A stretch of DNA of 64,000 nt from Candidatus Melainabacteria bacterium 17Bon1m (lineage in GTDB: Bacteria; Cyanobacteriota; Vampirovibrionia; Obscuribacterales; Obscuribacteraceae), in NCBI GenBank assembly GCA_032128875.1, contig JAVLKG010000014.1, positions 33,350 through 97,349 on the forward strand, written 5' to 3'. The translations under genes were made by a program, and so were the position numbers. Each line of letters starts with the position of its first letter. The stretch's first letter is position 1. Below the pieces are notes generated by a model. The model did no database searches. It had not been told where the DNA came from and saw nothing but the letters and a program-made list of their open reading frames with translations. Positions 1-64,000 of the stretch are shown here, piece after piece.

Positions 1-1251
1 GCGATTTGCGATGAGAGAGATTTTGCTGTTGGCCGGGCTGGCTTTGATGGCGTTGTCCGTCAGGTTGATCAAAACTCGGCGAATGCCGATGCGGTCCGCC
101 AAAATCATCGGGAGGTCGTCGTCTACTTCAGACGCGAGTTCGACATTGGCAGCGCTGGCAAATGGCTTCAGCTCCTGCAAGCATTCCTCCACTACTTCCT
201 TGACGTTCATCGCCTCCATGAAGAAAAGCTGGACGCCCTCTTGTTCTTGATAGGTGAGAAGGAGATTTTGTACCATCCAGAGCATGTGTTTATTGCTGCG
301 TCTCAGCGTCATGAGAGCATCCGACAATTGCGGGGCGATTTCACCTAGTGAGCCGTTCAAAACGCTTTCTAAAAATCTCTCGGCGCCAGCCAGAGGGACT
401 TTCAAATCATGTGCAAGGGCGGTGATGAATTCGTCGCGCTGCTGGCTTACCTTGAGCCTGTCTGTGACGTCTTTGATGATAAGGACGAATCCAGTCACGA
501 CACTTTCTGTTGACTTTACTGGCCAAATAATCAAGTCACAGTACAGCCCGGATTCCTGATGGTTGGGAGTTGGACCGAGATGATAGCCATTGATTTCGAT
601 GGGGTTGTCTTCAGCAATCGCTTCGTGAAATTGGCCGGGTGTTAGAGCAGAAACCAGGACGCAGATGTGTTTGTTGGCGATTTTTTCGTGTTTTAGACCA
701 AATAAGTTGCAAAAAGCTGGATTGGCATCTTTCACTTTGAGCTCGCGGCTGATGCGCACAATGCCAACTGGCGCGCATTCCAAAATTTGCTGGACGGTTT
801 CACGCTCGCTCTCGAGTTGTTTTTGCTCGTATTTTTGGACGCGGCGTCGCTCGACGCAGCCGCTCAAAGCTTCGAAAAGCAAGTCGCCATCAAGGTTTTT
901 CCAGACGAGAAATTGTTGGGCACCCCAATTGAGACTATCGATGCCGACATGCTCGTTTTCTGGCGAGCAAAGAGTGATAATCGGAACTCCGGGCGCCTGG
1001 ACCTGCAGTTTGAGCACAGCGTCCAGCGTCTCAGTCGGCTGCCCTTGCGCCTCAATGAGAATTACGTCCGTCTTGCCTCGCGTCAAAGTCTGCAAGGCGT
1101 CAGGTACTGTATCTGCGCAGTCGATAAAGATTGGAACAGTGCGCCCTTTTTCCAGAACCTGTCTGATTTTCCCTGAATCCAGCGAGCCGCCAGGCAACAG
1201 CAGAACATTTATAACGTTCATGTCCGCCGTAGTTTCATAGAGGTTAGTCAT
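1..1251 (-). CDS. Hybrid sensor histidine kinase (REC-like, PAS, HisKA, HATPase), 3' end runs off the window
   Basis: Not in the ORF track. Manual minus-strand translation from ATG 1251 gives MTNLYETTADMNVINVLLL..., a PAS start (ILECAPVGIVRI...ANPAFC), an H-box (RDEFITALAHDLKVPL) and an N-box (RVLINLTDNAIKAS). Confidence 0.85.
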   Translation of the reverse strand, partial: MTNLYETTADMNVINVLLLPGGSLDSGKIRQVLEKGRTVPIFIDCADTVPDALQTLTRGKTDVILIEAQGQPTETLDAVLKLQVQAPGVPIITLCSPENEHVGIDSLNWGAQQFLVWKNLDGDLLFEALSGCVERRRVQKYEQKQLESERETVQQILECAPVGIVRISRELKVKDANPAFCNLFGLKHEKIANKHICVLVSALTPGQFHEAIAEDNPIEINGYHLGPTPNHQESGLYCDLIIWPVKSTESVVTGFVLIIKDVTDRLKVSQQRDEFITALAHDLKVPLAGAERFLESVLNGSLGEIAPQLSDALMTLRRSNKHMLWMVQNLLLTYQEQEGVQLFFMEAMNVKEVVEECLQELKPFASAANVELASEVDDDLPMILADRIGIRRVLINLTDNAIKASPANSKISLIANR

Positions 1252-1515
1252 GGGTACCGGACGCTCTTTATATAGTCTGCCTTGTTTTAGTTTCATACCA
1301 CGATAATCTAAAAATAGAACTTGTTTTTGCTTGACTGCAAAGCGATTTGGGATTTTTTACCGCGGGACGCTGGAGGTGCCCAGCCGACTTGCCTTCTGCG
1401 GTTTGTCGGGTTGCTGATAAAACGCAAGATGCCGATTATTAGTGCCTGATTCCCAATAGTGGGTATGTAATTGATAGCGATTTTGACTTAAAATGCAGCA
1501 CTGCTGCCCGCTGAG

Positions 1516-3096
1516 ATGTCTGAAGAACAAAATTACGACGACGACCGCGCAAAAGGCGTTGGCGAGCTTTTGAAGGAAGCCGCCACGGCGATTAAGCTGC
1601 GTCGATACAGTGAGGCTGAGGATTTTTGCGTGCAGGCTCTCGGCGTTCTGGACAAGGCGAGCGCGATCGAGCATCCCAGTAAGGCTATGGCGCTGGAGTT
1701 TATGGGCGACGCGTTAACTGGCATGGAAAAGTACGAGGATGCCGGGCGTTTTTACAAAAGGGCGATGGACCTTTCGGAGCGAATTTTCAGTCAGGAAAAT
1801 CAGGTTTACATTTCCATCTGTTACAAGCTGGCGCGCACGTATGAAAGTCTGAGCTTGCTTGATGAGTGCGAGCCTTATTACAAACTCGCTGATGAGCTGG
1901 CTAAGCGCCATCTTTCCGGTGATCACCCACTGCGGGAAACTATCGCAGAAGGTTATGCTCACTTGATCTCGCGGGCAAAGAAGCGCAAAGATAAAGTGGT
2001 CGAAATCATGGATTCTTTCCGGACCACAAAGGATAGAGGTCCGACCGTTCGCGGCCCCCTCGGCGATGTAGAAGGGCAGGAGGAAGAAGAGACCGTAGAG
2101 CATAGGGAGGCAAAGCAAGAGCCCGCAGCTGCACCAGTATTTAAAGGACTGAGAGAGAAGTCGACCATCTACGAAAGCTCTGCTGAAGCCATGCAACTTT
2201 GGGTTAGCATCGCTGTCTTAGGCGTAATCGGTTACATTGGTTTTCTCGGGTTTCAACAGCTTTCAAAACACGCCACGGTTGCTCAATCTCAAGCGCCTTC
2301 AGCATCAGCAGTCGAGACAGAAAGCCTGCCCACTGAGTTTGTCAAAATCTATACTTCGCTCGACGGCAAGCGCAAAGTGAAAGTCGCTAGCGGAAATAAA
2401 GGCGTTGTTGTTTTTGGAGGCAAGAACATCAATGCTCAAGTTTTTCAAGGTGGCGATGTTTGGAAAGCGGACAGCGCAACTGCCTTTAAAGAGCCTATGA
2501 AACTAGATTTTGTGGAAACCAACGGCGCCATCATGGATGATGCCGGAAACATTTTGTATGCCGAGGATGCGCCCGAGATAAGGACGAGAGATGCGATGAG
2601 AACAGTCGCAAAGTCGCTTCGTAACTCATATTTGATGCGCGGGCACTTTCCGCAAAACGCCGTTGAACTTGCGCAGGCTCAGACCACTTACAAAAATGCC
2701 GTGACAGGAAAAGTTGAACCTCCGATCATTCAGGTCTATCGTGGAGAGCAGGGGTGGAATGCCTCTAATCCAGAGGAGAAATCGACATTTGAAACTTCAT
2801 TTGAGTCGGGCAATCTCTGGACAAACGAACCGCCTTTCTTGCCCGGCTCTGTGCATGTTTTTTTGATGGCAAACCCACCCTCCAATGAGCCGAGTGCCCC
2901 GCCTAGCCTGCCGGCTGTTGCCATAATCAAAGGAGCAGACTCTAACTGTTCGCCTATTAGGCTTGATAAAGATAAAGCTTATCTCGTTGTTTTGACACCG
3001 AAGAGCGAGCGCGCAACGGAAGGTTCTGCGACTTACCCGAAGGCGCCGGACGGCTCGCAAGGCGCGATCGTGACGATCAAACCAAAGCAACCGTAG
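1516..3096 (+). CDS. TPR-repeat membrane protein with uncharacterised C-terminal domain
   Basis: N-terminal TPRs (YSEAEDFCVQAL, YEDAGRFYKRAM), one TM helix (LWVSIAVLGVIGYIGFLGF); paralogous to 23333..24997. Confidence 0.8.
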   Translation: MSEEQNYDDDRAKGVGELLKEAATAIKLRRYSEAEDFCVQALGVLDKASAIEHPSKAMALEFMGDALTGMEKYEDAGRFYKRAMDLSERIFSQENQVYISICYKLARTYESLSLLDECEPYYKLADELAKRHLSGDHPLRETIAEGYAHLISRAKKRKDKVVEIMDSFRTTKDRGPTVRGPLGDVEGQEEEETVEHREAKQEPAAAPVFKGLREKSTIYESSAEAMQLWVSIAVLGVIGYIGFLGFQQLSKHATVAQSQAPSASAVETESLPTEFVKIYTSLDGKRKVKVASGNKGVVVFGGKNINAQVFQGGDVWKADSATAFKEPMKLDFVETNGAIMDDAGNILYAEDAPEIRTRDAMRTVAKSLRNSYLMRGHFPQNAVELAQAQTTYKNAVTGKVEPPIIQVYRGEQGWNASNPEEKSTFETSFESGNLWTNEPPFLPGSVHVFLMANPPSNEPSAPPSLPAVAIIKGADSNCSPIRLDKDKAYLVVLTPKSERATEGSATYPKAPDGSQGAIVTIKPKQP

Positions 3097-3145
3097 GGTA
3101 GGCACATGTGCCTGCCTGCCAGGGCGCCGCGTGCGGCTCCCCTGC
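3093..3145. repeat. REP-like composite doublet, family A
   Basis: GTAGGGTAGGCACATGTGCCTGCC...GGGCGCCGCGTGCGGCTCCCCTGC; related copies at 7373-7426 and, inverted, 36785-36837. Its GTAG supplies the upstream stop codon. Confidence 0.75.
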
Positions 3146-3255
3146 GAGTGTCCCTTGCCGGTCGAGAGTTACGTTTGCTTGCATTTGACCGTTTTGGGTT
3201 GATTTTGAAAAGGGCTGTGTTAGTATTGCCTGGTCTGTCCGCGACCAATTTCCTT

Positions 3256-3372
3256 ATGGAAGTGACTATTTTGTCGACGCTTCGCGCAATTTCAATATTC
3301 AAATCTGGCTGGTGGCGCTGGTTTCAATTACCGGGTAAGTCGTTTGCGACTCGCTTGATGATGCGCGCATAA
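3256..3372 (+). CDS. trpL: trp operon leader peptide (start could be ATG 3256 or TTG 3271)
   Basis: MEVTILSTLRAISIFKSGWWRWFQLPGKSFATRLMMRA, with three TGG codons at 3310-3321, immediately upstream of a terminator and trpE. Confidence 0.8.
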   Translation: MEVTILSTLRAISIFKSGWWRWFQLPGKSFATRLMMRA

Positions 3373-3400
3373 TCAACAGCCATACAGGCAAAAGCATCTC

Positions 3401-3441
3401 AACCGCAGGCTTACCCGAAAGGTACCTGCGGTTTTGTTTTT
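3401..3441 (+). terminator. Attenuator terminator of the trp leader
   Basis: AACCGCAGG-(ct-TACC-cgaaa-GGTA)-CCTGCGGTT followed by TTGTTTTT; the 5' arm (GCTTACCCG 3409-3417) can alternatively pair with CGGGTAAGT (3332-3340). Confidence 0.8.
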
Positions 3442-3467
3442 GCCTAATTGGAATAAGGAATATAGCG

Positions 3468-4967
3468 ATGCAAAAAACAACGATGGAAACAGAAGTGAAA
3501 AACAGCGTGAACATTGAATCCCTGACAAAACGAGTGACTGGAGAAACCGGCTGCGCTATTTCGTACTCGGCTGATTTCACAACGCCGGTGGCACTGTTTG
3601 ACCGTCTGTCGAGAAGCGCACGCGATGCGTTTCTCTTCGAAAGTACTGAGGGAGACGGTCGCTTGGCGCGGTATTCATTTCTCGGTGTTGATCCGTTGCT
3701 CGTGGTCGAATTTGACGATTCGCAAGTGCATGTTGAGAATTGCGCCGACGGCTCGCGCCAGAGCGTTGGAGTTGATAATCCAATTGATTTCTTGCGCACT
3801 TTGCTCAAGAACAATCCGGTGCCCACTCATCCGCTTATAGCTGATGCGCCCTTTGCCGGCGGGCTCGTTGGCTACCTCGGCTATGGCGCGACCGCTTTTA
3901 CAGAGCGTATCCCGCAGCAAAGCAAAACCGTTACTCATGTGCCGGTCGGCAGGTATGGGCTGTACGATTCGTTTGTTTTGTTTGACCATCAATATCGCCA
4001 GGTCACTTTCTTTTCCGCGCGAGGCGAGCAGCATATTAACGAACTTGTCCATCGCTCAATGTTGCATTCGCAGCTTCCGCCATTTCGTCTTGATATGGCG
4101 AAATCCAGTAAAGAAGAGCTTTTCAAGAACGTCACAGGACCTTTCACTCGTGAGAGTTTTATCGATGCAGTCTTAAAAGCAAAGGAAAAAGTTCTCGAAG
4201 GCGAAGTCTTTCAGATTGTGGTGGCGCAGCGTTTTTCCGTACCAATCTCCGCACCGCCTATTGATGTTTATCGCGCACTGCAAGCGACTAACCCCAGCCC
4301 TTACGCGTATTTCTTGAAGTGTCCAGGGTTCTCCTATATTGGCTCCTCACCTGAAACATTCGTTAGAAGCAACGAAGGAAAAGTCTTGCTTCGCGCCATC
4401 GCCGGTACTCGTCCTCGTGGTAGAGATCGCGCAGAAGATGAAGCGCTGGAGCGCGAATTAAAGGCGAGCGAGAAAGAAATGGCCGAGCATCGAATGCTTG
4501 TCGATCTTGGTCGCAATGATCTAGGCAGGGTTTGTGCACCGGGCACTGTAAATATTGGCGAACTGGCTTGCTTGACGCGCTATACGCACGTGATGCATTT
4601 GGCAACGGAAGTGACAGGAACTCTCTCTCAAGCGAAAGATGTATTCGACGCATTTGAAAGTTGCTTTCCTGCAGGAACTGTTTCTGGTGCGCCCAAAGTT
4701 AGAGCCATGGAAATTCTCGCGCAATTAGAGCCAGAGCAGCGTGGCATCTATTCCGGCGCAGTCGGTTATTTTGATGCGCGCGGAAACATGGATGGTGCCA
4801 TAGCCATCCGTTCTGTTTTGATTAAGGACGGCAACGCGCACATCAATGCCGGCGCCGGCATAGTTTATGACTCAGATCCAGACATGGAATACGAAGAAAC
4901 GCGCAGCAAGGCGATGAGCGTCCTCCAGGCAGTGCGTATCGCACACCAGCTAATGGGGGTGAAATAA
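3468..4967 (+). CDS. trpE: Anthranilate synthase component I
   Basis: FLFES, NPSPYAY, SSPE, IAGTRPRG, EHRMLVDLGRND, FPAGTVSGAPKVRAM and AGAGIV motifs. Confidence 0.97.
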   Translation: MQKTTMETEVKNSVNIESLTKRVTGETGCAISYSADFTTPVALFDRLSRSARDAFLFESTEGDGRLARYSFLGVDPLLVVEFDDSQVHVENCADGSRQSVGVDNPIDFLRTLLKNNPVPTHPLIADAPFAGGLVGYLGYGATAFTERIPQQSKTVTHVPVGRYGLYDSFVLFDHQYRQVTFFSARGEQHINELVHRSMLHSQLPPFRLDMAKSSKEELFKNVTGPFTRESFIDAVLKAKEKVLEGEVFQIVVAQRFSVPISAPPIDVYRALQATNPSPYAYFLKCPGFSYIGSSPETFVRSNEGKVLLRAIAGTRPRGRDRAEDEALERELKASEKEMAEHRMLVDLGRNDLGRVCAPGTVNIGELACLTRYTHVMHLATEVTGTLSQAKDVFDAFESCFPAGTVSGAPKVRAMEILAQLEPEQRGIYSGAVGYFDARGNMDGAIAIRSVLIKDGNAHINAGAGIVYDSDPDMEYEETRSKAMSVLQAVRIAHQLMGVK

Positions 4968-4969
4968 TC

Positions 4970-5581
4970 ATGCGCACGATTATCATCGACAACTATGATT
5001 CATTTACGTTCAATCTCTACCAGCTATTGGTGCCGATTGTTCGCAAGTTGGAGCGAAATGAGAGCGCCGATGTCGAGGTTTTTCGCAACGACGCCATCAC
5101 TCTTGATGAAATATTGCAGAAGAAGCCGACTCACATTGTGCTGTCGCCCGGACCAGGTCATCCAGCGGTCACACGCGATTTTGGCGTTTGCAAGGAAGTG
5201 ATTTTGTCGCAGAAAAAGCTCGGCGCTGCGCTGATGGGCGTTTGTCTTGGACATCAGGGCATAGCCGCTCATTTGGGCGGCGAGGTAGTGCGTGCACCGG
5301 AAATCGTGCATGGAAAAACAAGCGAGATATTTGTCGAAGGTGAGCCCTCTCGCATTTTTGCCGGGCTGGGAAACAGCTTTGAAGCAATGCGTTATCACTC
5401 GCTGGTGGCGAAGGATGAAACTTTTCCCTCTGATTTGAAAGTGACTGCGCGCGAGAAGAAACATGGCTTGATAATGGCGCTTGAGCACAAGAGCGAACCT
5501 ATTTTCGGCGTGCAGTTTCACCCCGAGTCGATTGGCACAGCGAAAGGCTCTTTGATGATGGAGAATTTCTTGTCCATATGA
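4970..5581 (+). CDS. trpG: Anthranilate synthase component II (glutamine amidotransferase)
   Basis: IDNYDSFTFNL, SPGPG, GVCLGHQ, RYHSL, GVQFHPES. Confidence 0.97.
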   Translation: MRTIIIDNYDSFTFNLYQLLVPIVRKLERNESADVEVFRNDAITLDEILQKKPTHIVLSPGPGHPAVTRDFGVCKEVILSQKKLGAALMGVCLGHQGIAAHLGGEVVRAPEIVHGKTSEIFVEGEPSRIFAGLGNSFEAMRYHSLVAKDETFPSDLKVTAREKKHGLIMALEHKSEPIFGVQFHPESIGTAKGSLMMENFLSI

Positions 5582-6612
5582 ACGTGCCTGAAAGTTATCC
5601 TGGCAACGGATTGCCTTTTGGCCGAGCGAGAGTTGCTGATATTGTCAATGCTCGCTTAGGCGAAGACGAGTTGGTTGATGCTTTGAAGCAAATCGCTTCT
5701 CAGCCCTTATCGGCTGAGTTGATCGGTTTGTTTATTGAAGAAACTCGCAAGACTGTTGTTGGAAAGGAAGATTTGCCGCCAGGGGCTGGTTTGATAGACG
5801 TAAGTGGAACCGGTGGCAGCGGGCTTGCGCACTTCAATACATCTACCTTTTGTGCGTTTGTCCTTGCAGCGGGCGGCGTCAGTGTAGGTAAGTTTGGCAA
5901 TCGCGCATCGAGAAGTGGCGCCGGCAGTGCAGATTTGCTGGAGGCGTTGGGTATTCCATTGAATTTGCCGGCTGCGCGGGTTGGTGAAGTGATTGAACGC
6001 GCTGGAGTCGCGTTTCTCTTCGCGCCTCATTATTACCCTGGTTTGAAAAAACTCGCCCAGGCGCGAAAGGCTGTTGGTCAGCCGACAATTTTCAATCACA
6101 TCGGTCCGTTGCTAAATCCAATCGAGCCGGAATATCGAGTCTTTGGAATGACTTCGCAAGCTGCAGCTTCGCTTGCCGCACAATATCTGCAGGAGTCGGG
6201 TGCACGTGTATTGATTGTGACTTCCCAAACGGGGCTGGATGAGCTGATGCCAGGAGCATACAATCATGTCTTCCATGTGGATAAAGGTGTCACTCAAGAC
6301 CTGTCATTTACTGCTCCCGGTGCATCGTTGTTGGATTTGTTAGAGCAAAAGAGCGCAAACAGTGGAAAGCCGCAATTTGATTTGCAGCATAATCTGAAAT
6401 TGTTTAATCGGCTGATGGAAAGCAAAAGTGACTCTGAGACTCAACCTTGGCTCGATTTGGTTTGCTTGAATGCCGGTGCTGGATTTTTCGTGGCTGGTAT
6501 TGCAGATGATGTAAACGCAGGGGCGGAGCATGCCAGAGATTTGATTTTTAGTGGACGTGTCAAAGAGAAGTTCGACCAAGTGAGGCAAGTTTATGAAAAG
6601 TGTGCTGCGTGA
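5578..6612 (+). CDS. trpD: Anthranilate phosphoribosyltransferase (divergent)
   Basis: GTGGSG..FNTST, KFGNR..SGAGSADLLEALG, TIFNHIGPLLNP, GLDE; position within the operon. Confidence 0.92.
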   Translation: MNVPESYPGNGLPFGRARVADIVNARLGEDELVDALKQIASQPLSAELIGLFIEETRKTVVGKEDLPPGAGLIDVSGTGGSGLAHFNTSTFCAFVLAAGGVSVGKFGNRASRSGAGSADLLEALGIPLNLPAARVGEVIERAGVAFLFAPHYYPGLKKLAQARKAVGQPTIFNHIGPLLNPIEPEYRVFGMTSQAAASLAAQYLQESGARVLIVTSQTGLDELMPGAYNHVFHVDKGVTQDLSFTAPGASLLDLLEQKSANSGKPQFDLQHNLKLFNRLMESKSDSETQPWLDLVCLNAGAGFFVAGIADDVNAGAEHARDLIFSGRVKEKFDQVRQVYEKCAA

Positions 6613-7450
6613 AATCGTCGAGCACAAACGTAATGAAGTGGCTGTCCGCGAAGTCACTCGTCCTCTTGCTTCTTTTGAGAATCAAGTGACGCGCGCAGAC
6701 AATTGTTTTATTTCTTCGTTTGCACGACGTGATTGCGCCAACATAATTGCTGAAGTAAAACCCCGCTCTCCTTCGATGGGCAGCGCGTCTAGTAGTTTTG
6801 ATCTTGCATCCGTGCTCACTACATACAATAAGTATGCTCGCGCCATCTCTGTGCTTACCGATGAAAAATATTTTGGTGGCAGTATCGCTCTTTTATCTGA
6901 AGTGAAAAAACACTCGTCATTGCCAGTTTTGTGCAAAGACTTCATAATATCTCGATATCAAGTTTTGGAGGCGCGCGCCGCGCAAGCGGATGCGATTTTG
7001 CTGATCGTAAAGTCTCTGGCTGATGAGGAATTGGTTGAGCTTTATTCCCTGTGTGTAGATCTTGGTATGACAGCCGTGGTCGAAGTGCAAAATGAAGCAG
7101 AAGTTGAACGCGCTCTTAAAGTCAAACCGCAACTGATTTTAGTAAATAACCGTAATCTCGATAGTCTGGAAATTGATTTGGCGACTTCTGAAAATTTGAT
7201 GCCGCTGATACCGGATTCGGTAGTGAAAGTGGTGGCAAGCGGAATTGAGAGCGCCAATGATATTAAGCGTCTGGCGAATGTTTCGAACAATTTCTTGATT
7301 GGTTCGAGTTTGATGAAGTCGGAAAATATAGATGAGAAGCTGCATGAGTTGGCGACGGCGCTATCACCTTCAGTAGGGGAGGCGCATGCGCCTGCCGGAT
7401 CAGGGAACCGCATGCGGCTCCCGTACGGGGACTCGGGAGAGAATGGATGA
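6593..7450 (+). CDS. trpC: Indole-3-glycerol phosphate synthase with REP-derived C-terminal extension
   Basis: IIAEVKPRSPS, ISVLTDEKYFGGS, PVLCKDFII, VNNRNL, ASGI, LIGSSLM. Confidence 0.96.
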   Translation: MKSVLREIVEHKRNEVAVREVTRPLASFENQVTRADNCFISSFARRDCANIIAEVKPRSPSMGSASSSFDLASVLTTYNKYARAISVLTDEKYFGGSIALLSEVKKHSSLPVLCKDFIISRYQVLEARAAQADAILLIVKSLADEELVELYSLCVDLGMTAVVEVQNEAEVERALKVKPQLILVNNRNLDSLEIDLATSENLMPLIPDSVVKVVASGIESANDIKRLANVSNNFLIGSSLMKSENIDEKLHELATALSPSVGEAHAPAGSGNRMRLPYGDSGENG

Positions 7451-8100
7451 ATACAAAGATCAAGATCTGCGGAATTACAAGCCTTGAAGATGCTCTCGCG
7501 GCACTGGACGCTGGCGCGGATTACTTAGGTCTGATTTTTGCTCAAAGTTCGCCACGTCGCGTAGAAGAAGCCGTCGCAAAAGAAATCGTTGCCGGAGTCG
7601 GTGGACGCGCGCAGATAGTAGGTGTTTTCAAAGATCAAGAAATCGAATATGTATCCGAGCTTGCGATGAGCCTGAAGCTCGACTATGTGCAATGCCATGG
7701 CAAGGAAACCGTAGAGTATGCACGACGCCTGCCAACTCGAGTGATAAAGGTCTTCGAATTGGAAGCTTTGGATGAGGTCGTGGCTGCAGAAATATTGGCG
7801 TGGAAAGACGACGCTGCATTCCTACTTTTCGATCGTCCCAAACTTTTGAAAGATCCGGAGTGGTACAAACGCGCCATCGATGAATTGTGTGCTGCCGGAC
7901 CGCTAGCGATGCCCTATTTCTTCGCGGGAGGTTTGACATCGAAGAATGTTGGCGAGGTTGTCGAGGCGCTTCAGCCTTTTGCCGTCGATGTGGCATCGTC
8001 GATTGAATCGGCTCCTGGTCAAAAGGACGTAGGTAAAATGAATGATTTTTGCAAGGCTGTAAAACGTGACAGTGGAGGAGTATCGGCATGCGCACTCTAG
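7447..8100 (+). CDS. trpF: Phosphoribosylanthranilate isomerase
   Basis: [30 protein letters not shown]. Confidence 0.96.
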
Positions 8101-9257
8101 GAAAGTTCGGCAAATATGGCGGCGTGTATGTGCCGGAAACCCTCATGCCTGCACTTGAAGAGTTAGAGGAAGCTTTCGCTACGATTGTGCCTGGCGATGA
8201 GTTCAAGTCTAAATTGTCATCGCTTCTTACTGATTTCGCCGGGCGTCCGACGCCTCTTTATCATGCGCAAAACCTCTCGCAAAAGTGGGGCGCGCAGGTG
8301 TTTTTGAAGCGCGAAGACCTTTTGCACGGTGGCGCGCATAAGACCAATAACGCATTGGGACAAGCGCTCCTCTGCAAAATGATGGGCAAGGAGCGGGTCA
8401 TTGCAGAGACGGGCGCTGGGCAGCATGGTGTTGCGTGCGCTATGGCCGGAGCGCTTCTCGGACTGAAGACCGAGGTCTACATGGGCGAAGTTGACATGGA
8501 AAGACAGAAGCCGAATGTCTTTCGTATGCAGTTGCTCGGCACCACGGTGCATCCGGTAAAAACCGGCAGCAAGACCTTGAAAGACGCCATTAATGAAGCG
8601 CTGAGAGATTGGATTGCCAACCTTGAAAACACGCATTATCTCCTGGGCACCGTCGCCGGACCCCATCCGTTTCCCAGCATGGTGAAGCACTTTCAGAAAA
8701 TTATTGGCGAAGAGGCAAGCGCTCAAATTCAAGAAAAAACTGGACGCGCACCAGACTATGTCGTTGCGTGTGTGGGCGGCGGCTCCAATGCAATGGGCAT
8801 CTTCGCAGAGTTTGTCGAGCAAGCATCAGTCAAGCTTGTTGGTGTAGAACCAGCGGGAGCCGGTTTGGAAACCGGCAAGCATGGCGCTGTTCTTGCGCTT
8901 GGCTCGTATGGTTGTGTGCACGGTATGAAGAGCCTCGTTCTTCAAACTGAAGAAGGGCAGATTCAAGAAGCGCATAGCATCTCGGCTGGGCTCGACTATC
9001 CATCTGTTGGGCCGGAACATGCTTTTCTGAAAGATACAGGCAGGGCGCGATACGAGAGCGCAACCGATCAAGAGGCGCTTGCCTCATTCCACGAACTATG
9101 CCGCGAGGAGGGCATAATTCCGGCACTGGAAAGTTCGCACGCGCTGGTCATCGCTAAAAAGTTGGCTCAGGGTGAGGCTGCCGGAAAAACTATCATTGTC
9201 AATCTGTCCGGTCGCGGTGACAAAGATCTGCACGAGGTGATGAAGCATGATAAGTAG
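8088..9257 (+). CDS. trpB: Tryptophan synthase beta chain
   Basis: [48 protein letters not shown]. Confidence 0.98.
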
Positions 9258-10074
9258 AGACAGGTATCGTGCGAGGTTTTGTGCGCTGAAAGAGTCTAAG
9301 AGAGGCGCATTTATGCCTTTCACAGTGCTCGGATGGCCGGATGAAGAGACTTCGTTCAACATCATAAAGACGATGATCGACAGTGGCGCCTCTGCGCTCG
9401 AATTGGGCATTGCATTCAGCGATCCGGTGGCGGACGGTCCAATCATTCAAGCCGCCGCCCACAAGGTCATAGAAAGTGGTTATACGGTCAATCAAGCGCT
9501 GGATTTAGTCGCCCGCGTGAGAAAATACAACGATGATATTCCGATCGGTCTCCTGGTCTACTACAACCACATCATGGCGATGGGTGTTGAGAAGTTTTTC
9601 GCACGAGCCGAAGAATGTGGTGTAGACGGAGTGCTCGTCGCCGACTTGCCCGCTGAGTCGTCCGATGAAGTTGTTTCCATTGCCACCGGTAATAACATCA
9701 GCAGCATCTTCATTGTCTCTCCCCTCACACGCGAAGAGCGTCTCGACAAAATCGTCAAGCACGCTCGCGGTTTCATCTATCTCGTTTCTCGCCTCGGAGT
9801 GACCGGTACGGACGAACGTGACGCAAGCCGCGACACCCGTCTTACCTCTTTGATTTCGTCAATCAAGCAAGCGACGGAGCTTCCGGTATTGGCTGGTTTT
9901 GGCATCTCAACGCCAGCCCACGCAGAGCGCATGATGGCATCCGGTGCTGACGGGGTAATAACTGGTTCGAAAATCGTTGATCTCGTCGCCAAGGCGGATC
10001 CCGCGAAAGTTGAATCCGAATTGACTACCTACTTGAAGAGCATGGTGTCAGCGCTCAACTCCGTGAAGGTGTGA
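9247..10074 (+). CDS. trpA: Tryptophan synthase alpha chain
   Basis: [43 protein letters not shown]. Confidence 0.98.
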
Positions 10075-10082
10075 GATTTACT

Positions 10083-10143
10083 GTGGGGGCGATGCTATGC
10101 GTCGACCGGTGCAATTGTGGTCGACGCATGGCGTCGATCCTAC
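10083..10143. repeat. Inverted REP doublet (REPIN-like), family B
   Basis: GTGGGGGCGATGCTATGCGTCGACC ... GGTCGACGCATGGCGTCGATCCTAC between trpA and the FMO gene. Confidence 0.7.
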
Positions 10144-10162
10144 GGTAGAAAATCGGCAGGTA

Positions 10163-11452
10163 ATGAACACAACTTCTACTGTAGAGAAAATTGCAATCAT
10201 CGGTGCGGGTCCGGTGGGCATCAGCATGGCACGCGCCTTGAAGCAGAAAGGTATCGCATACGATCAGTTTGAAGCAGGAGACGGTGTCGGCGGAAATTGG
10301 CGGCACGGCGTTTATCACACAGCGCACATAATTTCTTCGCGCAAGACGACAGAATTTCCCGACTTTCCGATGCCGGCGGATTATCCGGATTTTCCGAGCG
10401 CCGCACAAATGCTTGAATATCTCAATGCGTACGTCGCTCACTATAAGCTCGATCAACACATTGAATTCAACACTATGGTCGAGCATGCAAAGCCAGATGA
10501 AGCGGGTTTGTGGAAACTGCGTTTGAGTAATGGAGAAACGCGCTTGTACGATGGTGTGATTGTTTGCAATGGGCACCATTGGGACGTGCGTATGCCATCT
10601 TATGGTGGAACTTTCTCGGGTGAGATGATTCACTCCAAAGATTACAAGGAGCCTTCGCAACTCAAAGATAAGCGCGTCCTCGTGATTGGCGGTGGCAATT
10701 CGGCCTGTGATATCGCCGCTGAGGCTGCGCGTGTTGCACGCTCTGCGCATCTGAGTCTTCGACGCGGATATTGGTTTTTGCCAAAGACCTTTTATGGAAA
10801 ACCGACCGCGGAGTTGCTAACGACATGGATGCCGGTGTGGATTCAGCGACTGCATTTGGAGCTATTGGTCAAGATTGCTGTGGGCGACTATCGCAACTAT
10901 GGGCTGATGAAGCCTGATCACCGGATATTCGATCACCATCCGACCATTAACACCGAGCTGCTGCATTACTTGAAGCACGGCAGGATTAAGCCGCATCCTG
11001 ATGTGAAGCGGTTCGACGGAAAGCTGGTTGAGTTTGTCGATGGAACTCGCGAAGAGTTTGATCTAGTTGTGTGCGGCACGGGATTCAATGTATCCATTCC
11101 GTTTTTGGAACCTGGTGTCATCGATATTGACGGTGCAATTGTGAAGACGCAGTGGGGTGTAATCGCGCCACATCATCGCCAACTCTATATCTACGGCTGG
11201 GCGCAGGCGCGTTATGGATTTGGTCCTCTCCTCACGCCTGCGTCGGACATGATTGCTGACTTGATATTGCTGCAGCGCCGTCTGAATCATCCCATTGGTG
11301 AGATTTTGGCGAAAATGAAACAACCTTTGCCGAAAACGCATCTACTTGATCCCATGGCTGCACTTCGCATGGTGAAGTCGGCAAGGATGTCGCTATGGAT
11401 GCTGCCGCTGGTTGACAAATACCTGATGAGCGACGGAAAACCTGCCAGATAG
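10163..11452 (+). CDS. Flavin-containing monooxygenase (class B FMO)
   Basis: GAGPVG FAD motif, FMO fingerprint FSGEMIHSKDY, GGGNSA NADPH motif, CGTGF. Start placed at ATG 10163 because the upstream part of the ORF is REP sequence. Confidence 0.92.
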   Translation: MNTTSTVEKIAIIGAGPVGISMARALKQKGIAYDQFEAGDGVGGNWRHGVYHTAHIISSRKTTEFPDFPMPADYPDFPSAAQMLEYLNAYVAHYKLDQHIEFNTMVEHAKPDEAGLWKLRLSNGETRLYDGVIVCNGHHWDVRMPSYGGTFSGEMIHSKDYKEPSQLKDKRVLVIGGGNSACDIAAEAARVARSAHLSLRRGYWFLPKTFYGKPTAELLTTWMPVWIQRLHLELLVKIAVGDYRNYGLMKPDHRIFDHHPTINTELLHYLKHGRIKPHPDVKRFDGKLVEFVDGTREEFDLVVCGTGFNVSIPFLEPGVIDIDGAIVKTQWGVIAPHHRQLYIYGWAQARYGFGPLLTPASDMIADLILLQRRLNHPIGEILAKMKQPLPKTHLLDPMAALRMVKSARMSLWMLPLVDKYLMSDGKPAR

Positions 11453-11550
11453 GCGCACCTGAAGATCTGGCATAATTGGAGCCGCCCGTACCAGACCCGT
11501 CAAGCGGGAGAGAGAAACGTAAGATGCAAATTGGTTCGAGAAAAATAGTC

Positions 11551-13716
11551 ATGCGTAATGTCAAAACATCATTGCTCGCGTTAATCGCCCTCTCATTGAG
11601 CACAACATCTATAACATTTGCCGCTGGAGCCACCGTGAAAGAAGCAAACAAAGAAGTCGTGAAGACAGAACCAGTGAAGACTGAAACGACAAAATCAGAA
11701 GCCAACTCTGACACGTATTTGTGGTTGGAAGATGTCGAAGGGAAGAAGGCGCTAGATTGGGTTCGTGCTGAAAACGCTGTTTCAACAAAAGCTCTCGAGG
11801 CGTTGAAAGACTTCGCGCCAATTAAGAACAAACTTCGCGAAATCCTCGATTCGAAGGAACGTATTCCGCGTGTCACCAAGCGCGGGCAGTTTTACTACAA
11901 CTTCTGGCGCGATGATAAAAACGTGCGCGGGCTGTGGCGCCGTACCACGATGGAAGAGTACAAAAAAGACAAGCCCAGTTGGGAAACCGTGCTCGACCTG
12001 GACGTCTTAGCTGCGAATGAGAAAGAGAATTGGGTTTGGGGCCAAGCGCAGGTTTTGTATAAAGATTACGATCGTGCACTGATTGAACTTTCTCGTGGTG
12101 GTGCGGATGCTGTTGTCGTGCGCGAGTTCGATCTGACCAAAAAAGAATTTGTCAAAGATGGCTTTTCTCTTCCTGAAGCGAAGACCGATGTCGGCTGGGT
12201 TGACCGCGATACTTTGTTCGTTGGAACAGACTTTGGCTCTGGTTCTATGACAGACTCCGGCTATCCAAGAATAGTAAAAGAGTGGAAGCGCGGAACGCCG
12301 TTAGCCGATGCGAAGACGCTTTTTGAAGGGAAGAAATCGGACGTAGGTGCTAATGGGTACGTTGTACACGACCACGGTCAGACATATGAATTCATCTCTA
12401 ACCATCCGACATTCTTCTCAGAAGATGCCTATATCCGCAAGGACGGCAAGTTGGTGCAGATTGGAAAACCTGCAGACGCGGTGGTTCAAACTTACGACAA
12501 AAATATTCTTCTGCGCCTGCGTTCTGATTGGACTGTTGGTGGAAAGACTTATAAATCCGGCACGCTTCTTGCTGAAGATTTTGACGCGTTTCTCAGAGGC
12601 GAAAGGACCTTTGACGTACTCTTTGAGCCGACCGAAAGAAAGTCACTTGAGTCTATTTCCGACACGAAGAACTATTTGATTCTGACAGAGTTGGACAACG
12701 TCAACAGTCGTCCATACTTGCTTTCTAAGAAGAGCGGAAAGTGGGAGCGCACGAAACTTGATGCTCCGGAAATCGGCAGCGTGAGTGTCGAGGGCATTGA
12801 TTCTGATGAATCAGATGATTACTTCATTACGATCACCAACTTCTTGACGCCTTCCAGCCTGTGTTTGGGAACCGCTGGGAAGCCAGGCACCGAGACGTTG
12901 AAGCACTTGCCTGCGTTCTTTAATGCGGACAATTTGCAGATTCAACAGTTTGATGCAAAGTCGAAGGATGGGACGCGTGTTCCGTATTTCATGGTTTCGC
13001 AAAAAGGTCTTAAGCTTGATGGAAACAATCCCACGCTGCTGTATAGCTACGGTGGTTTTGAACACTCTCTTCTTCCTGCATACAATGCAGTGGTCGGGTC
13101 TGCTTGGCTAGAACGTGGTGGCGTCTATGTCTTGGCTAACATCCGCGGCGGCGGAGAATTTGGTCCGAGCTGGCACAATGCGGCGCGCAAAGAAAATCGC
13201 CAGCGCGCGTATGATGATTTCATTGCGGTCGCTGAAGATTTATCTTCTCGCAAAGTGACTTCGCCTAAGCATCTCGGAATTGACGGACGCTCTAATGGCG
13301 GACTGCTTATGGGTGTGATGCTCACACAAAGACCCGATTTGTTTGGCGCTGTTCATTGCGGTTCGCCGCTGCTCGATATGCGCAGATTTAGTCACTTGCT
13401 TGCCGGTGCAAGTTGGATGGACGAATATGGCGACCCTGATAAGCCGGACCAATGGGCTTACATCTCCAAGTATTCGCCTTATCAAAACGTGTCTAAAACC
13501 AAGAAATATCCGCCGATTTTGATCACTACTTCAACACGCGACGACCGTGTTCATCCAGGTCATGCTCGCAAATTCGCAGCGTTGCTGAAGGAGCAAGGTC
13601 ACGAGGTCTTGTATTACGAAAACATCGAAGGTGGGCACGGCGCCGCTTCAAATAACGAGCAGGTCGCCTTTATGCAATCACTCGCTTACACATTCCTCTG
13701 GAGCAAACTCCGCTAG
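11551..13716 (+). CDS. Exported prolyl oligopeptidase (S9A)
   Basis: Signal peptide; DTYLWLED, NIRGGGEFG, GRSNGGL (Ser), RDDRVHP (Asp), GGHG (His). Confidence 0.95.
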   Translation: MRNVKTSLLALIALSLSTTSITFAAGATVKEANKEVVKTEPVKTETTKSEANSDTYLWLEDVEGKKALDWVRAENAVSTKALEALKDFAPIKNKLREILDSKERIPRVTKRGQFYYNFWRDDKNVRGLWRRTTMEEYKKDKPSWETVLDLDVLAANEKENWVWGQAQVLYKDYDRALIELSRGGADAVVVREFDLTKKEFVKDGFSLPEAKTDVGWVDRDTLFVGTDFGSGSMTDSGYPRIVKEWKRGTPLADAKTLFEGKKSDVGANGYVVHDHGQTYEFISNHPTFFSEDAYIRKDGKLVQIGKPADAVVQTYDKNILLRLRSDWTVGGKTYKSGTLLAEDFDAFLRGERTFDVLFEPTERKSLESISDTKNYLILTELDNVNSRPYLLSKKSGKWERTKLDAPEIGSVSVEGIDSDESDDYFITITNFLTPSSLCLGTAGKPGTETLKHLPAFFNADNLQIQQFDAKSKDGTRVPYFMVSQKGLKLDGNNPTLLYSYGGFEHSLLPAYNAVVGSAWLERGGVYVLANIRGGGEFGPSWHNAARKENRQRAYDDFIAVAEDLSSRKVTSPKHLGIDGRSNGGLLMGVMLTQRPDLFGAVHCGSPLLDMRRFSHLLAGASWMDEYGDPDKPDQWAYISKYSPYQNVSKTKKYPPILITTSTRDDRVHPGHARKFAALLKEQGHEVLYYENIEGGHGAASNNEQVAFMQSLAYTFLWSKLR

Positions 13717-13724
13717 TGCGCGGG

Positions 13725-13868
13725 GCGTGGGGGCGTGTTGCACACGCCCGGATAGATCGGCTGTTAGAGCGTGGGGGCGTGTTGCACACGCCCGGATAGA
13801 TCGGCTGTTAGAGCGTGGGGCGTGTTGCACACGCCCGATTTTCGTAGGGGCGATGCCATGCATCGCCC
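13725..13868. repeat. Tandem REP array (family C in a 44-bp unit, plus one family B REP)
   Basis: GCGTGGGGGCGTGTTGCACACGCCC+GGATAGATCGGCTGTTAGA at 13725 and 13769, a third hairpin at 13813, then GTAGGGGCGATGCCATGCATCGCCC at 13844. Confidence 0.9.
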
Positions 13869-13924
13869 GGCCGGAGCGCCGCCATCTTGGCGGCTTTGAA
13901 CGTTTGGCATTTCGCAGTTTGTTT

Positions 13925-15079
13925 TTACCTTAAAGTCTTCGCGCGCTTCGCGTTCGCCGCGCGAGCTTCTTCGTAGATTTTGTTTGCTTTAGCTTTGTAG
14001 TTGAATTGTTCAAGCATGTCTCCATAACTCTCTAATGTTGAGGCATATGCAGACTCAGCTTTAGGAGTGGTTTTGAGCTTGAGCAGGGCTTCTTCGTAAT
14101 ACTTACATGCTAGGTCTTTGTTCCCCTTCGCCGCAGCGATGCGAGCAAGATCTGCATTCTGCTTTATCGTCTCAACATTGTTGAGTCCAAGATTCTTAGC
14201 CTTAATTGAAAGGGCTTGCCTGTATAACTTTTCAGCCATAGAGTACTGCCCATCTTTTTCTAAACTGAATGCTGTGCAATCAAGTTTTTTTGCCATGCCT
14301 AAACACTCAAGCCGTCGATTCCACTCATGCCACATTGCCTGCGCATCAGATTGTATTTTCTGTCCTGCCTTTTGTTGGCGTTCCAGCTGCAGTTTTGCTT
14401 CAAGGTTTGATGCCTTCTTCACTGCGATGACTTGAATTGTTTGCGCCTCGTTTATGTCATTCAAAATTGTCTTTAGCAGGCTGACTTTGCTGTACAAGTC
14501 CAACTCGGAATTCTCTATGTTCCGAACAACTCTCGCCATCAGGTTCAGCTCTTCGGCATATTGCTTTCTTTCGTAATGTTCTTCAGCGAGTTTGCAAAGC
14601 TTTGCTCGTTCGAGGCTATGTTGAAGCTGATTAAGTGAAAGCGGTCCGCTTATAGACCCTCTGCCGTTTGCGAGTAGTCGCTCATACAATGTTACTGCAG
14701 GTGCGTACATGCCGAATTCTTCTGACTGTTCAGCGTAGTCCATCGCCTTTTGCCTGTCTGAGAGCTCGTCGACAGGCAGCCGCCTTGCTTGGATATTGCG
14801 CCAGCCTAGCAGAGTTGCCCTTGGAGTCGTTTCCCCAGGGGGTGTATTGTCTAATCTTGTTGCCATCGTTGAACGGGCATAAAACCCGCTAAACTCGCTC
14901 GGAAAACGGGAGTTACTGTATCTCCTACTTTGCTTGTGTAGGTTTACACCCTCATTAAGAACGCGTTCGTGGTCTGACATATCCGGACAGAAGTGTTCGT
15001 GCTCCTCTGCGATGGCAGCTGGAGCTCTGACACTGAGCAATTGAATTAGACAAAGGGCACCGAGCAGCATTCTGTTCAT
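13925..15079 (-). CDS. Exported TPR-repeat protein
   Basis: Signal peptide; GQYSMAEKLYRQALSIKAKNLG-type TPRs at the C-terminus. Confidence 0.8.
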   Translation of the reverse strand: MNRMLLGALCLIQLLSVRAPAAIAEEHEHFCPDMSDHERVLNEGVNLHKQSRRYSNSRFPSEFSGFYARSTMATRLDNTPPGETTPRATLLGWRNIQARRLPVDELSDRQKAMDYAEQSEEFGMYAPAVTLYERLLANGRGSISGPLSLNQLQHSLERAKLCKLAEEHYERKQYAEELNLMARVVRNIENSELDLYSKVSLLKTILNDINEAQTIQVIAVKKASNLEAKLQLERQQKAGQKIQSDAQAMWHEWNRRLECLGMAKKLDCTAFSLEKDGQYSMAEKLYRQALSIKAKNLGLNNVETIKQNADLARIAAAKGNKDLACKYYEEALLKLKTTPKAESAYASTLESYGDMLEQFNYKAKANKIYEEARAANAKRAKTLR

Positions 15080-15264
15080 AGCGAAAACCTATGGACGAAC
15101 AACCAGCAGCATAGATTTATCGATAATAACCTGTCGGTGCCTATTCTCGCCAGCGATGATATGCCCGGGGCGTTGTTATCGCCACGATAAAGCATTCGCC
15201 TATAGATAAAGATATGATTGAAAAGTTTTCTTGCCGTCTCCTTCGAGTGTCAACTACCAAACAG

Positions 15265-16503
15265 ATGAAGAAAGTCTCGACAATAGCAGTTCTGAGTGGC
15301 ATTTTTGTCTGTAGCCAGGCTAGTCTTGCTCTATCGGATATTTCGCAGAATGTCTCTTGGGAAGCGCTTGAGGCAGAAAAGGCACGCTCCAATCTATTGC
15401 TCAGTAAAGATGTTTTTCCTGAGTATTTCGATAAAACTTCGTACGAAAAAAGCGAATTCGATTTGCAAATGTACTTGAATGCTGTAGTCGCGGAAAGCAA
15501 TATTTCTGGTCCTGATTCTGCAGCAACATTTGGGTATCTCCTTGATTTTGCAGACTTTCTCTATCGCCGTAAATCTGCTCGTTTTGCAACTACGGTAAAT
15601 TTCATCAGTAACAGGGTTCAGTTACTTTCTGTCAATGAGCAGAGCAAGCTTCTTCCAAAGATCTTCTGGTTTTTGCTGAATCTCTGCCACGAAGAGGAAG
15701 AATTGGATGCCTTGCCTTTAGTAAAAACGGCAATTGAATTGAGCTTAAAGCCAGGTATTTCTGTGGATATGAAGACCGCGCAGTCGTTGTTTGCTATTCA
15801 AAGAAACTATACCGAGTCTCGTAGCAGTGTGACTCCAGATGGGCGTCGGGAGCATTATGTCTTGCTGCTAGTCCAAACTGCTTCAATCCTTTTTGACAAG
15901 CTCCAACCATTAAGTAAGGATGCTGTGGTCGCGCACGAGCGGTTGGCTTTTCTGTATGAGGAACAATCGCGCCATGAACTGGCTGCGAAGGAATACTACA
16001 AAGTTGAGCAGTTGAACAACAGAAAAGCTGTTGGCGATTTGGAAAGTTCTGAGATTTTGCTTCGCCTCATGAAAATAGAGGTGACAGCGCATCAATGCGG
16101 CAAGGCGGCGAACTTGTATTTTAAGCATCGGCATCTTTTCACTACTGTTCAATCAGCTGAAAAAATGTCGGAAATTGTTGAGTTACTGCTGCAATCCGAA
16201 GATTACGGCAGGGCTATCAACGTTGCTACTGCTATATTTCCACACTTAGATTGGAATCCGAATAAATTTATTCCGTCCAAGGCTCAGATATGGCCTGGTT
16301 GCGGATTTTCTTTGCCTTACAAACAATGGCCAACTACGCAACTGCGGCAGTGGTTAGGAGTATGTATTAGTCAGCAGAGAATGGACATGGCGCGGCTTCT
16401 CTACAACAAGTGTGCGCTTGCTGCAACGGATTTCAATAAAGCGGGCACAACCGAATACAGCCAGTTGCGAAGCCTAGCGAACGAACTCAATTTGTTTCCG
16501 TAA
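15265..16503 (+). CDS. Hypothetical exported alpha-helical (TPR-like) protein
   Basis: Long ORF (track start 15214); signal-peptide-like MKKVSTIAVLSGIFVCSQASLA; degenerate TPR-like helices; looks more AT-rich than its neighbours. Confidence 0.65.
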   Translation: MKKVSTIAVLSGIFVCSQASLALSDISQNVSWEALEAEKARSNLLLSKDVFPEYFDKTSYEKSEFDLQMYLNAVVAESNISGPDSAATFGYLLDFADFLYRRKSARFATTVNFISNRVQLLSVNEQSKLLPKIFWFLLNLCHEEEELDALPLVKTAIELSLKPGISVDMKTAQSLFAIQRNYTESRSSVTPDGRREHYVLLLVQTASILFDKLQPLSKDAVVAHERLAFLYEEQSRHELAAKEYYKVEQLNNRKAVGDLESSEILLRLMKIEVTAHQCGKAANLYFKHRHLFTTVQSAEKMSEIVELLLQSEDYGRAINVATAIFPHLDWNPNKFIPSKAQIWPGCGFSLPYKQWPTTQLRQWLGVCISQQRMDMARLLYNKCALAATDFNKAGTTEYSQLRSLANELNLFP

Positions 16504-17376
16504 TTACAGCTCGTCAGTATTCTTAGGAGTTCTAGTAAGCCTCATCGAGAGCCGTCGCACTTCGCCTTCGGCGGCTTTCTTCACGAGGCGCCAATATTTC
16601 TCCGGCATTGTTCGTTTCAATCGCCACAATACGCGCGCTTTGCGCGGAAGCATTATGTATAAATTGCCGTTCGCCATTAGTTTGAGAGTTTCGTAGGCTA
16701 CTTCCTCTGGCGATATGCGGGATTCGTCCACCAACATGCATGAGTATTGTTTGTCGCTATCGGCTCCTATTGTTTCTTTACCAATGTTTGTCCGGACATA
16801 CGATGGCGCCAAAATTGAAACAACAATGTTGCGGTCGGCAAGCTCACCGCGAATGCATTCGCTCAACGCGACAACTGCAGCTTTTGATGCGCTGTATGCG
16901 GACATGCGAGGCGCAGTGAGGAAGGCTGCCGCGCTGGCAACGTTGAGTATGTGACCATAGTTTTGTTTTTTCATGATGGGGACAAACAAATGGCATCCGT
17001 TCGCGACGCCCATCAAGTTTGTCTCTATCGTTTTGCGGAACTGTTCAATTGAGACTTCATCGAATAGTCCACCGCATCCGATGCCCGCATTGTTGATACC
17101 AATGTCGATACCACCGTATCGGTTTGCGAAATCGTTGACTGCCTTTTCAAACTCTTTGTGGTTTGCAACGTCGAACACGTATGACACCGGCGACCCGCCA
17201 ATTGCTCTTAATGCCGTGGCTGCCGCGTCAAGGGCTGGTTCGTTGATGTCCGTTATTCCAACAGTCCAGCCGTCTGCTGAAAGCGCCCGAGCGAAGGCGA
17301 GTCCGAGCCCGCTGCCTGCACCCGTGATGAATGCGCGCTTCTTCTGGTATGTGTCTGTGAGATGGAATCGACTCAA
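16504..17376 (-). CDS. Short-chain dehydrogenase/reductase
   Basis: TGAGSGLG, NNAG and YSASK motifs. Confidence 0.93.
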   Translation of the reverse strand: MSRFHLTDTYQKKRAFITGAGSGLGLAFARALSADGWTVGITDINEPALDAAATALRAIGGSPVSYVFDVANHKEFEKAVNDFANRYGGIDIGINNAGIGCGGLFDEVSIEQFRKTIETNLMGVANGCHLFVPIMKKQNYGHILNVASAAAFLTAPRMSAYSASKAAVVALSECIRGELADRNIVVSILAPSYVRTNIGKETIGADSDKQYSCMLVDESRISPEEVAYETLKLMANGNLYIMLPRKARVLWRLKRTMPEKYWRLVKKAAEGEVRRLSMRLTRTPKNTDEL

Positions 17377-17578
17377 GGGGGATAGTATCCAGTCTGTGCG
17401 ATAGGGGCGGCATTAGTAGCGCCTGCCGGTGATCCAGTTTATAGACTTACATTATAGCCCTGAAAGCTTCGCTGCTTGACCTCCCCGTCCGTCGTAAAAG
17501 AGTGCGCACGGCGCCTTCGGGCTTCTGCTCAGAAGTCAGCCTCGCGCTTTGGTCACTCTTTTAGTATCATCTGACACC

Positions 17579-18724
17579 ATGGCTGATTCAAATCCGACGT
17601 TCATTCCAGGTCTTGAGCTTTGCGAGGGCTTTTATCGCGAGGCTGTCGACCCGATATTACACAATCATTTTCGCGACGTAGAATATTCGGCGGCGCTGAT
17701 TGGCAGCGGTTCGGAAGTGCTTGGGTTTGATACCGAAATGTCGAGCGACCACCATTGGGGACCGCGAGTCATGCTGTTTCTCAAGCCAGATGATGTCTCT
17801 GCGTACAGAGATGCAATATCTGCCAAGCTCAGCGAACAATTGCCGCGCGTTTTTCGTGGATATCCGACCAGTTTTTCCAAGCCTGATGCAGAAAATCAGG
17901 GTGTCCAGTTGCTCGATTACAGCGAGACAGGGCTGATTAATCACAGGGTCGAGGTTATGTCCCCCGAGCGCTTCTTTGATGATTATCTTGGATTCGACAT
18001 CACAACTGAGCTTACTGCGGCGGATTGGCTCTCCTTTCCCGGGCAGAAACTGCGCACCATCATTGGCGGTAAGGTCTTTCACGATGGTATTGGTTTGGAC
18101 GAAACACGCAAACGTTTTTCATATTATCCGGAAGACGTTTGGCTTTATCTATTGGCATGCGGCTGGTCGCGCGTTGAGCAAGAAGAGCATCTGATGGGTC
18201 GCGCCGGTTATGTTGGTGATGAAATCGGTGCTGGAATAATCGCCGCGCGTTTGGTGCGGGATTTGATGAATCTCTGCTTCTTGATGGAGAAGGTGTATGC
18301 GCCGTATCCGAAATGGTTCGGCACCGCATTCAAGATGCTGAAATCTGCAAGTGTTTTGGAGCCGATGCTTCTTAAGGTCTTGTCCTCATCTAATTGGCAA
18401 GAACGGCAGAAGGCCCTAATTCCCGCGTATGAATATGTGGCAGTGATGCACAATATACTGGACATCGCGGAGCAGCTACCCGCGAAGGTGCGAGATTTTC
18501 ATGGACGTCCGTTTATGGTCATAAGCACTGGTGATTTTTCAAAAGCAATTTGCAATCGAATTGGATCAAGTGAAACTGCGGATCCGCTGATTAAGAAGCT
18601 TTTGAAGGAGCCACTAATTGGCAGCGTGGAACAGTTTAGCGATAATACTGATATTCTTTCGAATGCGTCATGGCGAACCGCGATAAAAGATTTGTATGGC
18701 GTTTGCCCAATTGCCGACGAATAA
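17579..18724 (+). CDS. DUF4037-family protein (nucleotidyltransferase-like)
   Basis: IGSGSEVLGFDTEMSSDHHWGPR, GKVFHD, YYPEDVW, YAPYPKWFG. Confidence 0.8.
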   Translation: MADSNPTFIPGLELCEGFYREAVDPILHNHFRDVEYSAALIGSGSEVLGFDTEMSSDHHWGPRVMLFLKPDDVSAYRDAISAKLSEQLPRVFRGYPTSFSKPDAENQGVQLLDYSETGLINHRVEVMSPERFFDDYLGFDITTELTAADWLSFPGQKLRTIIGGKVFHDGIGLDETRKRFSYYPEDVWLYLLACGWSRVEQEEHLMGRAGYVGDEIGAGIIAARLVRDLMNLCFLMEKVYAPYPKWFGTAFKMLKSASVLEPMLLKVLSSSNWQERQKALIPAYEYVAVMHNILDIAEQLPAKVRDFHGRPFMVISTGDFSKAICNRIGSSETADPLIKKLLKEPLIGSVEQFSDNTDILSNASWRTAIKDLYGVCPIADE

Positions 18725-18784
18725 GGAGATGGATCGCCTTTGAGGTATAACAAAAGAGTAGTATTGCTTTAGGCATCAGCAAGG

Positions 18785-19408
18785 ATGTTCGTTATGAAAA
18801 CTAGTTGGGGCGACTCTGTTTTCTGTTTGGCAAGCTTGATTTCGGTTTTTCTTTTGTCTGTCACCGCATCTGGTGCGCTCGCGCAAAGCTACCAAAATTG
18901 GTATCCGCGCAGTATTAGTCCACAAAATGGATATCAGTATCCCTGCGCACTGACTGCTTTGCCTGACAATTTGACCGGCATTCCCGCTGCCGATAAGCAA
19001 TTCATCAATCATGTGTATAGCCAGATTCTCAAAGCATTGCAAGCGAAAATGGTAATGCTGTCCGCGCTCAATGGCTCAAGTGGTTTTTCTTCGGCTTATT
19101 CGACATATTACGGACAAATAGCAGCGCTGCGCGCAAAGATTTTGGCAGAGCCGACTCCCGGTGGCTTAGAGACATTCAAAGCGCAAATAGTTAGCGCAAT
19201 AGACAATCAGTGCAGCTTTTTCGACAAGGCGCAAAAAATGCGACAGCAAGGTAAGTCTTTTGACGAAGTCATGCAAGTGCCTGAAGGCAAAACCGCATCA
19301 CAAATGTTGATGGCTGCATGGAACGAAATGTCAAAGCGGTATCCATCTTGGAGCCCGGAAGTCAAAGATAGTATTTATCATCACTTGTGTGCCCTGGATC
19401 TGTTCTAA
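18785..19408 (+). CDS. Hypothetical exported protein
   Basis: 207-aa ORF with signal peptide, helical composition, YPC...HHLCALD cysteines. Confidence 0.7.
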   Translation: MFVMKTSWGDSVFCLASLISVFLLSVTASGALAQSYQNWYPRSISPQNGYQYPCALTALPDNLTGIPAADKQFINHVYSQILKALQAKMVMLSALNGSSGFSSAYSTYYGQIAALRAKILAEPTPGGLETFKAQIVSAIDNQCSFFDKAQKMRQQGKSFDEVMQVPEGKTASQMLMAAWNEMSKRYPSWSPEVKDSIYHHLCALDLF

Positions 19409-19439
19409 TATTGAAGACCGATCGCAGTTACCGGATTCA

Positions 19440-20552
19440 ATGAACTGGCAAAAAACATTTACCAAGGTAAGCACGATATTCGTGACTGGGATATTTCTGT
19501 GTCCCGCCGTTTGTGCCGCGGGAGACCGTGAAGGTTGGCGACACTTCAAAGATGAAGGAAGCAAGTTTGAAGTCTTTGGAGATTTCGCCGGCGCCGAACG
19601 CGCCTACGCTAAGTCACTGAAATTAGTCGATGCCTCTAAGGCTTCAACCGCCGAACGGGGCGAGGTTATGGCTCGTCTGGCCAACGTGATGCTGTGGCAG
19701 CAGAAATTCAAACAAGCTGAGCCCTATTACAATGAGTTGTTAAAATTAATTCCGCAGTTGAAATCCGAGGGCAAGAAAAACGAGGATTTTTTCACCTGCG
19801 TCGATTCTCTATCCAATGCGTATTATGAACGCAGTCAGGGCGTCAATCGTATTCCTGGTATACAGCACTCGGTCAGAATTATTGATACCGCATTTGGTGA
19901 CATACATCCTGAGCTTCCGCGCGAATTAGTTGCGCTTGCATACACGTATTCTGCATTGGGGATGAATCAAGAAGCACTAACTTTTGCAAATCGAGCGCTG
20001 TCGATCGCAAAGCGTGAAACGAGCGAGAAAGGGCAAATTCAGCTGTGGAAAACTTTGGCACTCGTCGGTAATTGCCGCAAGTCCGTAGGTGATTGGGAAG
20101 GCGCTCGGCAAGCGTTTGAGCAAGCCGTCTTTTTGATGAACAAGAGTTTGAAACGCTTTTCGTTGACAGCCGCGGCGGCGAAGGCGCAACTCGCAATTGT
20201 CTACCTCCATATGCAAAAGAAAGAGGAGAGCAAGAAGCTCTTTAAAGAGGCTGAGGCTTTGTTTGCCTCCAAGCTGTATGAGATGGATAAGAAGGGTCTG
20301 CGCGACATCGGAACTGCTGGTCCCGAATTGCTGGCCTTAGCACAAATGTATGTGGCGTTCAGCCAGTACTCGAAAGCCGAGCCTATTTGCAGGCGCTCAC
20401 TTATGCTGACGAAGGTGACCTTCGGGGACAAAGATCCCTTCTTGATCAACGAGTTGAGGGTGCACGGTTTTGTGTTGTCGCGCTTAGGTCGGATGAAAGA
20501 ATCGCAAGGGCAGGAAGCCCAAGCTCAAGCCCTTGCAAGTCTGTACAAATGA
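19440..20552 (+). CDS. Exported TPR-repeat protein
   Basis: Signal peptide followed by multiple TPRs (FAGAERAYAKSL, YSKAEPICRRSL). Confidence 0.82.
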   Translation: MNWQKTFTKVSTIFVTGIFLCPAVCAAGDREGWRHFKDEGSKFEVFGDFAGAERAYAKSLKLVDASKASTAERGEVMARLANVMLWQQKFKQAEPYYNELLKLIPQLKSEGKKNEDFFTCVDSLSNAYYERSQGVNRIPGIQHSVRIIDTAFGDIHPELPRELVALAYTYSALGMNQEALTFANRALSIAKRETSEKGQIQLWKTLALVGNCRKSVGDWEGARQAFEQAVFLMNKSLKRFSLTAAAAKAQLAIVYLHMQKKEESKKLFKEAEALFASKLYEMDKKGLRDIGTAGPELLALAQMYVAFSQYSKAEPICRRSLMLTKVTFGDKDPFLINELRVHGFVLSRLGRMKESQGQEAQAQALASLYK

Positions 20553-20579
20553 ATTCGACCAAGCATTGAAATCGCGCAG

Positions 20580-21260
20580 TTAGTCTTCGCGTGATTCCAG
20601 TTTGTAGCCGATACCGTGAACTGTTTTGATGATCGACGCTTTCTCTTCGACGTCCAGTTTTTTGCGCAAACGCGTGATGTATGTTCTCACTGCCGTTGCT
20701 GTGGCCTCGGAGTCGGATTTCCAAACGTGATTGAGAATGTCGTCCGTGCTAAAAACGCGATCCGGGTGTCTCATGAAAAATTCGAGCAGCGCGTATTCGG
20801 TAGGAAGCAATTTTAATTCTTCGCCGTCGCGTGTCACTTGGCAGGTGGCTGGATCTAAAGTGATGTTTCTGACCGCCAAAACCGAGGCGCGGGGTGAATG
20901 CGAACGGCGCAGCAAAGCTCGAAGGCGCGCTGATAGTTCGCGCATGTCAAAAGGTTTTGTCAAATAATCATCGGCGCCGGCGTCCAACCCTTCTTCTTTC
21001 TCGCCAACCGAGCGTTTGCCCGTTAAGATCAAAACGGGCGTGGTGCCGCCGTCTGCGCGGAACCGCGAGAGAATTTCCACGCCGCTCTTGCCGGGCAAGC
21101 CCCAATCCAGCACGACAATGTCGTACTGATAAAGCTTCATCAAATCAAGAGCTTCCTCGCCTGTGTGCGCTTCTTCGACCGTATAGAGCTCATGCTCAAG
21201 CCAGTCTCTGACCATGTCACAGGTGACGAGATCATCTTCAACGAGCAAAACTTTCGACAT
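20580..21260 (-). CDS. OmpR-family response regulator
   Basis: VEDD, LDWGLP, GADDYLTKPF, winged-helix IKTVHGIGY. Confidence 0.95.
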   Translation of the reverse strand: MSKVLLVEDDLVTCDMVRDWLEHELYTVEEAHTGEEALDLMKLYQYDIVVLDWGLPGKSGVEILSRFRADGGTTPVLILTGKRSVGEKEEGLDAGADDYLTKPFDMRELSARLRALLRRSHSPRASVLAVRNITLDPATCQVTRDGEELKLLPTEYALLEFFMRHPDRVFSTDDILNHVWKSDSEATATAVRTYITRLRKKLDVEEKASIIKTVHGIGYKLESRED

Positions 21261-21309
21261 AGATTCCAGTTTCTTTCGTGCAGGTGCTGTCCGAAACAGC
21301 TAATAGATT

Positions 21310-23130
21310 CTACGTTGTTTTTTCCGGTTTCTGTGCACCCGGGATACGAAACCAGAAAGTACTTCCTTCCCCTACTTGACTTTTTACCCCGACGGAGCCG
21401 TTGTGCTGCTCCAAAATTGCTTTGCAGATTGCCAGCCCCAGACCGGTTCCGCCCTTCACCCCAGTTTTGCTGGGCGCCACCTGGCGAAATCGATCGAATA
21501 TGTGTGCGATATCCGCTTCGGCGATGCCGGCTCCGCGGTCGGTCACATTTACTTTCACATAACCCGGCTCCAGCTCGGTTGTGACGTTTACGGTGCCGCC
21601 CTTGGGCGAGAATTTAATGGCGTTGGCGAGAAGATTTTGCAAAACCTGAACCATTCGGTCGATGTCGGCAAGAACGTCCGCCTCGACAATTTCGCCAATC
21701 TCGATTTGAACCTTTTGCTCGTCGGCAAATCCCTTGACCATGTCGATCGACTGGTCGACCAGGTATTTGAGATTGTACGTTCCGAAACGCATCTCCATGT
21801 GCCCCGCTTCCATCTTCTCGACGTCGAGCAGGTCGTTGACCAGGTTGACAAGGCGCCCGAGGCTTGATTGGATGCGAGTCGAGGCATTCGCTCCTTTCTT
21901 GTTCAGTTCGCCGTAGACTCCGGCATTGAGCGAGTCGAGAAAGGCTCGCATGCCTGTAAGTGGCGTTCGCAAGTCGTGGCTGACCATGTTGACAAAGTCT
22001 GCTTTCATTTGGTCAAGCTCTTTGCGGTCGCTAATATCGTGCGCCACGCAGTAATAAGACTCGTCCGGGGGTGACCAGTAAATCGACCAGAGCATCCAGC
22101 CTTCGCTCAAATCATTGCGCACCATGCGGATATCGACTGATATTGCTGTTTCTTTCTGCTGTTTCGCCTCGCTCAAAACGCGCTGAAGCCGCTCTTTGTC
22201 TGCGTCAGCAACAAAGTCTGAGAAAGGACGGCTAATCAAATCGATTGGATCGTATCCCCAATTTTGCTTTGCCGCAGGGCTCATTTGCTTGAAGACAGCA
22301 TCTTCCGACAGCGAGCAGATAACGTCTTTGGCATTGTCGACAATGGCGCGTTCGCGTTGGGAAGCTACTGCCAGTGTGATTGCCATTTTGTGAAAAACAG
22401 TGTCGAGCTGCGCTATTTCATCCGTGCCTTCGATTGGACGCCGCAGGGGGCGATGTTCTGCCAGTAATTGCGCGTTGCCGGAAATGGTCGCAAGCCTGTC
22501 GGTGATGTTTCGTCCGAAGTAAATTGCCAGTCCAAAAGTCAAAAGGATTTGCAAGATAAGTCCGACCAAAAGCCAGACTTGCACGGCCATTCTCAATTGC
22601 TGTGTTTTCTCCGGATGCATCTCCTGGTAATTCATTTCCTGGCGATGAATTGCGGCGGCGCTAGTGACAATGGCACGCAAATGGTCCGTGACCATCATTC
22701 TTGCTTCGTGCGTGAGAATATAATGCTCGCCGGACATCATGCGTTTTTTATAGTGCAGAAGCGTGTCAACGGCTGTGTTTACCGCCTTTTCCATCTCGAT
22801 GACGTTTTTCTCTTGGATGGAATTGCCTTTCACCATTTGCTTGAGCTCGTTGAGCTCGTGCGGAACTTCAGAAATCCCCTTCATCATTCGCTGCTCGAAT
22901 GAGGGCGAGTGTGTAAACCCCCAGAGCGTGAAATTGGCCCCACCTTCCCAGATCGTGCGCACCACGGACTGAGTTTGTCCGATAATCATCTTCGAGTAGA
23001 ACATCTTCTGGGCTTCGGCTTCAGCCGATTGCTGCAAGAAGACCAGAATCGCCACGAAAATGGTTTCTGTTAATAGCGGCAACGCTACTATCAAAATCCC
23101 TTTTTGGCGCAGTTTGAGGTCTTGAAGCAT
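21310..23130 (-). CDS. Membrane sensor histidine kinase (2 TM, HAMP, PAS, HisKA, HATPase)
   Basis: DEIAQL HAMP, PAS, SHDLRTPL, NLLANAIKFS, DRGAGI, GTGLGL. Confidence 0.95.
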   Translation of the reverse strand: MLQDLKLRQKGILIVALPLLTETIFVAILVFLQQSAEAEAQKMFYSKMIIGQTQSVVRTIWEGGANFTLWGFTHSPSFEQRMMKGISEVPHELNELKQMVKGNSIQEKNVIEMEKAVNTAVDTLLHYKKRMMSGEHYILTHEARMMVTDHLRAIVTSAAAIHRQEMNYQEMHPEKTQQLRMAVQVWLLVGLILQILLTFGLAIYFGRNITDRLATISGNAQLLAEHRPLRRPIEGTDEIAQLDTVFHKMAITLAVASQRERAIVDNAKDVICSLSEDAVFKQMSPAAKQNWGYDPIDLISRPFSDFVADADKERLQRVLSEAKQQKETAISVDIRMVRNDLSEGWMLWSIYWSPPDESYYCVAHDISDRKELDQMKADFVNMVSHDLRTPLTGMRAFLDSLNAGVYGELNKKGANASTRIQSSLGRLVNLVNDLLDVEKMEAGHMEMRFGTYNLKYLVDQSIDMVKGFADEQKVQIEIGEIVEADVLADIDRMVQVLQNLLANAIKFSPKGGTVNVTTELEPGYVKVNVTDRGAGIAEADIAHIFDRFRQVAPSKTGVKGGTGLGLAICKAILEQHNGSVGVKSQVGEGSTFWFRIPGAQKPEKTT

Positions 23131-23332
23131 CTATCGCTTTCTATAAAGCCTTTTTCCAATACATACTGCTATACCCGCTCAATCTGTCGGCTCTTAATAA
23201 ATTAGGCGCAATCGGTGATTTGCAGCATTTGCAGGGGAAATTTCCGCCAAATTCCCTTGCAGTGTTTTACCGCTATAAAGAGAAGGTAGAAATATAACTG
23301 TTGGAGGCTTTCGGCGACCTGCCGATAAATAT

Positions 23333-24997
23333 ATGGCGTTCTCGCAAAAACAGTTAGACGGACTTCTCTACATGGCTAGTCGCGCATTTGACAATGCCGA
23401 CTATTTAGCTGCGCAGCGTCACTATGAAGACGCTTTGGACATGATGGAGCGCAACGGGCTGAGCGAGACCGAGCAGGCTCTGGCGTGTTTCAAAAATCTT
23501 GCTGCCATCTATTATTCCGACGGCAAATTAGACAAAGCGATTACCGCATACAGCCGTCTGGTTGTCACATCCGAGCAATTGCTCGGCGAGGGCAACCGGG
23601 ATGTGATCGCCAACATGTTCATTCTGGCGAAAGTCTGCGACGGTGCAGGTGCATCCGAAGATGCCGCCAACATCTACAACCGTGTGTTGAGACTTGCAGA
23701 ACAGCACTTGCCGAAGGGCGATGTTTTGATCAAGCATATTCGCGAGGCTGCGGCGATCAGATCGGCACCGCAGAAGGAATTTAAGCAGAAGGTCACGGCG
23801 CTGGAATTGCCGAAGCCCGTCTTCAAAGAAACCATGGAGACGCTCGTTGGCGGCGGTGAGCCGGGCGGGCGCGAACACTATTTCAAGAAGAATCAGGTTG
23901 TCCTTTCTACGATAGGCTCCGTTCTGGTTGCAGCGATTGCTGCTGGTTGGTTTATGTGGATGACTGCCGGAACCTCTTTCCAGCCTCCTACTGCACCGGG
24001 TATCAATTCGGAATCATTCAAGGTTGAGGGACAAACATTCAGAACTGCTGACGGCAAGATTACTTTGGCTATCGGTGAGAACTCGACAGGCGAACTCAAG
24101 ACGCCTTTGGAAACCTTGCAATTCAAGTTCAAGACGATCGACTTTTCGCTCGAAGGTATTCAAACCTTGATTCTTGGCGCATTCTCGCGCAAGGAATTTT
24201 GGTTCGAGCAGACTCCGATGGGGCTGGTCGGTCCTGGTGATTTCCTTGTGCACACCGATGAAGCGCCAGAGGTGAAGACAGTCGAGCAAATTCGCAAGCT
24301 TGGTGCCCACCTTGAAGAGATCAACGCGAAGAATGGTTCTTTCCCGTCCAAGCTCGAAAAATGGACAGGAGATCCTGCTGTGAAGCTGGTTAACGCAGCG
24401 ACGAAGCAGGACATGATTCCTACATATCAGATCTTCTCGAAGTATCAAATCGTATTTGATGGTGTGTCAAATGTCGAAGATTTCAAAAAATCTATGGCTT
24501 TGGGCGAACATTGGAATAACGAACCGGAAGCCGGACCTGGCAGCGTAAACGCTTTTGCTATCGTCACTGATAAGAAAGTCGACGACGAGTCCTATCGTGT
24601 TTCGCATGTGTTCATGCAGGGCTTTGACAGAACCGGAAAGGTTATTCCTTCTGCTATTCCTGGTGTGAGTTATTACTATCTGGCGGTTCCGGCCAACCAC
24701 GAGGAAGGTGGTGATGGAGCTGGTGATGCATATTACAAGAAGTTGGTTGCATCTCTTAAAGGTGCCAACATCTATGTTGTAAGAGAAGCATCCTTGCTTT
24801 TCGGTTTGTTGCCGCTCAAGTACACCATGCCTATCATCTTTGGCTTCCTCACTGGGATATCGCTGATTCTATGGGCCCTTGTCGATGCTGCAAAACGTTT
24901 GGAAAATCGCAAGATGCTGCCTACTCTTTTTGAAGTGATGACGGCTATCTTCTTACTCATTTGGCTCGCTTGGTTTGTCAATCGCGCGATTCCCTAG
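23333..24997 (+). CDS. TPR-repeat membrane protein with uncharacterised extracytoplasmic domain and two C-terminal TM helices
   Basis: TPRs, TM (VLSTIGSVLVAAIAAGWFMW), domain paralogous to 1516..3096. Confidence 0.8.
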   Translation: MAFSQKQLDGLLYMASRAFDNADYLAAQRHYEDALDMMERNGLSETEQALACFKNLAAIYYSDGKLDKAITAYSRLVVTSEQLLGEGNRDVIANMFILAKVCDGAGASEDAANIYNRVLRLAEQHLPKGDVLIKHIREAAAIRSAPQKEFKQKVTALELPKPVFKETMETLVGGGEPGGREHYFKKNQVVLSTIGSVLVAAIAAGWFMWMTAGTSFQPPTAPGINSESFKVEGQTFRTADGKITLAIGENSTGELKTPLETLQFKFKTIDFSLEGIQTLILGAFSRKEFWFEQTPMGLVGPGDFLVHTDEAPEVKTVEQIRKLGAHLEEINAKNGSFPSKLEKWTGDPAVKLVNAATKQDMIPTYQIFSKYQIVFDGVSNVEDFKKSMALGEHWNNEPEAGPGSVNAFAIVTDKKVDDESYRVSHVFMQGFDRTGKVIPSAIPGVSYYYLAVPANHEEGGDGAGDAYYKKLVASLKGANIYVVREASLLFGLLPLKYTMPIIFGFLTGISLILWALVDAAKRLENRKMLPTLFEVMTAIFLLIWLAWFVNRAIP

Positions 24998-25014
24998 GAG
25001 GCGCCGCATTTTAC

Positions 25015-25638
25015 ATGCCGGACTCTGATGGCAGCGAATCTTCCAATTCTTCCAGCCCTTCTAACAGTTTCTACCGGAAGCTGCATAGCCACCAGCCTGC
25101 AGATGAGCGCGATCGCTGGCGGCGTGCTCTCTATTTTTCGACAGCGGTGGGAATCCGTTGTTTGGATTTGTTGTCCGACTACATGCGCTACTGCCTGCGG
25201 CCCAATCGAATGGGAGAGAAGCCGGATTATCCTGTCACAGAGAATTCGGCGGAAGTTCACCACGAGGCTGTCAAAGAGCTGCTGGGGCTGAGCATCTGGC
25301 TGACTATGGTCGATCAGTTAGAGGGCGAAGTGCCATATTGGTTGCGAGAGTTTTTCATCGATTGTTGGTCGGCTGCGGACAAACTGTATCCTGATCCATC
25401 CAGCCAAGAAATTATGACCCTGTACGAAAATCAGCTTGGCGTGGACAAAGTCTGCGAGGCCGTTTCTTCCCGTTTGTGCTACAAGCTGGAGCTGGAAGAC
25501 ACCAAGGGTGATGCCTGCATAAAACTTGGGGAAATGCTGCGCGACAATGGAAAGACGCGTGCGGACCTGCTGTTTTATGCGCTGTCTGCGGACCACGAAG
25601 CGCTCGATAAATCAATCGACCAACTGAAAGACTACTAA
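25015..25638 (+). CDS. Hypothetical protein
   Basis: ORF preceded by AGGAGG, co-oriented with the upstream gene; no motif recognised. Confidence 0.65.
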   Translation: MPDSDGSESSNSSSPSNSFYRKLHSHQPADERDRWRRALYFSTAVGIRCLDLLSDYMRYCLRPNRMGEKPDYPVTENSAEVHHEAVKELLGLSIWLTMVDQLEGEVPYWLREFFIDCWSAADKLYPDPSSQEIMTLYENQLGVDKVCEAVSSRLCYKLELEDTKGDACIKLGEMLRDNGKTRADLLFYALSADHEALDKSIDQLKDY

Positions 25639-25736
25639 TTCGAAGAGCGTGAGAACGCGTTGCACGCGCTCACGTCTCCATGCTATCTCTCACGGCTGTT
25701 GTTGAAGAAGATAGGCTAGACGCGTAATCTCACCTG

Positions 25737-27017
25737 TTAGGCATCGCGCGTGTCGCGCACTCGTGCAATGAGTTCTTTCTTGTTGTGTCGATTGAGGAAG
25801 TTCCAGACAGCATCAGTTGCATTGAATTTCGAGGCCGGAGTCGAGCTGTTGAATGCTCCCGGCCAATCGTGATTTCCATCTTTGATGTTGTAGAAGGTGA
25901 CTTCTCTGCCGCTTTCAGTGTCAACGGCGCTATAGGTTTGAATCGGTTCGCCTGATGATTTGGTGAGCGTCGGCTTCAAATCGTTTGCGTCAGCCCAGAC
26001 TTCGAATGCTTTCACGGCAGAAATGACGCGAGGCGCTACGCACAAGTCTAGAAGCACACCGCCTGATGCGGGAATAACATCGTCGCTGCTGCCGTGAATC
26101 AGCAAGGCGTTCATGTCACCGGTTGGCTTGTCTTGCTTCCTCAACATGCCGCCGCTAACACTGGCGACTGCCGCAACTCTGTCGTTGAGTTTTGCTGCGG
26201 CTTCTTGTGCCATCATGCCGCCGTTGGAGAATCCGACTAGATAGATGCGGTTTTGATCGATGTTTAGTTTGTCTGGAATTACGTCTGTGAGCTGTCTGAT
26301 GAAATCCACATCGTCAGAGCGGTAGAGATGATCCTTGCCGACATTCCACCAGCGCAAGTGATCACCAACCCAGCCGGTTGCGTTGGGAAAAACAGCTATA
26401 AATCCTTCTTGGTCTGCCTTTTTCTTAAACTCGGATGTTTGTGCAATTTTGTCTTTGTCTTGCATAAAGCCGTGCATCATCACGACCATTGGCAAAGGTT
26501 TGGTGGCATCGTAGTTAGGCGGTACGTGCACTGTAACGTCACGCTTCCGTCCTTGAAGTTCTAGCTCATAAGTCGTGTCACCTTTTGCATCTTTGATCTT
26601 GTCGCTGAATGCATGCATGTTTTCGACATACTTATTTATGTCTTTGACCGAAACTCCGTTGTTTTCGAAAAACCACTCATCGTTGGAAGACTGCATCAGC
26701 GATTTGTAGCGCTCGCTTAGGAAGTTCGCGAATAGATGGGGATCGGCGCCTTCGACTTTGTGCGGTGTCTTGTCGGCTTTTGCTATCTCTTTCTTGTCGA
26801 TAAACCCGTCGTGGTTGATATCGAAGTGCCCGAAAAGCTCGGCAATTTTTTCGAGCTCGTTGCCCTTTGCTGCCTCGCTTAGGAAGCGACTATTGTCTTT
26901 CTGGCTGGACGGCGACGTAAGACGAAACTCTTGAAGGTTGTCGCCTTCTGCGTGTTGAGCGCCATGCTGCAATGCTGCCGCTTCGGCAGTTTTGTACTGT
27001 CGTTCGACTGTCGCCAT
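25737..27017 (-). CDS. EF-hand plus PHB-depolymerase/LpqC-like esterase
   Basis: Canonical EF loop DINHDGFIDKKE; HVPPNYD..PMVVMMHG, DDVDFI, GFSNGG, HGSSD, GNHDWPG. Confidence 0.87.
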   Translation of the reverse strand: MATVERQYKTAEAAALQHGAQHAEGDNLQEFRLTSPSSQKDNSRFLSEAAKGNELEKIAELFGHFDINHDGFIDKKEIAKADKTPHKVEGADPHLFANFLSERYKSLMQSSNDEWFFENNGVSVKDINKYVENMHAFSDKIKDAKGDTTYELELQGRKRDVTVHVPPNYDATKPLPMVVMMHGFMQDKDKIAQTSEFKKKADQEGFIAVFPNATGWVGDHLRWWNVGKDHLYRSDDVDFIRQLTDVIPDKLNIDQNRIYLVGFSNGGMMAQEAAAKLNDRVAAVASVSGGMLRKQDKPTGDMNALLIHGSSDDVIPASGGVLLDLCVAPRVISAVKAFEVWADANDLKPTLTKSSGEPIQTYSAVDTESGREVTFYNIKDGNHDWPGAFNSSTPASKFNATDAVWNFLNRHNKKELIARVRDTRDA

Positions 27018-27316
27018 ATTGAAGTAGTACTAAGACCGCGTTTTGGAGGATGAATGTCTATATACGCGTTGTCCCAAAATTGGACAGCTGTAATAGTGCC
27101 GAATGTTTAGGCAGCGTCTTCTTTGGTAGCAGGCAAGCGCTCTTGACGAGAACTCGTCGAGTGGCTATCGAAAAAAAGATTGGATTAATTCCGTGGATTT
27201 CGTAATTCCCGCATTCAAAAGTCACGAAATTTCAACAAACTTTCTATTAAATAGGCGCATGGCGAGATCGAACCACCCTGGGCGACCGGGCTCACACGAT
27301 TTTAAGGCGGTAAAAA

Positions 27317-27793
27317 TTGGGAATCTCCTCAACTGAAAACTTTATGGCCACCGTGGATAGCGATGGCAGCATTCGATATGTCTACCGGAATTCCATTTGC
27401 GAATACACCGGTGGAAACATTCAGACCCGCCTGACGGATGGGTCGCTTGTGATATCAAATTCGCAAGGGCAAGCTCTGAGTTTTGAATCAAAGGACGGCA
27501 TGAAACTCTTGTACGAGTACCAGGGGGCGCCGCCAAAGCTGGCGTGTGTGTACTTGCCGGATGACACGCGATTGTGTACAGATCGAGATCTCAACTGGTG
27601 TCATGTCAACAATGCCGGAACTATTTTGCGCGATATAGATGGTGAGCCATTTGTGGCACCGGACGGCAAACTCTGGTTGCGCGGGAAGGATGGAATCTTT
27701 CGAATATTTCCAATCGATATCGCCCTGGCTGTTCCAAAGCCGCCGCCGCGAACGCAGCTGTTTAGCCCGGTTCCAACAGGCGTGAGAGTTTAG
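27317..27793 (+). CDS. Hypothetical beta-rich protein
   Basis: TTG start preceded by an SD-like AAGGCGG; repeated xDG turns. Confidence 0.6.
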   Translation: MGISSTENFMATVDSDGSIRYVYRNSICEYTGGNIQTRLTDGSLVISNSQGQALSFESKDGMKLLYEYQGAPPKLACVYLPDDTRLCTDRDLNWCHVNNAGTILRDIDGEPFVAPDGKLWLRGKDGIFRIFPIDIALAVPKPPPRTQLFSPVPTGVRV

Positions 27794-28263
27794 AAAACGA
27801 ATTTCAGACCAATAGCAAGTCCAAAGACCGCCCGCACCCTCTGCGAAAATCAAACTTCTTCAAGTCGCTCTGGATACACGAAGAGCGGCGTTGGCTCACC
27901 GATTCCAACCCCGCCCTGCGATGTTTTTCTTCCCAGAATACCGACCGGAGGAGAGAGAGTTTGGTCGGTCTTTGCACTTTCAATACTAGACAGCAGATGT
28001 TTCAGAAGTGTGGCTAAATGTCGGGCGCTCTCACCGAAATGAAAACGCCCGAGCAAAGGTGATCTGTCACCGATTTCTTGGCGGCAGCAATGAAAATCTC
28101 GACGTCGCGTCAAGATACCAGAGTTGGCTCTTGTGCACACATTTACTTCTCGCATCTGTAATATGGATGCGCATTGCGATGCAAACGCGTGGAGGTTTCG
28201 CGTTTTCAAAGTGTGCTCAAATAGCACCGCTTCTAGTTTTTAGTTACCTGTTGATTCCGATAT

Positions 28264-28473
28264 CTAGCTTTCGGAAGCTGAGCACTTACTACGGAAGAAC
28301 TTAAATGCTTCGTAGAGGCCGCCCAATCCGACCATACCGTACACGACTTTGGTCATGGTGGTGCCGTCGCCCAATAGCGCTGTCACTACGTTGTAGTTGA
28401 ACATCCCTACTAAGCCCCAGTTGATTCCACCGATGAGCAAAAGAACAAATGCAATTAGCTCAAGATTCTTCAT
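28264..28473 (-). CDS. DUF378-family small membrane protein
   Basis: LLLIGGINWGLVGMFNYNVV...VVYGMVGLGG; SD AAGGTG before ATG 28473. Confidence 0.88.
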   Translation of the reverse strand: MKNLELIAFVLLLIGGINWGLVGMFNYNVVTALLGDGTTMTKVVYGMVGLGGLYEAFKFFRSKCSASES

Positions 28474-28957
28474 TGTTATCACCTTAAGCATCAAATCCGC
28501 AAAGCTCGAAACACACACTGTTGAGCTGATTTGCATGCTTACGTACTAGTCTAGTAGCAAAGCTGCTCAGATGTCAAGAAGGTGAATCCTAGAAATCCCT
28601 GACTCTGTGCGGAATAGGGCGTTGCAGTACCGGGTGTGATGGCACGAAGGAATTTGATGCGATTCTCCCTAAACGCCCTGTACTGCTTGGTTTTGTCGAA
28701 TCTCTCCATTCTCCAGTGCCTCGTTTTTGCACCGTTAGATGAACATATAACCTGCTCTGTTGGAAGTTTTGGGCACTGCAAAAACTTTTTCTAGCGGGAC
28801 GTGAGGCAAAATTGTCTTTTTAAGGAAGCTGCAAATTCCCACCTCTATCAGCCATACGTAATTACTATCCGCGCTCGGATAAAACTGTTGAGCAATCAAC
28901 TCACTCAGCTCTAACCGGCGCGTAACATAGCCATGGTGTTATGATCCGTGCCCAGAT

Positions 28958-30865
28958 ATGAGCTTGAAAATCATGACAAATCGTTCCAAAACCTTCTTGT
29001 GCGCGCTCAGTATTTCTGTGATGGCTGTGGGTGTTTCCGCTGCTAGTCAGCCGTGTTCGGCTGCAAAGCCCTCCCGGACTGAGACGACAAAGCCCTCGAA
29101 AACCGCTGCCGGAGCGACAGAGAATGCCGCTCACGGTTCTTCGCTCGTTCGTTGGAATGAGTGGAGCGATGAAGTGTTTGCTCGCGCAAAGAAGGAGGGG
29201 AAGCTGGTTTTGCTCGACCTTGAAGCTGTCTGGTGCCATTGGTGTCATGTCATGGACGAGAAAACGTATGCAGATCCAAGTGTCGCCAAGTTGATGGATA
29301 AGAACATCATTGCCGTGAAGGTCGATCAGGACTCGCGTCCCGACTTGTCCAACAAGTATGAAAAGTATGGTTGGCCGGCGACAATTATTTTCAACTCTGA
29401 CGGAAAGGAGCTGGCCAAGCGCTCGGGCTTCATGGACTCGGATGAGTTCAAGAAGCTTGTGAAACAGCTAGCGGCCAATCCGGACAAGCCAGAACCGGAA
29501 GCGGTCGATACCAAAGTCAGCTATTCGTCCAACAATATTTTGACGGACGAGCAGCGCAAGGACCTGAATTTCAAGCATGTTGACGGCTACGATGCAGAGT
29601 TTGGCGGCTGGGGCATCGGCGGTCATAAGTTCCTTGATTGGAACAGTGTTGAGTATTCCTTGCAGTTAGCCAAGCAAGGCGATAAGGACGCTCTAGAACG
29701 CGTCAAGAAAACGCTCGACGCGCATCACAAGCTTCTCGATCCTGTATTCGGCGGAGTGTATCAGTACTCGACGAACGGCGACTGGGATCATCCCCACTTT
29801 GAAAAAATTATGGAAACACAGGCTGAGTGCCTGCGTTTGTACTCTGTTGCCGGGATGCTACTCAAGGATCAAAAGTACATCGACAGCGCCAAGGCAATCA
29901 ATAATTACCTGAAGAATTTCATGATGAGCCCTGATGGCGCGTTTTACACCAGCCAAGATGCTGACCTAAAACCGGGCGAACACTCCGCCGAGTACTTCGC
30001 ACTTAATGACAAAGAGCGCAGAGCAAAAGGCATTCCGCGCATTGACAAGCATGTTTACTCTCGCGAGAACGGCTGGGCTATAAACGCTATTGCCTACCTC
30101 TACATGGCCACCGGCGAGGCGGAATACTTAAAGGAAGCGGAGAAAGCGGCTCAGTGGATCATTTCCAATCGCTCGATAGATGGTGGCGGTTTCCGTCATG
30201 ATGAAAGCGACAAAGGCGGCCCATATCTCGGAGACACGCTCTCCATGGGACGTGCCTTCCTTTCGCTCTATATGGCGACTGGCGACCGGCAGTGGTTAAA
30301 GCGGTCGTCGCAGGCGGCGGATTTCATAGAGCAGCACTTCGAGAACAAGAAGGCGAGCGGAAAACTATCGGCCGGTTTCCTCACTGCTGAGGCGAAAGCT
30401 AATTCTAATGCGATTGCAGCGCCAGAACCGCTGTTGGAGGAAAATCAATCCATCTGTCGATTTGCTAATTTGCTCAGTCAATACACGGGTGAAGTGAAAT
30501 ACAAGCAGATGTCCGAATCGGCTATGCGCTATCTGTCGACGCCTGAGATTGTCGCCAAGCGCCGGATTCTCGTAGCCGGAACTTTGATAGCCGATCACGA
30601 GATGGCACACTCGCCTGCGCATATCACAGTGGTCGGCAAGAAATCCGACCCGCAAGCCAGAGAGCTCTTCCTTGCGGCAATTGGTTCACCGCTTATCTAT
30701 CGTCGTATAGACTGGCTTGATAAGAGTGAAGGAAACCTTCCAAACTTGGATGTTGAGTTTCCCGATCTGGGCAAAGCGGCAGCATTTTTGTGTGCTGGAA
30801 ATCGTTGCTCGTCGCCGGCATATCGGCCGGAAGATTTAGTAAAGCTGGTGGATAGGGTTAAATGA
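28958..30865 (+). CDS. Exported thioredoxin-domain protein, DUF255/YyaL-like
   Basis: Signal peptide, WCHWCHVMD, GWPATI, PHFEKI, GAFYTSQDAD. Confidence 0.9.
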   Translation: MSLKIMTNRSKTFLCALSISVMAVGVSAASQPCSAAKPSRTETTKPSKTAAGATENAAHGSSLVRWNEWSDEVFARAKKEGKLVLLDLEAVWCHWCHVMDEKTYADPSVAKLMDKNIIAVKVDQDSRPDLSNKYEKYGWPATIIFNSDGKELAKRSGFMDSDEFKKLVKQLAANPDKPEPEAVDTKVSYSSNNILTDEQRKDLNFKHVDGYDAEFGGWGIGGHKFLDWNSVEYSLQLAKQGDKDALERVKKTLDAHHKLLDPVFGGVYQYSTNGDWDHPHFEKIMETQAECLRLYSVAGMLLKDQKYIDSAKAINNYLKNFMMSPDGAFYTSQDADLKPGEHSAEYFALNDKERRAKGIPRIDKHVYSRENGWAINAIAYLYMATGEAEYLKEAEKAAQWIISNRSIDGGGFRHDESDKGGPYLGDTLSMGRAFLSLYMATGDRQWLKRSSQAADFIEQHFENKKASGKLSAGFLTAEAKANSNAIAAPEPLLEENQSICRFANLLSQYTGEVKYKQMSESAMRYLSTPEIVAKRRILVAGTLIADHEMAHSPAHITVVGKKSDPQARELFLAAIGSPLIYRRIDWLDKSEGNLPNLDVEFPDLGKAAAFLCAGNRCSSPAYRPEDLVKLVDRVK

Positions 30866-30882
30866 TGGATTGCGGGGTGTAA

Positions 30883-31842
30883 GTGAAACTGATTGGGTTT
30901 TCTGAAATCTTAGACCGGGCGACGCATGGCGGCGCCCCTACGCTTGCTGCGACGCATGGCGTCGCCCCTGCGCTTGCTGCGACGCGTGGCATCGCTCACA
31001 GGATTGCTGGGAACGCGACGCGTGGTGTCGCCACTGCACTTGTCGCACTGGGCCTCGCGAGCAGTTTTCTTCCGGCTTCTGCTGCTGTAGATCTCAATCA
31101 CACGCTGTTTACCGCAGATCTCAAGGAATACGTCGACCGAGATCTTGTGCACTACAAAAAATGGAAGCAACATACAGAGCGTCTCGAGCAATATTTGAAG
31201 TCGCTGTCTGAGATCACTCAGGACGAGTATGAAAAGCTTTCTAGAGAGGAGAAGAAAGCGCTGTGGATAAACGCGTACAATGCCTTTACCGTGAAGGTTG
31301 TTCTCGATCATTACCCTATCAACGGAACTGAGCCCTACTATCCGAAAAATAGCTTTCGACAGATACCGGATGCTTGGGACGAGTTCTACTTCGTCGTCGC
31401 AGGGCGCCGAGTCAATCTCAATGAAATCGAACACAACATCAGCAGGCGATTGAACGATCCGCGCATACACTTTGCGGTTGTTTGTGCTGCGAAGGGTTGT
31501 GCGAAGATCAATAAAGAAGCATACGTTGCAACCAATCTAGATGCGGTTCTCGATGCGCAGACTCAGAAGTTCATTCTCGATCAGCAGAACGTCAGCTTCG
31601 ATCACAAGGAGAAAGTTGTGCATGTGTCGAAGCTTTTCTCCTGGTTTCCTCTCGATTTTTTGAACGCGGTTGGTTTTAAAACTGTGCCTTTTCCGCCACC
31701 CAAAGATGATGAAGTAGTGCTTCGGTATATTGTTTCGCGCAGTCCGAAAGACGTGCAGGAACGCTTTAAAACAGACGACGACTACCGCGCGTACAAAGTC
31801 CTCTACAAAGACTATGACTGGTCGCTCAATGACGCCGACTAG
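30883..31842 (+). CDS. Exported DUF547-family protein with REP-derived N-terminal repeats
   Basis: ALWINAYNAFT, LNEIEH, DPRIHFAVVCAAKGC, SKLFSWF, YDWSLND. Confidence 0.9.
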   Translation: MKLIGFSEILDRATHGGAPTLAATHGVAPALAATRGIAHRIAGNATRGVATALVALGLASSFLPASAAVDLNHTLFTADLKEYVDRDLVHYKKWKQHTERLEQYLKSLSEITQDEYEKLSREEKKALWINAYNAFTVKVVLDHYPINGTEPYYPKNSFRQIPDAWDEFYFVVAGRRVNLNEIEHNISRRLNDPRIHFAVVCAAKGCAKINKEAYVATNLDAVLDAQTQKFILDQQNVSFDHKEKVVHVSKLFSWFPLDFLNAVGFKTVPFPPPKDDEVVLRYIVSRSPKDVQERFKTDDDYRAYKVLYKDYDWSLNDAD

Positions 31843-31854
31843 GTGAGATTAGAG

Positions 31855-31981
31855 CGCGGGGGTGCGTTGCACGCGCGCGTATTGCGTCGAGGCGTTTGCG
31901 TGGGGGCGCGTTGCACGCGCCCATTTTACAGCGACGTCGCAGGCGACGCTCCGCATAGGGAGCCACCTGCAGCTCTCCTAC
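31855..31981. repeat. Cluster of REP-like palindromes (family C plus degenerate copies)
   Basis: GTGGGGGCGCGTTGCACGCGCCC near 31900 plus degenerate neighbours between convergent genes. Confidence 0.7.
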
Positions 31982-33156
31982 TGAGTTGGTGGCGGTGAAC
32001 TCTGGCCAAGCGCTTCGGCGATGAAGTTAGCGGCAATTGCCTGGCGCAAACTAATGCCAATCTTGGGCGCAGGATCAGGCAATAGGTTGTTGAATGCGCG
32101 TCCTGAGTTGTAGTCGAAATGTCCGACCAGGTGAAGGACTTTGCCTTTTCCAAAATTGAATGTTGCAGCTAAGTTGCCCAAACCTTGAGTGTCATCGGTT
32201 TTGAGTTGCACGCTTGCGGCAAGAATTTCGACTCTATCAGGTTTGATAACGCGCATGAGCTGGCACTTCCTATCCAGCTTCCAGTGTGCGCGTGGTACGG
32301 TTCCTTGCGTCAAAATCGGATCTTCGGTTTTGATGTAGGCATCTACTACTCTTGTTTCGCTTGTGTTGTCGCCGTTCCATTCTATAAATCCGGGGACAGC
32401 TTTCTGCAAGCAACCTTCCAAAGCCCAGTCGGTCGTGAGCAAATAACCACCGCCGCGAACAAACTTGTTGATCGCCGCAATTCCCTCGGCGGGGACATTT
32501 CCGGCGCAGTCGACAATCAGGATCTTCGATTTACTCAAGTCGTACTTATGCAATTGATCTGGCGGCACTTTCGAACAGCCCAAGCCGAAAGCTCTGAGTA
32601 CGTGTCCGGAATCGTCCCATTTGCCTTTCACCTCGATGATTTGTTCTCTCTGAGCTTGCAAACCACCTTGCAGCTCTGGATGATTTTTCTCAATCCAGGA
32701 GCGGAAAGTTTTGGATTCGACTATCGCTTCTCTTGCCGGAGGGTAGTGGATAGATGTTGGTTCTTGCTGAATCAGACCGAAACGTGGCGGCGCACCCGTC
32801 GATTGATTTTGAGGGCCGGAGTGGAAATGAGATACGTTGCCTTCAAGCATGTTTGCGTTTTTTTTCTTGGGAACCGGTATGCCATGCCCGCCTCCGCTAT
32901 CTTCCACTTGAGCATTCGGCCCTTCATCAGATTCGCTCTCGTCAGTGAAGCGATGGGAGCGCTGTTGCCCACGGTGCTCTTCGGCGTCTGGGTTTTGCTC
33001 TACAGGAATGTTTCGTGTCCGTCGAGGCGCCTGGAAGTCGCTAACGCCCTCCTCTTCCACCCAGTCGGATGCCATTACACTGCCACCCACGACGATTGCG
33101 CTGCATGCCGAGACTGCTATTAAGCACGAAAGAACAAATTTTCTTTTCGACTGCAT
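31978..33156 (-). CDS. Hypothetical exported protein with class I amidotransferase-like fold region
   Basis: Signal peptide from MQSKRKF; INKFVRGGGYLLTTDWA and FGKGKVLHLVGHF resemble GATase-like/ThuA-like domains. Confidence 0.65.
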   Translation of the reverse strand: MQSKRKFVLSCLIAVSACSAIVVGGSVMASDWVEEEGVSDFQAPRRTRNIPVEQNPDAEEHRGQQRSHRFTDESESDEGPNAQVEDSGGGHGIPVPKKKNANMLEGNVSHFHSGPQNQSTGAPPRFGLIQQEPTSIHYPPAREAIVESKTFRSWIEKNHPELQGGLQAQREQIIEVKGKWDDSGHVLRAFGLGCSKVPPDQLHKYDLSKSKILIVDCAGNVPAEGIAAINKFVRGGGYLLTTDWALEGCLQKAVPGFIEWNGDNTSETRVVDAYIKTEDPILTQGTVPRAHWKLDRKCQLMRVIKPDRVEILAASVQLKTDDTQGLGNLAATFNFGKGKVLHLVGHFDYNSGRAFNNLLPDPAPKIGISLRQAIAANFIAEALGQSSPPPTQ

Positions 33157-33258
33157 GTGTTTTCCGCGCGGGTTCTTGTTGGGGCCATTACTGGCTAGTA
33201 TAATCCCTCTCTCCCTGACGTTTTTGTTCGGCAAATTAGCCCATCAAAGGATGAAATT

Positions 33259-33657
33259 ATGGCTTACTGGCTTTTGAAAACAGAACCCGACTGCTATAGC
33301 TACGCCGACCTGGAAAAAGATGGGCGAACTATTTGGGACGGTGTGGCAAATAACCTTGCTCTGAAGTATATGCGGGAGGTGCACAAAGGTGACCTTGCGC
33401 TTGTTTATCACACTGGTGATGAAAGAGCTGCAGTGGGAATTTGCGAAGTGGTATCAGAACCTTATGTTGACCCCAAGCTCAACGATCCGAAAATGGTTGT
33501 ATTCGATGTCAAACCGAAAAAGAAATTGACTAGAGCCGTGACTCTTGCTCAAGTCAAAGCTGAAGAGTCTTTAGAGGATTTTCTTCTGGTGAAAAACTCA
33601 CGCTTGAGCGTGATGCCAGTCAACGATCAGCAGTGGAAATTTTTGACGAGCGCCTAG
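33259..33657 (+). CDS. EVE domain protein
   Basis: YWLLKTEP, WDGVAN, GDLALVYHTG, SRLSVMPV. Confidence 0.93.
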   Translation: MAYWLLKTEPDCYSYADLEKDGRTIWDGVANNLALKYMREVHKGDLALVYHTGDERAAVGICEVVSEPYVDPKLNDPKMVVFDVKPKKKLTRAVTLAQVKAEESLEDFLLVKNSRLSVMPVNDQQWKFLTSA

Positions 33658-33716
33658 GCTTTTAAGTACGCGTCAGTGCGCGCACTATCCATAAGTAGCG
33701 ATTAGAATCCCTTAGC

Positions 33717-33965
33717 TCAGGCGCGTTTGCGCTTGGGCTCTTCGCTGGGTGCCGGAGCGTCGTTGACACTATTGCGAATTGAAGCCAACGCATGAAGGCT
33801 CGGCCAAATGACTTCCTTCATCTCTTCCAATTCGTACTCGCCGATTTCGCGGCTGTCATAACGCCTGCACACATCCTCCCAAAGCTGAAACAGCTTCTTA
33901 GGACAGCAGAGCTCACGCGCTTTCTGCTGGAATTCTAGTAAATCGAATGTTTCTACTGTTTCCAT
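33717..33965 (-). CDS. Small hypothetical protein (82 aa)
   Basis: ORF with GGAGG upstream and a protein-like helical composition. Confidence 0.65.
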   Translation of the reverse strand: METVETFDLLEFQQKARELCCPKKLFQLWEDVCRRYDSREIGEYELEEMKEVIWPSLHALASIRNSVNDAPAPSEEPKRKRA

Positions 33966-34414
33966 AATAGGTTGAACCTATCCTCCACGCAAAGCTCTCA
34001 TAGAGAGCCCTATTTAAGAGCATGAAATTTATTCGAGATCCTGTCAAGTTAGAGTTTAATCTTTGCGCCCCGTTTTCTACTCTTTTTGCACTTAGTAGAT
34101 ATCGAGTAGGCACCATCGCCGGTGCCCAACCTCGCGGCTGGAATGATTTACTCTGTCTTGGTTTTGGAGATTGCTTGGCTAGGAAAGTAGAGAATAATTC
34201 TTGAAGAAAAATTTTTCTGCAGAATTTTTTTTGTCTTATCGCTTTTTCGATCTCACTTGCTCTCTCTTGATCTCACCTCACCCTGCTTCTCTTCCAGGCT
34301 TGAACAAATTCTGCTCAGTGCCACCGTTTTCAATTTGAAGCTCGCCTCTTTTGGCTTCAATTTTTTCTGTTTTCTTCTTTTGCAGTGGACGCGTCGCAGC
34401 TCTTGTTGTTCCCC

Positions 34415-34452
34415 AAAAACCCGGCGGGTCCGGTAAATACCGAACCCGCCCC
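34415..34452 (-). terminator. Intrinsic terminator of small gene A
   Basis: Minus strand GGGGCGGGTTCGGTATTTACCGGACCCGCCGGGTTTTT. Confidence 0.7.
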
Positions 34453-34475
34453 TTTCCGTTAGTCGTGAAAACTTC

Positions 34476-34655
34476 TTATTGGTAGTCGTGATTGAATTTC
34501 TGCGTCGGCATCACTGCTTTGACTGCATTCGAGATCAAATCGCGCAGTCCGCGGCGCAGATCTTTCTTCGAATTTTTCGACTTAGCGAGGCACTCGAGTT
34601 CATTGAGATCCAGTCTCTGAAAACCACGTTGACTTTCTCTCTTTTCGGTTTGCAT
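34476..34655 (-). CDS. Unannotated small protein A (59 aa)
   Basis: MQTEKRESQRGFQRLDLNELECLAKSKNSKKDLRRGLRDLISNAVKAVMPTQKFNHDYQ; GAGGA 8 nt upstream; terminator downstream; paralog at 35109-35279. Confidence 0.7.
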   Translation of the reverse strand: MQTEKRESQRGFQRLDLNELECLAKSKNSKKDLRRGLRDLISNAVKAVMPTQKFNHDYQ

Positions 34656-34809
34656 CGTGTGGGTCCTCGGGAGGGGGGCGACTTCCTGATGTTTTACAGA
34701 TTAGAGATCATTCGTGGAATAGTTGTGGAATTTCATGCCAAAAAAAAAATTCTTTGGTCGAAAAGATTAAATGACCCCGCACATGTTTTCCGTCGCCATC
34801 AATCCAGGG

Positions 34810-34979
34810 TGAGGGATTTTCTCACGTTTTTCCCTCAACCTGACCAGGCTGAATATCAACAATAATCCGCTCCGCATCGTCGGCAAGAAAGTCTGCACCC
34901 CGCAGAGCAATTATAATTCCGCGCTGGCGCGCAAATTTTCATGGCTCAGAGTGAGGGATTTTCTCGAGAAAATCCCTCA
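34810..34979. promoter_or_regulatory. Two TGAGGGA-N14-TCCCTCA palindromic sites (putative operator)
   Basis: 34810-34837 and 34952-34979, with identical half-sites and spacing; the second is a perfect palindrome. Confidence 0.55.
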
Positions 34980-35039
34980 GCATGGTGGACTGTTGTTTGA
35001 ACTGTGCCCCAAGCTGTAAAAAGTAGCGAAAATACGCCT

Positions 35040-35076
35040 AAAAACCCCAGCGGACTCAATTTCTTGAGTCCGCCCC
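35040..35076 (-). terminator. Intrinsic terminator of small gene B
   Basis: Minus strand GGGGCGGACTCAAGAAATTGAGTCCGCTGGGGTTTTT. Confidence 0.7.
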
Positions 35077-35108
35077 TTCGAAGAAAACCTTTGCTATCAG
35101 ATGGTCAG

Positions 35109-35279
35109 TTACTTCGCTGCCTTCTTTGGCAGAATTGCTTGTAACTGTTCAGTCATGCGCCTTAATAGCGAGGGCGGTTTCTGACTGGCGAGTCTCGACT
35201 CTACTTGTTGTTGCAGACCAAGCTCCTTAAGGTTCAATCTTTGGAAGCTCTTTTGGGGGGAACGGTCTGGATGTTTCAT
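35109..35279 (-). CDS. Unannotated small protein B (56 aa)
   Basis: MKHPDRSPQKSFQRLNLKELGLQQQVESRLASQKPPSLLRRMTEQLQAILPKKAAK; AAGG upstream; terminator downstream; paralog of A. Confidence 0.7.
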   Translation of the reverse strand: MKHPDRSPQKSFQRLNLKELGLQQQVESRLASQKPPSLLRRMTEQLQAILPKKAAK

Positions 35280-35494
35280 TTCAAACAAGCCTTATTGGAC
35301 TCAACGAATGCAGTGTAATTTTTTTTTGTGGCAAAATTGTGGAACCAAAGTCACAAATAGATTTTTTTTCTGAATACCCCAAAATACGCTCTCCAAAAGG
35401 CTGGATGGCCAATGGAATAGCCCGCTGGATGGTGTTAAGTTTAAATGGCGTTGGCGCAAACCCTCAAATTGGCGCACTTTTTTGGAGAAAAACA

Positions 35495-36127
35495 ATGAGC
35501 AAGGACGATGTAATGGCACTGCTAGCCGAAGCTGGGGCGCTGGTAACCAACAGCCATATCGTCTATACGTCGGGCCGGCACGGTTCGGCTTATATAAATA
35601 AGGATGCGCTTTATGTGCATACAAACGCGACGTCCAAGGTTTGTGAAATGATGGCCCAGGCTTATGACGCGGACTCCGTCGATGTGGTTGCGGGACCGAC
35701 CATTGGTGGCGTCGTTCTTTCGCAATGGGTTGCACACCATCTGACCAAACAGCGCAAAAGCGGCGAAACTCTTGCTGTGTATGCCGAAGAAGAGGGCGCT
35801 GAGCGAAACAGATTGTTCAAGCGTGGCTACGACAACCATATAAGAGGTAAGAACGTGGTTATCGTTGAAGATGTGGTCACGACCGGCGGGAGTGTCGCTA
35901 AGGTTGTTGATGCGGTCAAGGCTTTGGGCGGCAACATCCTGGGCGCCAGCATCCTTTGTAATCGGGGCGGGGTTGGACCTGAAGCGATGGGCGGGGTGAA
36001 GCTGAACTCCCTGACAAATGTAACCCTTGACTCCTATGCCGAAGAAGAGTGCCCGCTCTGCAAGGAAGGCGTGCCGATAAATACCGCCGTAGGAAAAGGG
36101 AAAGCGTACCTAGCCGCCAAAGCTTAG
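35495..36127 (+). CDS. pyrE: Orotate phosphoribosyltransferase
   Basis: YTSGRHGSAYINK, VAGPTIGG, PRPP motif VVIVEDVVTTGGS; GGAG SD before ATG 35495. Confidence 0.9.
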   Translation: MSKDDVMALLAEAGALVTNSHIVYTSGRHGSAYINKDALYVHTNATSKVCEMMAQAYDADSVDVVAGPTIGGVVLSQWVAHHLTKQRKSGETLAVYAEEEGAERNRLFKRGYDNHIRGKNVVIVEDVVTTGGSVAKVVDAVKALGGNILGASILCNRGGVGPEAMGGVKLNSLTNVTLDSYAEEECPLCKEGVPINTAVGKGKAYLAAKA

Positions 36128-36133
36128 ATTCCG

Positions 36134-36184
36134 GCAGACCTCAGTTTCCGCAGACCTCAGTTTCCGCAGACCTCAGTTTCAGCA
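36134..36184. repeat. 16-bp tandem repeat x3
   Basis: GCAGACCTCAGTTTCC repeated directly after the pyrE stop. Confidence 0.85.
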
Positions 36185-36414
36185 GGACTAAGCTTTCAGT
36201 TGAAGCCCCGAGTCTTTTGAGGGCTGATTTCTCTTCTTTATATCCAAATTTAGCATCGCCATGGTGGATTCCAAAAGTGGAAGTCCACCCCCGTGGCGTT
36301 TTGAGGTTTTTCAAAAAAAAAAATCCCGTCTTCCGCCTAAAAGTCTCTGGGGAATCGTTATCACCAATGTAAGGGCTGACTGATTAACTCAATTAATTCG
36401 GAGATGAAGTAGAG

Positions 36415-36708
36415 ATGAACGCACAAGCTATCCCGTTGACCGCAGGACACAGTGGAAGTATGGCTAACTACGCAAATGCAGAAGGCGCACGCCAATTGGT
36501 TGCTCAAAATTTGCAAAGACAAACCAGCATGCGCAACACCGGTACCAAACAGCCGGCAGCACAAGCTCCAGTTGCTAGAGTCGCCACTGCCAAAGTTACG
36601 GCAACAGGGTTGAAACCTATTGAATTGAAGGACAACACCGGACCGATCGCTTGCATGATGTCCTTCTTGAATGCCTTACTCGAAGTTGTAGGCATCGTAC
36701 ACGCTTAA
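36415..36708 (+). CDS. Hypothetical 97-aa protein with hydrophobic C-terminus
   Basis: GGAG upstream; followed by a hairpin plus U-tract (about 36727-36777). Confidence 0.6.
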   Translation: MNAQAIPLTAGHSGSMANYANAEGARQLVAQNLQRQTSMRNTGTKQPAAQAPVARVATAKVTATGLKPIELKDNTGPIACMMSFLNALLEVVGIVHA

Positions 36709-36784
36709 CCCCGCAGCAGCCAAAAAGCCGGTCTCCTCAGCCACCATCTCTGCTGAGGGGACCGTCTTACTTTTTTCGCCAACA

Positions 36785-36837
36785 GTAAGGAGCCGCATGC
36801 GGTTCCCAGAGCAGGGAGGCACATGTGCCTCCCCTAC
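36785..36837. repeat. REP-like composite doublet, family A (inverted)
   Basis: Reverse complement GTAGGGGAGGCACATGTGCCTCCCT...GGGAACCGCATGCGGCTCCTTAC closely matches 7373-7426. Confidence 0.8.
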
Positions 36838-36885
36838 AAGAACGAATGTGTATCCTCGACGAAAAGCAATAGCGTGTCTTCTGGG

Positions 36886-37263
36886 TTATGCGCCGAGACC
36901 AGTAATTGACTTTATTTTTTCCGGCAATTGGGTTGGGTTGAACGGCTTCTGCAAAATGCCTTGAGCGCCTGCATCAAAGAGTTCTTTCTCTCTTTCTTGC
37001 AGCGATTTTGTAGAAACAAATATGACGGGAATCTTCTCTGTCACAGGATTTACGCGCAGGGCTTTCAGTGTTTCGAGCCCATTCATAACTGGCATAACGA
37101 AGTCGAGCAAAATAACATCTGGCTTCTCGGCTATCGCCATGTTTAGACCTACTTCGCCATTCTCCGCTTCAATCACAGTAAATCCGCCAATCATCGTGAG
37201 TGCAAGGTTGGCAATCTGGCGATTGTCTTCTTCGTCATCGATGACCAGCACTTTCATTGTCAT
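36886..37263 (-). CDS. Single-domain response regulator (CheY-like)
   Basis: VIDDE, LLDFVMP, QKPF. Confidence 0.92.
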   Translation of the reverse strand: MTMKVLVIDDEEDNRQIANLALTMIGGFTVIEAENGEVGLNMAIAEKPDVILLDFVMPVMNGLETLKALRVNPVTEKIPVIFVSTKSLQEREKELFDAGAQGILQKPFNPTQLPEKIKSITGLGA

Positions 37264-37409
37264 GTAAAACTGGATTCTCCTGTTTCGCTTATAACCGGTA
37301 TCTCTAGCCTGTAGCGACTGTTTCCTTCAACCAAATTTTGAATATCGCATATTGTTGGCGGCGGTCTCAATCCCGCATTTTTATTCTGGATTTCTTCCAT
37401 CCCACATTT

Positions 37410-38090
37410 CTATTCCGGAGGTGGCTCCAGTTTATAACCGACTCCATGAACTGTCGCCAAAACGCTTGGCTGTCCTTCGACATCAAGTTTTTTCCGCAGG
37501 CGTTTTATATAAGTTCGAATCGTCTCGGGCGATGCTTCCGATTCGGAAGCCCAGACTCGATCCAAAATTGCTTCGGCGCTAAACACCTGATTGGGGTGGC
37601 GCATCAAAAATTCAAGCAGAGCAAATTCTTTGGGTAGCAGGGCGATATCGTCGCCGGAGCGCTTAACCTTAAAACTGTTCGGCTCCAGTGCCAGATTGCC
37701 GCATTTGAGTACCGAGCCTGAGAATGCACTGGGGCGCCGCAGCAGAGCCCGCACCCGTGCCGATAGTTCTTTCAACTCGAATGGTTTGGTCAGATAATCG
37801 TCGGCTCCGGCGTCCAACCCCTGGGACTTTTCGTCCACGTGTTTCTTCGAGGTAAGCATCAATATTGGCGTCGTGCCGCCCGTATTGCGGTAGTCTCGGC
37901 ATACTTCCACCCCGGACAGGCCCGGCAGAACCCAATCCAGAATGATGATGTCGTATTTATAGAATTTGAGTCGGTCCAGCCCGTCTTCGCCCGTGTCGAC
38001 CGTTTCAACAGTGTAGTTCTCACTTTTGAGCCAACTGCCAATCAGTTCTGAGAAGTCTGGTTCGTCCTCAATTACAAGAACTTTCGCCAT
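37410..38090 (-). CDS. OmpR-family response regulator
   Basis: IEDE, LDWVLP, GADDYLTKPF, TVHGVGY; close paralog of 20580..21260. Confidence 0.95.
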   Translation of the reverse strand: MAKVLVIEDEPDFSELIGSWLKSENYTVETVDTGEDGLDRLKFYKYDIIILDWVLPGLSGVEVCRDYRNTGGTTPILMLTSKKHVDEKSQGLDAGADDYLTKPFELKELSARVRALLRRPSAFSGSVLKCGNLALEPNSFKVKRSGDDIALLPKEFALLEFLMRHPNQVFSAEAILDRVWASESEASPETIRTYIKRLRKKLDVEGQPSVLATVHGVGYKLEPPPE

Positions 38091-38389
38091 CTTAGCCTCA
38101 AACTCTTACGCTCAAAAACACACAAAGCTTTGCCGGGATTGATTAAGACCCTAGGGTCTCATGCCACGTAGTCCGATCTTTCCAACCAATATTAAGGACG
38201 CTTTCAACTTGCCGGAAAGTCCTGCTGGGTCTTAATAAATGGCCGGGGGCTCAAACCCAAATGGCTGGTGCGCGAGCGCCGTGGGAGATTCCCCATTGGC
38301 CGAGGTAAGAATTAATCGTAAGCTCGCCATGCATATATGGATACACATATAAGTATTGAGCTGAGACGTTATTGGTGAATTGGCGCTAA

Positions 38390-41300
38390 ATGGCAGAAGG
38401 TCTCTCTAGATTCAATAACCCGGAACTGAACAAGGCCCAGGAGCCGCCGCCGGATACGGCTGAAGCTTTGCGCGAGCAGATTCGGCAGCACGAATTTATA
38501 GATCAGCACCGCGGGCTGCTCGACCGTGCCACGACTAATGTTCTCAATCGTGGGGATGAAACTTCGCTGGCTGCTCTGAAGAGCCTCGAACAACGCGTCT
38601 CTCAAGGAAATATAAAACAGGGCGAAATTTCAGCCGCAGTCAAAGCTGACAAAGACGCCATGAACTGGCAAGGCGAAGTGAGCATGTACGGTACCGGCTT
38701 TATGAAAGCCGCGACGCTCTTCTTGCCGGGCAAAGGCAAAATTCCGTGGATGGCCGCTGGTGCGGTGCATGCCGTCGACCAGATCAAAATTGCTCCCGAT
38801 ATCTCCGCCGGCGAAGTAGTCGCCGACGGTGTTCTTGGTTTCGGCAAAGGTGCCGGAATGAAGATCATGATGGACAAGGTGAGCGCGAGCAGCTGGCGCA
38901 CCTGGGAAAAAGGTATGGTCATTGGTGGCGCTGGCGGTGCACTAGAAACCAGCTTGCACCGCGAGAATTGGCTCAACAAAGAAGGCCAAGTCGACATCAT
39001 GGGCGGCTTGGGACGCACGACTCAATCTTCATTGTTCGGCGCTGGTGCCGGTGCTGTCACATTCCATTTCGGTCACAAACTCTTCAAAGGCATCTCGGCG
39101 CAAACCGGCGGCGCGCTCGAAAGGAGCGGATTGGCGTCCAACATGGGTGTCGGCTTTAGCTTCGGTGCCACCGGCGGATTCACGAATGAAGCGCTTAATC
39201 AGGTTCGCAAAGGCGAATTCGATCCGGTTCAACTGGCTGTGCGTTCGTTGATGCAGGGCAGCGTCGACATGCTTGCAGGTGGCACTGGCTACAAAGCCGG
39301 AAAGCTCTACATGCCGGAAACACCTGGCACGCACCAGGCGTTCGGCAACAACGAGCAAGGTCCATCATTGATGTCTCAGCTCAAAGGTGTTGGGGAGCGT
39401 TTCCTCAAGCCTTCCGAAACCACAGCCGAATCGCAACTGTCTGGCAAAACAAGAAGACGTGGCGGCGATGATGATGATGGCGGCGGTGGAAAAGGCGACT
39501 GGCGCGACCAGTTGGAACAACTCAGCAAGCAAAATGGCTGGGGCTCCAAGGAAGACTTGACCGGCAAAGGTAAAGACGGCAAAAAAGGCGAAGAAGTAAC
39601 TAGCGGCGAAGAAGTCGTTCGCAATGAAGCTCTTCGCGATGAAGTAAACAACGGCAGTGAAACAGCGCCTGTCGATAAAACCGTTCGCCCTCAGACCGAT
39701 CTCAAGCCAGTCGAAAAGGTAGAAAAGGTAGAAAAGGTAGAACAAACAGAGAAAGTTCAACCCCAAAAGACCGAACTCGACGCCGCACAGCAAGATTTGC
39801 AATCTCGTTTGGATGCATGGGCAAAAGAACAAATTGCAAACGACGCCAAGCCTATAGAAGATCGAAGCGCATTGCCAGGCGGCAAACTCAGCGATTTAGA
39901 TATTCCGAACGCCATGCGAATCTACAGAGATTTGCCTGGACGTCTGAAGACGAGAAATGGTGATGAGCCCATTCCAGAGCTGGAAGCCAGAGTTCTCAGA
40001 GAACGGTACAAAGATTTGCCGGACATGATCGCGTCTGCGATTGCCAAAGCAAGAGCCGAGCAAACCAAGACTACAGCTAGCGAAACTGATGAAATCGTCA
40101 GTGGTGGCACAGAAAGCAAGCCGGCTGCGGATCAGTACACGAGTCTTTTGCGCCGTGCCGCAGGAGAAGGCGAAGAGTTGACTCCGCTCGAGCGCCGTAC
40201 TCTCAGCGAGTTGCACGAAGGGCGCGTTGAAGCTAAGGAAGATGCGCTTGATTTGGATACACGTGTCGCTGCTGTCCGTAGCGAGATCGAGACCGCTCGC
40301 AACACGTCAACTACCTCTGAAGTTACTGAAGGTCCCAAGCCCCCGGAAGGTTTCCAAAAAGGCGAAGCCACCTGGCGCAATAAGGATCAAGACATTCCTG
40401 TCGAAATCACTGAGTATCTCGGTGAGAAAGATGGACGTCATTATGTCAAAGTGAAGGGCGCAGAGACAGGCATTCCGCTTGACGAAATCTCTTTTGCAAA
40501 GCCGACGGATATCAATTTAGAGCATCCGGCCGGACTGACGACTGAAGGTAAAACCGTCAGTATCCCTGAGATTGATGTGGTTCGTGACACCAATGGTATG
40601 TTCGGCACCACGCAGACTCAAGGCAACACGCTTCTGAAGGAAGCTGTTATTGATGCGACTCTCGCCACTGTTGAATCAGGCAAAGTCCAGACAGAAGCCG
40701 CTGCGAGACTTCGCGACCTAGTTGTTGCCGAGCCCGAGCTGAAGCCTGCATTAGAAATGATCGCCGGTCTCGAGAAGAACGAAGCGCTGCGACCGGTTAT
40801 CGAACAAGCGATCGCCGGCATTGAAGCGCCGCCGCCCGAGCCTGCAAGAATCACGCTCAAAGATATTGAAACAAGACGTCCCAATGAGCTGGCTGAAAAA
40901 GTTCAGGAAGGCATCAATTCAGCGGACAAGGCTTCCAAAGGTGATACCGCAGCCCAAGAGCAGTTGAATGAGCTGGCGAGAAACAGCACGGATGCGACTG
41001 ATCCGAGCAATCCAGTGTTCGATATTCAGGCTGGTTTGGCAAGAGTCGCAATGGCGAAACCCGAGCTTGCTCGCTCTATCTATGAAGCCTACAAAGACAC
41101 TTTGCAGAATTCTCAACTGACTGAGTTTGGCGTCAAGTTCGCCAAAGAAGCGGTTGAAGGAGACGCTGCCGCCAAGCAGTATTTTGAAGAGTTTGCCCGT
41201 AGACACGCTCATGAAGACGTGAAGCGCGGCATGATCGATGCGGCTAAAGCAAGAGAAAATGCCGACCTTACCGACCTTGTCTACGAGAATTACAAAGACG

Positions 41301-43696
41301 CGCTCACCACCACCGACAAGTTCTTCTTCGGCGGCAAGTTCTTGCAAGACGCCCACAAGGGCGGTCAGCCCGAAATGGACAACTTGATGAAGTTTGCTCG
41401 GGAAAATACTGAGCCCGAAATTCTTGATGTAATGCGTCTTTTCGCTGACAAATATCCTGAGTACGCTAAGACGTTCCAGCGTGGATTCGGTGTTCTTGAT
41501 GCGCCTCCGTCCGATCTAAAGATGATCACCGAGGCCGGCAAACTCATCGATGCAAAACAAGCAGAGTTGCTCGGACAGCCAGCCGCTGAATCTTCCATGT
41601 TGAAGTTCATGAGCGAAGTGTCAGATGCGATTGCTGCCAGACGCTGGGAGTATCAACAATCGTTTGAGAAAGCTCAACAAGATATCGTTGAAAACATCGA
41701 ACTGCTCGCTCAAATGAAGGGCATTGAAAACCCAGCCTTCCTCACTGATGTAGTCAAAAACGCACCGTGGCCGACCGACATCAAAGCACTCGAAGCAGCC
41801 AATAAACTCTTCGATGTGGAAGTCGCATCACGTAAAGCAGCAGAAGCCGGCGAAGCAAAACCTGAAGCCGGCAACACGTTGGACTTTATCCGCGCTGTCA
41901 ACCAGGCTATGCAAGAGCGCGTCAATGCCGGCATGAGCGTTCCGGAGGCGGCTGCTGCCATCAAGAAAAATCTGGATCGTATTGCTGAGTCGCGCGGTCT
42001 TGAAAAATCTGATTTCCTCAACGAAGCGATTGCAGAAGCTGCGGTTCCTTCCCGTTCTGACGGTGAAGACCATGTTTCAAAACTCGGCGTCGAGGCTCTT
42101 GATACGCAAGTCGCTGACGCGAAAGCGGCGGCTTCGGGCGCAGAGAGAAAGGGCCTTTCTGATGGTTCTGACTTCGTCAAAGCTCTTTGGGCAGAGATGT
42201 GGAATGGACCTACGCGTAATGTGGAAGTGCTCGAGCGCGTAAGAGCGCGCCTTGAAATTCATGCTGCTTTGAAGGGCTTGCCCAACGCCAACGACATGCT
42301 GCCGTTTATCGCAGAAGTTGCCACTTTCGGCCATGAATCCGCCGCACGTCCTGGCACAAATCAATTGGAAGTGAATGTTTCGCCTGAAAATCAGGTAGAC
42401 ATCATGAAGCGCACTGGTGAGTTCCGTCAGATTGTTCAGAACTCCAGACTCCCGCAAGACCCGATGTTTACCGGAACCCCTCGTGAAGGTCTGAACCAAT
42501 GGTTCGACCATTACATGAAGGTCAGAGGCGAGGTGTTCGAATGGCTCAACAACAATAGAGACCTCTGGGACTATGCTAAAGCTTACGCTGCCAATACGGA
42601 ATACAGTCCGATTGCTGCAATGATTGACGCTTATCCACACTTGGATTCGCGCTTCCTGGCTGATTTCCCGAGCTACGACCACCGGCTTTTGACTCCGAAA
42701 CCGGAGCGTCAAGAACCAGTCACAGACGAAGTTGTTTCCGAAGGACCGAAGGAAAACGCTGAAGTTCAGCCTGAAGTAAAGCCTGAAGTTCAATTCAATC
42801 CAACTGTCGCTAAAGCTGCTGAGAACATGAACTCCGGCGATAAGGCGCTGCAGATTCAGGGCGCACTCGAGACGCAATACCTCATGAACCCTCGCGCTCG
42901 AGGAATTGAGCAGTTCTCGCGTTGGCGCCAGATCGCCGAAGCCTATCATGAAGAGCTGCCGCCGCAAGCGAAGGCAATTAAAGAACTCTTCAGACGTCCT
43001 GAAGTTAAAAACATGTCCGATGAGGCGCTCATGGAGTTCCTCTCCGCCAACCAAGCTCCTGTGCAATTCCGCAAGGGCGGTTGGACTTACAACGATGATG
43101 TCTTCAGTGCTCGCGTCAACGATCTGCAGAAAGCGCTTGATGCATTCAAGACTGCAGATATGAAAGATCCCAGCAAAGCCGGACAACCTGGCATGGCTGA
43201 GGCAACCGAGGCTGCCACCGCACTTGGTGTCAGGCTCGCGACCGAATTTGCAAGTAACAGACCGCTTCTCAACGAAGTAATGTTCAAAATCAATGATGAA
43301 TCGCCCTTCCGCACGCAGTACAAGGAAATGCTCGGCTTGATGCTCGAGAATCCGGGCGGCGCTGCGAAGATCAAAGAAGTGTTTGACGCCTTCAAAGCAA
43401 TTCAGGACGTTCGTCAAACTTACCTGCCGCGCGCTCCGAAGCCGAGACCTGGCGAGCCGCGTCCTCCACGCATCGAACTCACACCTGAGCAAAATCAGGC
43501 GATGATGGGCGAAATTCAAGGCATTGTTTACGACGCCCAAACCAAGGCTCTCGAGACCAATCCGTCCAATCCGGAGAAATTGGTCGAGCTTATCGAGAAC
43601 CTGGCATATGGCAAAGGTCCGAGAGACGAAACGCCTCGCAAACCATTTGGAGCCCCAGGCGCCAAGCCAGGCGGCGACCGCAGACCTCCACGCTAA
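38390..43696 (+). CDS. Giant hypothetical protein (1768 aa) with Gly-rich hydrophobic N-region and internal helical repeats
   Basis: Uninterrupted 5.3-kb ORF; no recognisable catalytic motif. Confidence 0.85.
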   Translation: MAEGLSRFNNPELNKAQEPPPDTAEALREQIRQHEFIDQHRGLLDRATTNVLNRGDETSLAALKSLEQRVSQGNIKQGEISAAVKADKDAMNWQGEVSMYGTGFMKAATLFLPGKGKIPWMAAGAVHAVDQIKIAPDISAGEVVADGVLGFGKGAGMKIMMDKVSASSWRTWEKGMVIGGAGGALETSLHRENWLNKEGQVDIMGGLGRTTQSSLFGAGAGAVTFHFGHKLFKGISAQTGGALERSGLASNMGVGFSFGATGGFTNEALNQVRKGEFDPVQLAVRSLMQGSVDMLAGGTGYKAGKLYMPETPGTHQAFGNNEQGPSLMSQLKGVGERFLKPSETTAESQLSGKTRRRGGDDDDGGGGKGDWRDQLEQLSKQNGWGSKEDLTGKGKDGKKGEEVTSGEEVVRNEALRDEVNNGSETAPVDKTVRPQTDLKPVEKVEKVEKVEQTEKVQPQKTELDAAQQDLQSRLDAWAKEQIANDAKPIEDRSALPGGKLSDLDIPNAMRIYRDLPGRLKTRNGDEPIPELEARVLRERYKDLPDMIASAIAKARAEQTKTTASETDEIVSGGTESKPAADQYTSLLRRAAGEGEELTPLERRTLSELHEGRVEAKEDALDLDTRVAAVRSEIETARNTSTTSEVTEGPKPPEGFQKGEATWRNKDQDIPVEITEYLGEKDGRHYVKVKGAETGIPLDEISFAKPTDINLEHPAGLTTEGKTVSIPEIDVVRDTNGMFGTTQTQGNTLLKEAVIDATLATVESGKVQTEAAARLRDLVVAEPELKPALEMIAGLEKNEALRPVIEQAIAGIEAPPPEPARITLKDIETRRPNELAEKVQEGINSADKASKGDTAAQEQLNELARNSTDATDPSNPVFDIQAGLARVAMAKPELARSIYEAYKDTLQNSQLTEFGVKFAKEAVEGDAAAKQYFEEFARRHAHEDVKRGMIDAAKARENADLTDLVYENYKDALTTTDKFFFGGKFLQDAHKGGQPEMDNLMKFARENTEPEILDVMRLFADKYPEYAKTFQRGFGVLDAPPSDLKMITEAGKLIDAKQAELLGQPAAESSMLKFMSEVSDAIAARRWEYQQSFEKAQQDIVENIELLAQMKGIENPAFLTDVVKNAPWPTDIKALEAANKLFDVEVASRKAAEAGEAKPEAGNTLDFIRAVNQAMQERVNAGMSVPEAAAAIKKNLDRIAESRGLEKSDFLNEAIAEAAVPSRSDGEDHVSKLGVEALDTQVADAKAAASGAERKGLSDGSDFVKALWAEMWNGPTRNVEVLERVRARLEIHAALKGLPNANDMLPFIAEVATFGHESAARPGTNQLEVNVSPENQVDIMKRTGEFRQIVQNSRLPQDPMFTGTPREGLNQWFDHYMKVRGEVFEWLNNNRDLWDYAKAYAANTEYSPIAAMIDAYPHLDSRFLADFPSYDHRLLTPKPERQEPVTDEVVSEGPKENAEVQPEVKPEVQFNPTVAKAAENMNSGDKALQIQGALETQYLMNPRARGIEQFSRWRQIAEAYHEELPPQAKAIKELFRRPEVKNMSDEALMEFLSANQAPVQFRKGGWTYNDDVFSARVNDLQKALDAFKTADMKDPSKAGQPGMAEATEAATALGVRLATEFASNRPLLNEVMFKINDESPFRTQYKEMLGLMLENPGGAAKIKEVFDAFKAIQDVRQTYLPRAPKPRPGEPRPPRIELTPEQNQAMMGEIQGIVYDAQTKALETNPSNPEKLVELIENLAYGKGPRDETPRKPFGAPGAKPGGDRRPPR

Positions 43697-43703
43697 AACT
43701 AAT

Positions 43704-43822
43704 GGTCGACGGCGTGCCAGAGCTAATGCAGGGGCGGCGCCATGCGTCGACCGCCCAAGATATTGTATGTTCGCATTGCATGCGACCAAAATTTTGATGG
43801 GCGCGTGCAACGCGCCCCCAGG
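43704..43822. repeat. REP-like palindromes (families B and C)
   Basis: GCAGGGGCGGCGCCATGCGTCGACC and GGGCGCGTGCAACGCGCCCCC between convergent genes. Confidence 0.7.
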
Positions 43823-43823
43823 T

Positions 43824-44453
43824 TCACTTGGCGTTGAGTGCGTTTTGAAACTCGTTGAAGGCGAAGGTGTCGAACAGGACGAATCGCACTTCCTCGACGC
43901 TGTTGTCCTCTTGCAAAAATGATTGTGCGGTTGAAACGGCTATGGGAGCCGCTTTGTCGATGGGGAACCCATAAGCGCCGGTCGATATTGATGGGAAGGA
44001 AACAGTTTTCAACTCGTATTGAGCGGCAAGTTTCAAACTTTCTCGGTAGGCGCTTGCGAGCGTTTCTTCCTCATTGCATGAGCCATTTCGCCAGATAGGC
44101 CCGACAGTATGAATGACATATTGCGCTTTTAGATTGCCACCGCCGGTGATGACAGCTTGACCAGCAGGTAATTGTCCTTGCATGGCTCGAATTTGCTTGC
44201 ACTCCTCCAATATTTGAGGACCGCCGACTCTGTGAATGGCTCCGTCGACGCCACCTCCGCCCATCAATGTTGAGTTGGCTGCGTTGACAATCGCATCGAC
44301 TTCTTCGCGCGTAATGTCGCCGCGCACAAGACGAATTGTTTTGTTGCCGACTTTCTTTGAATTGCCGGGGGTTCCCACAATGCCGGATGTTTCCGAATTT
44401 CCGGAGTTTTCCGAAATGCCGGAGTTTTCCGATTTCTCTGATGAACTCGCCAT
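43824..44453 (-). CDS. Macrodomain protein (O-acetyl-ADP-ribose deacetylase, YmdB-like)
   Basis: GDIT, IVNAAN, GGGVDGAIH, VIHTVGP, SISTGAYGFP; N-terminal 6-aa repeats. Confidence 0.93.
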   Translation of the reverse strand: MASSSEKSENSGISENSGNSETSGIVGTPGNSKKVGNKTIRLVRGDITREEVDAIVNAANSTLMGGGGVDGAIHRVGGPQILEECKQIRAMQGQLPAGQAVITGGGNLKAQYVIHTVGPIWRNGSCNEEETLASAYRESLKLAAQYELKTVSFPSISTGAYGFPIDKAAPIAVSTAQSFLQEDNSVEEVRFVLFDTFAFNEFQNALNAK

Positions 44454-44512
44454 GATGCTCCGCCTTTTGAAAAGTCGCTCAACAACCGGTCTTTGAATGG
44501 CTCGCTAAAGTT

Positions 44513-45481
44513 CTAAACCACCATTTTGAGATCGTAGAGCGTTTCTTTCTCACTCTCGACCTGACCAAGTTTTGAATATTGTACTTCTCTGAATCGACCA
44601 TCCGACGAAAGCGATTTCAATGATTGTACGAATGGGCTCTTCTTGCCGTTTTGGTCGTGATAGAAGAGAAAGCGTGCGGTCCACTTCTGTCCATCTTGGA
44701 ATTTCTCGTAGACGAGCCTTCCGAGGCGATCTCGCACCTGTTCTGATGAGCTGTCTTTGCGCGTCGTCAGGTTGCGTGTCGAGAAATCCTGCGCTAATTC
44801 TTCCACGACCGTGGCGCCGTCATTGTTCGTCAATGAGCGTCGGGAGCGGGGATTTTGGAAGGGTTTGAACTCAGGAGACTTAGTAAAATCGCTTAGATAA
44901 GTAAGAATGTCTTTTTCGTGCTGATGGAAGGGTATGTCGTACCTGTTTTCTTGCTTTTGCGCCACCTGCTCTGGTGATGGTTGCTTGAAGAGCGGAGTTG
45001 ACGTGCCGACGTCTTGAACTTTGCCGTCTTCGGGCGGGACAAATGTTGTCTCGGCTGCTGTTTCGACGCTTGCTGTGACTGCCGTTTCTTCCTTTGCTGT
45101 GACTGCCGTTTCTACCTTTGCTGCGACTGCCGTTTCTCGGGCTGCCGAGACCGCGTTTTCTTTGATTGCAGCGACCGTCCTTTCTAGGGGAGCCGCTTCC
45201 GTTGCGAAAGATTCTGTTGTACCTTCGCGGGTCTGTTCCGGTGAGCCTTGTATATCACTTTCGGTTTCTGCCGGAGCAAAGATATCCTCAGGACCTGGCG
45301 ACGGCAAAGACTTTGCCATCGGCGGCAAGCCGATGTGCTGGAAAAGACGGCGGGATTCTAGATTTTCCTGCTGAGCTACTGCGGGTGGATTTCCGCCCAA
45401 AGTGGACGGGGTCGGAGTGGCATTTTTATGCAAGAAACTCGATCCGGACGTCGACATTGATTTCCCAAATGATTGGGACAT
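44513..45481 (-). CDS. Hypothetical protein with 8-aa tandem repeats (ETAVxAxx)
   Basis: Low-complexity N-half with 24-bp repeats at about 45050-45170; beta-rich C-terminus. Confidence 0.65.
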   Translation of the reverse strand: MSQSFGKSMSTSGSSFLHKNATPTPSTLGGNPPAVAQQENLESRRLFQHIGLPPMAKSLPSPGPEDIFAPAETESDIQGSPEQTREGTTESFATEAAPLERTVAAIKENAVSAARETAVAAKVETAVTAKEETAVTASVETAAETTFVPPEDGKVQDVGTSTPLFKQPSPEQVAQKQENRYDIPFHQHEKDILTYLSDFTKSPEFKPFQNPRSRRSLTNNDGATVVEELAQDFSTRNLTTRKDSSSEQVRDRLGRLVYEKFQDGQKWTARFLFYHDQNGKKSPFVQSLKSLSSDGRFREVQYSKLGQVESEKETLYDLKMVV

Positions 45482-45702
45482 CGTTGCCTCACCCTTAGGA
45501 TTGGACGTGTGAACGCTGAATCGTATTGTCTTTTTTACTAAAACATCTGAAGCTGGAAGTTGCCTAGATGCAACCCTATATATTGCGCGCGCCTGAAGGT
45601 CTTGTCAAGATCGTATAAAGATTGCGCGGCGACCCTTGCAAGCGAGTGCTGCCCGCACTTTTAGGCGGGGAGGCGGGCAGAATTCTTAAGTTCTAGAAGC
45701 AA

Positions 45703-47358
45703 TTAATATGAGGGCGGCGGTTGCGGTGGTGGCGGCGCCGATTGACCTTGAGGTGCCTGAACGTCTCTGCCCAAGACCACTCTGTTCTGTCCTTGCTTGG
45801 CCCTGTCTCGGGCGCGTTTCGCTAAAGTGATGAGCTTGTCTAGTTCTTGGCAGTCTTCCGGTACCGTTGCGACACCAAAAGCGAGAGCCAGACTGCGTGA
45901 GTCCATGTCAGATGAAAGCGGCGCTTCCAAAAGCACGCTTACGATACGGTTTGCCAGTGCTCCAGCCGCCATCGAGTTGGTGTTCGGCAAGAGGATAGCG
46001 TAGTCGAAAGTCTCATAGTGACCCACTTGGTCTACTTGTCGTTTGACGAGTCCGATGCGTTGCATGGCGCGACGGACGCCCAACATCTGCAAAGCTTCTA
46101 CCGAAGTACCGCCTGCTGCGTTGGTTTTGCGCATACCCATAGAAAAAATCAGCAGCGAGAAGGGCAAGTTGAAGTACTCGTACCTCAAATACTCTTGATC
46201 AAGGAAATAAATGAAAGCGTGATAAGTAAGAATACCCGTCTCCGGTCTGAGCAGGTTTTTCGTCACTTGCTGGATGGCGGTTTCGTCGATGCCCAGCGCT
46301 TTCAGGTTGGCCAAACGGCTTTGCTGAGGAGCCTGGTCTGTAACTTGCACTAGACCGCAGCTCACCAAGTTAAACAAGATCGGCACCCAGCCTACTTTGT
46401 TCATCGGGCGTTTTCTGAGCAAATCGAAGAGAGAATTCTTGTTGTCGATAAGCTCGTAGAAGTCGAGCTGCTGCGTGAGATCAAGCGGCGCGCCTTTGGA
46501 TAAACGCGCTTGAAACTCTTCTTCCGAGATCATGGCGTTTTTCTTGACCAGCACCGATTCCATCTTCAGCCCAGCTGAATCGAGATATTTCGATTGGTCG
46601 AGCAGTGTGACGCCTTCCATGAGCATGGCGTCAAGGCGCCTGGAGACCGACTTCTCTGTAGTCTGCTCATCCGGCCAAAAACGAAATTCGCCGACTTGCC
46701 AGGTAATTAGCTCGATTAGCGCATGGTCGCCTTTTACTTCTTTGATCATCGCGTGCACTGGGTTGCCGTCGACGAAGTAAACTTCGGCTTTCTCTGCGCG
46801 AGTGCGAATGTCGAGTTTACCGACCATTTTCGCGAGGTTGATGGATTGCAGCAAGTTGGGCACTTGCAAATTTTTCAAGTCGCCTTCGAGTGTCGCCTTG
46901 GCGCCTGGCCGGGGCGGTTCGAATGTGACTGGCGCCATGCCACCGCCGATTGTTGGATTTGTGACCGTGGCAGTGACAGTCGCGGTGCCGACATCGGATG
47001 CTTTTCCGAGCAAAGCTTGCGAAGGCACAAAGTCCTCGACCGAGCTAGAGCCGGAAGCCGTCGCCAGCAAGTTGCAGATCAGGGTGATGTCGCGAGTCGC
47101 GTAATTCCAGACTTCAACGTTGCCGGAAAGACCGGTTTCAAACATGGTCCAATTCGGGTCGCCCTGGTCGTGCTCGTAGCGAACCGAAAGAATAAAGTCG
47201 TGCTTTCTATCAGCGCCCGTCCACGGTAACTCGACGCAGCGTCCGATGATTTTCCTTGCTTCCTGCGAAAGAAATTCGATGTCTCCATAGCTCGGCATAG
47301 CCGATTGCTTCGGAAGTCTGACGTTGCGTGGTCCTGCTGCTTTTCCTGATCCAAACAT
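45703..47358 (-). CDS. DUF4388 (PATAN-like) domain plus degenerate GGDEF domain protein
   Basis: LEGDLKNLQVPNLLQSI...VYFVDGNPVHA...WQVGEFRF; C-terminal PETGILT...RQVDQVGHYETFDYAILLPNT. Confidence 0.82.
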   Translation of the reverse strand: MFGSGKAAGPRNVRLPKQSAMPSYGDIEFLSQEARKIIGRCVELPWTGADRKHDFILSVRYEHDQGDPNWTMFETGLSGNVEVWNYATRDITLICNLLATASGSSSVEDFVPSQALLGKASDVGTATVTATVTNPTIGGGMAPVTFEPPRPGAKATLEGDLKNLQVPNLLQSINLAKMVGKLDIRTRAEKAEVYFVDGNPVHAMIKEVKGDHALIELITWQVGEFRFWPDEQTTEKSVSRRLDAMLMEGVTLLDQSKYLDSAGLKMESVLVKKNAMISEEEFQARLSKGAPLDLTQQLDFYELIDNKNSLFDLLRKRPMNKVGWVPILFNLVSCGLVQVTDQAPQQSRLANLKALGIDETAIQQVTKNLLRPETGILTYHAFIYFLDQEYLRYEYFNLPFSLLIFSMGMRKTNAAGGTSVEALQMLGVRRAMQRIGLVKRQVDQVGHYETFDYAILLPNTNSMAAGALANRIVSVLLEAPLSSDMDSRSLALAFGVATVPEDCQELDKLITLAKRARDRAKQGQNRVVLGRDVQAPQGQSAPPPPQPPPSY

Positions 47359-47674
47359 TGGTTTCTATCGTTACCGTGTAACTAGTATCTGTTTATAAAT
47401 GGGCGCGCAATAACTCTGTTCCACGACGGGGGAAAAATCTACCGTTTTGTTGGAGAATCCCGGTGTTTGAAGGCATTGCCGGTGAGCTAATTGAAATTAT
47501 CAGCCGAAATCCCCCAAGAGGCGTAGGTTTTTGTCGCGACTTGTCTGAGTTGCCACCCCGCTCTTGCCAGCCGGTCGACCTTCCCAGTTGAAAGGTTCAG
47601 TTTACCTGGTTCAGAAAAAAGTCCGTTAACGGTCTTTTTTCGAATCCCAACCGCTCGGATTTTTGGTGTTTTTG

Positions 47675-47715
47675 GAAAAACAAGAGGCGGATTGGGATAT
47701 CCCGACCCGCCTCTC
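47675..47715 (-). terminator. Intrinsic terminator downstream of gdhA
   Basis: Minus strand GAGGCGGGTCGGGATATCCCAATCCGCCTC followed by TTGTTTTT. Confidence 0.75.
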
Positions 47716-47758
47716 ATTACCAGGCGATGCTTGTAGCATCACCCACACAGCCGTGACC

Positions 47759-49042
47759 TTAAGGGTAGAGTCCTCTCAGGCGTTTCGCTTCTGCGATGCG
47801 GCCTACGCCGATGCGGAGCGCTGCCATTCTTGGTCTCAATCCGCTGCGGGTGCTCATTTCGAACACTTGATCGCAAGCGCGTCCCATGATTTCTTCCAGG
47901 CGGTTGTTTACTTCCGTCTCGGTCCAGAAGAGATGCATCATGCCTTGCACCCACTCGAAGTAGCTGACGGTCACGCCGCCTGCGTTCGCGAGGATGTCGG
48001 GCACGATTTTGATGCCTTTTTCGTGCAGGTACTTGTCTGCTTCAGTGCTGGTCGGTCCGTTGGCGCCTTCAACGATGATCTGGCAATTGATATTGCGCAT
48101 GTTCTTTTCGTTGATTTGGTCGCCAAGTGCTGCCGGAACGAGCACATCGCATTCGAGTTCGAGCAATTCTTTGTTGCTGACGCTTGTCGAGCCTGCAAAG
48201 CCTTCCACTCTGCCCATTTCGGACATATAAGCGAGAAGACGCGGAATGTCGATGCCGTCAGGATTGTGGATGCCGCCGTAAACATCGGAGACAGCGATGA
48301 TTTTGTATCCGGCTTCGTGCAGCAATTTTGCAGTCACAGAGCCGACATTACCAAATCCTTGTACAACAACGGTAGGTGATTTCGCTTTGATTTCGTAGTG
48401 CTCAACGGCGCGACGGACGCAGTATGCGACACCGCGACCGGTGGCTTCGTTGCGACCAAGCGAGCCGCCGATGGAAATCGGTTTGCCGGTAACGACAGAA
48501 GGTACTGTGTGACCAACGTTGATGGAGTATGTATCCATGATCCATGCCATCGTTTGCTCGTTGGTGTACATGTCCGGTGCCGGAATGTCCTTGTCTGGAC
48601 CAATCAAATTGATGATTTCGGAGGTGTAGCGACGGGTCAGTCTTTCGGTTTCGCCGAGAGACAGTTTCCATGGTTCTACTCGGATACCGCCTTTGGCGCC
48701 GCCGTAGGGAAGACCCATCAGCGCGCACTTCCAGGTCATCAACATTGCCAATCCCGAAACTTCGCCCAGGTTGACATCTGGGTGGAAGCGAATGCCGCCC
48801 TTTGCGGGTCCGAGCGTGACATCGTGTTGGACGCGATAACCGGTAAATGTGCGAACGGTGCCGTCGTCCATACGTACAGGCACCGTCACCATCAAAGCTC
48901 TTTTGGGAAAGCGGAGTCTTTCATGCAACTCTCTGTCCAGCCCCATTTCCAACGCTACTTCGTCCAGTTGACGCTGTGCCATGAGGAAGTGCTCTGTTTC
49001 ACACTCCATCCTTGGGCGCTCGACTGGTTTCAAGACTGCCAT
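47759..49042 (-). CDS. gdhA: Glutamate dehydrogenase (Glu/Leu/Phe/Val family)
   Basis: GPAKGGIRF, GGAKGG, DIPAPD, VVTGKP, QGFGNVG, EGANGP, NAGGVTVSYFEW. Confidence 0.95.
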   Translation of the reverse strand: MAVLKPVERPRMECETEHFLMAQRQLDEVALEMGLDRELHERLRFPKRALMVTVPVRMDDGTVRTFTGYRVQHDVTLGPAKGGIRFHPDVNLGEVSGLAMLMTWKCALMGLPYGGAKGGIRVEPWKLSLGETERLTRRYTSEIINLIGPDKDIPAPDMYTNEQTMAWIMDTYSINVGHTVPSVVTGKPISIGGSLGRNEATGRGVAYCVRRAVEHYEIKAKSPTVVVQGFGNVGSVTAKLLHEAGYKIIAVSDVYGGIHNPDGIDIPRLLAYMSEMGRVEGFAGSTSVSNKELLELECDVLVPAALGDQINEKNMRNINCQIIVEGANGPTSTEADKYLHEKGIKIVPDILANAGGVTVSYFEWVQGMMHLFWTETEVNNRLEEIMGRACDQVFEMSTRSGLRPRMAALRIGVGRIAEAKRLRGLYP

Positions 49043-49407
49043 CGCAGATAACCTCCACTAGTTTTCGGCCTTTCGGCCAACGTTTCCCGAACAAGTAACA
49101 AATTTGAAGTTGCATAATGTTACCGCTGCTATGCATCGGATATTCCTGCAATTAGTAGATCTTCTGTCTAATTATTTTTCACCCCTTGCAAAACTAAAGA
49201 AACTGTGAATCTGTCAATATATCAACGTTTTCTGCCCGCGTCGGATAAAAATCCGCGCACCATATGTGGTGCCTTAGATAGACGCACTTGAAGTTTTTGC
49301 CGCCAAATTCTTTGCGAATGTTGGCATCCTCGTAATACATATATTGGTAGGTTTTTAGTACTCACGCCGGGGTATGATCTCGCCAGTATGGAATCTTCAG
49401 AAGCCCC

Positions 49408-50487
49408 ATGAAATTTAAGCTAACGGCAGAATCAGCGCTCAATCTGCTCTTCGTCTTTTTGCCCATCCCGTTTCTTGCGGAGTGGTTGCATTGGTCGCCT
49501 GTCATCATTTTCGGAAGTTGCTGTCTGGCGATTATTCCCATTGCCGGGGTGATGGGGAAGGCGACCGAATATCTTGCCGACCGCGTCGGTTCGGGCTGGG
49601 GCGGATTGCTCAACGCTTCTTTTGGAAACGCCTGCGAATTGATCATTGCTTTATCAGCGTTGCGCGCTGGTTATGTAGATATGGTCCGCGCGTCTATCAC
49701 CGGATCGATTATCGGAAACATTCTTCTGGTGCTTGGCTTAAGTATGATCGCCGGCGGCATAAAGCATCAAACCCAGACTTTCAATCGTACGGCAGCTACC
49801 ACGTCAGCGACTCTTCTGGCTCTAGCCGCCATCAGTTTGACGGTTCCTGCCGTCTTCCACCACGCGGCGCACAAGGGTGCTCACGTCAACGAATTGCGCT
49901 TGGCCCTTGTTATTTCCGCTGTTCAGTTTGGCGTTTATATACTCAGTTTGATCTTCAGTTTGAGAACACACAAACAGCTCTATGTGTGCGTCGTCGACAC
50001 TGAGAAAGAAGATGCGATTGGAACGTCTGGCTGGACTGTGAAAAGGAGCATTGCCGTTCTTGCTGTTTCCACAGTTGTTGTCGCCATTCTCTCTGAGTTT
50101 CTCACTCACGCTGTTGAAGAAGCAGCGCACACTCTAGGTATGACGCAGCTTTTCATCGGTACCGTTTTGGTTGCAATTGTCGGCAACGCCGCAGAGCACA
50201 GCACCGCGGTTATGATGGCGATGAAGAACAAGATGGACTTGTCAATGAACATCGCGCTTGGCTCCGGTGCTCAAATCGCGCTTTTCGTGGCGCCTGTAAT
50301 CGTGTTTGCCAGCTTCTTCCTAGGCCACCCTATGCGCCTGCTCTTCTCTGAATTCGAGCTTTTGTCAGTCGTCGTCTCTGTAATCATTCTTGGCTATGTG
50401 GCGACGGACGGAGAATGTAACTGGCTGGAAGGCGTACAATTATTGGCTGTCTATTTGATTCTCTGCTCCGCCTTTTACTTCGCGTAG
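49408..50487 (+). CDS. Ca2+/H+ antiporter (CAX/ChaA family)
   Basis: Alpha-repeats LNASFGNACE and IVGNAAEH; many TM helices; NWLEG. Confidence 0.93.
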   Translation: MKFKLTAESALNLLFVFLPIPFLAEWLHWSPVIIFGSCCLAIIPIAGVMGKATEYLADRVGSGWGGLLNASFGNACELIIALSALRAGYVDMVRASITGSIIGNILLVLGLSMIAGGIKHQTQTFNRTAATTSATLLALAAISLTVPAVFHHAAHKGAHVNELRLALVISAVQFGVYILSLIFSLRTHKQLYVCVVDTEKEDAIGTSGWTVKRSIAVLAVSTVVVAILSEFLTHAVEEAAHTLGMTQLFIGTVLVAIVGNAAEHSTAVMMAMKNKMDLSMNIALGSGAQIALFVAPVIVFASFFLGHPMRLLFSEFELLSVVVSVIILGYVATDGECNWLEGVQLLAVYLILCSAFYFA

Positions 50488-50521
50488 CGAACTATATAGA
50501 TTGTATTAGTTGGGTTTTGCT

Positions 50522-51367
50522 ATGCCTGAATTGCCTGAAGTTGAAACTGTGCGGTTGGGGCTCGAGAAATTTCTCGTTGGAGACAGCTTCTCGGGCGTGC
50601 AGGTTTTGCGAAACGACTCGGTCGGATATCCATCGATAAAAGAATTCGCAAAGGGATTGACCGGGCGCACAGTTGTCGCTGCAAAGCGACGCGGCAAATA
50701 CTTGCTCTTGGAGCTTGATTCGAATGCCTGGCTGGGAGTTCATCTTCGTATGTCAGGGCGGTTGATTGTTGCCGACAAAAAGCATCGCGAGCCGCAATTT
50801 CTTCGCGTTCTTATTAAACTGAAAAGCGGGCGCGAACTGCGTTTTGAAGACATGCGCGTGTTTGGTCGCATGTGGTATGTGCCACCAGGCGAAGATGTTT
50901 TAAAGGTCATTCCTGCATTGCAAGAGCTTGGACCTGAGCCACTCGAAGGACTGAGTGCCGACCACCTCGTGAGTTCATTCCGTGGTAAAAAGCAGGCAAT
51001 AAAAACTGCGTTGTTGGATCAAACAATCATCGCTGGGCTGGGCAATATTTACGCCGATGAAGTCCTCTTTCAAACCGGTATTCATCCGCTTTCATTGGCC
51101 GGTTCGGTAACTGAAAAAGATGCCGAAAAACTCGTTGTTGCCATAGCAAAAACATTGAAGAAAGCCATCAAACATGGTGGAACTACACTCCGAGACTACG
51201 CTAACAGTGAAGGCGTAAACGGCAACTACCAGCATCAATCCTGGGTGTATGGCAGGGAAGATGAGCCTTGTCGTGTTTGTGGAACAGAGATCGAACGCAT
51301 AAAACTCGCGGGTCGTTCTGCTCATTATTGTGGAAACTGCCAGAAGAAGCTGCGCCGCAAGAAGTAA
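50522..51367 (+). CDS. mutM: Formamidopyrimidine-DNA glycosylase
   Basis: PELPEVET, RRGKY, HLRMSG, GLGNIYADE, C-terminal CxxC...CxxCQ zinc finger. Confidence 0.97.
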   Translation: MPELPEVETVRLGLEKFLVGDSFSGVQVLRNDSVGYPSIKEFAKGLTGRTVVAAKRRGKYLLLELDSNAWLGVHLRMSGRLIVADKKHREPQFLRVLIKLKSGRELRFEDMRVFGRMWYVPPGEDVLKVIPALQELGPEPLEGLSADHLVSSFRGKKQAIKTALLDQTIIAGLGNIYADEVLFQTGIHPLSLAGSVTEKDAEKLVVAIAKTLKKAIKHGGTTLRDYANSEGVNGNYQHQSWVYGREDEPCRVCGTEIERIKLAGRSAHYCGNCQKKLRRKK

Positions 51368-51483
51368 GTGGGGACGCGTTGCACGCAGCGTGCTTTTCGT
51401 GGGAGCGCGTTGCACGCCGCCAGCTTTTCGTGGGGGCGCGTTGCACGCCGCCAGCTTTTCGTGGGGGCGCGTTGCACGCGCCC
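51368..51483. repeat. Tandem REP array, family C (31-bp unit x4)
   Basis: GTGGGRRCGCGTTGCACGC...CAGCTTTTC repeated, ending in a complete GTGGGGGCGCGTTGCACGCGCCC. Confidence 0.9.
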
Positions 51484-51544
51484 AAATTTACTTATGAATG
51501 ATCATCATTTCGTCAATGACACCAGCCGGAATTCCGGTCTTTTA

Positions 51545-52600
51545 TTACCTTGTTTCTGATTTGTTCTTACGTGTAGATTGAATGGCCATGCAGATTGCCG
51601 CAGGGATGCACGAGACCAATATGAAGCAAATGAAGTGGTTTAAGGTCGCCACAGCCATTGCCATATCAGCGTTGATGCCTGATGTTTTCATCAAACCAGT
51701 CTTCAACAAATAGTGGTATCCACCGACGGAACCTGGCGTCGGTACAAGCACTCCGATTGATCCGATAGTGAATGTGATGAGCGTATTTAGTGGTGTAACT
51801 TTGTCTTGAATGTTGAATGCCAGCATCGTAAGCCAGAGATTGAGCCAATAGCAGAACCAGATTGCAAAGCTCAGCACTGCAATCGGGAAATAGGCAACCG
51901 GGTTAGTCAGCGACTTTGTCCCGACTCCAAACTGGTCAGACAGGTCTTCCAGTTTGGTTCTCCAGTTATCCTGCAACTTCGATCTAACGAAGTCGAGATT
52001 TAAGAACCAGCGCATGATTTTGTGGACGTGAGGCAAAACCGCTAATCCTACAAAGGTAGCCACAGTCAGACCAATTCCACCCGGTACCAGCCAGGCAGGC
52101 AGTTCACCGAACATCTCTTTAGGTACGACCATAAGCGTGATGCCGAGCAGGAGCGCCAGCATGGCAATGTCCAAAAGCCTGTCGATAAACATAGTGGGCA
52201 AAACGCCAGCCACCGGCAGTTTTTCCGACTGCGAAATGGAGACCAGCCGCGCTACTTCCCCGCCGCGTGGGATGGCTATATTCACTGCATAGCCCATCAT
52301 GACTGCGGTAAAAGAATTAAACAGGCTGATTTTGTGATCGGCGACAGGCTTCAGCATCAATATCCAGCGTATCGAGCGCAAAAGGTGACTGATAACTGCA
52401 TTAATCATCAGCAAAGCTAAATAAATCGGATTAGATTTAACCGAATACTCCCAAATCGCCGCCAGGTTGCAATCGCGGAAAGAAAAATAGAGAAGACCCA
52501 GCGCCGCTCCTATCATGACTACCTGCTTTATCAGGCTCTTGGCTTTGTTGTCTGTCTTGGCTGCTGAGGTTTCGGGCTGCGTTTGGGTTTCGGATTGCAT
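51545..52600 (-). CDS. Lysylphosphatidylglycerol-synthase TM / UPF0104 flippase-like protein
   Basis: RSIRW, NIAIPRGGEVAR, DRLLD, PTPGSVGGY; multiple TM helices. Confidence 0.88.
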   Translation of the reverse strand: MQSETQTQPETSAAKTDNKAKSLIKQVVMIGAALGLLYFSFRDCNLAAIWEYSVKSNPIYLALLMINAVISHLLRSIRWILMLKPVADHKISLFNSFTAVMMGYAVNIAIPRGGEVARLVSISQSEKLPVAGVLPTMFIDRLLDIAMLALLLGITLMVVPKEMFGELPAWLVPGGIGLTVATFVGLAVLPHVHKIMRWFLNLDFVRSKLQDNWRTKLEDLSDQFGVGTKSLTNPVAYFPIAVLSFAIWFCYWLNLWLTMLAFNIQDKVTPLNTLITFTIGSIGVLVPTPGSVGGYHYLLKTGLMKTSGINADMAMAVATLNHFICFILVSCIPAAICMAIQSTRKNKSETR

Positions 52601-52872
52601 CAGAGGTGCCTGGTTTTCGGGTTTAAGCTACAAATCGTACCGTACTTGGGCGAGTGGCTGATATTTCGCAGAGCAAGAGTTAAACCAATTGTTCTTCTTG
52701 GGGGTTCAGTAATGTTTATTAGGGGTATGGTGGAAAATGAGGAGTGTGGGCCACCTTTTCTCCCGCAGTCCTGTGTGTGTGTATTTGACGGCACGAGTTA
52801 ATTGCTTGTGCAAACCTTGTGAAATAGCTGATTTAATAAGTGATTCAAACGGTATCCGGCTCGGTGACTTAA

Positions 52873-54534
52873 ATGGTCGACAAAAAGAAAAATGTTCTGC
52901 TAATTGAAGACGACCCTAAGGTTGCTAAAGAGCTTCAGAAAGTTCTCAATTCTGACTCAGAGTTCGCAACTGAATGTGTGGACCAGAAGGCTGGTCTAAA
53001 GCGCATCGGGAAGGGCGGTCTGGACGTCATTCTTATGGATTTGCCGGTCAAAGATGGACTGGATGCTTTCCTGAAAGTGAAAGCCGAAGCCAGGGTACCG
53101 GTTTTGGTTTTGAGCGGAGCAGATCAAGAGAAGACAGCAGTTGAAGCTGTCAAGCACGGAGCAAGCGACTATATATTAAAGACCGGTATCGACGATCGGA
53201 TGCTTTATCAGTCCATTCGCAATGCTATTGAGCTTAAGAAGGTTCAAGAAAATCTTGAAGGTGTGCAGAAGCTGCTTGATACTGCCAACGCAAAATTAGA
53301 TGCGCTCGCAAATATCGACAACCTGACAGAACTTCTTAATCGCAAGGGGCTTGAGGCAGCCTTGCAAAACGAGTTTAGCCGCGCGCAACGCGGTGGCTGG
53401 CAGTTGGTGGCGATGCTTGTTGATTGCGACGATTTCGATCGCGTCAATCAAACTCTCGGGCACGCTGTCGGCGATGTTGTTCTCAAGGAAATTACCACGC
53501 GCTTGCGCGAGACCCTGCGTCCGACCGATCATATTGCGCGTTTGGGCGGAGACGAATTCCTTGTTCTTTTGCCAGACACGCGTTTTGCAGAAGGTATGTT
53601 GGTCGCGGAAAAAGTTCGTCTGGCTGTGGCGGAAAATCCGTTGCGCCTGGCGTCAGAAACCATTCGTGTCACCGCCAGTCTTGGCGTGATGGCGCTGCCG
53701 TATGAATTTTGCTCAATTGAAGAGATGATTTCACTGGCTCGCTTGGCAGTTCGCGAAAGTAAGATGCTCGGCAAAAACCGCGTATCATCAGGTGAAAAAC
53801 ACAAATCACTTGGCGCTGATCGCGAAGTTTTGACCGAGTTAACGGAACGTCTGCGCAGAGGTGATTGCTTTAGAGCAGTATCCATGCCGATTTTCCGTCT
53901 GGCTGATGAGACCATTGTTGGTCACGAAATTCTCAGTCGTGGTCCTGCCGGTGCATTCGAAATGCCGGACGACCTTTTCAGAGTGAGCGTTGAGTACAAC
54001 TTACTAACCATTGTGGACCTGCGTTGCTTGAAGACATGCTTGATCCATACAGTTGATCCAAAGTTTGATGATCGTCAGGCGAGATTTCATGTCAACCTCT
54101 TCCCATCGACAATCATTGATACACCGATCGAGCGTTTGATGACCCTCTTCCCGGACAACGGTAAGACGGCCAACTATTGCGTTGAGATTTCGGAACAGCA
54201 ATTTATCGGCGACCCGGTCTACTTGCGCAATCATGTGCAGGCGTTGAAAGATCAGGGCGTCAAAGTTGCGATAGACGACGTCGGCTTCGGTCGAAGTTCG
54301 TTAGAAAGTTTGATTATTCTGGAACCGGACATCGTCAAAATCGACCGAAAGTATGTATCCGGCATCTCGGAAGATCTAGTTAAGGCGCGCAATTTGGAAA
54401 GACTCGTTCGCGTCGTCAATGCACTTGGTTCAGAACTCGTTGCAGAAGGCATCGAAAACAAAGACGAGCTGGCGATTCTAGTCGATATGGGCGTTGTCTA
54501 CGGACAAGGCTGGTATTGGGGCAAACCCGCCTAA
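52873..54534 (+). CDS. REC-GGDEF-EAL diguanylate cyclase/phosphodiesterase
   Basis: REC (IEDD, LMDL), DNLTELLNR, RPTD I-site, intact GGDEF, EIL, DDVGFG, KIDR, AEGIE, QGW. Confidence 0.94.
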   Translation: MVDKKKNVLLIEDDPKVAKELQKVLNSDSEFATECVDQKAGLKRIGKGGLDVILMDLPVKDGLDAFLKVKAEARVPVLVLSGADQEKTAVEAVKHGASDYILKTGIDDRMLYQSIRNAIELKKVQENLEGVQKLLDTANAKLDALANIDNLTELLNRKGLEAALQNEFSRAQRGGWQLVAMLVDCDDFDRVNQTLGHAVGDVVLKEITTRLRETLRPTDHIARLGGDEFLVLLPDTRFAEGMLVAEKVRLAVAENPLRLASETIRVTASLGVMALPYEFCSIEEMISLARLAVRESKMLGKNRVSSGEKHKSLGADREVLTELTERLRRGDCFRAVSMPIFRLADETIVGHEILSRGPAGAFEMPDDLFRVSVEYNLLTIVDLRCLKTCLIHTVDPKFDDRQARFHVNLFPSTIIDTPIERLMTLFPDNGKTANYCVEISEQQFIGDPVYLRNHVQALKDQGVKVAIDDVGFGRSSLESLIILEPDIVKIDRKYVSGISEDLVKARNLERLVRVVNALGSELVAEGIENKDELAILVDMGVVYGQGWYWGKPA

Positions 54535-54594
54535 GCTGGGAGCAAACCGGCCTAGTCTGGGAGCGCTGGCGGCTCGCCTGCTTTTTCAAAAATC

Positions 54595-54750
54595 GTGGGG
54601 GCGCGTTGTACGCGCCCTTTGTTTTTCGGTCGCATGCAATGCGACCCCACACAGAAAACTTCGGTCGCGTGCAATGCGACCCCAGAAAACTTCGGTCGCA
54701 TGCAATGCGACCCGACAAAGAAAACTTCGGTCGCATGCAATGCGACCCGA
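54595..54750. repeat. REP array: one family C copy and four family D copies
   Basis: GTGGGGGCGCGTTGTACGCGCCC, then CGGTCGCRTGCAATGCGACCC x4 with near-identical AGAAAACTT linkers. Confidence 0.9.
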
Positions 54751-54754
54751 CGCT

Positions 54755-56599
54755 CTACTTCGCGTTGGCTTGCTTGCGTTTTGAATCGACCCACTCTGAG
54801 ATTTGTGTCTTCAAAACATCGAGAGGAACAGCACCATTGCGCAAAACTACGTCGTGAAAATCGCGGACGTCAAAGCACTCGCCGAGATCTTTCTTTGCAT
54901 CAAGCCGAAGATCTCGGATGAACATCTGTCCGATTTTATATGCAGTTGCTTGACCCGGCCAGACGATGTATCTGTCGACTTCGACTGTGATGTCGTGTTC
55001 TGACTTGCTGGAATTTTCTTTGAAGAAGTCGATTGCTTGCTGCCTACTCCACCCCATTGAGTGAATTCCGGTATCGAGCACAAGCCTGATAGCACGCCAC
55101 ATCTCGTAGGTAAGTTGTCCGTAGCGCGAGTACGGATCTTTGTACATCTCCATGTCATGACCAAGACTCTCAGCATAAAGTCCCCAGCCCTCGACGAAAG
55201 CGGTGTAGCCTTCATGCTTTCTGAAATCCGGTACTTTCTCTAGCTCTTGCGAAATTGCGATTTGCAAATGGTGTCCGGGTACAGCTTCGTGCAGGGTCAG
55301 CGCCTCCATCTCCCACTTAGGACGAGTGCCTACGTTGTATGTGTTTGCGAGGAACATCCCTGCACGGCCGAACTGCAATGAACCGGGCCTGTAATACGCG
55401 GTCGGCTGCGACTTTTCGTTGAAGGCAGGAATAGGTTCGACTCCGTACTGCAATCGCGGCAATTTGCCAAATTGCTTCATGAGCTGTGGGTCAACGCGCT
55501 TGGCTATGTTTCTATAACCAGCCAGAAGTTCTTCCGCATTTGTATAGAAGAACTTTTGATCTGTTCGCAGGTATTTTGAAAAATCGGCGAAGCTGCCTTT
55601 GAACCCGGTTTCCGCAATTAGTTTGTCCATCTCGCCGCGAATGCGCTTCACTTCCTGCAGTCCGCGCTCATGTATTTGAGCGGGCGTCAAATCCGTGGTA
55701 GTGATTTGATGAATATTGAATGCATACCATTCTTTGCCATTCGGCAAATCGGTGCATGCGAGGCTCGTTCTTGTTTTTGGGTAATACTCTTGAGTGAAAT
55801 AGGAATGCAGTTTTTGATAAGCCGGTTTGATGCTGCTTGTATAAACAGCCGTTGCTGTTTCCGTTAGACGTTTCTTTTCGTCGGCAGAAAAATCTTTGGG
55901 AAACTTTTTGAAAGCCTCTAAGAGAGGGCTTTTCATTGGATCTTCAACAATTTGATTTTGAATTTGTTGAGCGACATCTCTCAGCGTAATTTGTGGCGGA
56001 GTAATTCCTTTGCTGACTCCGACTTTCATCAGCTCGATTGATTGATCGACAGAAGTTGAAATTCCGCGCAGTCTAGAAATGATGTCTTCGTAGTCTTTGA
56101 GCGTGTTTTGCGGATTTTGTACCAGTGTGTTAGCTGGTGCTTCTTGAACGCCTTGCAATTGATTAATGGGCATAAGCTCATTCGGAAACTGGCTTTCTTT
56201 CAGGCTCATCTTCAGACCATAGGCAAAAAGATCGTAATTGAGTTGATCTTCTTTCGCTAGCTTTGACCGGTCGATACTATTAAGCGCCTCTAGCGGCGCA
56301 TTCAATTCCTTCTTGCGGCGCTCTATGGCTGCCATTGACATATCTGTCCATCGACCGTTTTGACCAGGAAATCCGACGCTGGTTGCCCATTCTGGATACT
56401 CTCGCATCTTATTAGCCCAGTATTCATCGAATAATTGCCAAAGCCTGTCGTGCTCTGATTTGCTCGTCGCTGCCGATGCGGTGATACCGCTCATGGTGCG
56501 CTCGTAGGCTGATTGTTCTACTGCCAACGTTGGTCCACATGCAATTAATCCTAGTAATGCAGTAGCGATGAGCCTGTTACGCATGGTTTTAACCGGCAT
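54755..56599 (-). CDS. Exported DUF885-family protein (probable metallopeptidase)
   Basis: Signal peptide; HEAVPGHHLQ, AFVEGWGLYAE, RLVLDTGIH, PGQATAYKIG. Confidence 0.92.
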   Translation of the reverse strand: MPVKTMRNRLIATALLGLIACGPTLAVEQSAYERTMSGITASAATSKSEHDRLWQLFDEYWANKMREYPEWATSVGFPGQNGRWTDMSMAAIERRKKELNAPLEALNSIDRSKLAKEDQLNYDLFAYGLKMSLKESQFPNELMPINQLQGVQEAPANTLVQNPQNTLKDYEDIISRLRGISTSVDQSIELMKVGVSKGITPPQITLRDVAQQIQNQIVEDPMKSPLLEAFKKFPKDFSADEKKRLTETATAVYTSSIKPAYQKLHSYFTQEYYPKTRTSLACTDLPNGKEWYAFNIHQITTTDLTPAQIHERGLQEVKRIRGEMDKLIAETGFKGSFADFSKYLRTDQKFFYTNAEELLAGYRNIAKRVDPQLMKQFGKLPRLQYGVEPIPAFNEKSQPTAYYRPGSLQFGRAGMFLANTYNVGTRPKWEMEALTLHEAVPGHHLQIAISQELEKVPDFRKHEGYTAFVEGWGLYAESLGHDMEMYKDPYSRYGQLTYEMWRAIRLVLDTGIHSMGWSRQQAIDFFKENSSKSEHDITVEVDRYIVWPGQATAYKIGQMFIRDLRLDAKKDLGECFDVRDFHDVVLRNGAVPLDVLKTQISEWVDSKRKQANAK

Positions 56600-56626
56600 T
56601 GGTTTGCTCCATTTTTGATGGTTTGT

Positions 56627-57019
56627 CTAAAGCTCCGTTTGCTTGGAAGGAACGGCTTTGTTCATTCCCTCGACCAGCTCGTTGAGCGTTTGCCAGTTTA
56701 ACCTATTTGCTACCGGACCGGCTTCCTCGTCCGTCTTCAACAGTTTTTTCAAATACTGATCCAGCTCCGCTGCAGCCCGGCTGAGTTCCGCAAAGCCGTA
56801 TGACCCGGCAGTCCCCGCCAGCCGGTGCGCAATTGTATGCGCCTCTTTCAGCCATTCATCCGGGTTTTCTTTATTGCTCCGCGCCTTTTCGACAAACCCG
56901 TTCATCTCAGTGAGCCTGTCGGGCAGCTCGTTGAGATAGTCCGCGCGCAGTGTCTTCAGCACCTCTTCGAGCGCTTCATCATATTCAGGATCGTTCGCGT
57001 TTTCGTCAGGCATGGGCAT
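56627..57019 (-). CDS. Hpt (histidine phosphotransfer) domain protein
   Basis: AHRLAGTAGSYGFAELSRAAAEL. Confidence 0.9.
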   Translation of the reverse strand: MPMPDENANDPEYDEALEEVLKTLRADYLNELPDRLTEMNGFVEKARSNKENPDEWLKEAHTIAHRLAGTAGSYGFAELSRAAAELDQYLKKLLKTDEEAGPVANRLNWQTLNELVEGMNKAVPSKQTEL

Positions 57020-57029
57020 AGCTCATTGC

Positions 57030-58022
57030 TTATTGCGGCAACGCTTCGCTGCGTTTCTTTCCAAGCCAATATTCCTCGTATTGGCTCCATTCCCTATCGT
57101 CTGTTGTGTAATCTGCGAACATTGCGATACCTTCGAAAGATTCAAGTTTTGCATTCCTGTCTGCAAGCCCCAGCCGAACCCCTCGTAGGGCGTTTTTCAA
57201 ACTCTCGGAGTACGGATGGTGCGCCAGCGTTTGATTGTCGTAGGTAGGCAGACCGAGAATGACCTTACATGCCGGATTTGCTTTCGCACAGTCGGCAGTT
57301 ACATGAATCGCCTGCTGCGCGACCAACAAAACGTAAGCTCTAGGTATATATAAGTAGGAGTCGTAGCTCATCACCGCAATCTGATCGCAGCGCTTCGCGA
57401 CGTCTTGGAAGTATTCATCGGACCAACCCCAGAGAATGCCCGGATACCACATTGGCGTTGCCACGCTGAGCAATCTATCTTTCGGCAGTGCCTGACGTGT
57501 TTCTTCCAAAAGCCTTAGCAGTCCTTGGGCTCCGTTCAGCGCAAATTCATAGTCAACTTGCACGCCGTCAAATCCACACTCATTGACGAGCCAGTGAAAC
57601 TCCTCAACCAAAGCATTTCGCACTTTTGGGTTATCCAAGTCTACTTCTAATGAACCCACATAAACCCACGCAATGGCGCGCGTATTCGGCGCATTTTCCT
57701 TTACGCCTTTTGTTAGAGTCTTAGCTCCTTGCTCGTTGCGCAGTTTCAAGCGTCCATCGGATCTTGTCGTGAGAACATGGAAGTACGCATATCGCACCTG
57801 GTTTGTCGCAAGCTGCTTGTACATGTCCGCGAATTCAGGCTCGCTGTGCTTGCCCGCATACCAAAGATACCGCAGCCAAATTCCGTTTTTACCGGTGTTG
57901 AACTTGCTCTGGGGCGTAGGTGCAACCGATTCGTATCTCAGGTAGTCGATTAACCCGGCAATAAGGACAATACCTAGGAAGGCGCAAAGAACAGTCGCAA
58001 TTTTCGGTTTGCGCAATGCCAT
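57030..58022 (-). CDS. Membrane-anchored GH18-like glycoside hydrolase
   Basis: N-terminal TM; GFDGVQVDYE, VMSYD, ILGLPTY motifs. Confidence 0.75.
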   Translation of the reverse strand: MALRKPKIATVLCAFLGIVLIAGLIDYLRYESVAPTPQSKFNTGKNGIWLRYLWYAGKHSEPEFADMYKQLATNQVRYAYFHVLTTRSDGRLKLRNEQGAKTLTKGVKENAPNTRAIAWVYVGSLEVDLDNPKVRNALVEEFHWLVNECGFDGVQVDYEFALNGAQGLLRLLEETRQALPKDRLLSVATPMWYPGILWGWSDEYFQDVAKRCDQIAVMSYDSYLYIPRAYVLLVAQQAIHVTADCAKANPACKVILGLPTYDNQTLAHHPYSESLKNALRGVRLGLADRNAKLESFEGIAMFADYTTDDREWSQYEEYWLGKKRSEALPQ

Positions 58023-58400
58023 TTAAGAACCATTGACCAGCTTTTTGATTTCGCTCGGAAGCGTCAGAGGGTCGAATGGTTTGCTGATCACTCCACTGGC
58101 GCCGAGCCTCGTGTATTGTTCGACCTCTTGCGGCTGAACTTTTGCGGTCATCAAAATCACAGGAATGTGCTTCAATTGCTCATCTTCGCGCAATTTGAGA
58201 AGCGTGGTCGGGCCGTCCATGCCCGGCATCATCACGTCTAAAAGGATTACATCCGGCTTTTCCTTTCGCGCCAATTCGAGCCCCGCAAAGCCGGACTCCG
58301 CCAGGAAGACTTCCCACTTGCCGACGCTCGTCAGGCAAACCTGGCATATCCGCCTAATGCTCTGGTCGTCGTCGACCATCAATACTTTTTTGATTTCCAC
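58023..58400 (-). CDS. Single-domain response regulator
   Basis: VDDD, LLDVMMPGMDG, MTA, KPFDP. Confidence 0.93.
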   Translation of the reverse strand: MEIKKVLMVDDDQSIRRICQVCLTSVGKWEVFLAESGFAGLELARKEKPDVILLDVMMPGMDGPTTLLKLREDEQLKHIPVILMTAKVQPQEVEQYTRLGASGVISKPFDPLTLPSEIKKLVNGS

Positions 58401-58665
58401 TATCTATTCTTACCGATTAGCCCTACCAATGATTTTCGTTGATTCTCATATCCTACTCAAAGCGTATATTAACCCAGCTGTTGATGTTCTTTCCCTTAAC
58501 CTTAACCGCCACAGAACCGCCACACTTCGCGAAGATAATCTCTCCCGTAAGCCCAAGATTCGCCAATAAGTCCCGGTAGATTACCTCTAACCTCCCCGCT
58601 GAGTTCAAATAATTAACCGAGTTGTCTCGGACACCCCCTTTTTACCGTCAATTTCGAGGTTTTGC

Positions 58666-60132
58666 ATGAGCGGCAAGCTTGATACGGCTTTCGAGCCGAC
58701 TAGTTACGATGCACAAAAATTGATTGCCTGTGGCGATCGCATTGACTCTCAGGTCACCAGCGAAGCTATTGGTGCAGCCTATGGAAAGGGCGCGCTGGCA
58801 GCTATCGAGAAGGGCAAAGACACTAGCGCCGCATACTTGAGCGATTTCCAGATCGTGGGAGCTGACGACAAGGCTACTTCAATTGCTGTTCTAGCGTCCA
58901 AGCCATTGTCTGCAAATCTCGAAAGCGCAGTCGACAAAATTGAAAAGGCTGCCAACGGTGGATTGACGGGCATAGGCACTGATGAAGCGAGTTTGTGGGA
59001 TGCGATTGCACCACTCAATGAGAAAGAGTTTGAATTGGTAAACGAGCGTTTTGCGCAGAAGTACGGCAAAACCTACGCTTTGTTTGGCGAAAAGTGGGAT
59101 GTTCGCAGAGAGCTGATCGATGAGCTTGGAACAGTTGATCTTGCTCGCTTCGACCGAATGATTGCGGATAAGAAGAGAAATGATGTTCCTGAAGAGTTTA
59201 GAGCAAGTGGAGAAACTCTTTTGAAGGAAGGCTCTGGACTCAAGGTCGGCGAATTGAATCGCGTCAAACTTGCGGATGGGCGAGACTATGATGTTTACGT
59301 CCCGAAGAACGCTGACAGTCGTGCACCAGTTATGGTGGCAATGGGTGGCGCTGGTCTCGGTGACATGAAAGGAGTAATGTCTACAGAAACCGGCTTGACT
59401 ATTGAAGCTGAACGTAGTGGCTCGATCGTTGTGTTCGCAAATCCGAAGGCTAGAGCTCAGGAGGGGCACTACGGCATTGAGAGCGCTACCTGGAACGTGC
59501 CGGGACGCAGCAACATGCTCGCGAAAGGCGATAACTCATATGATGATCGAGACTATCTCGATAATGTTTTGAAAGACCTTGCAACAAAATCAAGTACCTC
59601 CGACAAAGTCGGGTTGATTGGATTCTCCGATGGCGCGCGCTTCGCCGAAGTCTACGCCGCCGATCGCCCTGAGAGAGTCGCCGGCATCGCAGCAATGAGC
59701 GGCACCTGGATGAAGGGTGATCAAGCTCCAACCAAGGCACTTCCGATCATGATCGTCCATGGTGAGAAGGATGAAATTCTTCCGTATCGCGGTGGTGAAG
59801 GTTCGACTTCGGACAAGATTCCTGTGCAGACCAACCTCAGCAAATCACTTCCTTCTCTGCAAGCAAAGGTGTGGAGCGAAGCCGGAGGCGGTGACGCGCA
59901 GATTGTCGAACGTTCAATGGAGGGAAACGTTGAACGTCGCGTATACAACGCTGGTTCGAACACTGTCACCGAATACATGATCAAGGGCGCCGACCACGGC
60001 GTACATGATTACAGAAACAACGGTAGCCGCATCTTGCAATGGGCACTTGGGCAGCCCGATTTGCAGCAAGACATGGTGACTAAAAGCAGCGGATTCTTGA
60101 AGCAACACATCGTTCGTGATTTGAAGAAATAA
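58666..60132 (+). CDS. Annexin-repeat plus PHB-depolymerase/LpqC-like esterase
   Basis: GIGTDEASL...FAQKYGK...ELIDELG annexin-like repeat; YDVYVP, DDRDYL, GFSDGA, HGEKD, GADHG. Confidence 0.8.
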   Translation: MSGKLDTAFEPTSYDAQKLIACGDRIDSQVTSEAIGAAYGKGALAAIEKGKDTSAAYLSDFQIVGADDKATSIAVLASKPLSANLESAVDKIEKAANGGLTGIGTDEASLWDAIAPLNEKEFELVNERFAQKYGKTYALFGEKWDVRRELIDELGTVDLARFDRMIADKKRNDVPEEFRASGETLLKEGSGLKVGELNRVKLADGRDYDVYVPKNADSRAPVMVAMGGAGLGDMKGVMSTETGLTIEAERSGSIVVFANPKARAQEGHYGIESATWNVPGRSNMLAKGDNSYDDRDYLDNVLKDLATKSSTSDKVGLIGFSDGARFAEVYAADRPERVAGIAAMSGTWMKGDQAPTKALPIMIVHGEKDEILPYRGGEGSTSDKIPVQTNLSKSLPSLQAKVWSEAGGGDAQIVERSMEGNVERRVYNAGSNTVTEYMIKGADHGVHDYRNNGSRILQWALGQPDLQQDMVTKSSGFLKQHIVRDLKK

Positions 60133-60157
60133 TGGGTTGGTGTTCAACCATAGATTT

Positions 60158-61117
60158 TCAGGAGGATAGTTTTTCCTGCAAGAACTTGAGCATTTTAGCG
60201 AATCCGTTTTCCCAATCTTTAGTCTTACCACCGCCACCATGACCGCCACCTTCAATCGCGATCAAATCAGCGTTGACATTTTTAGCATGGCAGACTTCCA
60301 TCAAATCTGTGGCTTGGTCGAAAGGAACAATCTCATCTTTTGTTCCGTGCATTAGCATCATCGGCGGATCTTGCGCATCGGCAAAAGTGATAGGGCTCGC
60401 CATCATGCGATCTTGCGCAATTGTTGCTGGATTGGTGCGATCTGCATCGTTGAACAAGCTATCGACAATTCCTTGAATGAAGGGCGTGAATTTCTTGGTC
60501 AGGTTGGTCGGTCCAGCCAGACTTACGGTAGCGCAGATATGTCCATGAATAGGAGTAATTGGAAGCGACTTGCTAGCGATATCGTTTTGAACTTCGGATA
60601 GCATAAGCGCGACGTGACCGCCAGCGGAGCCACCAAACAAGGCGATCTTGTCAGGGTTGATTTTGAACTCATCTGCGTTGTCCAGCAGGAAATTGATGCA
60701 CTGCGCAGAGTCATTGATTTGCGCTGGAAACTTTGCTTCCTTCGTCAATCTGTACTCAATACTCGCGGATGCATATCCCATATTTGCCAGTCTAATCATG
60801 TGCTCGCGCATTTGTTTGCGGTTGCCGGAAGTCCATCCACCACCGTGAATGCATACGACGAGCGGAAAAGGTCCAATGCCTTTCTTGGGTCTGGCAAAAT
60901 CAAGCTTTAACGTTCTGTTTGGGTGTTTTGCAATGACAATGTCGTTTTGGGTAAACGGCTGATCAAGCGCGAAGGCAGCGAAAGATTTCGGCGATGCGCA
61001 CATCATGGTTGCTGTGGTCAGCAAACCGACCAACGACAATGCGCTCAAGCGCGCAGACCAAGGCATTCGCTTCATGTTTTGGTAATTGTCGTTTTCTGCC
61101 ATTTCAGAATGTGTCAT
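60158..61117 (-). CDS. Exported alpha/beta hydrolase (HGGG-type esterase)
   Basis: IHGGGW, GGSAGGH, HGTKDEIVP, GGGHG; signal-like N-terminus. Confidence 0.9.
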   Translation of the reverse strand: MTHSEMAENDNYQNMKRMPWSARLSALSLVGLLTTATMMCASPKSFAAFALDQPFTQNDIVIAKHPNRTLKLDFARPKKGIGPFPLVVCIHGGGWTSGNRKQMREHMIRLANMGYASASIEYRLTKEAKFPAQINDSAQCINFLLDNADEFKINPDKIALFGGSAGGHVALMLSEVQNDIASKSLPITPIHGHICATVSLAGPTNLTKKFTPFIQGIVDSLFNDADRTNPATIAQDRMMASPITFADAQDPPMMLMHGTKDEIVPFDQATDLMEVCHAKNVNADLIAIEGGGHGGGGKTKDWENGFAKMLKFLQEKLSS

Positions 61118-61338
61118 CTCAGTCTTGTCGTCGCTGTTTTTTTATCGCTGTTTTGTCCGCATTGATTGACAGGCACTTCCGACGCTCTTGCGCGGAAAAT
61201 GTTTTATGGTTAAAAGCACCATTGGAGCGGAAAAGCCCGTCCCTGGTGTTTCTTACCCTATATATGCGGTTTGAAAACCTTCTTGACTACAGGGCGTGGC
61301 GAACCCCTGCGCCCCACTTCAGCCTGTCTCGTGTGCCC

Positions 61339-61416
61339 GCCTCGCGAACCCGTTTCACTACCTAGTTTCGCCAACCAGGCTCGCTAGCGAGTTTCGTAAA
61401 CCAACTTCGCAAGCCA
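61339..61416. repeat. Six degenerate 13-bp tandem repeats
   Basis: GCCTCGCGAACCC GTTTCACTACCTA GTTTCGCCAACCA GGCTCGCTAGCGA GTTTCGTAAACCA ACTTCGCAAGCCA. Confidence 0.7.
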
Positions 61417-61720
61417 GCCAGATTTTGGCAGACCAGCAATGATTATGCGAGCCGCCGCGCGTATGGCCCGCATACCCTCTCGCCGCTTAGCGAGCTGAAT
61501 TTTTGCGTGACGCTTAAACACTCACAATAACTTGTTGTTGCATGAGCGTTTTGCTTGATACCAATTGGTAACTCGTTTTTTTTCTTTTGGAAACACCTTC
61601 AATCTCATCTGAGTAAGCAACAACACTCTTCACGCAATTTGTTCCGCGGCTATTTTGCAGTGTGATGGAGAGTGGCTTTTGTTAGCGCACGCCCAATGAA
61701 CACATCAGGAAGGATGTGAA

Positions 61721-61825
61721 ATGGATCAACCAGAAGAAATCCACTTTCTTGACTTGGCGGATATCGAAATAGCCTGCGAGCAGCAGTTCGAAGACCATCT
61801 CGCAATCGAAGCAGAATTGGGGTGA
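61721..61825 (+). CDS. Putative 34-aa acidic peptide
   Basis: MDQPEEIHFLDLADIEIACEQQFEDHLAIEAELG; AGGAAGGA upstream; stop lies just before the next ATG (61831). Confidence 0.45.
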   Translation: MDQPEEIHFLDLADIEIACEQQFEDHLAIEAELG

Positions 61826-61830
61826 ACGGA

Positions 61831-62199
61831 ATGAAGCAATTTTGTACGGCTGAAGCTGGATGTGAATTCGGCTCCAGTGTCAGAGGCCACATTGTCATGG
61901 AAGGTTTCATGACTGTGCCAGTCAACGTCGCGCTGAAGCTCAACTGTCAGTACCCGGATCTGTTGAGGGCATCTGTTCACCATGCGAGCTTTCAGCACTC
62001 GTTCGTCCTCAGCTTGCGTCAGCTTTCGGACGGTCGGCATGCGTCGATGTCTTCCTGCGAATCGACAGTTCGTCCGGAGGCAAATGGAAAGGTGAGCGTG
62101 CGTTCAAACTCCTGGCACTGGCAGATTCCGGTGCAGTTTGATCGCGGAATTCTAGACGAGTTTCTCACCTCGGTTCAGAACTTTCTTCAACACGCGTAA
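61831..62199 (+). CDS. Hypothetical protein
   Basis: ORF (track start 61822) directly upstream of the acyl-CoA dehydrogenase. Confidence 0.55.
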   Translation: MKQFCTAEAGCEFGSSVRGHIVMEGFMTVPVNVALKLNCQYPDLLRASVHHASFQHSFVLSLRQLSDGRHASMSSCESTVRPEANGKVSVRSNSWHWQIPVQFDRGILDEFLTSVQNFLQHA

Positions 62200-62227
62200 G
62201 CGGTAACATCTACAGTTAGGAGCGGAA

Positions 62228-63454
62228 ATGTCTATTTCCGAAAAATGGCATGGACTCGATCTCACCGATGATCAGCTCGAGATGCTGAATCTGGTGCGCG
62301 ATTTCTGTGCCAAAGAAGTTCGTCCCAATGGGGCGCAGTATCACCTGTCGCAGAAGACGCCGACTGCGATTCTGAAGAAAGCGGCGCAGTGCGATTTTTA
62401 CTCGTCGGATTTCTTCTTGCAGCTCTTCAGCGACCCCACCGGCCTGACCGCAGCGCTGGCGATAGAAGAAATGTTCTACTCCGATGCGGGCATCGCGCTG
62501 GCACTGTTCGGCACCGGACTTCCGGCATCTGCCATCGTCGCCAACGGCACGCCTAAGCAGATCGACAAGTGGCTGCCCAGGTGTTTTGGAACAGCGAAAG
62601 ACCCTAAGGTCGCGGCATTCTGCTGCTCGGAAGCGGAAGCCGGATCGGATGTGAGCAACATCCGCACTCGCGCGATCTACAACGAGAAGAGCGACACTTG
62701 GACGATCAACGGCATCAAGCACTGGATCACTAATGGTGGCATCTCTGACGTCTACGTCGTCGTCGCCAGCGTCGATCCGGAGCTGAAATCTCGTGGACAA
62801 GCCAGCTTCATCGTGACGGATGGAACCCCTGGTCTCTCGGCGGGACGTCATCTGGACAAGCACGGATTCCGCGCATCGCACACGGGCGAAGTCATCTTGG
62901 ACAATGTCGTTGTCCCAGGCGATCACTTGCTGGGTGGCAAAGAACGTCTGGATAAGCGCCTCGCGCGTGCCCGCCGTAATGAGTCGTCCGGTGAACAAGC
63001 TGCAATGGCGACCTTCGAGGCGACTCGCTGGATGGTCGCAGCCATGGGCGTCGGCATTGCTCGTGCGGCGTTCGAGTACGCGCGCGACTACGCTCTTGTG
63101 CGGGAGCAATTCGGCAAGCCGATCGCCGCGCATCAGCAGGTCGCAGAGTTGCTCGCCGACATGGCGACGGAGATTCACCTTGCTCGTCTCGGCGTGATCA
63201 ACGCGGCGCAGACGTACCTCTCCACCGGCAAACTCGACAGAGCGCAGGGCTCGATGGTGAAGTACTTCGCTTCGGAGCTGGCTGTGAAGGCGACGCGCAA
63301 TGCCATGCAGATTCTCGGCGGTGCTGGCTACGTCAACGAGCATCCCGTCGCTCAGTGGCACGCCGACGCGCTGCTATTGCCGATCTTCGAGGGCACCTCG
63401 CAGATTCAGAAGAACGTTATCGCCAGCGTCGTCACCGGGCTGCGCATTCGGTAA
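62228..63454 (+). CDS. Acyl-CoA dehydrogenase
   Basis: FCCSEAEAGSD, NGIKHWITNG, REQFGKPI, QILGGAGY, IFEGTSQIQ; AGGAG SD. Confidence 0.95.
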   Translation: MSISEKWHGLDLTDDQLEMLNLVRDFCAKEVRPNGAQYHLSQKTPTAILKKAAQCDFYSSDFFLQLFSDPTGLTAALAIEEMFYSDAGIALALFGTGLPASAIVANGTPKQIDKWLPRCFGTAKDPKVAAFCCSEAEAGSDVSNIRTRAIYNEKSDTWTINGIKHWITNGGISDVYVVVASVDPELKSRGQASFIVTDGTPGLSAGRHLDKHGFRASHTGEVILDNVVVPGDHLLGGKERLDKRLARARRNESSGEQAAMATFEATRWMVAAMGVGIARAAFEYARDYALVREQFGKPIAAHQQVAELLADMATEIHLARLGVINAAQTYLSTGKLDRAQGSMVKYFASELAVKATRNAMQILGGAGYVNEHPVAQWHADALLLPIFEGTSQIQKNVIASVVTGLRIR

Positions 63455-63589
63455 TACCGCGCGGAAATTCGAACAGAGTCATAGCCTTGGCGTTTAAGAC
63501 GCACTTTTGACTTCGATTAACGAGTTTCCGCAAAACCTTCCATTCCTCAACCACAATCAAAACACCGTCAATCGTACGGTGGAAAGGAA

Positions 63590-63802
63590 ATGATCATGGC
63601 CAAGAAGGCATCCAAGAACGCCCGGACGAGCGCGCAGTCGGCGGAGCAGACCGCATTGCAGAACCGCCCGACCAAGCACTTCTGCAAGTCGCCGAAGTGT
63701 CCGACGCCCGGCGAGCCGATCTTGCTGAAGGACCTGCAGCCCGCTGGTGAGCCGCGCAAGCCGATGAGCATGTTCCACAAGAGCTGCTACCGGGCTCTGT
63801 GA
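63590..63802 (+). CDS. Small basic protein with C-x4-C...H-x2-C putative zinc finger
   Basis: GGAAAGGA SD; FCKSPKC...FHKSC; GC-rich codon pattern matching the neighbouring gene. Confidence 0.6.
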   Translation: MIMAKKASKNARTSAQSAEQTALQNRPTKHFCKSPKCPTPGEPILLKDLQPAGEPRKPMSMFHKSCYRAL

Positions 63803-63825
63803 CACATTCTTCACCGCCCGGCGAT

Positions 63826-63921
63826 TGAGGAGGAGGTATGAATTTTCCAAGGAATTCATACCTCCGTGAGAAGGCGGCGGGTCCAGTGCCTGCCGTCTTC
63901 TCTCCTCGGGTTCATCTTTTG
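63826..63921 (+). other. Structured element: two long hairpins closed by a third helix
   Basis: GGAGGTATGAATT/AATTCATACCTCC, GAGAAGGCGGCGGG/CCTGCCGTCTTCTC, closing GAGGA/TCCTC. Confidence 0.55.
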
Positions 63922-64000
63922 GGGTATGACTTCACTAAACCATGTAGCAGGTCCTGCTCAAAAGAACGAGCTAAAACCTCTGCCATTTTCGCTTTTCGAC

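Follow-up and report, generated by a model that had tools for sequence, protein, structure and literature searches.

A single annexin repeat joined to an alpha/beta-hydrolase esterase in Obscuribacterales, with a candidate calcium site

Bacterial annexin-toxin and annexin-enzyme fusions were described in 2012 and 2014, and nothing reported here changes any established view. In bacterial toxins, one annexin domain is documented to precede an enzymatic domain at the C-terminus, with an accessory role of the annexin domain at target membranes being proposed (Zhang et al. 2012, PMC3482391), and another source describes an annexin-Lipase_3 fusion in Microscilla marina (the Lipase_3-Ntox3 protein), as well as a hydrophobic residue at the loop tip of bacterial and plant annexins (Kodavali et al. 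2014, PMC3894181). Single-repeat bacterial annexins are already on record. A literature search found no experimental study of any bacterial annexin, and, for annexins in combination with Melainabacteria, returned only host or gut studies that are unrelated as judged by their titles; prokaryotic annexins are still viewed as hypothetical by the annexin field. The protein described below is small and soluble, has one repeat, the calcium site of which looks intact, and has relatives in nature from which this site has been lost; it would make a convenient test case for both calcium/membrane binding by one bacterial repeat and the benefit that such a repeat might bring to an enzyme.

The window (i.e., the whole stretch of DNA analyzed, 64,000 nucleotides) comes from a 93% complete assembly of a member of the Obscuribacterales, which are non-photosynthetic relatives of the cyanobacteria. 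The sole long frame at 58666..60132 of the forward strand starts with an ATG that has a GAGG 7-10 nt upstream of it, and its product shares an MSG start with its homologues, 47 of which, approximately 470-530 aa long, were retrieved. The annexin-repeat esterase and its parts are as follows:

58666..60132, forward strand: annexin-repeat esterase gene, 488 aa, stop codon at 60130-60132
58666..58911, forward strand: N-terminal region, residues 1-82, mostly predicted to be disordered, poorly conserved, no signal peptide
58912..59169, forward strand: single annexin repeat, residues 83-168 (profile, AlphaFold2, VIA, Foldseek)
58969..58986, forward strand: AB-loop motif G102-I-G-T-D-E107 with the hydrophobic I103 at its tip, which the profile aligns with GLGTDE in annexins V and VI
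59068..59100, forward strand: C-D insert of about 9 residues (KTYALFGEKWD), residues 135-145, absent from canonical annexins
59119..59124, forward strand: D152-E153, candidate acidic cap at the end of helix D, by alignment to the annexin consensus
59170..59250, forward strand: conserved family-specific linker, residues 169-195, with K169, G182 and L185 invariant in 46/46 members
59251..60129, forward strand: alpha/beta-hydrolase serine esterase of the PHB-depolymerase / CE1-like group, residues 196-488
59620..59634, forward strand: nucleophile elbow G319-F-S321-D-G323, S321 invariant in 46/46 members, aligning with GFSNG of the EF-hand paralogue
59770..59772, forward strand: Asp369, catalytic acid, invariant in 46/46 members
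59995..59997, forward strand: His444, catalytic base, invariant in 46/46 members

The whole-protein AlphaFold2 model had a pTM of 0.80 and 62 residues with pLDDT <50, a value not reached at residues 1-28 and 40-70; a homodimer prediction (two copies of residues 70-488) scored 0.00 and is evidence for neither side. Among the 50,660 six-frame ORFs of the genome, both the linker HMM and the searches with residues 1-83 (HMM and phmmer) matched nothing at E<=10 other than the ORF they came from, so that the genome-wide look for shared N-terminal leaders, suggested by the earlier note, gave none. A likeness of the N-terminus to that of an esterase-trypsin ORF, noticed by eye, was not recovered by HMM or phmmer either. 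Scans for promoters (1 promoter-like site vs 1.8 expected) and terminators (4 terminator-like sites vs 2.2 expected) did not rise above chance; a hairpin lies at 60135-60149, directly 3' of the stop codon. In four runs labelled RNA-Seq (one sample of one study), the whole stretch concerned fell within a 9-kb contig spanning genes of both strands, and the longest contigs of these runs exceeded 130 kb, which means that the runs contain DNA and say nothing on transcription.

Recognition of the annexin repeat depended on whether a single sequence or a profile was employed, and the check suggested by the earlier note, HMMER with the Pfam Annexin model (PF00191), fell short with the single sequence. 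The single sequence scored 13.4 bits (E 0.085), which is below the cut-off of 25 bits, and phmmer with the same sequence reached annexins in the PDB only at E 0.04-0.5, whereas a 46-sequence family profile placed annexins on top of its PDB matches (annexin VI at 1.1e-14, annexin V at ~1.5e-8), with esterases below them. A profile of the 84-position module gave 75 PDB matches at E<=1e-3 (annexin VI at 4.4e-25, annexin V at 6.6e-16), the best 60 of which were all annexins or annexin A2 chimeras. When run against 1.84 billion representative proteins, it retrieved 1283 at E<=1e-3; the best 41 of these carried Pfam Annexin without exception (41/41, E 1e-13 to 1e-94), and reciprocal retrieval returned vertebrate annexin A6 (2.5e-13) along with bacterial proteins having Pfam Annexin.

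The predicted fold is the five-helix annexin one, as had been proposed from the sequence: AlphaFold2 modelled helices A (83-98), B (107-114), C (119-137), D (146-153) and E (156-168) with a pLDDT of 88.5 for the repeat. The top six VIA rows were annexins or giardins (Z 8.4-10.5, rmsd 1.7-2.1 A, 73-77 residues), with the first clearly unrelated fold appearing at Z 5.8. Foldseek with a 131-residue model gave annexins or annexin chimeras in 45/45 rows among the matches listed (best superposition rmsd 1.5 A over 80 columns); as its E-values were all >0.001, weight is placed on the uniform annexin identity of these rows and on VIA-align. One of the Foldseek rows is PDB 2hyu, “Annexin A2 with heparin tetrasaccharide”. 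Judged by sequence and modelled fold, residues 83-168 are a true annexin repeat beyond chance. It is the only one in the protein: residues 1-82 hold no further repeat, residues 169-488 are the linker and the esterase, and a four- or eight-repeat core is therefore absent.

In annexins, the motif of a type II calcium site consists of GxGT and an acidic residue that is separated from it by 38 residues. The peptide encoded at 58927-59163 is, just as the earlier note had placed it, residues 88-166, and contains both G102-I-G-T105-D-E107 and D152-E153; the claim of an annexin repeat holds up by the profile matches and the VIA fold, and the GT/DE conservation speaks for a GxGT...acidic type II site motif. 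Loop length and cap spacing are non-canonical. The alignment of the module profile to PDB annexins ends near profile position 56, the AB loop exceeds the canonical length by three residues, and the T105-to-E153 spacing is 48 instead of the canonical 39 (47 vs 38 residues between) because a 9-residue insert, in which W144 is conserved in 37/46 family members, lies between helices C and D. By alignment to the annexin consensus, D152-E153 is a candidate for the acidic cap. The loop motif reads GxGT[DN] in 24/46 and xxGT in 25/46 members, and the residue at the loop tip is hydrophobic (I, L, W, A or F) in 38/46. GT and DE are jointly kept in 25/46 members and jointly lost in the other 21/46, among which are clades reading GWSYDF or SxGPD; this co-occurrence follows clades and is thus not independent evidence. 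As the 21 members without the motif still have the catalytic triad and the repeat fold, the repeat must have some calcium-independent role.

For the esterase domain, Pfam gave Abhydrolase_2 (2.8e-8), DLH and Esterase above cut-off (34.3 vs 23 bits), and the best NCBIfam model for the protein was NF050058 (type 1 extracellular PHA-depolymerase catalytic domain, 3e-20), with the curated cut-offs reached by neither NF050058 (72.8 vs 150 bits) nor TIGR01840 (24.4 vs 107.85 bits). By sequence and predicted structure, this is an alpha/beta-hydrolase, having the fold, the GxSxG nucleophile, the Asp and the His. The nearest solved folds found by Foldseek were Aspergillus acetyl-xylan esterase B (AoAXEB, 9j07, 2.6e-15) and the Lihuaxuella PHB depolymerase (9byu and 8daj, ~1e-13), with feruloyl esterases (8iy8) also among them, and a lipase, for which an assay had been suggested earlier, is not indicated by any of these. 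Extracellular short-chain PHA depolymerases have a signal peptide and a C-terminal substrate-binding domain, whereas the annexin-esterase ends with its hydrolase domain and lacks a signal peptide.

A related esterase without an annexin repeat is encoded elsewhere in the window:

25737..27017, reverse strand: esterase paralogue of 426 aa that carries an EF-hand at its N-terminus and no annexin repeat
26787-26822, reverse strand: EF-hand loop DINHDGFIDKKE, with F62, G63, F65, D66, G71 and E77 invariant in 16/16 family members

That the two catalytic domains belong together, as claimed before, is confirmed by hhalign (99.5%, E 1.2e-22, 258 columns, running the whole length to the C-terminal helix) and by BLASTP (28% identity over 173 aa, E 7e-18); the N-terminal modules gave no hhalign alignment, and an identity of only 28% argues against a recent domain swap. 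The canonical 12-residue EF-hand loop has the pattern DxNxDGxIxxxE, which DINHDGFIDKKE fits, and the invariance of its key positions in 16/16 members speaks for a real EF-hand, as the earlier note had it, even with a Pfam EF-hand_1 score (20.6 bits) below the cut-off of 25.4; no second hand was identified. NF050058 scored 147.3 bits on this paralogue, against a cut-off of 150. Neither esterase seems to have a signal peptide, in agreement with what had been noted from the sequence: by a crude Kyte-Doolittle window, a hydrophobic N-terminal segment is missing in 45/46 annexin-esterases and 15/16 EF-hand esterases; one distant relative of the EF-hand esterase has a strongly hydrophobic N-terminus.

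The response regulator and the Hpt gene are the one conserved neighbour of the annexin-repeat esterase:

58023..58400, reverse strand: single-domain response regulator, divergently transcribed (Pfam Response_reg, 6e-28)
56627-57019, strand not given: Hpt gene (Pfam Hpt, 3e-9)

The response regulator lies upstream of the annexin-esterase in 7/30 related loci, which are those with the closest orthologues. In the closest genomes, a secreted BD-FAE esterase (3/30 loci) and a GH18-like protein (2/30) adjoin it.

The annexin-esterase fusion was found in 30/107 genomes of the Obscuribacterales and the annexin module in 65/107 of them, there also within giant RHS-type ORFs, as opposed to 1/300 genomes in a sample of the phylum outside this order. 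The same genome encodes a 2600-aa RHS-repeat ORF with the same annexin subtype, C-D insert included (E 1.4e-12, the ORF itself having been left out of the HMM), which bears out the notion of mix-and-match modules, and the partners of annexin among the best library matches include eCIS_core+TNT, PLD and RelA_SpoT. Public pipelines have named homologues of the esterase dienelactone hydrolase or PHB depolymerase, and PF00191 appears in the precomputed Pfam column of 0/47 of them. The repeat is thus missed by routine annotation, so that its abundance in the Obscuribacterales has probably gone unnoticed.

A working model for the annexin-repeat esterase might be put as follows. The enzyme would be soluble, have two domains and carry neither a Sec nor a Tat signal, and its one annexin repeat would hold a type II calcium site formed by the AB loop G102-I-G-T105 and the acidic pair D152-E153; upon a rise in Ca2+, the repeat would dock on an acidic phospholipid surface, with I103 at the tip of the loop, and docking would let the Ser321/Asp369/His444 esterase reach an ester substrate at or near the membrane surface. 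The EF-hand paralogue would then rely on another calcium module, combined with the same scaffold for catalysis. We give this calcium-dependent docking at an acidic phospholipid membrane, presenting the esterase to an ester substrate, an even chance of being right; that this protein binds calcium and lipids, which substrate it cleaves and where it acts are all things we infer. Where the enzyme would act is harder to say. Action on foreign or shed membranes, the enzyme having left the producer's cytoplasm by a non-classical route, is favoured on balance, if with considerable doubt, since other esterases of the PHB-depolymerase / CE1-like group in this genome carry signal peptides, one distant EF-hand relative has a hydrophobic N-terminus and the RHS giant shares the annexin subtype. 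Against it stand the missing signal peptide, the lack of any delivery hallmark among those searched for and the conserved neighbours, which are cytoplasmic signalling genes only. Recruitment to the cell's own inner leaflet upon calcium influx is an only slightly less probable alternative. The nearest esterase folds, moreover, act on polysaccharide esters or polyesters rather than membrane lipids, which weighs against the working model.

Other readings have to be weighed against docking. The repeat might be a structural or protein-contact module (e.g., one packing on the esterase via the linker) with no calcium or lipid role and GxGT as a relic, which we regard as unlikely: the 21/46 members lacking GxGT and DE nevertheless keep the repeat, K169, G182, L185 and the triad, the pTM of 0.80 despite the 62 poorly modelled residues hints at a fixed domain arrangement, and the AB loop and cap spacing are non-canonical, but the protein's own clade retains the six-residue loop and DE at only 50-60% overall identity, which points to selection on the site, and the profile places the loop exactly on the GLGTDE found in annexin repeats that bind calcium. 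Glycosaminoglycan binding occurs in some eukaryotic annexins, a property that the heparin complex 2hyu illustrates, and one could picture an esterase that is exported and attacks a polymer (a polyester or an acetylated/feruloylated polysaccharide), the repeat of which binds an anionic polymer or cell surface in place of a substrate-binding domain. With its best folds being acetyl-xylan esterase B, the Lihuaxuella PHB depolymerase and feruloyl esterases, its best NCBIfam model describing an extracellular PHA-depolymerase domain and the closest genomes having a GH18-like protein and a BD-FAE esterase, the latter secreted, among the neighbours, such an enzyme is conceivable; yet the scores fall far under the curated cut-offs, 45/46 members lack a signal peptide and the BD-FAE and GH18 neighbours are kept in just 3/30 and 2/30 loci, those of the closest relatives, all of which makes us consider it quite improbable.

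The earlier note had gone further and suggested effectors, possibly for predation or host interaction, which would mean a calcium-activated hydrolase brought into prey or host cells by specialized secretion machinery. The frequent occurrence of bacterial annexin repeats in polymorphic-toxin-like proteins (the RHS ORF here; the eCIS_core+TNT, PLD and RelA_SpoT partners; the toxins of Zhang et al. 2012, PMC3482391) and the predicted disorder of the N-terminus would fit this. The suggestion is, however, unsupported by the searches in the 93% complete genome, in which the hallmarks of T6SS (VipB, PAAR), T4SS (VirB4), T3SS/flagellar export (FHIPEP) and a contractile sheath (Phage_sheath_1) were not found; a search for the gp19 tube likewise gave no match, but is uninformative, having been silent in every control genome. 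No PVC metallopeptidase, eCIS_core or other trafficking domain was matched in the annexin-esterase by Pfam at E<=1, the genome holds no shared leader, the catalytic domain does not vary, as opposed to a polymorphic one, and the neighbours include no immunity-like gene, so that we hold delivery of this kind to be very unlikely. An intracellular PHB depolymerase that is controlled by calcium and mobilizes the storage granules of the producing cell is hardly credible: homologues are publicly named “poly(3-hydroxybutyrate) depolymerase” and a signal peptide is absent, but the PhaC_N and class III PHA synthase models were unmatched in the 93% complete genome, and the protein scores well under the PHA-depolymerase cut-offs.

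Should calcium-dependent docking be the role of the repeat, a wider picture might be drawn, which we offer as a decidedly long shot: the Obscuribacterales would have undergone a lineage-wide expansion of annexin repeats as calcium-dependent docking modules on small enzymes and giant RHS-type proteins, the 488-aa esterase being the simplest natural case of one repeat sufficing for calcium-switched membrane targeting. If true, the still-empty “prokaryotic annexin” class would gain a functional member, and the enzyme might respond in the cytosol when calcium enters or membranes are damaged, much as annexins act in the membrane repair of eukaryotes.

Set against the known systems, the repeat is homologous to those of eukaryotic annexins (A5, A6, A2 and giardins; profile E down to 4e-25), with which it shares the five-helix fold (rmsd 1.5-2.1 A for the predicted model of the bacterial repeat), the GxGTDE AB loop and the absence of a signal peptide, with D152-E153 as a candidate for the acidic residue where helix D ends; eukaryotic annexins, however, have four or eight repeats, whereas the annexin-esterase has one, with a longer AB loop and the C-D insert. 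Its residues 196-488 find their best structural and sequence matches in the PHB-depolymerase / CE1-like esterases, having a common fold and triad with them at 16-20% identity, but the annexin-esterase lacks their signal peptide and substrate-binding domain and has its own linker and an insert at approximately residues 378-400. The EF-hand esterase is like it in catalytic domain, lineage, lack of a signal peptide and possession of an N-terminal calcium-type module, but scores much higher with the type 1 PHA-depolymerase model (147.3 vs 72.8 bits). With the PVC/eCIS toxins, as described in Zhang et al. (PMC3482391), the annexin-esterase shares the annexin-then-enzyme architecture, but neither the PVC metallopeptidase/eCIS_core nor the variability of the C-terminal domain. 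The bacterial annexins of Kodavali et al. (PMC3894181) likewise have one or few repeats, GxGTD and fusions to a Ser-Asp-His lipid/ester hydrolase; the Microscilla marina protein, however, combines a Lipase_3 hydrolase with a toxin domain, whereas the annexin-esterase is PHB-depolymerase / CE1-like and has no toxin domain. The string “cyanobacteri” is absent from the text of that paper, so the annexin-esterase would come from a different phylum, and, compared with the proteins covered there, the fusion described here is a conserved family, present in 30/107 genomes of one order.

The gene at window 58666-60132 (+) is a single ORF of 488 aa, with GAGG just 5' of its ATG and, by ORF inspection of the window, no in-frame start further 5' of the 58666 ATG. 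The peptide that the earlier note had read as an annexin repeat corresponds to residues 88-166, exactly window 58927-59163, and, judged by sequence, the annexin signal is weak for the lone protein and unambiguous once its relatives are included. The Pfam Annexin model, put forward in that note as a check, returned only a weak, sub-threshold match to the single sequence (E 0.085, 13.4 bits vs. a cut-off of 25), and phmmer reached solved annexins at E 0.04-0.5 only. Homologues numbered 47, of which 45 (the short fragments P0022 and P0033 being excluded) were aligned with the window protein, and the profile of this family alignment ranked annexin VI (1.1e-14) and annexin V (~1.5e-8) above every esterase in the PDB. 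A profile of the annexin module alone (84 positions, 23 sequences) gave 75 PDB matches at E<=1e-3, the best 60 of which were all annexins or annexin A2 chimeras (best scores: annexin VI, 4.4e-25; annexin V, 6.6e-16), with the family G-I-G-T-D-E aligned onto the GLGTDE of annexins and the next two helices aligned too. The relationship is reciprocal, as the module profile recovered fish annexin A6 (2.5e-13) and Corallococcus Pfam-Annexin proteins from 5.8 billion proteins; from 1.84 billion representatives it retrieved 1283 at E<=1e-3, of which 393 reached 1e-10 and 28 reached 1e-30, and the best 41, when scanned, carried Pfam Annexin in 41/41 cases (E 1e-13 to 1e-94).

AlphaFold2 modelled the whole protein with a pLDDT of 83.8 and a pTM of 0.80 (residues 1-28 and 40-70 having a pLDDT below 50), placing helices at 83-98, 107-114, 119-137, 146-153 and 156-168 and an alpha/beta domain thereafter, while residues 70-200 modelled alone reached a pLDDT of 88.5. 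Against 48,161 chains, VIA-align put annexin A2 (in a chimera), two giardins, annexin A8, annexin I domain 1 and a schistosome annexin on top, with Z 10.5-8.4 and an rmsd of 1.7-2.1 A over 73-77 residues, and clearly unrelated chains set in at Z 5.8. Foldseek E-values for the module were weak (0.05-0.4), as is expected of so short a domain, and the 45 matches listed were without exception annexins or constructs fused to annexin A2, two MAGI-1 entries among them being presumably annexin A2 fusions (best rmsd 1.5 A over 80 columns). Given these fold matches, the failure to adopt a five-helix annexin fold that the note had named as grounds for abandoning the assignment was not seen in the prediction, and the repeat is borne out by the family and module profiles and by the predicted fold alike.

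The EF-hand esterase at 25737-27017 (-), said in the note to have the same catalytic domain with another calcium-type module, does so: profile-profile comparison aligned the two proteins over 258 columns, up to the C-terminal helix (hhalign, 99.5% probability, E 1.2e-22), and left their N-terminal parts unaligned. At 28% identity over 173 residues (BLASTP, E 7e-18), they are old paralogues and not a recent swap. The EF-hand loop, DINHDGFIDKKE, has its key positions invariant in 16/16 relatives, with the protein staying below the cut-offs of the Pfam EF-hand models. A second acidic motif lies C-terminal to it at residues 111-126, NDEWFFENNGVS, in which N112, D113, E114, F117, E118, S123 and D126 are likewise invariant in 16/16 EF-hand relatives; possibly it is a partner hand that has degenerated, or else a different metal site.

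In the catalytic domain of the annexin-esterase (residues 196-488), Pfam Abhydrolase_2, DLH and Esterase are all over cut-off, and Ser321 (GFSDG), Asp369 and His444 are invariant in 46/46 family members, also in those without the calcium motif. The NCBIfam model for the type 1 extracellular PHA-depolymerase catalytic domain matches at 3e-20, yet with 72.8 bits vs. a cut-off of 150, and the nearest solved folds are Aspergillus acetyl-xylan esterase B (2.6e-15), a Lihuaxuella PHB depolymerase (~1e-13) and feruloyl esterases; “esterase” is therefore a safe label, whereas “lipase” is not indicated. An intracellular PHB-depolymerase role is unlikely, since PHA synthase models had no match in the 93%-complete genome. 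Two other esterase paralogues of the source genome (G000) are signal-less too: one of 784 aa (G000:C18:60987-63338, L016) has a C-terminal trypsin-like protease fusion, and in the other (G000:C12:26639-29353, L014) the esterase lies within a larger protein of 905 aa, the other 600 residues of which are without a Pfam match.

The candidate calcium site, consisting of the AB loop (G102-I-G-T105-D-E107) and an acidic cap (D152-E153), divides the family.

Calcium motif among the 46 family members
Motif kept: 25/46 members, including the window protein; AB loop xxGT (24 with GxGT[DN]); D152-E153 in all 25
Motif lost: 21/46 members; AB loop SxGP[DN], GW[SG]YDF or GLGI[DE]; DE pair in none (4 retain E153)

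Loop and cap are kept or lost jointly, as expected if both form one site, a pattern that tracks clades and is thus not independent evidence. The AB loop is 3 residues longer than in the canonical annexin site, and a 9-residue insert in the repeat (KTYALFGEKWD; W144 in 37/46) makes the T105-to-E153 spacing 48 residues vs. the canonical 39. Ca2+-switched membrane targeting is plausible. In some genomes, tandem duplicate annexin-esterase genes of differing calcium-motif subtypes adjoin (L037, 511 and 516 aa; G036:C27:67966-71045).

The gene stands alone on the + strand between two genes of the opposite orientation.

Genes flanking the annexin-esterase
58023-58400, - strand: response-regulator gene, upstream, divergent
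60158-61117, - strand: BD-FAE esterase gene with signal peptide, downstream, convergent

The wider neighbourhood (Fpg, a receiver-GGDEF-EAL protein, DUF885, Hpt, a GH18-like protein and acyl-CoA dehydrogenase) suggests no operon; it also holds a Na+/Ca2+ exchanger (49408-50487, +) and a lysyl-phosphatidylglycerol-synthase-like membrane protein (51545-52600, -), 6-9 kb 5' of the gene. Four runs labelled as transcriptomic RNA-Seq (X1-X4), searched with window 57000-61200, have near-identical contigs covering the locus, and as these are 72-156 kb long, the runs evidently contain genomic DNA of the same or a near-identical organism.

As for the site of action, the lack of signal peptides claimed for both esterases holds, a hydrophobic N-terminal segment being absent, by a crude window measure, in 45/46 annexin-esterases and 15/16 EF-hand relatives; of the three genome paralogues that served as signal-peptide controls, two were at or above the 2.0 cut-off and the third fell narrowly short, as did the BD-FAE esterase next to the gene. 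This absence argues for a cytoplasmic role, as do the only conserved neighbours, the single-domain response regulator (77-98% identity) and the nearby Hpt protein (56627-57019, -), the regulator being upstream in 7/30 related loci, those of the closest orthologues; the association may be a functional link or mere synteny. For an extracytoplasmic role speak the esterase group, which is typically secreted, and one distant EF-hand relative with a signal-like N-terminus. Bacterial annexin repeats, moreover, sit mostly in toxin-like giants, going by the genome ORFs, the best library matches and the accessible text of Zhang et al. 2012 (PMC3482391). The earlier note's reading as an effector, possibly for predation or host interaction, is unsupported. 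Against injection, VipB, PAAR, VirB4, FHIPEP and Phage_sheath_1 were not found in the 93%-complete genome, its other ORFs share no N-terminal leader with the protein, and the catalytic domain is conserved, not polymorphic. A search for the gp19 tube protein had no match in this genome, nor in any control genome. The note's interpretation is partly borne out, namely in the annexin repeat itself, in the modular kinship of the two esterases and in their missing signal peptides.

The 30 related loci of the species-representative collection lie in MAGs whose titles read Melainabacteria, Obscuribacterales or “Cyanobacteria bacterium”, except for one under the name Flavobacterium psychrophilum, which is probably a bin with the wrong label. 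Within the order, the full-length family occurs in 30/107 genomes (E<=1e-50) and 9/38 genera, with 1-4 copies per genome, and the module in 65/107 genomes (E<=1e-5), 23/39 good-quality genomes and 20/38 genera; of 300 genomes sampled evenly across the phylum outside the order, 1 has it. This abundance is a lineage-specific expansion, on which no literature was found. In one same-genus genome the orthologue is broken up into a pair of neighbouring ORFs (323 + 242 aa, G096:C377:15865-17366), and a copy in another genome has an internal TAG (G059:C211:23674-24813); both are possible pseudogenes or assembly errors. Module-bearing ORFs are of ~500 aa or are giants of 1,500-9,257 aa, often ~2,800-2,900 aa, whose matches are partly favoured because the module profile includes one giant-ORF module; an HMM from the family alignment alone still matches a 2600-aa ORF of the source genome end to end (E 1.4e-12). 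The latter (G000:C15:63415-71214, -, L009) resembles a giant of the polymorphic-toxin type; it contains RHS repeats (8.4e-31), matches Pfam Annexin (1.6e-8), bears at residues 776-854 a full-length annexin repeat of the annexin-esterase subtype and, near the C-terminus, has a weak, below-cut-off PRTase-CE match (1.3e-4). Three more giants, of 1798, 1811 and 1481 aa (L010, G000:C1:204328-209721; L011, C1:915583-921015; L012, C3:422413-426855), have degenerate annexin-like repeats and no signal peptides, Pfam Annexin being over cut-off in the first (1.1e-12, 48.3 bits).

Literature searches that combined annexin and Melainabacteria yielded unrelated papers only. The text available of Kodavali et al. 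2014 (PMC3894181) describes ~30 bacterial annexin homologues from seventeen species, among them single-repeat forms, fusions to toxins and, in Microscilla marina, an annexin-Lipase_3 fusion, and its main text contains neither “cyanobacteri” nor “esterase”; in the portions accessible, neither it nor Zhang et al. 2012 (PMC3482391) names the Obscuribacterales. The annexin-esterase points to an unannotated annexin-repeat expansion in this order and is a tractable protein on which to test what prokaryotic annexins do. Its architecture, a bacterial single annexin domain plus an enzyme, is already known: in the PVC-type toxins, as described in the accessible text of Zhang et al. 2012 (PMC3482391), a single annexin domain, for which an accessory role at the membrane is proposed, in every case precedes an enzymatic toxin domain, an order that the annexin-esterase shares, albeit with another enzyme and without trafficking or toxin modules.
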